This document shows, piece by piece, positions 1 to 64,000 of a stretch of DNA of 64,000 nt (the stretch's first letter is position 1; each line of letters starts with the position of its first letter). Source of the DNA: Podarcis melisellensis. Taxonomy: Eukaryota. The stretch is from the NCBI GenBank assembly GCA_964234715.1, contig OZ174281.1. The stretch is one strand, 5' to 3'. The notes under the pieces were generated by a model that worked only from the letters and a program-made list of their open reading frames with translations, did no database searches and was not told the origin of the DNA. The position numbers and the translations under genes were made by a program.

Positions 1-224
1 TTAAAACCCACTTAATAGTGTGGAATAAAGTACAATAAAAATTGCTTAATGGAATGCATGCATCTTTTTCTTGGTGTGCTAGGAGTTTTCACAATTCTTC
101 TGACTCCTTTTTATAGAACATGAATAAGAGGATTCATAAATACATTTTCATGAGTGTGTTTATTTAAAGGTTTAATATTTCATCTGCACTAATAAAAGCA
201 AGAAGTGTTATGCTCTTAATCGAG

Positions 225-703
225 AACGAAAGGTAAGTGGTGAGTTAACAAAGTTTGCTGATGATTGTAAATTGTTCAGGGTAGTTATAGCAAAAAAAAG
301 AGATGTAAGGCACTCCAAAAAGATCTCTCCGAACTGGGTGAATGGGGAGTTAAATGGAAAATGCAATTCAATGTAGTATTAGAACTCGGGGCCATCCAAT
401 GAAACTGAATGTCGTAAAATTCAGGACAGCCAAAAAAAAAGTACCTCTTTGCATAGTGCATAGTTAAACTTTGGAATTCACTCCCATAAGCCATAGCGAT
501 GGCCCCAAATTCATGGAAAATAAAAACTATCAGTGACTGCTAATCATAATGTTTATGTTGTCCCTCCATTGTGCCTCTGAACACTAGTTGCTGGGATTCA
601 TTATTGCACTCGGGTCCTGCCTGCTTCCTACAGGCATCCTGTGACAACGGGATGCTGGACTAGATTGGCTTTTGGCCTAATTCAGCAGGGTTCTTATGTT
701 CCT
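225..703 (+). mobile_element. Degenerate CR1-type LINE 3' fragment with internal deletion
   Basis: Encodes KFADDCKLF...LQKDLSELGEW..KWKMQFNV, then TRGHPMKL...VKLWNSLP; ends in a cttatgttc-type tail. Confidence 0.75.
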
Positions 704-1911
704 AAGCTCAGTTGATGGATGCAAGTATATCTGGGCTGCGCTGCACTGTAATGCCTTGAGCATATGTATTTTAGGAGGACATAAAGCTTGGACAATGCAT
801 CCCATTGGGACTTTTCCCCCCACCCACCCCCACTCCAGTACCTACACAGCAGAGAGAATATATTGCGATCTTCTTTTGTAGGGAAGAACTTTCAGCCTAC
901 TTCTTATAGTAAGGGGAAAGATAGGAGCTACCTGGGTTGGCTGCTCAAGTTTATCATTTCATAGGCGTGGGGAAGCACATACTGTATTACATGCACTGCA
1001 ATCCCATGCACTTCTCAACAACTTTGGCAAAAAAACCAAAAAATAAAAAAGCTCCACAACTTTTGTGTCACTTTTTGAAATAGGGCAAGCCTAGCGTAGG
1101 ATTACAGACTTAATGGGACAAAGCTATTTCCCCCCTCTTAAATGGCACCCAAGACACCCAGAGGAAAATCATTTCAGAACGGAAAGTGACAAAAAGTGAA
1201 CTAAAACAAAGATGGTGCTCGGTCATTAAAAATCAGCCTAGTAATCTGCCTAGCAAAATCAAACTTCACAGGCTGTAAAACCAGCTTGGTTTTCTGCTGG
1301 CTAAAATCCAAATATGTCTGATGGTGGGCATCAGTAATTTTTATTATTAATACCCCGCCCATCTGGCTGGGTTTCCCCAGCCACTCTGGGCAGCTTCCAG
1401 CAGAATATTAAAATACAATGATTCATCAAATGTTAAAAGCTTCCCTAAACAGCCTTCAGATGTCATGGCACATAAACAGATACATTTTAAAATGTGTTGA
1501 GAGTGACTTCCCATTTTGTCAATTTTGTGTAGGATTTTAGACATGACTCCATTTCTTATTACTGTACATTGGTACAAACTGAAGTCAGCGTAGCCCTTTC
1601 CCTATAACGTAGATTTTAAATGATTTCCAACACCAATCAACAATATTTGCTCTCAAAAGTCAATGCACATTATGAAAGTTTCAATGTCTATTTTACCAAA
1701 GTCAACCCAATCCTAAAATTATGTGTTGTCTATCAATTATGTCTATAATACATGCTTAACTTGCTTACATAGAATTACAACTGCACCCATAAACAGCAAG
1801 TATATTATGATTATAGGCACTGTTTCTCAGATGCATTTTTGTACAATCACATTCTTGTACAATCATGATTGAAATATTCATCGTTAAACATGGACACAAC
1901 ATTCCACAGAA

Positions 1912-3219
1912 CACTGGTACTTCGGGTTAAGTACTTAATTCATTCCGGAGGTCCGTTCTTAACCTGAAACTGTTCTTAACCTGAAGCACCACTTTAGCTA
2001 ATGGGGCCTCCTGCTGCTGCCGTGCCGCCGGAGTAGGATTTCTGTTCTCATCCTGAAGCAAAGTTCTTAACCTGAGGTATTATTTCTGGGTTAGCGGAGT
2101 CTGTAACGTGAAGCGTATGCAACCTGTTGTTGTTTTTTAATAAATATTTATTGAAATTTTTAAGCTACAATATAAAAAACAAACAAAGTTATAACATAAC
2201 ATGACATATTTTCTTATCTTCTTAGGACCTCCTCACGTCTCCCGCCCCTACCTTCCACTTTAAAAATTAATCCAGCAAATTATCACCTTGCTTCCATCCT
2301 TACTGTCTAGTTTTCAATGTTATATCTGAAATTTTAGGTACCTTGGTTATACTCCATAAAAAATTAAATTTAGCCAAATAGTTATCCAAAAAAATTGTTT
2401 TTTCTTACATTTTGACTTATCTTCCTACTTCACTTCATCTATTTTAATGGTGCCAAATTGTTTATAATCAAGCATCCTGCTTAACATTCATACAGCTTAC
2501 AATATTTTTGCAAATAAATCTTAAATTTTTTCCAATCCTCTTCTACCGTCTCCTCTCCCAGGTCTCGGATTCTGCCGGTCATCTCAGCCAGTTGCATATA
2601 GTCCATCAGTTGCATCTGTCATTCTTCCAGTGTGGGTAAATCTTGAGTTTTCCAATGCTTCGCGAGAAGTATCCTTGCTGCTGTTGTTGCGTACATAAAG
2701 AATGTTCGGTCCTTCTTTACCACCCCTTGGCCGACAATACCCAAAAGGAAGGCCTCTGGTTTCTTAGAGAAGGTATACTTGAATACCTTTTTCAGTTCAT
2801 TATATATCATTTCCCAGAAAGCCTTCACTTTAGGGCAGGTCCTCCAGAGGTGAAAGAATGTTCCTTCATTTTCTCTACATTTCCAACACTTATTATCAGA
2901 CAAGTGGTATATTTTTGCAAGTTTGACTGGGGTCATGTACCATCTGTATATCATTTTCATTACATTTTCTTTCAAAGCATTACATGCAGTGAAATTCAAC
3001 CCAGTAGTCCACAACCTTTCCCAGTCCTCAAACATGATATTGTGCCCAATGTCCTGTGCCCACTTTATCATGGCCGATTTTACCGTTTCATCTTGTGTGT
3101 TCCATTTTAACAGCAAGTTGTACATTCTTGAAAGTATCTTAGTCTTAGGCTCTAAGAATTCCGTTTCCAACTTCGAAAGCGTATGTAACCTGAAGCGTCT
3201 GTAACCCGAGGTACCACTG
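1912..3219. mobile_element. Tc1/mariner (Tigger-like) MITE, split by the L1 (pieces 1912-2126 and 3177-3219)
   Basis: TIRs cactggtacttcgggtta / taacccgaggtaccactg + TA; reverse complement of the copy at 9516-9747. Confidence 0.85.
2127..3176 (-). mobile_element. L1/Tx1-clade LINE 3' fragment inserted in a MITE
   Basis: ORF2 C-terminus with CWKC...H.WRTC zinc-knuckle (RWYMTPVKL...CWKCRENEGTFFHLWRTCPKVKAFW), AT-rich 3' UTR and A-rich tail; flanked by AAGCGTATGYAACCTG. Confidence 0.85.
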
Positions 3220-5901
3220 TATTGTGTCTTTATATATACACATACTCCCATCATATCTGACCATAGGCCATGCTTGCTGGGGCTGTAGGAAGTTGGTTAT
3301 GCATCTCCATGATCTCCTTTATTCCAGCAGTTTCCCTTTCTATATAAAGTCCAATTCCTCAGAAGAGACCAGGGGCTTACACAGTCACTGCCCATACCTG
3401 GTCTTCTGCTGGGTAACTGTTCTAAAGCTGAGACTTAGTCCACACCCATGTAGATCCCTACCAACAGAGCTGTCTGGGAACCAAAGAGGTGTTCCGACTG
3501 TGTCTCTCGGCTTTGGGCTCCTGAAGCCCAAGAGGGAGGATGGGGAGAATTGGGGACCAAGAAAGGACTTGGGATGGGGTCATTGCAGTGCTTAGGCCAA
3601 AATCCCCAGGATGGGGCTCTTGAGGCTGCCCTCAAGCTCATGCATTTTTCACCATGTCTCCAGTGAAAGCAGGGTTCTTCATGGGCCCTAGGCCATCATC
3701 CTCCAAAGAGCTTTCTCCAGAGTCTGAGCCAGCAACAACCCTGCCATCAAGAGCCCTGTATCGTGCCCATTCATATTGTGCCAAAGTGCCTGCCATCTGT
3801 TTGGCTCTTCCAAATAAAAGTTTTATTGTACAGGCAGAGCTTTAAACTTTTATTCCCTTTTTTACGAATTCACTTGGCACTTTGTGGAAAAGGGAACAGC
3901 AGCAAATTCTTTGAGCTTGCTCGGTGAAAGGAGCTGGGCAAGGGGCCCAGGCTCTTCCTCTGCATTAAGCAGTGTTTGTGTTTGAAGGTTCTGGAGATTT
4001 CTGAAGAGAACATCTCCTTCTGAATAAAACCTTGACACCTAAGGGTTGCTTCATATGTCACTTTTGATCCTCAGGAATACACTGTACTAAACGGGCATGG
4101 ATTGTTTGTATCCCCCCCCCATTCATTTATGGTACAGACGTCGTATGTTGTTGTTGCTAGAACAAGGGGGGTTGAACGGTTTTATCTTATATGGTGAGTG
4201 CAATAAGTGGTTCTATACAGATCCAGGATAAAGTTCCACTCACCAACCCCTTTGCCCCCACAACCCTTCTGCGCTCCCAGCCCAGAGATCACACAAACAC
4301 ACGGGACCTTCTCTTTCTCTCCTTTTGCTTCCCTTCACCAGATGACTAAGACTATCATTCACACATACAGGTGCATGCCTCTCCCCCACCCACAACTTCC
4401 CTTAACTCCCTTATCCACATACCCCGTGCCATCCTTGCATATAACCTCTCTCGCTTTCTGCCACTGCCACCTAACTCAGACTGACTCTTCATCTTGCATG
4501 TGTTGCTGCTGCCACAGCCAAGCAGAAGCAGTGTGGGGAGTAGGAAAGAAGCCAGAAGCTGCTGTGGCCAGTTTAGGGATCCACTGGTGCAGTTTCTGCC
4601 ATGCCATTTGGTCTGTGCAGCCTCCCTTCCTCCTCCTAGCCTCTTCTACAGTGGTGCTTCATTGTCATTACCTCCTCCTCCTCCTCCTTCTAACAGTCAT
4701 CATGCTGTAGTTTGCCTAACTAGTACCATCTGTTGGTGGCCATACGAACTACACTGTGATGACAATCTTGTATCTTTATTATATGTATAGGTAAGCATGG
4801 CATCCATGGAAGACATCTACATTTAGAACATCAAGTACAACAGTTCAGCAAAGTCACAACACCAGGATAAATAATTCAATATATTACTTCAGATCTACTT
4901 GGAAAGGAAAACAAAAATGGAAATGGTCAATTCTGATTTGAATTGGCGGCCATGGAACTCTGAATCCTTCTGTACATTAAACTTTAGACAGAGGGGACAA
5001 CAACAGATAATTTGCATGTCTGTGTGCCCAACTTTAGCTTCAAACACTTGAGAAATGTTTCTGCATTATTAAGCAGATATCCTAGTTTCCCCTGGGGCTT
5101 TTAAAACAGAAGATTTTAATTATTGTATTTCATTTCTGGAGATAACAAGTGAGCTAACCTGTGTTTGTATTTTTTTAATATTAATGCTACATCTTAAGAA
5201 GTTAGTTGCATGTTTTCTCCCAAAATAGAAAGCATTTTGTGACTCCTTTCTGTTTAAGCAGTTGTTTTAAATCTGATCAGACAAGCTTCCCCACCAGAGT
5301 CATCTCAGAACCTCTCCACATGTCACACTTCAAGCAGGTCCATTATGGAAACCTACTACAACAGTAATGTCTGTGCATCTGCCTCTAAATTACCAAAGCA
5401 GTGAGGTTTCCTTTGTGCAACTTTCAACAACTTTTATGAACTTTCACATTTATCAACAAAGTACCTAGACCAAATCTGGTATTTTAATTCAGAGTCAGAT
5501 CAAGGTATAGAGAATATTGTTCCTAACTAGAGCTAGAAGGATCTGTCAATCTCTGTTCTCTCCATTTCTTTTTCCCCCAATCTAAAATCTACCTCTCCAA
5601 ATTTCTGCAGCAATTTGCAATCACCTCATGAACATTTATCAGCATTTTAGTGCAGATTTCTCCTAATAAACTGGGTTTTTAAACTGTTTTGAAAACATGC
5701 AATAATACATTCATTTTTATGCACACTTTCCCCTAATATATGCACTTATGTAAACACTGGTTGGTTGGAGAAGTGCATCACAAAGTTCAGATAAGTTTTT
5801 GGCACTACAAGTAGATTATTTGGGTGGCTTGCAATAGATTAGCTAGGGTTTCTGCCTCCTCGTTGTTTTAGTGCAGCAACAAAAAGACTTTTGCCATCAC
5901 G

Positions 5902-5903
<2 letters not shown>

Positions 5904-5936
<33 letters not shown>
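5904..5936. repeat. (GT)n microsatellite
   Basis: Seen directly. Confidence 0.95.
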
Positions 5937-5940
<4 letters not shown>

Positions 5941-6559
5941 GACCATGAGCTCAGTTGAGTTCTGGTCCTAAAAACAAATTCCTAGATTCAGCATGTGCTC
6001 AGAGGCACACTGTATCTACAGTCTTAGGGTTCTACTAAAAAAACCAAGCAGGTCCGACAAGCTTGATGTCTGCACAACATTATTCAACCTGACAGACCAG
6101 AATATTCCAGGATATTAATGCTCCTGTGTCAAGATCTTGACTCTGGTCAGGAATTGCCTCAAAGCAACCCACAGTAATAGTCCCATTCACAGAAGTTTCC
6201 AAGCACCTCAAAAAACAGTGCTTTTCAATGAAATCAGCTGATACTTTGAGCTGCCAATCATCAACTTCACTGTAATCTGCTGAGGGCAAACTGAGTTATG
6301 TATGAGTTTGAGCTATGTTTGAACTTTCCCCCGATTATAACAGTTTCACTATGGGGCAGGGGAGGAAGCATGGAAACTACACAGCAAAATTGCTACAGTG
6401 AGGAAAAACGATACAATGATTTATACAATGTATAAAATCATTCCCCATATGATGCAGAGAAATGTCTGATTATAGCCAATAGAAAGGGACAGGTGCCTAA
6501 ATTCAAAATAGGTATAAATGGTACCTACTGACATGCAGGATAATATTGTTACTAAGGTT

Positions 6560-7125
6560 GCATGCCACCCATAATCTTTGCTAACCGGTAGCAAGATTCC
6601 AAAACCCGTCATTTACCCTCACTAGATTCAACGTGCTGCCATCTGCCTTACTGCGGGGCAGATTCGAGGGTAAACCATACATGAAACTAGTCTGCCCCTG
6701 CGGCTTGATGGAGGTAGAAACTGTCTCTCATGCCTTGTTACGCTGCCGTTTCTATGGGGATATACACTCGGTATTTATTACCCCTGCTATGCAAAAATCT
6801 CCAAATGAATCCGAACTTCAATGTCTAAAATCCCTGGTAGAGGACAAGGATCCTGAGATCACATAAAGGGTAGCCAAATTCTGTGTGATTGCCATAAAAC
6901 GTAGGGAACAAGCTGTGCTATCATAATGATTAAGGCCTTAAATGATAATTTTAGGTTACATTTTAGTGACTAAGTTTTCATTTATATATATTTTTAACAG
7001 TTGCTATATCTGTATTGTTCCTGTTATACCTAATTGAAAATTCAAATGTATCCCTACCGTGTTTTATGACTTCCTTGATATTGTATGTGGGCTGGAACTG
7101 GTCTGTGACCGAAATAATAATAAAT
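6560..7125 (+). mobile_element. Non-LTR retrotransposon 3' fragment (RTE-X/L2-like; clade uncertain)
   Basis: FTLTRFNVLPSALLRGRF...CPC...EVETVSHALLRC Cys/His C-terminal motif, followed by an AT-rich UTR and a (TAA)n tail. Confidence 0.6.
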
Positions 7126-9515
7126 ATAAATTTTCCTGTAACGTACCATCATCGGTCAGCGTAAGCTTGGCAACCTCCATTGGCACAGACCCCAGGATTC
7201 TTGTGTGATGGGCCATCAACACTTTTTGTCATGCTATCCCAGATAAGACCCTCTCCTGGGAAGGGAGCTTAGCCTGTATTTCTCCACTGGCCTAGCATCT
7301 TCCCTTCAATACTCCAAAAATCAGCTAAATTCAACCCCTTAACATTCTCTAGCTCTAGCAGCTACTGGCTGCCCTTGCACCTGCAAATTCTGTTACCCCA
7401 GATCTGTAACAATACTAAGTGGCACAGCCACTAAAATCCTAACCATGACTAAAACAGTACTACTACTTCTTTTTTTTAAGGGAGGGGGAGCCAAATAAAG
7501 AATGCTGCATGCATCGATTTCACAAATAACTTCTGAGTTGAGTGGAGCAGCTATACTTAGTGAGTTGGCACTGCTGAAATCAACTAATCTCCATGACCAG
7601 GCTGAGATTAAAAGGCAACCAGAGAGCTGCTCTCTGTGAATCACAATAAAGAATTTGCTGTATTCAAAAAGTTACAGCTATGTGGATGAATGCCAGTGAG
7701 CTACCAGTGTTCCAGAGCGAATAGATGCCAGCTGGAAAACCTAGTGTCATAAAATGGCAAAATCCCTGTAGAAAGCGCATCTCTTAAACCAATCAAAGTG
7801 ATGGGTTTTGTGCTAACTGGCCTAAATTAGAACTTATGATGCTCTCCCTCTCCCATTTAAATTGAAAGAATTAATTAGGAACCCATCCTCTCCCACAAAG
7901 TGGGCCTTAAGGTGGACAGACAAGCCATTCCCTGGGAAATCTCACAGAAACTCAAACAGGGATGTTTAACAACCCTGCCCCTATGCATACACAGAAGTAT
8001 GTGCAAGAGAGATGAGATCTGCCATAGGTTTGCCAGCAGAATTAATATTAAAGTAAGAGTGACCCATCAGGTGAGATTTATAAGAAATGAAACACCTTAT
8101 TTGTTGGAAAAGTTTGATGATTTTAAAGCAGAATACCATTCTAAGCTTCTGGAAGGATGCAGGAGACTCGATTCGAACCAGGTACTCTGAAGATGGGACA
8201 TTTTGTTCTTTGTTCCATAAAGGCAACTTGCAAACTGCTGGCTAAAGTTCTGCTGCACCTCCGCATTGCCATTTTAAAAGGTTAGAGGATGGGACTGTAT
8301 TTAATTAAGTGATTAAGTGACATGTGGGATTAAATTACCGTATATAAGAAGCCAATAGTGGCCCATTGCGCCCTACAAAGCTGCTGACTGTGGCCTGTGG
8401 TCAGTTTATTGTGACAGGAAGGAACAATAGTGCATTGTGACAGGAACAAAGCTCAGACTTGCACACTTCCTTTCTCCCTATTTGTGGCTGATATCCAAAG
8501 TTTCTGCTTCATATCAGCTGCAGTTTAGTGTGTCATTCAAACCCCAAACCGTTAATCTTAACTATGGTTTGTTGAAATAAGATGGCTTCATGAACTATGT
8601 TTTGAAGATGGCTTGTTTCAAATAAGCCAGGGTTAAAATTAACCACATATTGTCTGGTACAGTCTAAAAATAGCTACAATGCATCTGTTCTCTTTGCAGC
8701 CATGCCGTAAGAAAAGGCTAAGGGAGTACACAAGCTTGACACTTGCTGTGGCTACTTCCCACCACAGCAACCATGGTTTATGACATGTCATGATGAACCA
8801 TGACTATCATGGTGTCCAAACCAGCTCAGAGTTTACTTCAAGTAACGAATGCGCTGCTCACAAACTGCATGGCTCTGTTTATTTATTTCAGTATTGCCTT
8901 TCAACACTAATGTTCCCAAGTGGATTACATAAAACATGTATTTTAAATACATATACAATTATACAACAATTATTAAAAATTCCCTTCCCAAATACCTAGT
9001 GGAATAAAAATATTTCCCATTGTGTCCACAACAAGACCAAGAAAGAATCAAATGGTATATAAATTTTATGAAACAAATAATAAACAAGCAAATGCCATAG
9101 CTCAAAGCTTGTTTAGAAATTGTAGCTTCCAGTTTAGGAGCCTTTCATTCAGTGAGTGACAACTAATTCAAACAAGAGACCAAAGGAAGCAAAAAGTAGC
9201 CAGATCACAGCAACACAATTGCCTTGTTTTCATCTACCCTCAGTTACTATATAGCAAACTGGAGTAAGGCTCATAGGGAGAAATAGCACCCACAAACATA
9301 CTGTAGCAACACATCACAATTCTGAGAATTGCTTTCACTTCTCAGTGAGTAATGTATGCACAGCAAGGTAGAAAAGCAGGTGTAATCTGGCAGGACTAAA
9401 GATGGGGTACAGAAAAGGGGTCTAATAAAGTATTATTGCCAGGGACTAAGTACACATTGTTGCTTGGAATATATTTTTTCTTGTGGCAACAATTCCTAAC
9501 ACTGACTGGGAAATA

Positions 9516-9747
9516 CAGTAGTACCTCAGGTTACATACGCTTCAGGTTACAGACTCCACTAACCCAGAAATAGTGCTTCAGGTTAAGAACTTTGCTTCAG
9601 GATGAGAACAGATTTCGTGCTCCGGCGGCACAGTGGCTGCAGGAGGCCCCATTAGCTAAAGTGGTGCTTCAGGTTAAGAACAGTTTCAGGTTAAGAACGG
9701 ACCTCCGGAACGAATTAAGTACCGGTACTTAACCCAAGGTACCACTG
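9516..9747. mobile_element. Tc1/mariner (Tigger-like) MITE
   Basis: TA|cagtagtacctcaggtta ... taacccaaggtaccactg|TA; internal ttcaggttaa/ttac subrepeats. Confidence 0.9.
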
Positions 9748-9779
9748 TAGTCTAAAAATAGCTGAACCAGAATGTATTA

Positions 9780-9940
9780 CAGTGCACACTCAGGTTGCGA
9801 ACGTGATCCATGCGGGAAGCACGTTTGCAACCTGCAGCGTCCACAACCCTCAGCGCCGTGTCTGCGCACGCACGGGTTGCAATTCGGCACTTCTGCGCAT
9901 GCGCCGAAACCCGAAAGTAACCCGTTCCGAGGTATGACTG
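9780..9940. mobile_element. Second Tc1/mariner-type MITE, deleted derivative
   Basis: TA|cagtgcacactcagg ... ccgaggtatgactg|TA; CpG-rich interior. Confidence 0.7.
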
Positions 9941-12900
9941 TATGTTGCAACTCTGCAAACTTGCATCAAAGGGAACAATACCAGTCCAATTCACACACAT
10001 AAAAAGGACAAATTGTATTGATTTCAGCCAGATAAATAAATAAATGAATAAGAACAGTCATGTGAATTGGCACCTACAATTCAATCCTGTGCAGGTGCTT
10101 ACTAACAAACAGGTCTCAATGATTTCATCAGGACTCCCAAATAAGCCCATAGCCTTAGGTTGCAACCCTAAACACACTAGGGAGGAAGTCTCACCAACCT
10201 CAGTGGGATTTAAGCACACATGCACAGGACTGCATTTTTCATCACGAACAAGATCTTGTCTTCAACACCTTCATGGGGTTACAGAACTAGTTATAAGACT
10301 GTGCAACACTGAGGCTCATTATTTTTCATTTTTACCCTAACACATTTAATGACTGAGAATACAAACAAAACATACTAAGTTAATCCAAATGCTCTCTCTG
10401 AAAACCCAAAAGCTCCCCTGACAGCATTCAGGCTCCCTCCAAGCGTCTGCCTTCCTCTCCTCTGCACACTGCCATTCAGGCTCATGTTTTTGTTATGGAA
10501 CAAAAACCTCACTTCCAGCTGTGGCGCCAAAATCTAGTGCACACTGTAAAAGTAACTGACAGCTCAGATGTGTAGCTTAGTGGAGGCCTGGAGTAGTTCT
10601 ACCAATGAGAGGCTGACTTTTTAACAGAGCCACACATGTTTACAGACTGCATTCCGCCGGTAGGAGGAAGAGTCTGATGGAAAAGCCGTAATGGATTTTT
10701 CAGCAGAAGCTTAGATTAATTCAGTTCAAGGTATCGGCCCACAAGCCATTGAGCGAGCTAGCGTTTAACTGAAACAGAGATTCACTAGAACAGAAGTCTT
10801 GAAACCACATGAAATGCAACAGCTATGTCCCGTTAAATTATGAAGCAGGACAATTTGGGGGGCAGGAGATTCTAGCTCCTCCTAGCCCCTGAACCTTTTT
10901 GTAGACTAAATAACAAACTACAAGGCCTACAAGAATTAAACTTTGTGACCTTGTATCACATCAGCTCTAGACATTGCCTAGTACACTGTGTTCTCTCACA
11001 ACCACAGTATTATTTCTATTCTACTTCTAATACTTTCAAATGCAAAGTGTTTTACAATTCATACTTTGTGCATCCTTCTAACAATCCTATAAAGTGGGTG
11101 ACTTTGAGTTCATCTGGCAGTTGGAACTCCTCAAGTCTATTTGTTTAGTTGATATGATACTTTTTAATCTCTCTGCAATCATTATCACACACTTTCCAGT
11201 GCATTTTCCTGTCCCTTTTCTTGCCACATATGCACAGGCGCACGCACACACAAATCCAGAGCTGGACTGTTATGTTATTATGCAAGTGTACCAAATCCAC
11301 TTTAATTGTGCAACCAGAATTTGCCTGAATTCCACCTGCAAAATGGCAACAGTCTGAAAGCAGTCTGATGTGGTAGACCATATTTACAGGCACTGCTTCC
11401 CTTGAGGTGATTTTTTGGGAATAGGAGTGCATTTTGCAGCCCCTACTCTAATGGGAAGCTGCACCTACAGGGATAGGCTAGCTGGCTCAAAAACATACTT
11501 TATCCATTCTGTCTATGTTGAAAGCAGTGTGCCACATCAAAGATGATCCACCCCATCCCTTCCCTTTTACAAATAGGCTGAAAAGTAGTGGAAGGTGACT
11601 GTGTGGCTAATTAGATATTTTGACAATCATAACCATAATAATTCATTATTTATATGCTGCCCATCTGACTGGGTTGCTCCAGACACTCTGAGTGTCTCCC
11701 AACCAAAAATACTAAAAGCGCAATACAACATTACACACTAAAAACTTCCCTGAATAGGGCTGCCTTTGGGATAACCAACCACAAAATCAGGAAAGCACCA
11801 ACAGCAGGAGGGGTGGAGGGCTCCAGGTGTGTGAAATAAGATTTATTCCAGACCCAACATGTTTAGGAATAAATCCTTCCTTGGGGGAACATTTTTTGGC
11901 AGCTGTGTTCTATATTACTTGCATTTGAGAAATGCTGCTAAAAATGAAGGATTTATTTTGTTCCAAAATAGATAAAGCTAAAATCTTATTTCAAGCACCT
12001 GGAGCCCTTACGCTCTTTCTTCCAGGTAGAGATTAGTCCTCAGCTTTACATCCAGTGCCATCTTAACCAACAATCCTCCAAGGTTGTCAGCAATATCGCT
12101 CATCTTGTAGATAATTTGTCAAACATGACAAATGACTAAGGATGTTATAGAGTTAAACTTGCTTGGCCTTGAAGGCATCTCAGAGTGACAAGCCTCTTAA
12201 CAGGTGGAAGAGATTTTGTGCACAGTGCTAAAGGGAACAATCTTAAACTCATTTTGATTTGTAGGTCACCGATTCCCAAATGGCAAGTTCCTAAAACATT
12301 GTGAAAACAAGTTGCCTTGATGCTGCTACTGAGCTGATAAAGGTCTGAAGGCCCCAATGATCTGAAAACAAAGGAAGCTTCTGTGTGGTTGTTTCCCAAG
12401 GTTTTGTTTTGGTGCTCTAGTGCTTGAGCAAAAGCAGGCAGGAAGAAGCCTTGAGTAAGAACAATATGGTTTGGATAACCATGCCAACGCTGTTCCTATT
12501 AAGTACAGAGATGATGGCTCTGAGCCAGCAGAAATTTCCCTCTGTGCTACGAATGGGCACAGGGTTAGAAGGAGCTAATGATGGGTGCCAGGTGAATTTT
12601 GTCCCTAAACATTGGCTTCTGGGTGTCATGGACACCCTCTGCCAAAACCCAGAATTGCAAACTGAATGCTGTTCCATTTATCCGACTTTGGAAACTCAGG
12701 TCTGCCCCTGTAAGTACACTGAACAGGCTGTGTGTTTTGTAGCGAATATATCTGCATGGCATACAAATAAATAATTATTGTATTCATGCTACATTGTTTT
12801 CCTTCCTTTATCCATTCCACTTGGCACAAAAGGTAATTATGTAACAGAGGAGATTATTCTGGTCTCTGTTCTGGGTTGTTGTCACACTGGCCTGCATTCT

Positions 12901-13680
12901 CGACCATGCTTCTTCTGTTTGGAACACATGGACTCTGAGATTTAAAAAAAAAAAAGTTCTGAAGGGTTAATCTGAAAATTAGCTGCAACATGGTGGGCTT
13001 CTACCCTAATACCACACTGATATCAGTCTGAAGAGCAGGTTTGTCTGTCTGTCTGTTTGTTTTTTAAAAATATTGGTTATTTTTCATTTATATGGTTATA
13101 CATTGCTCAGAACTTTTTATGGTGTGCTTAATACTTATTTATTGATTAGTGGACCTCAGGGCTCTGCGGCATAGACTGATTAACTGCTCCATCAATTACC
13201 GGTAACACAAGGATCACCTTTAGCAACAACTAAGAGAAAGCAGCAGAGGGCCCTTCCCCCAGGAAAACCACCACTAAGGTGCAAGTTTGGGCAAATGCAC
13301 AACAAAGCTTCAGAAAAAGGCAGTGAAAAACCAGGTGCTGAAATAAGGACAAACAGCATTAATACCCAACAACATCCAATGTAGCTAAGTTTCCCTAAAC
13401 CCATTTATTTCAATAAGCTTAGGAGCAGCTCAGCTCCTAGGATTAGACTCTTCAGATGCAATTCTACACAGACTTACTTCAGAATAAGCCCCATTTAACA
13501 GTACAGTCTATGTAAACCCGCATTGGTTTGGGCTGAAAAGGTTAGGAACATAGGAAGTGACATTATACCAAGTTACCCTGTGGCTCTGCCTAGTTCAGCA
13601 ACGTCCACACTAACTGACAGCAGCTCTCCTAATGTGGATTTGGGGGTGGGAATCCTGCATTGCATGTGGTTAGACTAGAT

Positions 13681-13816
13681 CAGGCACCCCCAAACTCAGC
13701 CCTCCAGATGTTTTGGGACTACAACTCCCATCATCCCTCGCTAACAGGACCAGTGGTCAGGGATGCTGGGAATTGTAGTCCCAAAACATCTGGAAGGTCG
13801 AGTTTGGGGGTGCCTG
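13681..13816. mobile_element. Palindromic hAT-type MITE
   Basis: TIRs caggcacccccaaact / agtttgggggtgcctg; 8-bp TSD GACTAGAT/GACTAGAA. Confidence 0.88.
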
Positions 13817-13899
13817 GACTAGAAGATTGTCCCTTCCAACTCTACAATTATAGGATTCTGACGGGAAGAAGTCTTTGCAGCCCTACCTGCTTACGGGTT

Positions 13900-15320
13900 T
13901 TCCATAATCATCCGGAGAACTGCCGGAGGAGGGACGAGATGGGCTCTTCCCCCGAGGATGCTCTCTCCACCTCTTCGCTTTTGCCCCTTCCCAAAGAGCA
14001 ATCAGGCGCGCGCCATCCTCCACCTGCTGCTTGTTTTTGCACCTCCAGCGTCTCTTCCTCGCGCCAGGTCCGGACGGGGTGGCGTGGTGGGGAAAGCTCC
14101 CCTTCCCGCCGGGCCTTGGCTTTGCCGCCCTGCCCACCTCACCTCGGACTACCGCCAGTTATTGCTTGCTAGGTGAAGCAGGAGGGAGCAGAGAGCGTCC
14201 CGAGCCCCGCAGCAGCAGCGGCAGCTCCTCGGCGCCGGCCGCCTGTGCTGCGCGGGAAGGCGATTCCAGTCCGGGTTTTGAGGCTGGGGCGAGCGCGCCG
14301 CGCGGAGAGAGAGACTAGCAAAAGAGCCTCGGCCCGTCCCTCCCCGCAGCTGGGGAGCGCCACCGCCGGGCCTGCGGGAAGGCAGGCAGCCGAGGCCCCG
14401 GAGCCGCTCGCCCTCGGCGCGGGTCGCCCTCATGGCCGCAGCGCGGCGGCCGGCCTTCCTTCCGAGCGGCGGCGGCGGCAGCAGCTGCCCTCTCGCCTGC
14501 TCGCCGTGAGTGCCTCCTCAGCCGCCGCCCCCTAGCCGAGCCCCGCCGCCGAGCGAGCCAGCGAGCCCGCTGCTGCTGCTGTTTCCCGCGCGCCGCGCTG
14601 AGGCGAGCTGGGCGCGGCCAGCCATGCAAGCGCGGCGCCTGGCCAAGCGCTCCAGCCTGGGGAGCCGGCGCCTCAGCGCCTCGCCGTCGGCCGCGCAGCC
14701 TTTGCCCAAGCTCGACAACTCGTGGAGGCCGCCCCGGCGGGAGGGCTCGGCGGCCGCCCTCGAGGAGGAGGACGAAGAGGAAGACGTGGTGGTCGACGTG
14801 GAGGAGGACGACGACGCCGACGAGGCGGAGGCGAGTGGCGGCGGAGAAGCGGCAGGCAGCGGCAGCCCGCCGCCGCCGGCGCTGGAGCACGCCGGGCCGG
14901 GCAAGGGCCACGCGGCCGCCCGCGGGAGCCTCAAGGTGCGTCGGCGTCGCTGGGCGGGAAAAGCGCCGTCGAAGCCGCCGCCTGCCTGGGCCGGCGGGGT
15001 GGTCGCTGCTCTAGTCTCCGGGCTGCGTTCCGGAGGGGCTTCGTAGGGCGACCTCTTGGAAGTTGCGCGGGAGGCGGGCCTCGCTTGCGCCCCCACTTGC
15101 TTGCAACCCCGAATTCCAGCCCTGGGTAGGAAGAGAATGGGCGGTTGAGAAAGGGGAAGGGGGCATCGGGGCATATGCAGAGTGCCTTCCCAGCACGAGG
15201 CTGGAGGGACGGGGCACCGACTCCATTGCAAGGCAGGCTTGCACATCTGACTTCCCTGCCAAAGTGGACGGGAGAACCGCCGCATACCATCCCCGCTGCA
15301 TAACTGTTTCCCCCCCCGTT
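13900..15320. promoter_or_regulatory. CpG island / ZNF704 promoter and first exon
   Basis: Abrupt shift to very high GC and dense CpG around the exon 1 ATG, in otherwise CpG-depleted DNA. Confidence 0.9.
14624..14935 (+). CDS. ZNF704: ZNF704 coding exon 1 (acidic/Ala-Pro-rich N-terminal extension)
   Basis: GCCATGC start; in-frame TGA upstream at 14507; MQARRLAKR...EEEDEEEDVVVDVEEDDD...ARGSLK resembles the long mouse Zfp704 N-terminus; donor AAG|GTGCGT, phase 0. Confidence 0.88.
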
Positions 15321-17084
15321 TATTGCGAGGGAAATCTAGCTGTCTGCAGGGAAGAGGTTGGGTGCATGTAATGTGTGACAAAGGCATCAGGTGTACATCT
15401 ACCGTTCTGTGTGGAAAAGGTATAAGGGTGGGGAGGTAGAGTGCATTTAAAAAAACCAAAACATTGTGGATTTAAACAAGCAAATGTAGCATAATCTACT
15501 GGCTTGCAAGGACCCTTTGGGATTGCTGTTACCCATCTCAGACAGTTAGCTCATAGTGTAAATAAAGATGGCTGTTGTTTACATTTTTTTAATAAAAGCA
15601 TCAACAAGGATCCTTTCTGTTGTGCTGTGTTGCAGAACTTTTTGCTGTTGCAGGGTTAGGGATGGTGTGCTGTGCTAGAATGAATAACATGAAAGGAAGT
15701 GCCCTCTGACAGTAGAGGGCAATGCTGGAATGACCATTGATAATAGGGATCAGCGTTGTTGGGTTCTAGGGTGTGCGTGTAGGCTTTGAAGTGCATGCAT
15801 CTGAACCACGCTGCTGCAAAAGGATGAAGCCGGCTTAGCAGCAACAGTGAAACGGGAGATAATGGTAAAACATAATGAGGCAGTGAAGAGAGCCATGGGG
15901 ATATTAAGTGTTTGGGGGGTGTGTGTGTGAATGGGTAATGGGCAGGTATATTGGGAAAGTAGTTGGAGCAATTAAGGCTGCATCCCTGTACAGACTTTCT
16001 TGGGAGTAACCCCCACTGAATTCTGAGTAGATGAGCAAAAGGACTGCACTGCAATCTTTGCACTGTGTGTGACCAGAGTCCCCTGTGACCAGTGAAGAAA
16101 TGGTTCTAAAATTTCTGAAACAAGCATTTGTGACTCTACTACAGGATGCTTCTTATGTGATCTTCAGGTTTGCAGTGGGATTTAGGGAAGGCAGGCAGTA
16201 TGTACCTAAGGCTATTTTGGATCTTAAAGGTCAACTTTTATTTTGTTGTTATGCATTTACTTTATCTTCAATGCATTCATATACAAGTTTCAATTTTACA
16301 AAGAACGTTCATAATGCAGGGTCATGGCATTTCATAATTTATATTTTTCTATTGCCCATCAGTTTTTTAAAAAAATTTGCAAGGTGCATTGTATACAAAG
16401 AAACATAGTAACAGAAGTGACAGAGAAACAATTAAAACAGAAAAACACGAAATTGCATCAAGATCTAAAGAGTCAGAGGGAAGCTAACAATCAGAGCAAA
16501 AATCAGACAAAAGGTTTTGGGAAAACAAAGGATAAAAGTTGACTGAAGGAGGTACTTTTTAGGGAACCATAAATTGGGGTGCCACCACTAAGAAGTCCTC
16601 CCTGGTAGCCCCACTTCCTCTCTTTTGCCCAGAAGACAAATAGGAAATCAGTCCAGGTGGTCTGTCACTGTTTTATTTCTTATACTTCTATTCTGCTTGC
16701 CCACATAGAGGTTTACATAGAGTTTTCTATGCTTCATAATCTCCTTAGCATTGTCACTGCTGTAGAACTAGGTCCCTGTTCTGGTAAAGCTAAAACATCT
16801 GAATGGTTCTATGTGGGGCTGTCCTATATGACATTTTGCAGTTGTCCAGATTACAAAGCTACCTGATAGATTCCCTGAGTTAACAGGGACATATTTAACC
16901 CTGTGAAGTCTATGCTGTAAATGTATTATCTGCTGCCCAGTGGAATACAGTATGAAGTGTATGCAAGGCTTATTATTAATCATTATCAGTATTTACCATG
17001 TCCACACAACACCACAGCCAATTGTCATTTGGCTGAGAAAGCATGGAGAAATGTTGCATTGCCCAACAGGTTGACAGGAGGATG

Positions 17085-17232
17085 CAGTGGCGTAGCGTGA
17101 GGGGTGCAGGGGGGGGCCGGCTGCACCGGGCGCAACATCTGGGGGTTAAGGTTAGGGGGCGCAAATCCACGGGTTAGGGGGCACAAATTACTTGCCTTGC
17201 CCCAGGTGCTGACAACCCACGCTACGCCACTG
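17085..17232. mobile_element. hAT MITE
   Basis: 15-bp TIR cagtggcgtagcgtg / cacgctacgccactg; perfect 8-bp TSD GGAGGATG. Confidence 0.92.
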
Positions 17233-18317
17233 GGAGGATGTATCTTCTGATGTCCTACCATCTCCCTTAAAATTGTATTTGGCCACTTCCAAACTGTTGC
17301 CATTTTGCAGGTAGGATTGAGTCTCGTACTATGAAATGCAGATGGCACTATTTAAATGGATTTGGCACTCTGGTACAACAAACCCACGTAAACAATTTTT
17401 TGGACTTTTGCGGTAAGGAAAGTGATGGGGAAATGCACTGGAAAGTGTGGAAATTGCTTGACATGATGTTGTATAAGCTCACTGCAAACAAATTGGGATG
17501 AATGCTCTGATAAACAGGTATTGTAAAAGTGACCTTAGCTTGGATTTTTCCTTCTGCAGTCTTAACACCACCACTAATGCAAGCCATGATCAAGAATATG
17601 TTTGTGTCTCAGGTGTCTCTCTTTCTTGATTATGGTTGACATGGAAAACTGAGATTTTCAACACTGGTGTTTTGGCTCATTAATTGGTAGATGTACCAGT
17701 GATGGAACCAGTGGCTGCAGTGCTGTGAGTGTTTGTAGGCAGTGGGATAATAAGTGGTGATTGGAGACCTACAGTTTAAACCTATTTAAAAGTATATGTA
17801 TTTGTCATTTTTCATGTTCCCTGTCGAAATTTGGCAGCCTAAGAACTGTGCTGCATGCTTGGAAATGTTTTTGGCTGTACAGTGAAGAATACATGCTAGT
17901 TTAACCCAATATCTGCCAGAGAAGAGAGTTTGATAGGGTAAAGTAGAAATGGGAACCCGTGGCCCTTAGATATTTTTAAACAGTGTGAACCATGTGATTA
18001 ATAGTAAAGAACTTTAGCTGCTGAGCCAAATTCAAGGTGCCCTAAACAACTTAGGATCTGGTTCCCTGCAGGAATATCTTTTCTCATATAGACCTGCCTG
18101 TGTGTTAAGATCTTTAAGGGAAACCCTCCTGCCTGTGCTGCAGTGCTGGCTCCTGGGGTGCCTTGGCACCCACAAAACTCCATTGTGGGGGCTGGGCACC
18201 CACAAATTTCAGTACCAAGGCCATGCACAATGCATGGCACCCAAGGCCCCGGGCACCCACATTCTCAGGGCCAAGCTGGCACTCCTGCAGGCAGCTGATA
18301 TAAACCACGTGTCAATA

Positions 18318-18409
18318 CAGTGCTACCTTGGTTTGCGTACATCTTGGTTTGCATACGTTTTGGATTACAAACACGTCAAACCTGGAAGTGCATGTCCCGG
18401 TTTACAACC

Positions 18410-18451
<42 letters not shown>

Positions 18452-18585
18452 GACCCATTTCTTTTTATTATGAACAATTTTTTATTGGGAGGCCCCATTG
18501 GCAAATTCACGCCTTATTTACACCCTGTTATGATTTACAAATGGACCTCTGGAACAGATTATGGTTGTAAACCAAGGTACCACTA
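18318..18585. mobile_element. Tc1/mariner (Tigger-like) MITE with internal (ATT)n at about 18412-18450
   Basis: TA|cagtgctaccttggttt ... aaaccaaggtaccacta|TA. Confidence 0.8.
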
Positions 18586-21500
18586 TACAGAGGAAGGGCC
18601 TTCTCAGTGGTTGTACCTTGACTGTGGAACGCACTCACCACTGAGGTACAGCTGACACTGACCCAGAAGAGTTCCCTCTTCAGCTGAACACTCATTTGTT
18701 CACTCAGACTCTCACAGAACATTATTAGTCCCTGATCTTGATGGCTTAATATTGTATCATGTTTCCTCCTGGTGATTAAGTTGTAGCCATTTTAGTGCTC
18801 TGCTTTTTGTTACATTGTTGCCTTAGTTTTAATGTACTATACTGTTGGATTCTTTGGAAAGTAGATAGTAAATACTTTAAATAAATAAGTAACGGCCATT
18901 ATAGTTAGTTCAAACCATTCAGCTTCATAATTGGTGGTTTGAAATTGGAATGTTTTGAAAATGACTACAGCTAGCATTCAAACACCGTTTCTAGTTTGGA
19001 TAAAACAAAACAACTAAAAGGGGGAGGGGGCATTTCAAACACCTCTAGGAAAAGAATTAGGGAGGTTGCAAACTCAGGAGGACAAGTCTTTCATGAAGTG
19101 CTAAATCATGGAATAGCATTGCATCTGAATGCAGCCCCATATCTAAAACTGTATAATGCTTACTTAACAACATTGTTAAAGGTGTGGAATGGACAAGTTG
19201 AAACCACATTGTGTACTGACTACTCCAGAAAGGCTTTTCTCAAAGATCCAACTGTGTTGATGGTTAATGTGATATGTTTTTATAACTGTAATGGAGGCTG
19301 ACAAACACTTGACACACGATAGTTGGCTTGTAATGCAAAGAGATCTAACCTGTTGCTGATGCCACAAATAAACTCAGCTTGGTTAAGACAAGAAACATCA
19401 AAGACGTTTGCTGTGTATGACAAGAACACTTCTGTTCAGAAACATGCAGCATAAGGGGAAGTATTATATTTCTTTTATATGGGGGAAGGAAGCTGTTGAG
19501 GAGTACAGTTTTGCATTGTTAACATTTGGGCCTGGAAAATGCTTACACTTGAGATTTTTAAAACCTAACTTTTTATCATCAGGTGATATGCATTGATATA
19601 ATGTAAATAATAATAATCTGCTGGTAAAACCAAGAATGGTGTACTGTACTATGACTAATACTGGAAGTAGTTGTACTATAAACACATTGGTCTGAGGGTT
19701 AAAAAGTAACTGTGCTATGAAGCCAAGAGCTGCACCATCAGTTAATGTTACACATTTTTGAAACTCTGGCCAAAACTATGGAGAAACTTTAAAAAAAGAC
19801 TACTCTGGCAATGTCCCAGCTTGGATGCTGTACTTCTCTTCTGATATGCTGGGTCATAATTTGAAGGGCAATGGCATGTTCCTGCTTCTTAAAATTATGG
19901 TTTGAAAAATTACCCGAATTGAGCCATTGCTTCTTTTTTTTTTTTTTAAGAAAAGCATGGAGCAGAGAGGAGCTGCTGTGTTGGTCCTATCAAATAAAAA
20001 GTACACAAATTTACATAAATATGCCAGTTTCAATCGGCAAATAGAATATGCAGTTACTGGGACTAACAGCCATATGTGTTGTTAATAGAAAAATGTATAT
20101 CCTTCCCTTTTGGTGACTGTGCACAATTCTGGGGTAACCAATGAGGTGCCCTGCAGATGTTTTGGATGACAACTCTCATCCCATTCCAGCATGATTCAGG
20201 AATAATAGTAGCTGTGGTCCAAACACCTGGGGGTGCCATGTTGGCCAGCCCTGCTGTATATGCACAGAAGTACCAAAAAGGTGCACCAGTCTCTTCCATT
20301 TATTCTTTCACTGTTTGTTTGTTTTTGCATGTGTAAACTATCATTTTGCTTCTTGTAACTTTAAATATAGTATACTGTTTGGGCAGCAGAAGATTAGTAT
20401 CCCGTTATGTTGTATTTCATGCAACATGGAAGGGAGGGAGAATAGGCAGGGTAAGCTAAGTATAGCTAAATGTGACTTGTTTCTGTGTTGAGCTGACTGG
20501 CTAGCCTTTGAATTGTCAAGAGTAATGCAGGAAAACTGTTCCTTTTTTTGGCCCTTTTGGATGAAACTGTGCAATATATAGTAGTAGTCATGTAATTTCT
20601 TGACCACAATAAAACCATTCACATTTTTGTTCTGGAGAAACTGATATTTGAGTGGAATATTAGTTCTTCAACTGTTGAATAGCAAAGCTATGAATTCTCT
20701 TTCTTTGTACTATTTTTTTTTAATATAATGCTGATTTAGAAGAAGTGGTGCTTGTAATGGCATTCCTGATGCATTATTTCAGGTAGTGTTCTTCAGCACA
20801 GCTATTTCCAGACACTTTGAATGATTAGGCTTAACTAGCATAGGTTATTTATAAGAAGCAGGCATTGGCAAGGTGAGTGAGTAAATAAATGCAAAGAGTA
20901 GCCTAGAATGTAACGATACATTAAGATTCAGAGCAGCACCTTTCCAAATATTGATAGAAGAATCTTTCTTACCTCATTGTGCTCCTCCGTGAATATTATT
21001 CTTGCTGAATAGATTGTGCAATATAATTCTTCTTTTTTCAAATTGATTTATCCTCAGGCTAGCACAAAAAAAATGTTTAAGAGAACTTGAGGTTGGAGTT
21101 GTATGTTAAGAATACAAATCAATTAGATTTGTTTTTAAATAGTCTTTTAGATGTTTGATATTTTAACAGCATGAGGTGTAGTCTGGCCCCTGTTGCTTCC
21201 AGTGATGGTGTGCTATTAAGCATATTTCAGACTTACGGAAAGGGTTTATTGGTGCTAGTAAAAGCTTTGAGGAAGAATTTGCACCCTAAGCATTCCTGTA
21301 AGTCTCCTTTTATTATCATTGTAAGTATTTCTAAAAAGGTTTTGCGTAATGTTTCTACATCCAGAAGTCTCCCATTCCATATATCTTGTCCTGCATCTCC
21401 AAGTAGCTTCCTGATATATTTTTTTCATGGATGTATCATTGTCATCTTAAATGCGGTACATGCATGATTGAACTGCTTCTCCTAAGCCTCCTTCTCTTTG

Positions 21501-21924
21501 GCTACATTCAGACAATAATATTTTGGCCTAATAAGCTGAGGTATGAATGAGCCTTGTGCCCCTGCAGGAAAGCCAGGAAACAAACCAAGAAGTCTTCAGT
21601 TAACTATGGTTTCATGTTGTATCCAAACTGGGAAGCCATGGTTAGCAGCTTGAGAATAAGGTAGGATATCAAACCATGGTTTGAAGTTGGCTTCATATCC
21701 TGGATTCTTCTGAAGCCATTAACTAGCTTCCCAGTTGCACATAGTGCAAAATTATGCTTAACTGAAGACTTCTTAATGTGGCTATTGACTAGGGTCTATA
21801 GATACTATCTTCCCTGTTAACCAGGCATTAATTCTTCTTATGTCACCAGAGGCTAAAATAACCTTGGTGATTAGGAGCACCTATTACCAGCTAGTGTAGC
21901 AATGATGTCCTGGAATTGGGCAGT

Positions 21925-22420
21925 CCTTATGCACTCTTTGTGGGGCTGCCCTTGGAATTATTTCAGAAGCTGCAGCTAGTGCAGAAGATGGCAGCGAAGG
22001 TACTGAGTGGAGAGCTAAAAGTGCTCAAACAGGCTGGCTGCTGTTAGCTACCAAGCAATGTCCAGAGTTTTGTTTCTGGTGTATAAAGCCCTAAACAACT
22101 CGGGACCAGAATACTGAAAAGATTGCCTTCCCCTTCCTATGCAGACATGTTAGGGTGTTAAGATAATCAGAGAAACCCTTGCTAGTGGTACCACATTATC
22201 TAAGCATGTCACTCGGGGTGGGGGAATGAAGAAGGGCCTTCTTTATAGTGGTGCCCACTCTTTGGAGCACTCTATTATTGGCATTGCTCATTGCTGATTT
22301 TATTTAGATTTTATGTATATTTTAATAGTCACTTTTAAAACATTTTAGTGTTGAATTTTATTTTGTAAGCTGTTTCAGGACCCCTGTATGGGAAGCCGTG
22401 TTTAAATAATTTTAATAAAA
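21925..22420 (+). mobile_element. Old L2-type LINE 3' fragment
   Basis: Degenerate GLPL...KLQLVQ..AA and RAF..V.P.LW coding remnants. Confidence 0.5.
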
Positions 22421-22482
22421 TCTAGGTTTTTGTTTCAGAATCTCCTCTCTATCTCCCACACACACAGTCTCAGTCACCAAGT

Positions 22483-22735
22483 GAGAGCCAGTGTGGTGTA
22501 GTGGTTAAGAGCAGTGGACTCGTAATCTGGTGAACCAGGTTCGATTCCCCACTCCTCCACATGCAGCTGCTGGGTGACCTAGGGCTAGTCACACTTCTCT
22601 TAAGTCTCTCAGCCTCACTCACCTCATAGTGTGTTTGTTGTGAGGGAGGAAGGGAAAGGAGATTGTTAGCCACTTTGAGACTCCTTAGGGTAGTGATAAA
22701 GCGGGATATCAAATCCAAACTCCTCCTCTTCTTCT
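22483..22735 (+). mobile_element. tRNA-derived CORE-type SINE (Squam3-like)
   Basis: A box tggtgtagtgg, B box ggttcgattcc, CORE-like ctgggtgacctagggctagtcac...ctctcagcctca, (CTT)n tail. Confidence 0.8.
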
Positions 22736-23899
22736 GCATAGCATAGCAAAAACCAAAACAACAACAACAAAAACCCAGTAGCTGTTTTTTCAGACTCCAC
22801 AAGTCATGTTCTGGTTATCTCTTGTCTTGGCTACTGCAAATTTCCATCCTTCCCTTTATGCACCTTAGTCCTTTCATTTATGTCTAGAACTCTTCTACCC
22901 AAATCATTAATCTCTCCACTGAAGCTGGGCGGGGGAAGGTGCATCCCATAATAGTACCACTTCAAATTAAGTCATGGATTGAAACTTAATTTGGTCTAAT
23001 AAAGCAAGTTTTGCTACAGACTAGGCTTCTGTCCGCATAGCTATTGAATTACTGGAAATCCCTATCACGGGTCTGTGAAGAAGAGCAGATAAGTAGAGTT
23101 GAGTCATAGTGGGTTGCAGCAAAGCAAACTTACTTTATCTGTACCATTCTGCCTTGTAAGCCGCCGGCAGAGTCAGAGGCATCATGTGATGGACTGGAGA
23201 AGCAACTAGCACAATGGCAGGATAGAGTTGTTGATTTTTTTTGACTTAGGAATGGTGTCTGTGCAGAGCAATGAGGCTAAGAGAGAATATGTGTCAAACT
23301 TGGAACATTGCATTTCTATTCTTTACCCAAGTCTAAAATTATAATTACCCATCCCCTTTCCTTACCCTTTATAAAGAGCAGGTTAGCCAGACAAAATCTG
23401 AAGGCTGTGTAAAAAAAATGGTCTTTGATACATGGTAACTTGATGGGGGGATAGTAAGACAAAGTTAATTGAACCTGTTGATTAGAATTTGAGTCCAATT
23501 TTGCATGAACCCCATACATGTTATTGCATGTGCAGATTTGGAGTGCTGTGCGTCTGTTCTCTTAAACTGAACTTGCAAAGGGGAAATTTCCATCACACAT
23601 AGGCCTGCAGCTTGGACCGTGAGAACTTGCTGCATCTCCTCAAATGCCTACACAGGCTTCAACAGACATAACAAAAACTCCTGGCCATCACTTCTGCTGC
23701 ATTTCATTTCATCACTCTTTTCTCTGCTGCCTTTATCCCTATTTACTCGCCATATACAATATTACCCATTATTGTTACCCATATTATCACTCCCCATGAA
23801 TTCAGCAGATGTGAAGTCTTCTGCATTCCTTAGCAGACCCATCCATTTGTACCATTGAAAGGGACATTGTGGGAGATTTTCAGTACACCGCCTTACCCC

Positions 23900-24340
23900 C
23901 CTCCCACATACACTTTCAAAAGGGTGTAAGATGTCAATCGTCCAAAGGCCTGGTTGAAGAGGGAACATTTTTGCCTGGCACCTAAAGGTGTATAATGAAG
24001 GGGCCAGCTAAACCTCCCTGGGGAGAGCATTCTACAAACAGGGAGCCACTGCAGAAAAGACCCGTTATGATGTTGCTGCCCTCTAAATCTCTTGTAGCGT
24101 AGGCACACGAAGAAGGGCCTCAGATGATGAATGCAGGGTCTGGGTCGGTTCATATGGGGAGAGGCTGCCCTTGAGGTATTGTGGTCCTGAGCCATTTAAG
24201 GCTTTATAGGTATAAAAAACCCAGGACTTTGAATTGGGCTTGGAAACTAATTAGCAGCCAGTGCAGTCTGACCAGGATTGGTGTAATATGCTCAAGCCGT
24301 CATGCCCCATTAAGCATCCTGGCCACCAAATTCTGCACCA
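23900..24340 (-). mobile_element. L2-type LINE 3' fragment
   Basis: Minus strand reads FSAVAPCL*NALP-like and LFNQAF motifs typical of the L2 ORF2 end. Confidence 0.6.
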
Positions 24341-25090
24341 TGGTTGGACAGTTGACCTATGCACATACATGTCAGGTACGTGCCATGCACACAGTGGTTC
24401 TCTGAATTGTCCCAGAATTAGTATTTGATTTCTTCAGGATAATTGGTTAAAAATCAACTTTCAAAACAGGAAATCTCATCTGTCTTTCAAGCATGACCTT
24501 TATTACTAAAGTGAAAAGTATACTTGTTTACAATTGTTGGTTGTGTTGTGTTGTGAGCTTTTTGCTTTGCAAAACACAGGGGAAACATATTTTCTTGGCA
24601 ATATGTCATTTGGCTGCATGTCGAGAAGTATAATATGACTAATGCTTTCAGCTTGGATACCATTTGTGTTCTTAAAGTAATCATTCTGGTTTTTCTCTTG
24701 AAACAAGTGCCAGAAGGCTTTCCAAGGAAACTACAAAATGGGAAATGTGTTTAAATATTTTGCCTCTAATCATTTTAAGTGTGTGCATGGGCTTGCACTG
24801 TAATTTTTCATTGTATTTTACAGTAACCTTATACCAGCGTAATTAGTTTTACAGTTTAAAAAAAATAAACTGGCGCTGGGCAACAACCAGCAGTGTTTCC
24901 CGATAATACCCATGTTGAACTCCCTTCCCCATCCATGTATTCAAACTACTATGCATCTGTTGCATTTATTTTATTTTTTTATTATTGATAAACTCTGTTG
25001 GAAGCATCAAGATTTTAACTTTTAACCAAAACCTTCATGTTTCACATGGACTGAAGCTGCACCTTTTTTTGCACAGGACTATTTTCACAG

Positions 25091-25446
25091 TGGGTGGCGC
25101 TGTGGTCTAAACCACTGAGCCTTGGGCTTGCCGATTGGAAGGTCAGTGGTTCGAATCCCCACAATGGGATGAGCTCCCGTTGCTGGGTCCCTGCTCCTGC
25201 CAACCTAGCAGTTTGAAAGCATGTCAAAGTGCAAGTAGATAAATAGGTACCGCTCCAGTGGGAGGGTAAACGGCATTTCCATGTGCTGCTCTGGTTTAAC
25301 CAGAAGCAGCTTAGTCATGCTGGCTACATGACCCAGAAAAACTGTCTGCGGACAAATGTCGGCTCCCTTGGCCAGAAAGCAAGATGAGCGCTGCAACCCC
25401 AGAGTCGTCCGTGACTGGACCTAACAGTCAGGGGTCTTTTACCTTA
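25091..25446 (+). mobile_element. Sauria SINE (Squam1-like)
   Basis: gggtggcgctgtggtctaaacc, B box ggttcgaatcc, ACCTT tail; homologous to the other copies in the window. Confidence 0.88.
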
Positions 25447-26610
25447 CACACACACACACACACACATGGTCATAGTGTGGCTAGATGCAAGCAAAGTTGT
25501 ACGAAGCTACCCATTTCTGTTTCAGTTACTCATTTTTCCAGTTTTAAATTCATTTCAGTACATTTCCACGTCAGTTTGTGATTTTTTATTTATTAGAAAA
25601 ACATAACAGAATTAGTTCCTAATACAACATTTTCTGAGAGCAGTTTCCCCTAATATAACACATTTTATATGCTATTTTCACTAATATATTTGTTGTTTGT
25701 TTATTAATTCAATTTCTGTCCCAGCCTTCCTCCCCAAGAAGCCAAAGTAGCAAAACATGACAAAGCAGTAAAACATGACAACTGCAATTTAAAATAAGTT
25801 CGAACACTTAAGCCCATCTAAGAATGTGTAAGTCATGTTCAAGGTGGCTTGCAACATGCATAATTACAAAGATTAACAAAAGTCATAGTAGGCAATAAGT
25901 GAAACATCAGAAAGTACACATATTGAACAATTTCCACATAAATCATAATGAGATATAAAATAAAGATACAAAAAATAATAAGTAACATTCGCAAACCATC
26001 CCCCCTCAACAAAATCCTCTCAACAATACCCTAGCCCAAGAGCTTTTGTAGCTGGAGTTAGCCCAGGGGGGAAAAGGCCTGCAAGGCAGAGAGCAAGTCT
26101 TCCAGGATTCACAGCCAAGATGGTCCTGCCGTGAGAGCATGCTGGGTCTTCCTTCCTCTTTGTCAAGGGTGGGGAAGCTGTGGCCCTCCAGAGGTTGTTG
26201 AACTCAGTTCCCATCAGCTTCAGCCAGGATGCCCAGTGGTCAGGAATGAAGGAAGCTGAGGTCCAATAAGCGTCTGGAAGACCACAAGTTCCCCTCCCCT
26301 GGCGCACAGAGCAAGGTAGTTCTAGAACTGAGGCTGGGTGCTGCCCACCAAGAGCACCTTTCTGTTTGCCCTTGCTGCTCTTATTTGATATGTGGATGGC
26401 CCTCTCAATAGGGTGCTCATGACAATTTGCAGGTACCTGTAGTAAAGGAAATGAAGAGGTTTCTGTCTGAAGCCTGTGAAGCAAAGTGGTTGGTAATGTG
26501 AGTCGGAGCTGCTAAATAGAATTGGATGCCTAGAGGCTATGTCTGCCCCCTCTTTTTAAAATGATGCAAATGAATTGCAAGAAATCTAATAATCCCTTTT
26601 AATTTTTCAG

Positions 26611-26858
26611 GCAACCAGCATAAAGCGTGAAATGACCTTCGCAGCGTTTCAGCAGGAGGAGCTAAAAAGTGATCTGAATCAAAAACTGTCAGACCAACAT
26701 TTTTTTCTGTTGGCGATGAAGGAAGAGGATTCGAAAACAGCAGACACCAAAAAACCTGGCAGAGTCCATGAGCACGAGAAAGAAAGCACCCGCTCCATCT
26801 GCCTTCTCGAGCAGAAACGCAAAGTTGTGTCTTCAAATATTGATGTGCCTCCTGCAAG
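26611..26858 (+). CDS. ZNF704: ZNF704 coding exon 2
   Basis: Acceptor tttttcag|GCA; [14 protein letters not shown]...[14 protein letters not shown](R); internal ATG at 26632; donor AG|GTAGGG, phase 2. Confidence 0.95.
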
Positions 26859-26940
26859 GTAGGGAAACCTGAAAAGCAGGAAAGGGTGGCAAAATAGTCA
26901 TTTCCAAGTTCAGCAAGTTGGGTTTTTCTGATATAAACTA

Positions 26941-27420
26941 CCGTATTTTTCGCTCCATAAGGTGCACCTGACCATAAGGCGCACCTACTTTTTTGGGGGG
27001 GGGGAATTCAAGGGGGAAAAAATTATTTAAAGGGAGTGCTGAGCAGAACCTGTATGCATCCCAGGCTCTGCTCAGCGTTCCCTTTCATGAGCCCCGTGGA
27101 GTGTGTGTGCGGCGCTTGCAGGCTTTTCCCCGAGGAGGGAGAAGGGCAGCCCGTCACTGATCCCAGCCGCCCTGTGGAGGCTTCGCGGGCTACCCCAGAG
27201 CTGCTCAGGAGCTTGTCGGGGCTGGTGGGGGAAGCCTGGGTTCCCCCCCCAGCCCCCAAAAGTAGCTCAGGGAGCTGCTCCCAGAGCTTGTGGGGCTGGT
27301 GGGGGAAGCCCGGGTCCCCCCCCAGCCCCAGGGACCACACATTTGTTCCATAAGACGCACAGACATTTCACCTTAGATTTTAAGAGGAAAAAAGTGTGTC
27401 TTATGGAGCAAAAAAGATGG
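26941..27420. mobile_element. Non-autonomous Tc1/mariner-superfamily element with CC...GG termini
   Basis: TA|ccgtatttttcgctccataag ... cttatggagcaaaaaagatgg|TA; subterminal ccataag-cgcac repeats; internal GC-rich tandem duplication. Starts 82 nt after the exon 2 donor. Confidence 0.85.
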
Positions 27421-29570
27421 TATATGGCGCTTCCTACAGGTTGAGTGTGTGTGTGTGTGTGTTGTGGAGGTTAGTGGTCATTGTTTGATATGGACCACTT
27501 GGGTTATACGATTCACTGGGCAGCCTTTGGCCAGTTGCTAGTACTCCAGTCCTATCATTGTAAAATAGGTATCAATAATAGTAAATTGTTTAAAATGAAA
27601 TATAAACTTATGTGAGCAATGCCAGCAAGGAATATACTAAAGCAGAGATCCTTCCACACATATGACAGGTGAGACAATTTCATAGCTGGTGTAAGTTCTG
27701 ATCCAAAACATCAGGAAGGCACCAGGTTAGGTAAGGCTGCTCTAAACTATAGTCAGAGGCCTGATTCAGCTATAATAATTCCAGTCTGGTTTAGTCTGAT
27801 AAACCAATATTTCATTAAACCAAGAATGAGCATTGTGACTTTGCTTCCATCTTCTCTTCTTTCTTTGTCATGCTGCAGTGGAATAGAATAGAAACTGAAT
27901 TTGAAGGATGGGTATAAAACCAAGAGGCAGAGCAATCAAACCCACAACCCCTTAGGCAGTGTTAGAAAGCTAGGAGCTAAATGGCACCTTGAACCTAGGT
28001 TATGGGCGCAACAATGGAATGGCTAGGTGTGCTTTTTTAACAACAAGAATACAAAGCTGAAAATGAATGAACTGCAGCTAAAGTATTATGTTCATTTTTC
28101 ACATGGTCTAGTCCTTCCCCTGCCCACCCCCTAATATTCTTAAGAGGGTCTCTTCTCCAGTCTTCAGAGAGTAGTTGGAAGTGAGGAGGCAGAAAAAGGT
28201 CCTCCTTTCCTTCCACTGTGCAGTTTTAATCTGAAATCTTAGGCGCAGTACAGCTCCCAGAGCTCAGCAACACCTTAAATCCTCTTGATTCCCCAGATGA
28301 CACCCCCCCCCCCGCATCTGTACTGACTGCTGCAAGTTTCATTCAGGAGACTTACCTTTCCCTCCCTTATCCTCAATGGCAGGACTGTGTGTTTTCTCCC
28401 ATTTCCCTCCTTCCTTCTCCTTCTTTCCCTCAGTGCTTGCCTTGGGGCATTAACAAAAGACTCATAAAGTATATTTACCATAAGCGTGCTTGCATTATTA
28501 TGGAAACCTCCTGTGTAATACAAACCTTCCCCAGAGTTTGAGGTAGTTGGCACCCATGATTTTGTTCTGGTCACTTACTGGACTTCCTGTGGAAATTTGT
28601 TGGACGTTATGGCACTGGGTTGTAGCTTTGATTCTGCCTCCATTCACTCTCAGCTTGTTAGACCTCTTGGAAAAGCTTTAGAATTTGATATCCTGAACCC
28701 CTTCACTAATTGCTTGGTGCTGCAGCCATTAGGGAGCTTTTAATGAAATAGCAAAAGGAAGAAAGGGAGCTGAAGGTATAAGAAGGGAGGTAAGACTCTT
28801 TTTTTATATTTATATATGTGGTGCTGTTGAATGGGCATCGTAAGAACAGGGGTAGTAATGGCTATTTCTTCAGGGCAAGTTCCATACCGTAACTACAATG
28901 ATGCTGAATAAAAATGGGGTATCAACTAAAGAGCCCCAACTGCAATTTTGTGGGAAATTACAGAAAGCAAAGGACATACACTAAATGGTTGTTGTTTATT
29001 GAAAGGGGATAGATTTGTTTGTTTGTTTGTTTTTAAAACGGTCAAGACCGTAATCTAGCTGTTTGGTATGATCTGCCATATCAGGGTTCAGTTGTGGCAA
29101 CTTTTAATGCCAGCCCAGTCTCTAGTTACCCCTCTTCTCCCTTGACAATAGAAGGGAACCTTGAGAGCAGTAAATCCTGAGCTAGTCAATTACACCTGCA
29201 TTCACTGTTGTCTAATACAATGACAGGGAGCATCAAAGCTGAAGTGCCCCAGGTGCTCGTTTTCAGGCTAGTATGCCATGGCTTATTAAATTTGAATCAA
29301 GCTGTACCCTAAACCTCATCAAAGATTGCAGCAGATGTAATAACCAGCCAACATCATGGCTCACATTCTCCTTGCTAACATTGCCCAATAATATTCTTGG
29401 TAGCTTAGCACGATAAAAGTCTTTTCAGACATAGGACTCAAGTTTAACTCTGATGTGGTATTTACTATTAGTGTATTTTTTATACTTTTAGTGAATTTAT
29501 ATTTTTGCTCTCTTTTTCTGCTGCTTCTACAGCCTAACACAAGACTTTTGCACGCTGGCTCTTGCTACAC

Positions 29571-29901
29571 CAGGGGTCGGCAACCCGCGGCTCCGGAGCC
29601 GCATGTGGCTCTTTTACACCTTTGCCGCAGCTCCGGGGCAGATACTAGCGAGGGGAGGAGGCGCATTGTGCGCCCCAACACTCCCCACTGTGGCGGTCGC
29701 TGTACTGGCTGTGACGTCGCATGGGGGCGGTGCGTGCGTTAGTCACGCACCGTCCTGACGTCACCTTCCCGCCTGCTGTCAGATCGCGGCTCCGGAGATA
29801 TATTTGTTTTAAATGTTGCAATGGTTTTGCCGCTCCCAGTTTTATTTTCTTCGGAAACGGGTCCAAGTGGCTCTTTTTGTCTTAAAGGTTGCAGACCCCT
29901 G
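29571..29901. mobile_element. hAT (Charlie-like) MITE
   Basis: TIRs caggggtcggcaacc / ggttgcagacccctg; TSD TGCTACAC/TGCTACAT. Confidence 0.88.
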
Positions 29902-31237
29902 TGCTACATAAATGCCCTCTGGCATCCCTTTCATTTTTCAGCGTCCCCCCCACAAATTTTTTTGCACCCCAGTTCCATTGGCAAAAGGGGGAATAGAAAT
30001 TTTATCAAAATGGTGGTAGCCACAGCATGCCTTAATTGAGCTTGTGTGAGCCACCAGTTGAAGCTCAGTGGTCTTGTACAAAGGCACAAACACTCCAGGA
30101 CTCAATGCACTAGGCCTTGCCTGATGGTGGGGGGTTTTTTTTTGTTTGTTTGTTTCGTTTTTTTTGCATATCAGCCCATGAACAGAAGGATTTGTTTGAA
30201 TCTGTGATGTGTCTTGTTGAATTTGCTTTTTGACACTCCTACACAAAACCTATTTTTCTCTTTGGGTATTTGCTTCTTAAAATGTAGGTGAAATATTTGT
30301 GGGTGAATAAAAATAATACAGTTTTCTCATCTAGAAATATATGAACATAAGAGAACTTGATAGAAAATTCTGCAGTATAAAAATAATATCCATCAAGTGG
30401 GTTTTTTTAAAAAACAGATTTTTAAAATTATTGCATGTTTTAGGAATATCTTAGGATAGCCATGATTAACTCAAGTCTACAGGGTATGTCTTAGTTGGAT
30501 ACAATCCATTGTCTTCATTCGGGTGTTAGCTTAGGACCATATTAACATGCACAATTAATAAAAATTAATTAAAACATCTTGAGTATATTAACATGCACAA
30601 TTAATAAAAATAACTATTATTTACATTCTTTGTTTAATTCTAATGACACAGCAGTGCTTAATTGTGTGCTTAACTTTATTAATTCCATTGGCCCTAAATT
30701 TATCTAGACTGTGCCTATAACCTCGGAGGTTATGCAACGCAATCCAGTCACCATAAAATACAGCATAAGAGCATGTTTGCTTCACAGCCACTAGGTGTCA
30801 CTAGAGAGTTCTTGCAGCCTTGATACAGGAAAATGGATGAGAATTGTCCCTCGCGATTAAAAAAAAATCCCCAAATATTGTTTACTATAGGTAATTGTAT
30901 TATTTACGAGTTTGAATTTGAGTTTCAAAATTCTTTACAAAGAAAATGAATAAGAATAAGAATAAGGGTGTTCCATACAATAGGATGGTGATCCTGTCAA
31001 ACATCATCACAGCAAAACAAACTCTCCTAATTTTTATTTAGTTTTATTAACTGATATTAAAAATGCATCAGCGCTTCTGGACAATAGTTAAGGTTAATGC
31101 TACTATTTCTTGTGCACTTTTGAATTACTTTAAAGTAGAGATCACTTTGTTGTAGGTCAAAATACTCACCTTGGTGAAAATCAAATGTATTAGTTGTCAA
31201 AAAATGCATTTGTCTCAATTCCTTGCATGGCTCAGAG

Positions 31238-31487
31238 CATGGGTAGGCAAACTAAGCCCCGGGGGCCGGACCCAGCCCAATCGCCTTCTAAATCCGGCCC
31301 ACGGACGGTCCAGGAATCAGCATGTTTTTACATGAGTAGGATGTGTCCTTTTATTTAAAATGCATCTCTGGGTTATTCGTGGGGCATAGGAATTCGTTCA
31401 TTTCACCCCAAAAAATATAGTCTGGCCCCCCACAAGGTCTGAGGGACAGTGGACCGGCCCCCTGCTGAAAAAGTTTGCTGACCCCTG
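31238..31487. mobile_element. hAT (Charlie/OposCharlie1-like) MITE
   Basis: TIRs catgggtaggcaaact / agtttgctgacccctg; perfect TSD GCTCAGAG. Confidence 0.88.
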
Positions 31488-33012
31488 GCTCAGAGCAATA
31501 CAAATCCCCATATAAAAAGAGGAGTCAGTCAATTTCAAAAATGAATTGTACTTGACAAATTGTCTCAGAATGAAATTCTGCTTATTCTTGTATTCCTCAG
31601 TGATTATGTTGTTGGCCGTCCTTTCTCTTTGATCTGAAGCCCAAAGGGACTGGCCCATTAAGTTCCAATTAGGAGCAGGCATATCACCAACTCTCTTTAA
31701 TCTATTTATCTGTGTGTTTATAATCTGCATATTAATTAAGAAGGTAGATTTGCAGCATATAAAATTAAAGTGAACAAAGATATCCATAACAATATCAATT
31801 TTAAAAATCCATAAATGCTGGTGGGTTTAAAAGAGAAAATTCAAATTGCAAATGTGTGGCTAAACAGTATAGTTTTCAAAAGACATCTCAAGGGAGGGAG
31901 AGAACTTCCTGCCCAAAGTTCTGCTAGCAGGGAGTTTCACAGGGCAGTGCCTGTCAAACTAAAGGTTTCGTCTCTTGTGAAGGCCAGCCAAACTTCAGAG
32001 GCATGAGACCCACCAGAGGTGCCCCCCTCAAAGGATCTTGGTGATTGAGGTGAGTCGAATCTGAGTACAATATAGCTTAGTTGGATACCACCCTTTATTT
32101 CTGGGACTGGTTCTGGAGCAGCCATGCAATGGAACATGGTTCTGCTTATTGGCAAGGAAGTAGTGCTATGAGTCCCCAACAGAAATATGAGTAAGGTTTG
32201 CAAGACGAAATGTGCATTCTGGCTGGCCAATGTACAACAGAGCTGTTAAGTTTACTTTCAGAACGGTTGGTCCCAATTGTCTGCACAGTTAAATCAGTCA
32301 CCTAGAGAGTTGTATTGTGACTAGATTTGTCTGTTTCACCTAGACAGGTTAGATAACATTCATTGTCAAGCACTAATTACTGATATGGAAATAAGAGTGA
32401 GCACCTGTGTAGAAAGGAACTGATATGAATTATGCACAGTGCTGATGATATCTGCAATTACCGAAGCAAAACTAACTCATGACAATACAGCACTTAATGC
32501 CATTAGATACTATGCTGTGTTAAATATGCACAAGCCTCTTCCTTCAAAACATTCAGGTGCTGTTCAGGGACATAAGAAACGTGTAAGTGTAATAATCTAT
32601 CTAAAAGAAGTCAGATGCTTAGTATCCCATGAACCATGCTTGTGGAAAAACTAAAGCGATGAATTGTGTGCTGGCGCCATATCTACAGTGCAGGTATAAT
32701 ACATACATAACACGACTCACACTGAAAGCTTCAGATCTGCTTCAAGACTGTAGTTCAGCTGCAATTCATGTTGCTGGATTTTATCCAAGTCTGCAGCCTG
32801 ACTTTGTTGCAATTCATCCTTGTTTCAGATAAGTGTGTAGTTTAAGAAAAATAGTGAATTCACATATGTTGCTTATAAATAGGTAGCCTCCCACTGATTT
32901 CTCCAAAATCGGGGGAAAGAAAGAAAAAGAAAACTATTTAGCTCAATTAGGGTTTGTCAGATCACCAGTTTGTATGAACATCTTTAAACTTTTTATACTG
33001 TCTCCATAGGTA

Positions 33013-33367
33013 AAGATAAAGGTAAAGGGACCCCTGACCATTAGGTCCAGTCGTGGCTGACTCTGGGGTTGCGGTGCTCATCTTGCTTTATTGGCCGAGG
33101 GAGCCGGTGTACAGCTTCCGGGTCATGTGGCCAGCATGACTAAGCCACTTCTGGTGAACTAGAGCAGCGCACGGAAACACCGTTTACCTTCCCGCCAGAG
33201 CGGTACCTATTTATCTACTTGCACTTTGACGTGCTTTTGAACTGCTAGGTTGGCAGGAGCAGGGACTGAGCAATGGGAGCTCACCCCATCGCAGGGATTC
33301 GAACCGCCAACCTTCTGATCAGCAAGTCCTAGGCTCTGTGGTTTAACGCACAGCACCACCTGCATCC
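33013..33367 (-). mobile_element. Sauria SINE
   Basis: (ACCTTT)n tail seen as aaaggtaaag; TSD CTGTCTCCATAGGTA at 32998-33012 and 33368-33382. Confidence 0.92.
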
Positions 33368-34292
33368 CTGTCTCCATAGGTAGTCTCTTGCAATTACAAA
33401 TTCAGTGGAAATCAGAGAGATGTATTAATACAAACTGAATCTCCACATGTGTACATATACAGTATGTCAAGGGTGGGGAACAGTTAAACCAGAAGCTACT
33501 GCTGGACTCTGTTCCCATCATCCCCGGGCAGCATGACCAGTGGTCAGAAATTGCAGCTCTATTTTAAATGTATTATTTATTTGGTTTATATAATGCCCTC
33601 AGAGCAGTGAGACATGATTTTTTTCCAAAATTGCTATCAAATTTTAGTAGAGGAGAATACAACAAAAGAAATTGAGGAAAAGAGGGAGCAAGGATAACAA
33701 GCAGACAAAAGAAAGGAGAGGAAGGTGTGAGGCTAACAAGGAGCAAATAATATGTGTTAACATCTTCTAGTTTCAAGGCACTGTATATTCCCAACCATCC
33801 TTTTAACGGAATACTGAATGTTCAGAGTTGCATGTGTGATGCACCAAAGAGACAGGAGACTGTAAAACAGTCAAGTTTTTGGATCGTTGCTAATGTAAGA
33901 AATGGAAAAGTGACTAGAGTAAAGGGCTTCAATCAATGATGGAACCCAACCCCCCCCCCACTGTATTATTTTTTTAAAAAAGGTGAATTATTAGCCTGAG
34001 AAACAAATAGATGGGTCGTTTTCGTAGTGTGTGTTCACTCTCCTGTCTTCTTTACACCATTCTAAATGGGCGATTGAATGAAAAATAGTCTATATACTGC
34101 TTTTAAAGGAGATGGAGTGCTTAGCATGTGCATACATAAAGCCTCAGAGAATATGTCTGTTATTTTGAGATTTGCATCCTGCCAAACATGGAGCACTTAG
34201 CATGGCTAATTAACAGATAACAGTTCTAGTTCTATTCAAGTTAATGCCTGAATGCACTGTTGTAAATGGTCAAGACCAGTCAAAGGCAACTA

Positions 34293-34482
34293 TGGGGTTG
34301 CGGTGCTCATCTCGCTTTCAGGCTGAGGGAGCCGCCGTTTGTCCACAGACAGCTTTCTGGGTCATGTGGCCAGCATGACTAAACCACTTCTGGTGCAATG
34401 GGACACCGTAATGGAAGCCAGAACGCATGGAAACACGTTTTATCTTCCTGCCACAGCAGTACTTATTTATCTACTTGCACCG
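34293..34482 (-). mobile_element. Partial Sauria-type SINE
   Basis: Shares ggggttgcggtgctcatctcg...gggtcatgtggccagcatgact...tttatctacttgcac with the full copies. Confidence 0.75.
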
Positions 34483-34504
34483 GCATGCAAGTGTAAATGG
34501 TAAT

Positions 34505-36654
34505 TAGAATCATAGAATCATAGAGTTGGAAGAGACCACAAGGGCCATCGAGTCCAACCCCCTGCCAAGCAGGAAACCATCAGAGCACTCCTGACATATG
34601 GTTGTCAAGCCTCTGCTTAAAGACCTCCAAAGAAGGAGACTCCACCACACTCCTTGTCAGCAAATTCCACTGTCGAACAGCTCTTACTGTCAGGAAGTTC
34701 TTCCTAATGTTTAGGTGGAATCTTCTTTCTTGTAGTTTGGATCCATTGCTCCGTGTCCGCTTCTCTGAAGCAGCAGAAAACAACCTTTCTCCCTCCTCTA
34801 TATGACATACTTTTATATATTTGAACATGGTTATCATATCACCCCTTAACCTCCTCTTCTCCAGGCTAAACATGCCCAGCTCCCTTAGCCGTTCCTCATA
34901 AGGCATCGTTTCCAGGCCTTTGACCATTTTGGTTGCCCTCCTCTGGACACGTTCCAGTTTGTCAGTGTCCTTCTTGAACTGTGGTGCCCAGAACTGGACA
35001 CAGTACTCCAGGTGAGGTCTGACCAGAGCAGAATACAGTGGCACTATTACTTCCCTTGATCTAGATGCTATACTCCTATTGATGCAGCCCAGAATTGCAT
35101 TGGCTTTTTTAGCTGCCACGTCACACTGTTGGCTCATGTCAAGTTTGTGGTCAACCAAGACTCCTAGATCCTTTTCACATGTACTGCTCTCAAGTCAGGT
35201 GTCACCCATCTTGTATTTGTGCCTCTCATTTTTTTTGCCCAAATGCAATACTTTACATTTCTCCCTCTTAAAATTCATCTTGTTTGTTTTGGCCCAGTTC
35301 TCTAATCTGTCAAGGTCGTTTTGAAGTGTGATCCTGTCCTCTGGGATGTTAGCCACCCCTCCCAGTTTGGTGTCATCTGCAAATTTGATCAGGATGCCCT
35401 TGAGTCCATCATCCAAGTCGTTGATAAAGATGTTGAATAAGACCGGCCCAAGACAGAACCCTGTGGCACCCCACTAGTCACTCTTCTCCAGGATGAAGAG
35501 GAACCATTGATGAGCACCCTTTGGGTTCGGTCAGTCAGCCAGTTGCAAATCCACTGAGTGGTAGCATAGTCAAGACTGCATTTTACCAGCTTCTTTACAA
35601 GAATATCATGGGGCGCCTTGTCAAATGCCTTGCTGAAATCAAGGTAGGCTACATCCACTGCGTTCCCTTCATCTACCAGGCTTGTAATTCTGTCAAAAAA
35701 CGAGATCAGGTTAGTCTGACATGACTTATTTTTCAGAAATCCATGCTGACTATTGGTGATCACAGCATTCCTTTCTAGGTGCTCACAGACTGTTTGCTTA
35801 ATGATCTGCTCCAGAATCTTCCCTGGTATTGATGTCAGACTGACTGGGTGGTAATTATTTGGGTCCTCTCTTTTCCCCTTTTTGAAAATAGGGACAACAT
35901 TTGCCCTCCTCCAGTCTGCCGGGACTTCGCCTGTTCTCCAGGAATTCTCAAAGATGACTGCCAGTGGTTCTGAGATCACATCTGCCAGTTCTTTTAATAC
36001 TCTTGGATGCAGTTCATCTGGCCCTGGAGACTTGAATACATCTAAACTAGCCAAGTATTCTTGTACTATCTCCTTAGTTATTCTGGGCTGTGTTTCCTCT
36101 GCTGAATCATTTGCTCCAAATTCTTCAGGTTGGCCATTGTTTTCTTTATCGGAGAAGACTGAGGCAAAGAAGGCATTGAGGAGTTCAGCCCTTTCTGTGT
36201 CCCCTGTTTGCATTTCACCATCTTCTCCTCTGAGTGACTCCACTGTTTCTTTGTTCTTCCTTTTGCTACGAACATACCCATAAAAGCCTTTTTTGTTGCT
36301 TTTAACCTCTCTAGCAAGCCTGAGTTCATTCTGTGCTTTAGCTTTTCTAACTTTGTGTCTACACGTGCTGGCTATTTGTTTGAATTCCTCTTTGGTGGTT
36401 CCCCCCTTTTCCATTTTTTGTACACATCCTTTTTTAATCTTAACTCAGTTAAAAGTTCTTTAGATAGCCACCCTGGCTTCTTTAGGCACCTTCCATGTTT
36501 CCATCTCATTGGTATTGCCTGAAGTTGTACTTTTACTATCTCCCTCTTAACAAACTCCCAGCCATCATGAACTCCCTTTCCTTTTAGTATTACTGTCCAT
36601 GGGATCTCACCCAGCACTTCCCTAAGTTTTATGAAGTCGGCTTTCTTAAAGTTG
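34505..36654 (-). mobile_element. CR1 LINE, 5'-truncated, ORF2 broken by frameshifts and a stop
   Basis: ORF pieces [56 protein letters not shown]; 3' tail (GATTCTAT)n seen as tagaatcatagaatcatag. Confidence 0.95.
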
Positions 36655-37034
36655 CATGCAAAGGTTGTCTCCTTTGTACTGCTGTTGTCTCCTTTTGCCG
36701 CTTGTGTAAAAAGGATGTGCACAATGAGAAAGAAGAGCCTTGCTGAATCAGACCACCTAGTCTAGCACCCTGTTTCTTGCAGTAGGGAACCAGATGTTAA
36801 GAAACGCAGGGGAGAGGCAGAGCAAAGAGGGGTGAGCATTGGTTGTTGTGAACAAGGAAAGTCATTCAGTTACAGATGCAACTCCAGATTCTAGCACCAG
36901 CTTCCATTAAGGAAAAGCCTGTTTCCATTATGGGCTGAACGACCTACAGCTGATCAGCCCCTCTTCTTTGCCCGGCAGCTGGCAAATTCCAGCAAGAGAC
37001 TTGCTTCCATCTTAGGCTGAATGAGATCCAGCTG

Positions 37035-37170
37035 CAGGCATGGCCAAACTTGGCCCTCCAGATGTTTGGGGACTACAATTCCCATCATCCTTGACCACTG
37101 GTCCTGTTAGCTAGGGATGATGGGAATTGTAGTCCCCAAACATCTGGAGGGCCAAGTTTGGCCATGCCTG
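37035..37170. mobile_element. Palindromic hAT-type MITE with 56-bp perfect arms
   Basis: Same family as 13681-13816. More degenerate copies lie near 20140-20250, 26168-26300, 38060-38170, 46381-46490 and 52950-53085. Confidence 0.88.
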
Positions 37171-37623
37171 CCCTAGGGGCATTTATTCGATACCATTTTT
37201 GATTGTGACGGGGTTTTTTTGTAAGCCACTTCAAGAGCCTCTCAGGGTTATAAAGCAAATAATAGGCATTCTAAATGAAATTGGATGCATAGAGTGCTCT
37301 GTATAGAGTCTCCATCAAATCATTTGGGTAACGTTGGTAAGGCCTCTTGCTCTTTTCTCAGGTGTTCATAAGTATTCAGCTAGCATGTGGTGGGACAGTA
37401 TTGCAGCAGCAGACTCTGGCCCTTCCACCTCCCCCCTTGTACATTCATTAGAAAATCTGTATGTAAGCTTACAGTACAGGTACAGACGTACACACAGGGG
37501 CTCCCTACAAAGACTCTAAGGGACATGTGTGCATTCATCTTTCACAAGCAAATGCCTGAATTAATGCCAGTATCTTCTAAGGTATGTGAAGTGGCTAATT
37601 ATAAGTTGGTAATATGTTCCTTA

Positions 37624-37979
37624 AAAGTAAAGGTAAAGTGACCCCTGACCATTAGGTCCAGTCGTGACCGACTCTGGGGTTGCAGTGCTCATCTCACTTT
37701 ATTGGCCGAGGCAGCCGGCGTGCAGCTTCCGGGTCATGTGGCCAGCATGACTAAGCTGCTTCTGGAGAACCAGAGCAGCGTATGGAAACGTTGTTTACCT
37801 TCCCGTCGGAGCGGTACCTATTTATCTACTTGCACTTTGACGTGCTTTCGAACTGCTAGGTTGGCAGGAGCAGGGACCGAGCAACAGGAGCTCACCCCAT
37901 CACAGGGATTCGAACCGCTAACCTTCTGATCAGCAAGTCCTAGGCTCTGTTGTTTAACCCACAGCGCCACCCGCATCCC
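37624..37979 (-). mobile_element. Sauria SINE
   Basis: TSD TAATATGTTCCTTA at 37610-37623 and 37980-37993. Confidence 0.92.
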
Positions 37980-40900
37980 TAATATGTTCCTTACATTATC
38001 ACAATTGAGCAGGGGCGGTGGGGGGCAGAGGAAATACATTCACACATTATTCTAGGAAAGGGGTTGCCAATGCAGTGCCCTCCAGATGTTGTTGTACTGC
38101 AACCCCCATCAGATCCAGCCAGCATGGGGTCACTGGTCAGGGATGATGGAAGTTGTAGTTCAACATGTGGCGAGCCACTTACCTACCTATCTTGCCCAGG
38201 GCAACCCAAAGTAGCTTACAACCAACCAAGCAACCAGACAAAAACACACACATAGATACATTAAAACTGGGGGGGGGGGGAGGACATTAAAAACTTCCCA
38301 CCCACATGATGTGTGCCCCAATCCATGGTTTTGGCCGCAGTGTGAAGAGGTAGAAGAAAGTCCTATGTGAAAGTTCCCAGTTGTGCATAGAACATGGTGC
38401 TAGACATTTTGGGTTTATGCTATTATTATTGTGGCTGGGCTCATACCTGTTGAAAATGCTAATGGTAGTGTTGTTGCTTGTACGTAGCTTTTCTGTATCC
38501 CGTTAATTTTTGTTCTGCCCCCTTCCTTGTGGGAACAAAACTAAGAGCTCATAAATTCTCAATTAAATCAGCATATGTTTATATGATATTGGCACCAATA
38601 AAGCTTATATATACTGTAGAGTGATTAAGCCAATAGCCTTTGCTTGAAGAGCAGTACTGCATACCCATTGTAAATGATCGTGAAGTGAGGATATGCCTTA
38701 TTTTCTAGCCAAGGGGCTCAAGAAATAGCTGTGAAATTTCAGGAAACTGTTAACCAGCAGGCAGCATCCTCTGTAAAAGTAGCAGCTTTGTAGCTTGTGT
38801 TAAGTAATGTACAAAAATATCTGTTGAAGTGCCAGACATCTGTGCTTACTAAAGCAAGGCTGAGAAAAGCTGGCATCTTTGTGTATGTGTTTAATTTGTT
38901 TGGTCTTCCCAAAAATTAAAATAAATCATTTGCAGGGGGTGGGGGTTTATGGATGTTAGCTATTTGATTTTGACAGTACCTGCAGTTAAGGCATCCTTTA
39001 TATCTGTTTTCAGCTAAGGCTAGCTTTGGCTGGTGTTGCAGTGTTGTGTTAATTTAGAGGAGGCCATGAATTGCCGTATGACTTCCCCTGGATGCAAGGA
39101 GAGTAGGACTCCTGCTTCTGCCCATGGAGCCAGTCTGGTTAGATGTCGCAGCACCATGGAGAGGTCCTTGTGATCAACATCCTTCAGTGAGGCCTAAAAT
39201 GAATAGAGTGCTTTTGAGCCTCTGCATCCAGTCCAGTCCTCCTTTACTGGAGCCCTAAAGATTCTTAAAGGACCAGCTCACTGGGCTGCTTTTCCTTTGT
39301 TATGTGCCTTTCCACTTGGTGTGCTCCCTCAGCTATTGGACTGGCAAAGTGGCGTGGGCAATACTCCGTTCATCAGGCCCAAGGACAGCACCTGTGAGGG
39401 TCCTGCCTCTGGTTCTGTGGGCCTAGGTGCTGCGCCTCTCTTGGGCCCCTGATCAGGTAACACCAGGCCCAGAGCCAGGAATCTGGTCCAGCTTCCTAGC
39501 CAGTAGCTCTGCAGCCTTTTCATTTAGTAGCCATCATCCCAAGCTACCAGGATTGTTGATCAGGGAAGGTTGCCCAGAAGGGAATGTGCCCCTTGGACTG
39601 CAAAAGGTGTGTGTGTGCATGTCTCACTGTGCAGGTGTTTTGGTGACTTTCTCAAGGTGTTAAGACTGAACATCCTGCTCCTTTCCTGTCTAATGTCCTT
39701 ATGTATTGAGCGGTTTGTTTCGATCAGGTATCGTTGGCAGCTTCAGCCAGGGCAGATTGGTTGGTCATTGAAGAAAGCCAGCTTCTCTGTGGGGATGGCT
39801 TGAATGTTTTGCTCCTGCATTAAAGATGTGTAGATCCCGACAAGAGATCCCACTCACTCTGTGCTCACATACTCAGGTGCTTCTGTGTAAAGGAACTTGA
39901 AGGGATTCTGTGTTCAGGCAACTCTTAACACCCATTTGAAAATATCCACAACTTGAATGGGATACAGTATTTCTGGTCTGGATTGGAGAGAGAGTGGCAA
40001 GGAGGGTGTTTAGAGGGTGCTCCCCACTTTACACGATTTCACCCAGAACGTAACCCTTGCATTAAGTGGGAGTTGTCTGTATTGAAAACATTCTGACTAA
40101 TAAGATACCGGTACTGATTTTTAAACATCACACAGACAAAACTGTTATAGGAAGTAGAAGGGGGCCGGCAGATTTCAATAGGGGAAAATGAATGAGGATA
40201 AATTCTCTGTCCAAAGGCTTTGTCCTCCATAATTCTGTTTCCTCGTCCTTTCTTCTGCCCTCTCCAGAAACACATAGCTTCCATTGATTTTACAGAAGAA
40301 GAAGAAGAAATGGCAGTGCTGGTGGTATTATTGACCTAAAAATTGGTGGGAGTGAAAGGAGGGGGAAAACAGGCTAATCTGATGATGTTGAAGCACTGCA
40401 TTTGTTTTTCCTATCCCCTTACACCCTGAAGCTTTAATGATGTCCTCCTCATAATGAATGATCTTGGGAGGGGAGAAAGCTGTATTGGAGGGGAGAGCGG
40501 CTGCGGCTTGAGAAATTAGTTTTACGCGTGTCAGGCTTCGGAGAAACATTATGTCATTCTCATTTGCACTGCTTGAGGATGAGCTCATTGGGGAGGAGCC
40601 TCCGTGATTCGCAGCTGTGCCAGTTCAGCCTGTGGTGATTAGCATTCTCTGCGCTCACCAACAGAACAGAATAAAGAGGAGGAGGAGGAGGGAAAGGGAG
40701 ACTGCATTATAAATTATTTAAAAACCTACAGATAAGTGTGTGTGTTTTTTAAGTAATCATAAAACCCAGAACAGATTCAAATTTCCAATCAAAAGAACAT
40801 GATTCGAGCAACTCTTTTTCTTGTTACTATAGGCTGGAAAGGATTGAGTTCTGTCACTAAGAGGAAGAAAGCTGAGCCCTGTATATTGTACCCAACTTTC

Positions 40901-43900
40901 AGCCCCAACTACTGATATGCGTGATTTTCTTGGTACAGTGAGGCCTATCATTTATATTGCTCTTCTTCCCTCTCCCCTCCCCCCCCCCCGGATCGATATG
41001 CTAATCTTACTGGATAGATATCCTGAACTTTTAAAATTATCTTTCTTTCCCACCCTTTTAGAAGGAAAAAATAGATTACATTTTGGATTTCGTAACCAGT
41101 GAAGCTTGGCTCCCAGCCCAGTGCATCTGAAATATGGTGTGTGCTGTGAATATGGGTGTCTCAGATCCCCCAAATAGCTTAGTGTTAAAAGCTATGTAAT
41201 GGAAGGTAATAGTGTGTTGAGCATTAAAAAGAAAACTGATTTGGATTGGGGGGGGGAGAGGTAACAGAATCTGAAAATGAGGAGTGTTTCAAGGAAGTAG
41301 GAGAGGGGGGAATCAGGAACTAGAAATAAGAAAGGGAAGTTGAAATGGACAGAGAAGTACTATATTGAAGGATGACTGTAAGGGCTTTTGGGAGAGGCTG
41401 AGGACCCCTCTAGACTGGTGGGGGTTGGGGTTTCTTCTGCAACATGTCACTGATGCAATAATAGTGCATTCGTGGTGGATTTACACTGCACCATCATTCT
41501 GCTTTGTAGTTGTTCTGCAATGCTTCTCCAATTTTGCAAACAAAGTGGGATTACTTATAACTGCCCAGATAACATCATGAAAACGAAACATCAAGAATGC
41601 ACATTAAAAAGGATGTTTGGGGGGTCCAGGGGGTTGTCCGGGGTAAATCTGGATCTGGAGAAGTAGCTTCAGCTTATAAAGGTACCACAGCAAAAGAAAC
41701 AGAGAGGAAACTGGTGTTCACAGAGCAGCAGAAGTCAGTGAAAATTGATTTATTCACAAATTGGGATGCTGTTTATAAACTCCTAGAGGGCAGATACGTT
41801 CATCCTAGAGACACTGTTTCCAGAACAAGCATAATTTACTTTTCAAATAATTGTCCCTTTGCTTGTTTTATTTATAATCTTTATAGAAATGGAACTATTG
41901 AGGTTTTTTAGGATCGGCAGGGGGATAGAACGTTGTAGTTTTCAGATATCTCTGTCAGGAAGGTAGACTTTTTCCAGTCTGTTAGTGAGGGAGGTTCCAC
42001 ATTTTAGATAGTAAACATGTATGATGGCTTTATGTACACTTAGGCTTCCCTCAACAAACTTGTAAAGTGTGAATGACAGACATAGTTGCATCTTAAACAA
42101 CCATATACACCTGTCTTGGAATCTAGCCTAAACAGTGTATGTTACAGTTTGCATGTTTCCTGAGTGAACTAGTGGTGTCACATTCTTTTATTTACCACAA
42201 AGCAGTAAGACTCTTAAGCATGTTCACGAAGGCCAAACTACACATTACACACACAACAGCAACCTGATTGTACATGTTATATGGAAGAGAAAAAGCAATT
42301 TGGAGCAGAGAAATTGTGGTGAGATTATTAACCTTAAACCCCCCCCCCCCGCTGTTTCCATGCTTCCTAACATGAAAAATGAATTTTGAACCCTGGGATA
42401 GGGTAAGCTGCTGACGACAGGGTCATTTGGAGTGCAGAAAAGTGATACGAAAGGGTTGAACATACACACATGCCCATGCTGTTTTTACTTTATTTATTTT
42501 TTGTTTTTGTTTTTAGAGAAAAAGCAGTGGGTGAGAGGGTGAGGTGCTTAATCTTTCCTGAACATGTGCAAGTCTCCTTTGAAATGTGCCTCTCTTTTTA
42601 ACACCAACCCAACCCAGCCCAGCTCAGCTGGAGAACATGAATTAATGCTGCAATCTTATATAAAGCCTTCCTTGGAGTAAGCCCCATCTAACGCTCTTCT
42701 CCTGCCCTGTTCCTTCAGCACCACCAGTTCTCCTTGCAAGTATTTCTTCCCCATCCCTGCATTTGTTTTCTGAGGAAAGCTCAGGATAGGGTGGGAACCC
42801 CATTTTTTATTCATAATATCTAATTCTCATCAACTGGCGCTCAAAGACACACTGCCTCTCACCGCGAAAGGAGAACAAAGCCATTACGCTAGTATCCATT
42901 TTAATTGCTATAATACTATTGTCATTTTCAACAGTTGGCAAGTATTTTAAAAATAAGTATTTTTAAATGGAAAAAACAGCTTTTTATAGATGATCCATCC
43001 CTCCATTCTTAAAAAAAAAATAACAAGCTAATGTTCTGGAGCAAAATTATAATCCGGACTACTGGGCTAAAGGCATCTTTTTCTAGGAAGACTAATATTT
43101 GTTTTGATTCAAAGTGTGAACCACAATTTTTAAAAACAGTAGAAACAAAATCTGTTTGCAACCTTCTGTTGCTGTTCTGTCTGGATTTTAGTTATCTTTC
43201 AAAGTAAATTATATAAAAGCAGCAGTCTTTCTTCGCCTATGGGTGTGCAAACTTTTTAGGGTCAAGCTCCACATTTGATCAGGGTGAAGTGGTTGAGGGC
43301 TGCATGGCCAGAGTAAGATGGGGCACTCTCCCCTCTCCCTCTTTCTTACACAGACACTTCTCTCCTCCTGTTGATAAGCAGGTTCATGTGGAAGTCAATA
43401 GTCCTTCATATACCCACATCCCATCCCATATAGGGCTTTGAATGTTATGCGCTTTGAACTGTGCCCAGAAACAGACAGGGAAGCAGTGAATCTGTGCTAA
43501 AGATGTTATCTGGCCGACTAGTTCTGCTTTGTAATCTGAGCCAATAGTACTTCAAGTCTTCAAAGGCAGTCCCAATGCCCAACACATTGCAGTAGCCTAA
43601 TCCCAACTCCTATTGAGATTGTAAACAGCTTTTCCAACCTAGTCTTAATACTCCCAGCAGTGCACTATGAATTTTCCTGCCACTCAGCAGATTTGCATAC
43701 AATGTTTGCCACATTGTGAGCCAACTCAGTATTGATAATTCAGTAAATGTTAATGGGAAGGGTATACTGAAAGCAACCATCAACCTTGACTTAAGTACAT
43801 TATCAAACATTGTGTCTGAAAGGCATTAGTCCCGTAGGGATCTTCTCTTAAACTCTCGGGCTTTGGAAAGATAGAAGCTTCCCTACATCGTAACACCAAG

Positions 43901-45109
43901 TGAAGCAAGTTTTTCCTTTCTCTACCCTATGCTTAAAATGATTACCATTCATTAGTCAACTCTGTGTTAAAGGGCACTATGTTTGCCTTGAGGCTACTTT
44001 GTCTAATTAGCTTCATGGGAAATTAAGAAGGTGCTGTTGTGTTTTTTGCATTCCCCCCTATGAATTTCATGTTGTTACAACTCTTCAGCTACAGAGTAAA
44101 TTCTGCTACTGCTTTAACAGATACTTGAGGATAAAACCTGCTGCCTATTTGTAATGTTCTTTATGCTGAAATCAGGACTGAACTCTGTGCTATTCAGGAA
44201 GTCTGTTAACAATCTCCTCCTTCTGTTCTAATCAAACCTGATGCTTTTTGTTCCTCCTTTTCAATTAAAACCCAAAATTATTAGGTGATGTATTCACATA
44301 TCTGCAGTGCATCATGTAATCTGGTCTTGATTGAGAGGCTGCCTGTTTTTTCTTCTTCTGAGCAGTTCACAGTAACATAGAAAGTTGCCTTACAGTGAGC
44401 CAGACTATTGTTCTATTTAGCTTAGTACTGTCAACACTGGCTGGCAGCTGATCTCCAAAGTCTCAGGTGGGTGCCTTTCCCTACCAGGAGATGCCAGTAT
44501 TACTGAACCTTGGAATTTTCTGTATGCAAGACATATGCTCTGCCACTGAGCAATGACCATAGAGACACCATAGCACCTTGAGACTTCAAGCAGACATAAA
44601 AGGCATCCTTCACTGTGTTAATGCATAAAAACTTCAGTGCTTGTCTGCTAAGTCCCTTTGATGCCTAACTGTGTTGGATTGCCACCCAAAAAGTTCTTGG
44701 TGATGGTCCTACATCTTTGGTACTCTTTTGCGCTGGAAACACATCTAAATCGGAGTCAAGAGACGCTTTCAAAGGTATTGCAAGACTTTCCGTGTATTCA
44801 AGTCGGCATTCCCTGGATCAAGTGGATGCTAATGAGGCCTTGGCTTATCTGTTTTATCCACTTTTGTCAAAACAGTTTAGGTAAGGTTACAGTCCCCGGA
44901 TTTACAAATCAGTCCCCATACAAAATCAGTTGAAGTTGAAAAGTGTCCCTGAATTCATTGAATTCTTTTTTGTAACCTTAAGTTTAGGTTTCTGCTCTTT
45001 ACAGAGCTTCTGAGCAGGAAGAATTTGGAATATCAACATTATTATTTCCCTCACCAGCCTGCGTTTGCTGCTGATTTAGATCTTTCTTTTCCTTCACTTT
45101 CCATTTCAG

Positions 45110-45213
45110 AAAATCTTTGGAAGAACTGGATATGGATAAAGTCACAGCAGCTATGGTCCTAACCAGTTTATCCACCAGCCCTTTGGTCCGCAGCCCTCCT
45201 GTCCGACCCAACG
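45110..45213 (+). CDS. ZNF704: ZNF704 coding exon 3 (conserved [16 protein letters not shown] motif)
   Basis: Pyrimidine tract then tttcag|A; (R)[34 protein letters not shown]; donor G|GTAAGC. Confidence 0.95.
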
Positions 45214-46124
45214 GTAAGCACTGTATCACAAGAGATTGTGAAAAGTAGTAGGGATCTTGAACTTAAATTTCATCAATGGTTGCAATTCATGAAGCATGTA
45301 TGTCTAACTATAGTAAGTATCCATCTGTTGCACTGGGAACATACAGAAAAATAAATCCTATAAACCATTATGCTATTAGGGGACCTGCCACCAGTGCATT
45401 ATTGGACCTTGTGATCAATGATCATGAGTTACTTTTTCTGAACAAGGGGGTGGGGGAGTACTTTTGAGCAGATAAACAGCAGAGAGGGAGAAATTTAGGC
45501 ACTCCTTTTCCTCCCTGATTCTTCCTCCCTGGGCAGAAGCATCTAGGCAGTTTTTGATTTACAAACAAAAACAACAACAAAAAGAGAAGGGGGCATGAAA
45601 CTTGCTGCTGTGTGTAACAGGTAGCACATAAGATCAAACTGACATTCTTCTTTAAATAAGACAAAGAATAACAAGGAAGATGGCAGGAAAACAAGAATCA
45701 GACTTACTCTCTCTTTGTTTGTTTCAGCCTCATTCTATCAGGCTTTCTTCTCTTTTCAAAATTTTGTTCATGTATAAATCTTTTCTTTTTTAAAAAAAGA
45801 AAGATAAAGAGAAGTTAAAAAGCCAGAGAACACAGAAATGCCGTAATTATGACTGAACATTACATTTGAATGATAGGTGCTTTTTTCACCCCTTTAGCTC
45901 CTGTGAACAAACAGCATTTAAAACTATGCTTGACTTACTTATTTATTACATAAAATTTACATGCTGCTTGATTGTAAAAAAACCCACACAACTCTGATAC
46001 CAGATGTGCTATGTGTCTATAAATTAGTGAAAGTACTGCAGTACTCCCAGGTAGAAACTCTTCGCACATTTATAGCTGCAGGACTGTTGCCAACATTCTC
46101 TTCTAAAAAACACAGTAACTGATA

Positions 46125-46364
46125 TAGTGGTACCTCAGTTCTCGTACATAATCCATTCCAGAAGACCATTTGACTTCCAAAACGTTCAAAAACCGAGGCA
46201 CAAAGGGCTGGGTGCAAGTTAAATTGAGAAAATTGAAAACACACAGCAGAAGCTGTTCAACTTCCAAGGCACGTTTGAAAACAGAAGCATTTACTTCTGG
46301 GTTTTCAGTGTTCGAAAACCAAAACATTAGGCTTCCGAGACACTCGAAAACCGAGGTACCACTG
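46125..46364. mobile_element. Tc1/mariner (Tigger-like) MITE
   Basis: TA|tagtggtacctcagtt ... aaccgaggtaccactg|TA. Confidence 0.82.
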
Positions 46365-46550
46365 TATTGAGTTGCTTTGGTCCAGGGGTAAACAGCGTAT
46401 TTTCCTCCAGATGTTGTTGAACTACAGTTCCCATCATCCTTGAATTGTTGCCCAACACATCGGGGGGGTGCTACCATGTTGACTGCCCCTGCTTTATCCA
46501 GTGCTGTTCAACTTTAATTCACTTTCCTTTTTGATCTTCCGAATTTCTAG

Positions 46551-46783
46551 AGTCCTTAAATGGATCTTGGAAGGAAGGAGGATTCGTGCCTTCGAGTACC
46601 AGCAGCAGCGGGTATTGGAGCTGGAGTGCTCCAAGCGACCAGTCAAACCCATCCACCCCTTCGCCCCCTCTTTCTGCCGACAGCTTCAAACCATTTCGAC
46701 TGCCCTCCCAGACAGACGACGGCATCGACGAAGCTGAAACTAGTAGTCTCCTCTTTGACGAGCCCATTCCTAGAAAGAGGAAG
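46551..46783 (+). CDS. ZNF704: ZNF704 coding exon 4 (Ser/Pro-rich)
   Basis: tttctag|AG; (E)[39 protein letters not shown]...[12 protein letters not shown]; donor AAG|GTGAGC. Confidence 0.95.
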
Positions 46784-47474
46784 GTGAGCCCAATATTGAC
46801 TTCATAGGAGACTCAAGTTTGTGTCTCTTGGGGTTAATTTACGAACCTGAGGGCTGCATTGTTTCTTACGGGATAGTACATTCACTGTTTGCTCCAGGAT
46901 GTTGGCATGCTTTTAAGTGTCCAACCCTGGGGTTTATTGACAAAGTGCCAACTTGTCATAGTTTATCCTCTCTCTTCTGCCACATCAACGTAGGCCTCTT
47001 ACCATCTAGTTCAAAGATAAGCAGTCAAAGGCACTATCAAATTTAAATTAAGTTACAGCGAAAAGTTTGAGCACAGAAAATAACTTGTCTTTTTGAAATA
47101 ACAGAGATTCCACACTGGAGTGGAATGGAATATTACATCTCTCCCTTTTCACTTTGCAAGTTACATTTGTGTGTGTGTGTGTGTGTGTGTTTATATGTAA
47201 CTGCATGTAATGCCAATAGGGATGTCATCTTATTTTAAACAATCTCTAGCTGCATTCCTGTAAACTCCCCAGTGCAGCTGTGGGGGCTTCCTTCAAACAA
47301 AGTGTATTTCCCCCTTGCAGAGGATCACTTGGAAAAAGATGCCATACTAATTAAAGCTGTATTAGCGTTAAGCAGAAATTTACAAAATGGTCCAATTTAT
47401 GATTCATAGAAGTCAAGCAGATGTGTGAACAAATTAATTAATCTGTATTCTCTCTTGTTTGTTTGTTTTTCCAG

Positions 47475-47575
47475 AATTCCATGAAGGTGATGTTTAAATG
47501 CCTTTGGAAAAACTGCGGAAAAGTACTGAGCACAGCCGTCGGTATTCAGAAACACATCCGGACCATTCACCTTGG
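47475..47575 (+). CDS. ZNF704: ZNF704 coding exon 5 (C2H2 zinc finger)
   Basis: ttccag|AAT; [33 protein letters not shown](G); donor GG|GTAAGA. Confidence 0.96.
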
Positions 47576-48314
47576 GTAAGAAAACGACTGTTCCTTCTAT
47601 CTGGGAAAAGACAGATACCCAAATCCATTTTACTCAGAAATAACCCTAATTGATTTCGCTAGGATTTATATCCCTAAGCAACAGAGCTTGCTTAGAATCA
47701 ACCGCTGATCTGTGGTATCTCAGTTCTCTGCTTTCAGGTTGATAAAGATTTTGAAGAAAATTCTATGGCTGGTTCCCACATTATGTCGGGATATATTTTC
47801 ACCTGTATCAAAGTTGTTTCTAAAGTGATTGTGGAGATGACATGCAGGTCTAGTACTCGCATAATGCTAAAGCTAAACAGTGGCTTAACATGAATAAGCA
47901 AATGTGAGCTAAGCCGTGTGTGCTATCTGAATGTGCTCGTGGTTTGCTCTTTCCAGAAAAACCACGAGCTGTAACCGAAGTTTGTCCTATGGTTTAAAAT
48001 CTGTGGTTTGTCTAGTGGAGCCTCACTGTGACTCATAATAAGTCACTATTTATCGTGACCCCTTTATCTGCCTCTGAGGCATATGTGTCTTGCATGCACA
48101 CATCAACAAAATGGCACCAAAAGCCCACAGCCAAATGAAGAAGGTATCTTAATATTGGTCCAACTGTCAGTTATAAATGTTTTATGTCACATCAGTTATA
48201 AAAGTTGGGAGATGTAACTTCTTTGCATCTGCCCATATACTAACATCACAATTCTCCTTTGCTGCAGTTAATTTAATATGCTACAAATAACTTCTTGGTC
48301 TCCACTTGATTTAG

Positions 48315-48576
48315 GCGTGCGGGAGAGTCTGACTACAGTGATGGAGAGGAAGATTTTTACTACACAGAGATACGCCTCAACACTGATTCCGTAGCTGATG
48401 GGTTAAGTAGCTTGTCTCCCGTCTCCCCGTCTCTAGCATCTCCTCCTCCTTTTCCATCACAAGATGTGAGCAAATGTGACCTGTCATGTGCCAAAACAGA
48501 TGTGAAAGGGATGACACCTCTAAGCCGCTCGGCTCCTACCAATCTCTACCTCGTTCACTCTGACCATGCTTACCAG
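48315..48576 (+). CDS. ZNF704: ZNF704 coding exon 6
   Basis: tttag|G; [18 protein letters not shown]...[19 protein letters not shown]; donor CAG|GTAAGA. Confidence 0.95.
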
Positions 48577-49194
48577 GTAAGATTCTTTTTTCCGTAAGGG
48601 ATACTGGCTCAGTGTAATGGGAACCCCATGGTTTCTAATGTGAATGAGCCATGGCAAACATCAGTCTTGTGTGTTCCCCTTCCCCTCCTTTTCTATTCTT
48701 TCACGGACAAGAAGCTTTTGATTATTAAGCAAACCACAGTTCATTGTGATGTCTGAATTTTAGGAACTGTGGTTTGTTCAAACTGTGGCTTCCTTCTACT
48801 GATCTGTTTGGGGGGGGATCCAGAATATTTATTAGAATCTATTCTTTTCTAATGTTACCATTCCTTTCTTTATAAATGAATTCAAGGCAGCTGAAATCAA
48901 TTAAAACATTCAAATTGTCAATGACACAGTCTACCAACCCCCAAACAAACACAACATCAGAAACAAGCAGAGAGAAAATATAAGCACCTAGCAACACAAA
49001 AGAACAAAGGCTGGTCTGAAAAGTGGGTGGGTTGCCTGGGGTCTAAAAGGCATAAAGTAATGGAACTAGGTATCCCTCCCTCTAGGATAATATTTCAGAA
49101 ACTTTACGCCATGATTGAAGGACCTGTTTCTGATATACTCTTGCCAAACCTCAGTCTACAAGGGCACCCAGAGTAGCATACTAGCTATGCAAGG

Positions 49195-49199
<5 letters not shown>

Positions 49200-49258
<59 letters not shown>
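49200..49258. repeat. (TA)n microsatellite, left flank of the PLE
   Basis: Pure TA run. Confidence 0.98.
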
Positions 49259-49260
<2 letters not shown>

Positions 49261-49342
49261 TTTCGTAGATTTTCACGGGTACAGGAATGCAGGTTTTGGT
49301 GTCCTCGGGTGTCTTCCCGTGTAAAAGTTGGGGTGTCTAGGC

Positions 49343-49376
49343 GACGTTTCGACGAGGTCTCACTCGTCATCTTCAG
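49343..49376 (-). ncRNA. Minimal hammerhead ribozyme motif (PLE type), - strand arm
   Basis: Exact reverse complement of 51788-51821. Confidence 0.75.
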
Positions 49377-51069
49377 GCTGGTGCTTTCGGCTTCTTGTTA
49401 CTGGAACAGAGCAGGATCTCAGTGTTTGAGTTCCTATAAATACTGTTGAGGGGGTGTGGTGTATAGCCTCCAATGTTCTGGGCAGAGAGGAAGTTCCCAG
49501 GCTAGTGTGCCTTTTCTTCTTTTGTTCCTTAATTACTTGAGGGATATCTTGAGTGATTTCTTGAGTGATATCCTGAGTACCACTTAGGTGGGTCATTAGG
49601 TGTGGATTAGTTGCTAAAATCTTTGTGTCTTGACCTCTTGAACTTTGTGAAGAGTTTTTCTGAGAAGATGGCTGTACTGCACTTAGTTGTGCTCTGGCTT
49701 GGCTTCGTGTATAGGGGCGAGCTGTGGTTTTGTGGCCTGTGTCAGCCAGATCTGTGTAGGGATTGCAGGGGGGTGCAGCATCCGGAGGTGCCACCATGGT
49801 TTGGCTACTGGATGGTGTCTGTAATTTATCTGTGGAGAGGGTCTGGGTTTGGGTCTGGTGTGGTTGATTGGTGATAGCGTTCTGTGTGCCTCTGGATCTG
49901 GTGTCAGTTTTTGTGGGGAGGGCTAATTTCCAGATGTCTGGCAAGCGGGATGTGTCGTCACGCTTGTTCATGTTGTGAGGGTGTTTCTCTTTCTCGATGG
50001 CTTCCATGATTATTCTCTTGTGGTGATGTTCCATGTTAAAGAGCAATTTGGAATCTGCAAAATTAATTTCGTGTCCTGTTTCTTTCATGTGTTGGAAAAG
50101 AGAGGAAGTTTTTTCTTCTTTTTTGACGGCATTCTTGTGTTCTGCGATACGTGCATTTATTCGTCTGTTTGTTTGTCCAATGTACGTGGCTGGGCAGACT
50201 TTGCAGGGTATTTCATAGACCCCTTGGTTTTCCAACTGGATTTTATCCTTGGGGTTTCTGAGGATATTGGCTATTTTTTGGTTGGTGCAAAAGGCTGTTT
50301 TGATATTGTGTTTATGGAGGATTTTGCTAATTTTATCTGTAGTGCCCTTGATATAAGGAAGGAGGGCCATGCCATTGTTTTCTTCTGTGTCTTGGTTTTT
50401 GGGGGGTGTTTCTTTTTGGATTAGCTTCGTAACCCTGTTTTGCTGGTATCCATTGGCAATTAACACATTTGAGAGATTCTGTAACTCAGTTGTCAAGTGG
50501 TCTTTGTCAGCCAGGCGTTTGGTTCTGGAGATGAGAGTCTTGGCTACGGAGTTTATTTGTGCAGGGTGGTGGTGTGATTGTGCATGTAAGTAGCGGTTGG
50601 TGTGTGTTTTTTTCCGGTAGATAGTGTGTCCTAGGGAGCCATCAGGTTTTTTGTAGATTAGGACGTCAAGGAAGGGAAGTTGGTTGTTGGCTTCTATTTC
50701 CATAGTGAATTGTATTTTGGGGTGTAGGCTGTTGAGATGTGTGAGGAAGCTATCCAGTTTTTCCTTCCCGTGTGGCCAAATTACAAAGGTGTCGTCAACA
50801 TATCTGAGCCAAAGTTTGGGTTTGTGTTCTGACTTGTCTAAAGCATTGGTTTCAAAGTGTTCCATGTACAGGTTTGCGATGACCGGTGAGAGGGGTGATC
50901 CCATAGGTGCTCCTTCTATCTGTTTGTATCTTTGTCCATTGTGGATGAAGTACGTGTTGGTTAGGCAGTGGTTGGTCAGGTCCAAGATGTATTCGGGGGG
51001 ATTGTATTTGTTTTGAATGGCTGTCAAGGCTTCATTAATGGGCACTTGTGTGAAGAGAGATACAACATC
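49360..51069 (-). CDS. PLE ORF (partial RT + GIY-YIG endonuclease + low-complexity tail), 569 aa uninterrupted, no native start
   Basis: DVVSLFT, GAPMGSPLSPVIANLYM, RYVDDTF and LPFLDVLI (PLE RT motifs); GVYEIPCKVCPATYIGQT...RIAEH...EAIE (GIY-YIG). The first 40 aa of the listed ORF are antisense read-in from the inverted arm. Confidence 0.9.
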   Translation of the reverse strand, partial: DVVSLFTQVPINEALTAIQNKYNPPEYILDLTNHCLTNTYFIHNGQRYKQIEGAPMGSPLSPVIANLYMEHFETNALDKSEHKPKLWLRYVDDTFVIWPHGKEKLDSFLTHLNSLHPKIQFTMEIEANNQLPFLDVLIYKKPDGSLGHTIYRKKTHTNRYLHAQSHHHPAQINSVAKTLISRTKRLADKDHLTTELQNLSNVLIANGYQQNRVTKLIQKETPPKNQDTEENNGMALLPYIKGTTDKISKILHKHNIKTAFCTNQKIANILRNPKDKIQLENQGVYEIPCKVCPATYIGQTNRRINARIAEHKNAVKKEEKTSSLFQHMKETGHEINFADSKLLFNMEHHHKRIIMEAIEKEKHPHNMNKRDDTSRLPDIWKLALPTKTDTRSRGTQNAITNQPHQTQTQTLSTDKLQTPSSSQTMVAPPDAAPPCNPYTDLADTGHKTTARPYTRSQARAQLSAVQPSSQKNSSQSSRGQDTKILATNPHLMTHLSGTQDITQEITQDIPQVIKEQKKKRHTSLGTSSLPRTLEAIHHTPSTVFIGTQTLRSCSVPVTRSRKHQPEDDE

Positions 51070-51787
51070 CAACACATGAAAGAAACAGGACACGAAATTA
51101 ATTTTGCAGATTCCAAATTGCTCTTTAACATGGAACATCACCACAAGAGAATAATCATGGAAGCCATCGAGAAAGAGAAACACCCTCACAACATGAACAA
51201 GCGTGACGACACATCCCGCTTGCCAGACATCTGGAAATTAGCCCTCCCCACAAAAACTGACACCAGATCCAGAGGCACACAGAACGCTATCACCAATCAA
51301 CCACACCAGACCCAAACCCAGACCCTCTCCACAGATAAATTACAGACACCATCCAGTAGCCAAACCATGGTGGCACCTCCGGATGCTGCACCCCCCTGCA
51401 ATCCCTACACAGATCTGGCTGACACAGGCCACAAAACCACAGCTCGCCCCTATACACGAAGCCAAGCCAGAGCCCAACTAAGTGCAGTACAGCCATCTTC
51501 TCAGAAAAACTCTTCACAAAGTTCAAGAGGTCAAGACACAAAGATTTTAGCAACTAATCCACACCTAATGACCCACCTAAGTGGTACTCAGGATATCACT
51601 CAAGAAATCACTCAAGATATCCCTCAAGTAATTAAGGAACAAAAGAAGAAAAGGCACACTAGCCTGGGAACTTCCTCTCTGCCCAGAACATTGGAGGCTA
51701 TACACCACACCCCCTCAACAGTATTTATAGGAACTCAAACACTGAGATCCTGCTCTGTTCCAGTAACAAGAAGCCGAAAGCACCAGC

Positions 51788-51821
51788 CTGAAGATGACGA
51801 GTGAGACCTCGTCGAAACGTC
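51788..51821 (+). ncRNA. Minimal hammerhead ribozyme motif (PLE type), + strand arm
   Basis: CTGAAGA-T-GACGAG-tgagac-CTCGTC-GAAA-CG-TC: CUGANGA box, perfect 6-bp stem II, GAAA box, palindromic ACGT in place of stem III, UC cleavage site. Confidence 0.75.
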
Positions 51822-51868
51822 GCCTAGACACCCCAACTTTTACACGGGAAGACACCCGAGGACACCAA

Positions 51869-51871
<3 letters not shown>

Positions 51872-51921
<50 letters not shown>
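51872..51921. repeat. (TA)n microsatellite, right flank of the PLE
   Basis: Pure AT run. Confidence 0.98.
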
Positions 51922-51927
<6 letters not shown>

Positions 51928-52509
51928 ATCGGTCCATCACCGTTTGCTCCTATACACGTGCTTCCCATCCCTGTGCAAGTCTTGCAGAGGAAAGATCTGC
52001 AGCCTCTCAGAGAATTAAACTGCAAGTCAAACACAAGACGATAGTGTTACTGATATTTATTTTGACTTCATTTTTCCTTTCTTTCAGCAATTGCAATTAA
52101 ATTCTGAAAGATCGCTGCATACTGCCTCCCCTCTTTTCCCCTCCCCATTCTTGCCTTGCAGTTGCTGCATAAGCCCTGACTTTTTGACTTGTTTCAAAAT
52201 GGTGACAGATAGCACCATGGGCTTGCTCATGTTCATTAACTCTTCTTTTCACCATTTCATGATAGTTTCTGTGAGAAACTAGCTAATGTCATTTTCTCTC
52301 CCACCCATTCTGGTGTTTGTTGCCCCCTAAAGTGCTGCTTCTGTAAGATCTGATTTTTTTAAAAAAACATTATTGGGTCTGCATATATTGGAAAACCGTT
52401 CATTGCTCATGAATTATTGTGAATGCAGTTCTTCTTTCTGCTTGCAATACATATCATTAGACATCCTCCCTGTATCCCTCAGAGAACTGCATGAAAAGTA
52501 CAGTGGACA

Positions 52510-52675
52510 GGGAAGGGCCATAGCTCAGTAGCAAGAACATCTGCTTGGCATGCAGAAGGTCATAGGTTTAGTGCCCAGCTAACTGGGAGACACCTCCACC
52601 TGAAACCCTCTTCCAGTCACTGTTGGCAGTACTAACCTAGGCAGACCAGTGCTGTGACACTGTACTCCTATGTTC
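52510..52675 (+). mobile_element. Degenerate tRNA-derived SINE with CR1-like tail (Squam2-like); related copies near 44370-44560 (-) and 13546-13680 (-)
   Basis: gggccatagctcagtag...gcatgcagaaggtc tRNA-like head; cctatgttc tail. Confidence 0.6.
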
Positions 52676-52795
52676 AAAATAATCTCTTTCCAAAACTTGA
52701 TACCCAATTTACGGTCCTTAGTATAAGACAGTTTGCAACATAATTCTGTAGAACAGAGATGTTCCTCCTTAACTGACTGGTGTTTTTTGAAACAG

Positions 52796-52900
52796 GCCAC
52801 AGCTCCTGTGAACATTCCAGGAACAACAAAGTTCACTCCCAATGGAAATAGCTTTAGCATCTCCTGGCAATCGCCCCCAGTTACCTTCACTGGCATTCCA
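52796..52900 (+). CDS. ZNF704: ZNF704 coding exon 7
   Basis: aaacag|GCC; [35 protein letters not shown]; donor CCA|GTAAGT. Confidence 0.95.
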
Positions 52901-55030
52901 GTAAGTAGAAAACCAACAAAATAGAACAACGGGAGGTTTTATTTATACCAGGGATTCAGAATCGTCCTTCCAGATGTTGCTGGACTCCAACTCCCAACAG
53001 CCCTAGCCAGCATATGGACCATTGTCGTGGAAGAAGGGAGCTGCAGTCCAGCAACATCTGGAGGGCCACAGGTTCACTATCCCTGCTTTTATATTGCGGT
53101 ACATGCCTGGAAGCAGGCACTGTTGTCCTTTGTCCAGGTGAACATTCCTTTGTAGCAGTGCTCTGTCCTCTTCCGCCTGCCCTGCCCAGATCTGTAATTT
53201 GTGGGTGCCTTGTTGAGATCAAGAGAGTCTAGTGGGAGCTGAGTAGAAAGACTGGCAAATGAACACAGTATTCCAGCTGTGAATCAACTAGTCCCCGCTG
53301 CCAACTGCTTGCATTCTGGACCTTACATTGATGCTTCTTACTGTAACATGCAGTATCAAAGTGTTTCTCCTCTGGCACCACGATCCTGAATAGGTGATAC
53401 TCCCTAAAGTTACAACAGTTAATTCTGACGTCCTCCAGTCCATTGGATTTGTAAGCCTCATAGGACACTGGCTTGATGGTTTCTCCTCTTCCCTTCCCTG
53501 CATTATTTTTGTTGACATGTGATCCATTGTAATCCCATATTGCTTTCTATCATTCTTCTGCCCAGCTGCTTATAGCCTCTTTGTTTGCCATTTCTCCCTG
53601 CCTTGCATTTCCCCAACACAAATGGCTCCTATAAGTAAATTATGTTCTAATTTTTATTAAAATGATTGTTCCACCATTTAAATGATTGCCATCAGAGCAT
53701 AACCCTCCTTTTCCATATCAAAGTGTTTTACCTAAGGCCACACGTTCCAAATTTTCCATTTCCTGCAAATGCACGCTGGCTGTACAAAGCCTCTGCTTAC
53801 TGACAGTGTGAATTAGGCACCGATAAGGTACTGCCCGCTTCTTCCCTCTCTTCACCAAGTGAATCACAAAAGCCTCTTACTGTCAACCTTTGGCATGTCT
53901 TGGAGGTTTTCTGTGGAGTCTGTGGTCTCCTGCTGAGCTGATAAAAAATGAAAGTAGCTGAATCAATTACATTGCTTTCTGCCAATGAATATTTATTAAA
54001 TTCTATCAAGGAACAGCTAGCGGTGAAAGGCATCATGCTGGTAGCAATTTGAACAAGAGACTCTTAACAGAACATGCTGCGCATAAAATACTCCCAAAAT
54101 TTGATTTCATGACAATACGGTTGATCTAGAATAATTATAAAGGTGGCTTGTTCTCTGTGGCGCTGTAGAAAATTGGCTGAAGTAGCACAAGAAATCCAAG
54201 AATCTTATTAGTCACTCTATAAACCAGATATTGCAGGCAACTGGATTAGGTGTGTAGGTATTCACAGAGCTTCATGCAATGCCAGTGATCTTTCGCCTAT
54301 AATGACTTACTATTCCCAACAAAATTAAACCAAGTAAATAGTTCAAGTGAATTAGAAAGTGCATGATTTTTAAAATTAAAAATGCAACAAAACAGTTTAA
54401 TATAAAGGATTTTCCAGTTTTCATAGCAATACCGAAATGCATATTTAGATGAACATAATTCCGTGTGTTTCAAATTTGTATTGTTTCAAAGTACTTTTTA
54501 AAATCACAGCTATGTAATTTTGACATGTGTTACACTTAACTCCTGGGAAGGTGCCGTAGCTTCCACTAGCATAACAATTTAGTTGAATACGGATGAAAGA
54601 TTATAAGGAATCAATATCATTGTCTGGAGCATTTTCCCATTTCACTGTAGTTCTCTAGATGAGTCCATATATTATCCCAGAAGCTAATAAAATGTTGAAG
54701 CTGAATAATGAAAGCATTAATCCTGAATTTCTCTTGGAATATACAGGTGTGCCTCCAATGGCTTTTCTGGAGTGTCTGATAGCAGTCGATTCTTTTGCCC
54801 TAACTTTATATACCAGGATGGTTGCAGGCAGAAATCTCTTTGCAGTTTGCATTAAAATTTCACTGCATTGGCCAAACATTGATGAAGTCTTGATGAAGCT
54901 ATGTAGGCTTTTCTTGGAACAGACTCATTAATGGTCTGTCACTTGAGTAGCAGCCTCCTTGTTTATTATGTGTTGAATGTCTTGTCTTTTTCACCCTGTG
55001 ATTTGGAATGTCATAGGACCAAGTGCCAAA

Positions 55031-55390
55031 GGGACGTGGGTGGCACTGTGGTCTAAATCACTGAGCCTTTTGGGCTTGCCGATCAGAATGTCGGCGGTTC
55101 AAATTCCTGGGACGGGGTGAGTTCCCATTGCTCGGTCCCTGCTCCTGCCAACCTAACAGTTCAAAAGCATGTCAAAGTGGAAGTAGATAGGTACCGCTCT
55201 GGCAGGAAGGTAAATGGTGTTTCCGTGTGCTGCTCTGGTTTTGCCAGAAGCGGCTCAGTCATGTGGGCCACATGACCCAGAAAAACTGTCTGCGGACAAA
55301 CGCCGGCTCCCTCGGCCTGTAAAATGAGATGAGCACCACAATCCCAGAGTCGTTCGCAACTGGACTTAACTGTCAGGGGTCCTTTACCTT
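55031..55390 (+). mobile_element. Sauria SINE
   Basis: TSD TAGGACCAAGTGCCA(A/G)A at 55014-55030 and 55391-55407; cctttaccttt tail. Confidence 0.92.
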
Positions 55391-56124
55391 TAGGACCAAG
55401 TGCCAGAGATTCAGTGCCCTGATGGAAGATTAAAGTGTGTTTTGCTTCTGTTGCAACTAGATATTGGTACTAAGAGAGTGCAGGAAGCAGCGTCTTTGAA
55501 TTACAGGAAGGTTCTGATTAAACCTAGGGAAGACATAACAGTTGTGCATAAGTCATGAAGTCTTCCTTGAGCATTTTAAAGGGAAGTCCAAATAGTCACC
55601 TGCTAGGGATCAGTAGTGCTGGCTCGTTCAAACTGCAAAGTCTACTATTAAACTTCCCCTTGGCCCCATAGCTGCTGGTTCTGGTGGGTATGCCAGTCCC
55701 CATCTCTTCTCCCGCACCACCATTCATTTCTTTATGATGTTGGATATGCCAGAGAATTTGAGACAAATGCAGTAGAAGAGGGATGAGGCAGAGGAATTGG
55801 AATAAATGTTCAGCAGGGCAATGTAGTATAGTCCTACATGGAACCAGGCTAGTTCAGATATTTGTCGAGGGACACTGCATGTTCAGATGTTCCCTGTCAC
55901 TTAACATTTCTTTCCATGCATATGGAGGCGGGGAGGCTGAATCTTTCTCTTTTTTTAACATGAGACGCATTCAGTTCTGCCATGTGCTCCGCTGAATGCT
56001 TGGCTTGGCTGTTGGAGAGCCAATGGGGTAGAGGAGCCTTTAGGAAATGCAGTACATATAATCCATTGTGTCCCTTCCCATTGAAATTCTGTAATCAGAA
56101 TTGTATTTTCATCTCTGCTTCTAG

Positions 56125-56222
56125 ATTTCACCAACTCACACACGTCCTGCAGGGAGTGGAGAGCAGAAGCAGCAGATTCAGACCATTCTGTCATCCCCTC
56201 CTAGACTGTCAGTTGGACTAAG
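56125..56222 (+). CDS. ZNF704: ZNF704 coding exon 8
   Basis: cttctag|ATT; ISPTHTRPAGSGEQKQQIQTILSSPPRLSVGL(R); donor AG|GTAAGA. Confidence 0.92.
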
Positions 56223-57183
56223 GTAAGAGACGTTTTGCTTTTGACAGCAAATCACTAAATTAATTGAGGGTATGACTGTAAATTATTTGCTTCCCCTCCA
56301 TTACATATGTTTCGATGAAATTCTTTTCAATATAACTAGACAGCAAAATAATATTGAAAATGTTTTTAAAATCATTATTGAAACATTTTTTTTGTTCACA
56401 AATCCCATTAAATTCTTTCTCAGTCCAGAAAAATAAGTACAAAGCCCATCTTCCATCTCTTCTTAAAGAAAAGTTTGTGTCCACTGATTTGCTCCTTGGC
56501 TAGGAAATGAGAGGGGAAAGGGGGGGGCGGGAATCCTTGAAATATCAGAGAATATAACTTTGCTCCTTTCTTGGAGTTGAAAGGAGATTGATAAAGGGCA
56601 TGTGAAGAGGGTGTGTTTTTTTTAATGAAATGGGTCTGAAGGAGTGACTTTTTGTTTTACCAAATGAGGATGAAGGATTCTTGCTAACTTCACTTGTAAA
56701 GATTTATGCTGCCATCCTATATTCACTTACCGTGGGAGTAAGCCCCACTGAACTGATTGGATTTACGTCTGTGTAGACACTCATAGAATTGCACTCCTAG
56801 CAGAATAGTTGCCTCATATTTGACCCTTCAAAGAAAATTTATGGAGTAGTAGAATAGCTGGTTATTCATGTTAAAATAGCTATGGAAAGAAAACCAAGTA
56901 TTCCATTCTGTCGAAATTTTTCATTGGTTTACAAAAAAAACCTCCTTCCATTCACCCCAACCACCACAAAACTAGTCTCAATTGGATAGACTTCTCCTGA
57001 TTCTATGCTCCTTGAAGCACTTTCCCATTTTGGTTGTCTTTTACATCCTTTTTCAACTCCAGTCTGAGATAACTGGGCTCAAAGTAATCTTTGGATTTCC
57101 AGTAATACTTATAGCAAATTCTCCATGTCAGTATTTTAGATGAAATAACCATAAACCAGCTTTCCTTCTCATTATTCTGACAG

Positions 57184-57295
57184 AAAACCGAGAGGAGAGG
57201 GGAAGAAATGTCGCAAAGTGTATGGGATGGAGAACAGAGATATGTGGTGCACAGCTTGTCGATGGAAGAAGGCCTGCCAGAGGTTCATTGACTAA
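57184..57295 (+). CDS. ZNF704: ZNF704 coding exon 9 (C-clamp domain, stop)
   Basis: tgacag|A; [39 protein letters not shown]. The four-Cys C-clamp is shared with ZNF395, SLC2A4RG and TCF E-tails. Confidence 0.96.
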
Positions 57296-60200
57296 AGTGT
57301 GGAAAAAACGATGGAGGGGTATGGAGTGATTTATGGCAGGATTTTCTCGCTACAGCCAGGCTGTGTGATTTTCTTCTTCTTTTTCTGTCCACTTCCTTCA
57401 GTGCTGGCTTCTACTTTGCACTCTAAGGTGAAGTAGTTATACCCCAAGAGAAGGACTTCTTCGAAGCCAACATGCAGCAATATAGTGGGAAACAAACAAA
57501 AACAAAACCTTCAAAAAGTTTTGAAGCAGGAGCAGCTATATGTCTTTTTTTTCTTTAAAAGAAAAAAAAGAAAAGAACTCTTTAATAACCTTGAACAATT
57601 TGCCTGCCGGGACCATGTGTTTTTTCACACTGCATTATTGTCTGTGTTGTGAACTTTGGGGTGGGGGGGTGGGGAATCAAGTGATACTTCTTTTCCTAAA
57701 ATGTTTATGCACCCAAATGCATAACATAAGCTACAGTTTTCTCAAGAGCAGCTCTCCCGGGAGTGGTGAATAATTATAATGAGAGCAAGTCTTGCTTCAG
57801 AGGTGGGAAGTGTCCTTTAGAGGTACTAGGATGCGGCTTTGCTGGAAAGACAAGCATCCTTGTGAAGAATCTTTTGTGAGAGGTCTCAAACCTGAAGCCC
57901 AAGCACGAGTCTTGTTTCTGTGCTAAAGGAGGATACCTGGAGAGGGCAGGGGAATCACCAGCACACCCAAACTAAAAAGTACAACCACAAGTGGGAAGGG
58001 AGTCAATAACATTAAACGACCTTCGGTTAAAATAAGAATAAGAACTTGGGTTCCAATATGATCTTCCTAGAAGTGATTGCAGGAAAATTCTTTGTGCTAA
58101 AGGTCCTGGGCAGCCATGTGGACTTTTGTCAGCATTTATTCAGGGATGTGACGATCCAAACCAGCAGCTTCCTTCCCTGCCTTTTTATATGACATTCTGA
58201 AATTTACAGATCAGTTAAAATACAAGGCATTATTTCTGGGGGTAAAGGCTACATGGAGGAAAACAGCTCAACAACAACAACTTAAATGCTTTCCAATAAG
58301 TAAAATATGAGTGTAGCATAGCAGTTATATGTGTATATAAAAAAATCCTTAGAGGGTAAAGTTGTTTCAAGGTCAGAAATAAAAGGTCTTCAAGCTGCCT
58401 TGCACTTTGATAGGTCTTGGTGCTTGAGTGTAATTTAGTATCGGGTTGGGGTCCATTAGAAGGCACAGATTATATTAGTGGGGTGGTGGCTGAGCGAGCT
58501 TTTGAAAATCAGTGGGGAAAATGCATACAGGTAGATAGAAATTGTTTGCCTGGGCAGGCCCTACTAAAACAAAATGAGACTGGCGCAATAGCACAATGGG
58601 GTGCTTGTTCTTAAAACGTCCTGGTGGATTTTGTCCTGTGATATTGACTCAGGTGGAAAAAGAATGGTATCCCAAGTTGGGAAAACAAGAGCAAGAATGG
58701 AAGCCTATGTGGATGTCAGTCCAACTATTGCATGACTACAAGTCATAGGCAAATTTTATTTTTTGTAAGACCACAGATACTGGTGTCTACCGATGGCTAT
58801 GGGGGGGCAGCACAACATTTAATTGGAGCACAGAATCTATAGCTAGGGTTGGTCCTCATGCAAACTTTTTTTAAAAAAAATAGCTTTAATAATAGGCCTC
58901 TTCCTTTGTAGGGTTCTGTACAGGTAAGCCTAAGATTCCAAAACAAGCGTATTTGGGAAACGACTGAGTTGCATCCATAGGGTTCTCCCATGTAAGCAGC
59001 CTCAAAAGAAATTCAAGCAGTTTTCTCTAACACCTCCAAAGAACACAATCCTACAGATCTTGAGCTGATGCAGTCAGTCTTAACAGCTGCGGGATAAGGG
59101 TCATGCCCTCCTGGAGATGTGGCAGTGAAATAACAGAAGGCATGAGTTTGATACAAAATGACATTTAAAAAAAACAACAATGAATAGTCTTGTTACTCTA
59201 CATGGCAACTGTTTAGATCTAGCCTGACCATTAAAGTTAAAGAAAAAGTAATATTTGAGAGGCAGAGGAGTGAAGCCTTGTTTTTAGTTGCATCTTCAAA
59301 TGTAAGCGGTGTTTGACAAGACTACCAGCAATGCATAGTGTTTATGTGATCAGGAAGCTAACTGCTAATTCCAGAGTTGTATACGTAATGTAACAGTCCC
59401 TCCATGTGTTCATGCTTTAATTTGTAATGTGTTAGGTTGCAGTCATACTTTTGTGTTGCCATATATCTCTGAGTGTTCACAATGATCTGTTTGAGGTTCA
59501 CTGAATAGGGATCACCCATAACCTCTGTTTGGACCTGTTGCTTGGAGATGAGTACAAACATTAACCTACTTCCTTAATGTTCAGGGGGAGAAAAGGTAAG
59601 GCACAGTTTCATTCCTAATGTTGCAATGTTTGTAGAAGCCATGCTTGCTAAAAGACCCAGGTCCAATTCCTGGCATTTCCATTAAAAAACCTTAAACAGG
59701 ACTATGAAAGACCTCTGCATGAGGCCTTCTTAGAGAGCCACTACCATTTGGAATAGATGTTATTGGCATCAATAGACCAAGAGTTTGACTTTGCAATCAC
59801 ATGTTTTAAGAAGAATGAAGTACCGCAGAAATATTTTGCACTAAAGAACAAATTCTTTATCAATTAAATGTTCCAGCTGAAGTTCACATGGTCCTGTTCT
59901 AGTTCTGTGGCGTTTTCACAGGACAATATTGCCATACAAGTTGCAGAATGATAACTCACATTCAAATAAACCATTAATATGACTCAAGGTCACAAAACCA
60001 GAAAGTGTAAGGGCAGAGGATGGTAAATATTTAGGCTGTTGACAGGCGGGGCCGGGGCAGGTATTGGAAATACATAATAAACTAGAAACCCATAGCTGGT
60101 ATTTCATTGCATGTATTTATGGATATGATTGGAAATTCTGTTTCAGGATGGTTGCATATGATAGGGACTGTACCAAATTATTATTGGTGCTCTCAAATGT

Positions 60201-63200
60201 TCAGAGCTGAAGTCAGCCCTTGACATATCTAAATATTCACAAGAGTTGAAAACCAATGTTTGACCCTTGAACGTTTTAGCATTTTTGTCAGGCATTTTCA
60301 ACTTAACTCTGCATTCATGAGGGCTAGAAACACTGAAACATGATCTTCCCAGGATAGTGCCTGCTGAATATTGCCCATGACACTCTGTCTTAATGTGATA
60401 GCGTTCATAAAAATTAATCAGCATTGACAACTTATTTCTCCCATCTCCATTTCTCTGCTCTGCAAAGCTTTCTTATACTGTGTATGGTTCAAGTCTCGAA
60501 CGGTGGGAGTGTTCCATGTGGCAACACTGAGATAGTGTTTGTTTGTTTGTTTGTTTGTTTGTTTGTTTGGACTACTGTTTGCCATAGCTAGGTTTAAGGC
60601 CAAGCTGCCCTAAGATAGGATTTGGTTGTTTACTCAATGACTGAACCACCTTATAAGTGATTCTACTAGATCTCTGATAGGAAGAGAAGAGCATAATTTT
60701 ACAATAGAACTGCTTGAGCTTGCCTTGTTGTACATAGTAACTGCTTGTTCTAAAATTGCTTACAAAATAACATTTTTTTATTGTTGTAGAATTTCAATAG
60801 GGTTTGGAAAACCACAGAAAGTAGGTCATTAGCTAGAATTGTAATTATGCCAGCTCGTCAGGTGAGAAAAAGGCTACACTGAACCACAGGTGGCTGCAGT
60901 GAATTATTTAAAGGCTTTTTTTTAAAAAAAAAACTTGCTGAAGTCCATTCATTTCAGTGGGTCTACTCTGAGTGAAGTTTATTTGGATACAGCCCAGTTT
61001 TGAATGTCTGACCATGTCAGAGTTAGCCATTTCTTGGATTAACCCGTTGATAACTGTCTTGTGGTTAGTGTTATACATGAAAATTACTCCACCACAAAAA
61101 AAAATATGCACGGGACTTGTAGCTCAGTGGAAGTTTTTATTCTACTGCCCCTTTGAAAAACCGCCTCTTTCATTTCAAAAGAAGTTGAGCATGCAGTGGA
61201 AGAAAACAAATCTGATGCTTCTTGAACTCACACAATTGTTTCTGGTTCTTTGGTTCTTTGTCTCTGATTCTAGTTGAAATGTGGAATATGCTGTTGTCAA
61301 CCTGATCCCTATTCTAAAGATCCACCCCATCCTAAACTGTGAATCTTACCATAGGCTTGCCCCCTAATTGTTATCTCCCCACCCCGCCCTATTGACTCTT
61401 AAAATTATGTAAATAAATTATTTCCCTCAGGGAAGGAAAACAAAAAGAATAGCAATATAGTTTTGTTTTAAATAGAATTGGTTGAGCACAGAGAGAGATG
61501 TAAAGTATAAAAAGTTTTTGTTTTCTAGCCAGATTTATTCAATAAAATTTGAAAAATTAGTCCCTTGAAATTGTTTATAGAAACAAGCATTTATCTTAAT
61601 CTTGTGTATCTTCAGTAATGCGGGTTTTGAAAGGTGACATGTGTTTATATTAGGAATTGAATTCCAGTGGACTCTAATTCAATTGGCAGTTGACCATTCT
61701 TTCTACAATCACACTGCTCAAGTGTCAGCAACAGAATGACCATTCATTAAAAAAAGTAAGTTTATTATGTGCAAATAGTGTGTCTTTCAAAGACAAAAAG
61801 GTATTTGGACATTGTCAAGCCAGTCATTCCTATGCCCTGTATTAGAGTGGATCAACATTGGACGTCCACTTGCTCCCCAGTGATCCTCTCCCAAAGGAGA
61901 AATTAAATTCTTTCCCAGGCAATACCGGTCTTATCTGTACCCAAGGCGTTGCAGAATCCACTTTCAGGCATCTTTTCAGTCCCAAAATAGGCAGCAGATT
62001 CAAGGGGGTGCCAAGTGCATGAAAACTCAGTATTGTGCTGGGGGAAAACAGGCAAGGAAGAAGCTGTAAGACAGGTTGAGGTTTGTTTCCCTTCTGATCT
62101 GTGTTCAGATGGGATCTTCTTACCAGAGCTTTTTAAAATTGTTATTTATTTTTTCTTTATAGATTTGTTTTAATGAAGCTCCCTCTGTGTTTACTTCATG
62201 TCAGCAAGATAGAATTTTAAATAAAAAATGAGATTTATTCATATTCCTGCATATGAAAATATGGCATAATTGGCCTTTTTGTGGCTACACATACAAGAAA
62301 CCCAACAAAAGGCAGTACTTTTGTATGTGAATGAGGGGCCACCAATCCTTTATCTGAGCATAATGTAATACTGTTTTTGTATAGTCCCATTCTGTCAAAA
62401 CACCTGGCCCTCAAGTCCAGTATATAGTGCATGATTCCTTTTCGTGATCAGAGCTCCCATAGGGATGCTGATCTTGCGAGAACTTTAGTATTCATTTTCC
62501 ACAAAACTTTTTGCAAAAGTTAAAGTCTGCCCAAAGAAACACACAGAGAGAGGTGTTGTTCTGTATATTAAGAACATAAAAAGAGCCTGCAGGATCAGGC
62601 CTATGACCCATCCAATTCAGAGTCTTTTTTAAAAAAATAATTAAAAATTGCCAACCAGATGCCAATGAGAAACTGATTATAATCAGTTCCTTGGAAATTT
62701 GGGGTGCCCCAGTGTGAATATAGTAATGGCCAGGAAGCTGCTAGGCATTGCAGGTGTTCCAGAATCTATTGCACCAGACAAAAGAGTAGGAGTTGATTGG
62801 CAGACAAATTAGAGTCAGGTGGATTGTCTGAGGAAAAGAGGTTTTTGAGCGTCGTCGTTCTGTGTGATTTTCTGTCTTAGGAGTCCCTAGTTCAGCAAAA
62901 CATTTAAGCTCATGTTTAATTTAACTTGCTTATGTTTTTTGAATTAGGACTACTTAACAATGAAGCTGAGTCCCTTACACTATTAGGGTGCTAGAATGTG
63001 ACATTATATTTCTAATATTGTATTTATACATTTACATTGCACGACAATCTGGATTTTTTTAAGGTGCCATGCCATTTGTTGTATAGATCCAGAAAGCTTT
63101 TTTTTTCTCCCACAATTTATATATAAAAGGGAGAAGTAATTAAAGATATGCCAAGAAATAGCAAGCTTAATTGGCTCTTTACAAAATGTTGTAAAATTAA

Positions 63201-64000
63201 CCTGTCTCGTGGTGGTCTTAGTATCTGAGATATGCAGTAGTTATAGCAAAAAATAAAAAAGGAAAGCAACAACAGCCTTACTGAATGGTGCAATATTGCT
63301 TTTCTATTAAACAAAGGGCTATCTTGTTGAAGAAAAAAGTATAAGCCACTGTGAAGAATAATTTTGCAGCATCTTACTAGCAAGTCTGTATAGCCAGAAC
63401 TTTTAGCCAATCTAATAGGTTTCCAAAATGTGTTGAGGGTACATAAATTTGAATAGGGATGTAGTTTGAAAATCCATTTCAGAGAGGGATTTTCTTGTCA
63501 TTGTCAGTTTGAATCCTATTCTCAGGGCCATATGTCCCACAGGAAAGGAAGGTTAACTAGTATTCTAGTCCTGAAAAAGTCTTGTCTTGTATGTCATAAA
63601 CTGGTCTCTGCCTAGTTCCAGCATTTAAACAACATTAAGGTAGCTTAAAATTTGCTGGTTTCAAATCTGCTAGTTTCAAAACATACTTTGAATTGACCCA
63701 CAGTCCTAGATAATGATTATTTGTTTTTAACCACAAGACTGAAAGCTTTTCAAACATCATAAGGAATGATCTCCCCCCCCCTTACATTCTTCAAAAGAAA
63801 AATTGCTATCTAAAACCCCCAAAGTTAGCCAAAGATTAAAAGATCCAGGGAGCAGGTTATCTTGTCGTTTGCTTTTTCTTTTCTTTTTTAACCATTGATG
63901 TTTTATTGTTACGGATCTGGAGGAAAGTCAGTGTGAAGACAAATATTCAAGCTATATCAGAAAGCCCTGTTTAGGGATACAGTAGTCATGCAATTCAGGC
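57296..64000 (+). other. ZNF704: Probable long ZNF704 3' UTR (end not determined; candidate AATAAA at 61541-61546)
   Basis: Follows the stop; AT-rich and poor in young TEs compared with the introns. Mammalian ZNF704 has a very long 3' UTR (recalled). The true end cannot be read from the sequence. Confidence 0.5.
60537..60568. repeat. (GTTT)n microsatellite
   Basis: Seen directly. Confidence 0.95.

Follow-up and report, generated by a model that had tools for sequence, protein, structure and literature searches.

A minimal hammerhead motif of a Penelope-like element in a 5'-truncated, head-to-head insertion in Podarcis melisellensis

A minimal type I hammerhead motif is present at 51788-51821 (+ strand) of the 64,000-nt stretch of Podarcis melisellensis DNA that was analysed (contig OZ174281.1, the window), and an identical motif lies at 49343-49376 on the - strand. 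It is probably the conserved minimal hammerhead of a Penelope-like element (PLE) of lacertid-type lizards, sitting passively in a 5'-truncated head-to-head insertion and not expected to cleave. That the motif is a genuine but ordinary copy of a known class of PLE ribozyme, in a dead insertion, is well supported. The sequence, the identity of the element, conservation with covariation, the overlaps with start and stop codons and a hairpin prediction carry this reading; catalysis and the mechanism of insertion are inferred.

The motif was read directly as CTGAAGA-T-GACGAG(TGAGAC)CTCGTC-GAAACGTC at 51788-51821, with the reverse complement at 49343-49376, so that its placement on both strands in the initial annotation is confirmed. 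Positions C3-A9 occupy 51788-51794 and are followed by a single unpaired nucleotide between A9 and G10.1, the extra U at 51795. Helix II is formed by 51796-51801 with 51808-51813 (6 bp, GACGAG/CUCGUC) and closes loop II at 51802-51807. The 3' part of the core, G12-A14 (51814-51816), is followed by A15.1-C-G-U16.1 (51817-51820), where helix III/loop 3 is reduced to the palindrome ACGU, and by C17 (51821), after which the cut is predicted. Both parts of the core, C3-U4-G5-A6-N7-G8-A9 and G12-A13-A14, are present as CUGAAGA and GAA, and the nucleotide at the cleavage site (H17, not G) is C51821. Helix I has 2 bp (GC/GC), as in the relative L086; the other relatives have 3-5 bp. The extra U, the ACGT helix III and a helix I of about two pairs had all been pointed out before and were all found. 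A loose pattern, CTGANGA-N(10-40)-GAAACGTC, matched the window twice against 0.01 matches expected from shuffled sequence, and the matches were solely 51788-51821 and 49343-49376. The two motifs are identical because both sit in one 804-nt perfect inverted repeat, and they are therefore not independent occurrences.

The arms of this repeat, at 49293-50096 and 51068-51871, are 100% identical. The insertion is a 5'-truncated Penelope-like element with reverse transcriptase (RT) and GIY-YIG domains, next to which its own 3' end is repeated in inverted orientation. A (TA)n microsatellite, the target of the insertion, flanks it at 49201-49260 on the left and 51872-51921 on the right. The main copy (49293-51067, - strand) comprises a partial RT, the GIY-YIG endonuclease, a tail and the hammerhead; its C-terminal tail is open for ~185 codons after the endonuclease, and 50 nt remain past the cut site. 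The second copy, also 5'-truncated, consists of the last 804 nt of the element (51068-51871, + strand) and meets the main copy head-to-head at 51067/51068. A 32-nt 3' extension ('tail') at 49261-49292 (- strand) is present on one of the two copies only. PLEs typically show inverted truncated copies, a one-sided tail of 30-40 bp and microsatellite targets (PMC8557442), and this insertion has all of these as well as a 5' truncation. Related copies in L001 and L084 likewise end in (TA)n, at slightly different points. The 804-nt perfect inverted repeat could in principle be an assembly artefact; its structure is nonetheless typical of PLEs. RNA reads have loose ends at 51068/51069, other copies continuing past that point, and no read was seen across the 51067/51068 junction.

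The open reading frame (ORF) of the main copy was called at 49360-51189 (- strand, 609 aa). Its PLE-derived part is 49360-51066 (568 aa plus stop), the ~40 N-terminal residues being spurious and read from the inverted arm. Domain searches of this ORF gave PF00078 (RVT_1) at 8e-12 and PF01541 (GIY-YIG) at 20.3 bits, just below the cut-off of the latter, and the GIY-YIG region aligns with PLE endonucleases over 22 invariant columns. The best protein match was a Podarcis muralis protein at 95% identity, followed by ~1,450 PLE proteins from lizards, snakes, lamprey and many insects. The window comes with neither gene annotation nor soft-masking; when its ten longest other ORFs were searched with Pfam, the sole match was an RT fragment (RVT_1, 2e-16) in a 341-aa ORF at 35389-36414 (- strand).

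Judging by stop codons, the stretch from the endonuclease to the motif (the tail) appears to be truly coding: there are none in the frame of the ORF against 9-10 in the other frames, in both the window copy and L001. Values of dN/dS between these two copies were ~1 in the endonuclease part and ~1 in the tail, and are uninformative because dead copies diverge neutrally; the stop counts were used instead. PYTRSQ and PVTRSRK occur in the tail of the window ORF, the latter immediately before the hammerhead, and a short basic (I/V)TRSQ- or LRPR-like motif lies near the end of the variable post-endonuclease tail of many relatives (P0003-P0028 and others).

The nearest characterised relative of the window element is PAc, a Poseidon Penelope-like element of Anolis carolinensis whose hammerhead has been validated experimentally (Mob DNA 2024, PMC11167929), and the element is of the canonical C-terminal endonuclease type. 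It appears to be Poseidon-like, an assignment made by similarity to PAc (47% identity) and not by a tree. Cleavage by the PAc hammerhead requires the protein of the element, and insertion in vitro does not depend on the hammerhead; C3G/G8C mutants show the classic loss and partial rescue of cleavage (PMC11167929). The PAc protein cleaves AT-rich DNA and extends both strands, and its reverse transcription has an internal start in AC-rich sequence, which lies in the first ~170-235 nt of the ORF of the next unit (PMC11167929).

The window element shares with PAc a type I minimal hammerhead in which A9-U-G10.1 is the start codon of an ORF, a 6-bp helix II followed by GAAACGUC, and a cut 25 nt after the start codon (26 nt in PAc). 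In both elements, insertions end in AC-rich sequence 50-110 nt past the motif and at AT-rich targets, with both strands extended to give inverted copies. The two 3' ends of the insertion lie 78 and 110 nt past the ATG of the motif in AC-rich sequence, which fits the PAc scheme. A stem-loop can be formed in this AC-rich region downstream of the motif, with an energy not better than that of shuffled sequences (z -0.91). The two elements differ in protein sequence (~47% identity), in helix I (GC/GC, 2 bp, in the window; AGG/CCU, 3 bp, in PAc) and at N7 (A in the window, G in PAc). They differ also in the upstream ORF, which runs open for ~185 codons past the endonuclease into the motif in the window, whereas that of PAc stops ~120 nt before it.

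By analogy with PAc, the motif of active tandem master copies would lie where two units meet. The upstream ORF would end in or just before it, and the next ORF would start at the AUG made of A9, the extra U and G10.1. Within such a tandem the motif would act as a weak self-cleaving site, assisted by dimer formation or by protein. Reverse transcription would begin within the next unit, 50-82 nt past the cut site, on an AT-rich target, with extension of both DNA strands. An internal start combined with two-strand extension would leave the motif near the 3' end of each insertion, and would give many insertions an inverted second copy. The motif in the window would then be a passive passenger of a 5'-truncated head-to-head insertion.

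All of the seemingly odd features that the initial annotation had pointed out are present in the window and are family traits, since they are listed for minimal hammerheads (min-HHRs) of PLEs in PMC4209133. Such min-HHRs have a standard core, a long helix II, a short helix I, an unpaired nucleotide that separates position 9 from 10.1, a G10.1-C11.1 pair and a helix III/loop 3 whose palindrome points to dimeric action (PMC4209133). Their activity in vitro is low, and they are found in fish, amphibians, coelacanth, turtle and snakes (Cervera & de la Pena 2014, PMC4209133). Lunse et al., as cited in PMC6765202, have shown cleavage of a PLE min-HHR as a dimer. In agreement with the class, the window motif has CUGANGA...GAAA, the unpaired 9/10.1 nucleotide, G10.1-C11.1, a long helix II and ACGU; it lies in a terminal repeat, and two motifs on opposite strands are frequent in the class. 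A helix I of ~4-5 bp is expected of PLE min-HHRs, and that of the window, 2 bp, is at the weak extreme; a Drosophila virilis Penelope variant also has a helix I of 2 bp (PMC4209133). The overlap of the window motif with ORF stop and start is absent from the account of min-HHRs in PMC4209133.

Relatives were collected by protein homology and not by the motif. They comprised contigs L001-L003 and L084-L088, whose encoded proteins have 40-95% identity (PAc is L085), and 80 metagenome loci found using an endonuclease-region alignment. In L002, L003, L084-L088 and many of the 80 metagenome loci the motif is again present at the homologous position, right after the ORF or at its start. Helix II is GACGAG/CUCGUC in the window, GGCAGA/UCUGCC in L002, GGCAAA/UUUGCC in L086, GUCUGG/CCAGAC in L087, GCCUGC/GUGGGC in PAc and GUGAACU/GGUUCAC in an insect clade. 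The window motif adds a lacertid-lizard family to the known PLEs with minimal hammerheads.

Twenty-one distinct motifs, about two thirds of them from one insect-associated metagenome clade, were aligned (alignment A2). Motifs were filtered for the core and at least four of the five outer helix II pairs; helix I, C3/G8 and pair types were left unselected. Helix II was paired at 93.5%, a value inflated by the filter on the outer pairs, and two-sided changes were present in 6/6 pairs; the first pair (G10.1-C11.1) was G-C in 20/21 motifs. Core columns were invariant or nearly so. The single unpaired nucleotide after A9 was present in 21/21 motifs as U or A, A15.1-U16.1 was A-U in 21/21, the central pair was CG in 12/21 and UG in 3/21, and position 17 in the relatives was C or U. 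Covariation is present in helix I too, at its inner three pairs (GUUC/GAAC, GUCU/AGAC, GAG/CUC, AGG/CCU, GGUUG/CAACC). U3-A8 takes the place of C3-G8 as the core pair in L084 and L087, a covariation reported for Schistosoma PLEs (Cercyon elements; PMC4209133). In these two contigs the core reads UUGAAAA instead of CUGAAGA, at 109-158 and 3020-3069 of L084 and at 112-161 of L087. The covariation score was 0.519 against 0.179 for shuffled alignments, none of 500 of which reached it, and was at most 0.13 when the partners were slid. The check on stem II covariation that had been proposed thus found two-sided changes at every pair together with a conserved core.

A covariance model (R1) was built from 20 relatives with the window family left out. 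Both window sites were detected with 38.8 bits (E 3e-8), and the next match scored 13.2 bits. Model R1 also detected motifs on which it was not trained, at the expected position, in many loci. It often detected a further inverted motif upstream of the ORF (for example in the metagenome loci L013, L022, L035, L037, L043, L053, L072 and L080), which indicates that two motifs on opposite strands, the head-to-head layout, are common in the group. The earlier assignment of the motif to the Penelope-like minimal type I class is thus supported by conservation, covariation and the covariance model.

The motif overlaps coding sequence at two points. An ORF on the + strand (50968-51804) ends in HQPEDDE and reads through the core to a TGA stop at 51802-51804, the first three bases of loop II, as had been noted at the outset. 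The stop of the upstream ORF falls in loop II in the window, L001 and L086 (SPEDGK and stop), and is U4-G5-A6 of the core in L002 and L003; the PAc ORF stops ~120 nt earlier. At L002 2447-2456 and L003 2233-2242 the stop U4-G5-A6 is followed 2 nt later by the next ATG (UGAAGAUG), a junction inside the ribozyme that resembles termination and restart.

The second overlap is an ATG formed by A9, the extra U and G10.1 (51794-51796, + strand), the counterpart by homology of the codon at which the ORFs of PAc and other relatives begin. Residues 1-10 of the ORF that opens there (MTSETSSKRR in the window) are encoded by helix II, GAAA and the cut site, and the frame leads into the conserved N-terminal region of the element ORF. 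The window cut site is 25 nt past this ATG, and the frame ends after 26 codons at the end of the insertion. The N-terminal peptides begin MTSETSSKRRLDTPTFTREDTR in the window, MADEIRPKRRLNKK in L003, MAPKGEPKRRVK in L084 (994 aa), MPAIDVGETSG in PAc (836 aa) and MPLVAECETS in L088 (835 aa). The overlap of protein and ribozyme that had been claimed is therefore real; the stop in loop II is a lineage variant, and the ORF start is the more widely conserved overlap. The start-codon overlap at helix II is already published for PAc (PMC11167929). This start-codon-in-ribozyme layout, published for one Anolis element, is common to relatives at 40-60% protein identity. That the stop of the previous ORF also lies inside the ribozyme in several relatives (in a shifted frame in the window) is mildly new, and this close packing of stop, ribozyme and start at one junction adds modestly, and testably, to ideas of how PLEs may couple RNA processing and translation.

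The best surviving alternative, which we nevertheless regard as unlikely, is that the motif is kept for non-catalytic reasons such as translation-start context, protein binding or recognition of the RT template, and that the lizard family no longer cleaves anywhere. Hammerhead mutants of PAc leave insertion in vitro unaffected (PMC11167929), Naiad PLEs thrive without hammerheads (PMC8557442), and helix I is down to 2 bp in the window lineage and in L086. RNA-seq shows no ends at the hammerhead cut site in Anolis (PMC11167929), nor were any found here. When two 50-nt motifs were cofolded, the ACGU/ACGU helix was absent from the minimum free energy (MFE) structure; tertiary contacts lie outside the thermodynamic model, so this result was not counted against the dimer. 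Against this reading, exactly the helices of the hammerhead are kept by covariation. The residues that helix II encodes vary freely (MTSETSSKRR, MADVTLPKRR, MAPKGEPKRR, MPAIDVGETS) with pairing kept, and the insect clade retains the motif with an extra A and so without an AUG; the conserved object is therefore the RNA structure and not the peptide. The change of the core pair from C3-G8 to U3-A8 argues in the same direction, as do the cleavage of PAc and its loss and partial rescue in the C3G/G8C mutants (PMC11167929).

A more speculative extension of the conserved PLE hammerhead, which we consider improbable, is that the hammerhead doubles as a translational junction in the PLE clade, that the extra nucleotide is partly selected as part of the start codon, and that cleavage separates the AUG from its ORF. 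If so, the upstream ORF would stop inside the ribozyme in tandem transcripts, and the next ORF would start 2 nt later or 11 nt earlier. Cleavage would then switch the RNA between messenger and template or circle, or permit termination and reinitiation on multimers.

The initial annotation had also proposed that the + strand copy is transcribed in the pre-mRNA of a putative host gene (ZNF704, intron 6, sense strand), where it could cleave itself and so cut the intron of every transcript from this allele. We consider this very unlikely. In its favour, the catalytic core is intact, the family has a validated member, and the family is transcribed from both strands. Pairing with the upstream arm, however, is predicted to lock the motif into a perfect duplex of 804 bp: in the MFE fold of 49261-51871, 803 of the 804 arm positions are paired, every base of the motif included. 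Predicted energies were -107.7 kcal/mol for a 50-nt duplex against -5.2 for the hammerhead-like local fold. A pattern scan of the window found one motif per strand, and hence no nearby second sense copy for the dimer that PLE min-HHRs need. Helix I is 2 bp, and PAc does not cleave without its protein.

RNA evidence was taken from four raw-read RNA runs carrying the same species label. Reads of the family, from both strands, cross the cut site at a depth of 30-70, and no pile-up of read ends was present at 51821/51822 in the four runs; this absence is weak on its own, because standard libraries detect 5'-OH and cyclic-phosphate ends poorly. Cleavage at the window locus is judged unlikely on the combination of the predicted duplex, the missing tandem partner, the 2-bp helix I, the requirement of PAc for its protein and the absence of RNA ends.

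For the host genome, the 804-bp perfect inverted repeat is more likely to matter as a source of double-stranded RNA than as a ribozyme. Mismatches in reads over 50400-51871 were A>G or T>C at 53 places and G>A or C>T at 9 in run X23, and at 55 and 12 places, respectively, in run X24. Strand-specific T>C changes were present at 51809 and 51840, and run X24 contained 11 reads with a loose end at 51842 whose consensus has C at every T covered. This large excess of A>G and T>C looks like A-to-I hyper-editing of double-stranded RNA from inverted PLE copies. Loose ends were also present before 51785 and 51787 (7-14 reads per bulk run), where unrelated upstream sequence is joined at the start of the hammerhead core. 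The reads joining at 51785-51788 may stem from a further subfamily or a non-autonomous derivative, or from RNA that was processed or spliced.

Two further computations bear on whether the motif is a hammerhead at all. Rfam cmscan, run on 7 kb and on 121 nt with E up to 10, gave no hammerhead match; the experimentally validated PAc motif was missed as well, so this negative carries no weight. The window motif shares the catalytic core and type I topology of Rfam Hammerhead_1 (RF00163), but models of that type are built for a true helix III and for a helix I of greater length. Of the Infernal searches that had been suggested, the Hammerhead_1 part returned nothing, whereas the model of PLE relatives matched both sites. 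The MFE fold of a 71-nt region formed helix II alone and was not better than shuffled sequences (z -0.99), which is uninformative because the motif needs a dimer or a protein. A chance resemblance to the hammerhead core inside a coding tail, for which the blank Rfam models and the unremarkable fold might be cited, has a negligible probability and is refuted by the 0.01 pattern matches expected per window, by the recurrence of the motif, with compensatory changes, at the corresponding place in relatives whose proteins are 40-60% identical, and by the match to the independent covariance model (E 3e-8).

Two minor observations were made in the course of the searches. One relative, P0100, is a PLE RT/endonuclease whose NCBI entry, on a 2.6-kb contig, calls it a hypothetical protein (partial) from Escherichia coli; it is most likely animal DNA contaminating a bacterial assembly. 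In the window itself, an 86-nt near-perfect hairpin lies at 52973-53058, ~1.1 kb downstream of the insertion. It matched the mir-5408 model weakly (36 bits, E 0.0012, far under the gathering score) and is probably a small inverted-repeat element.
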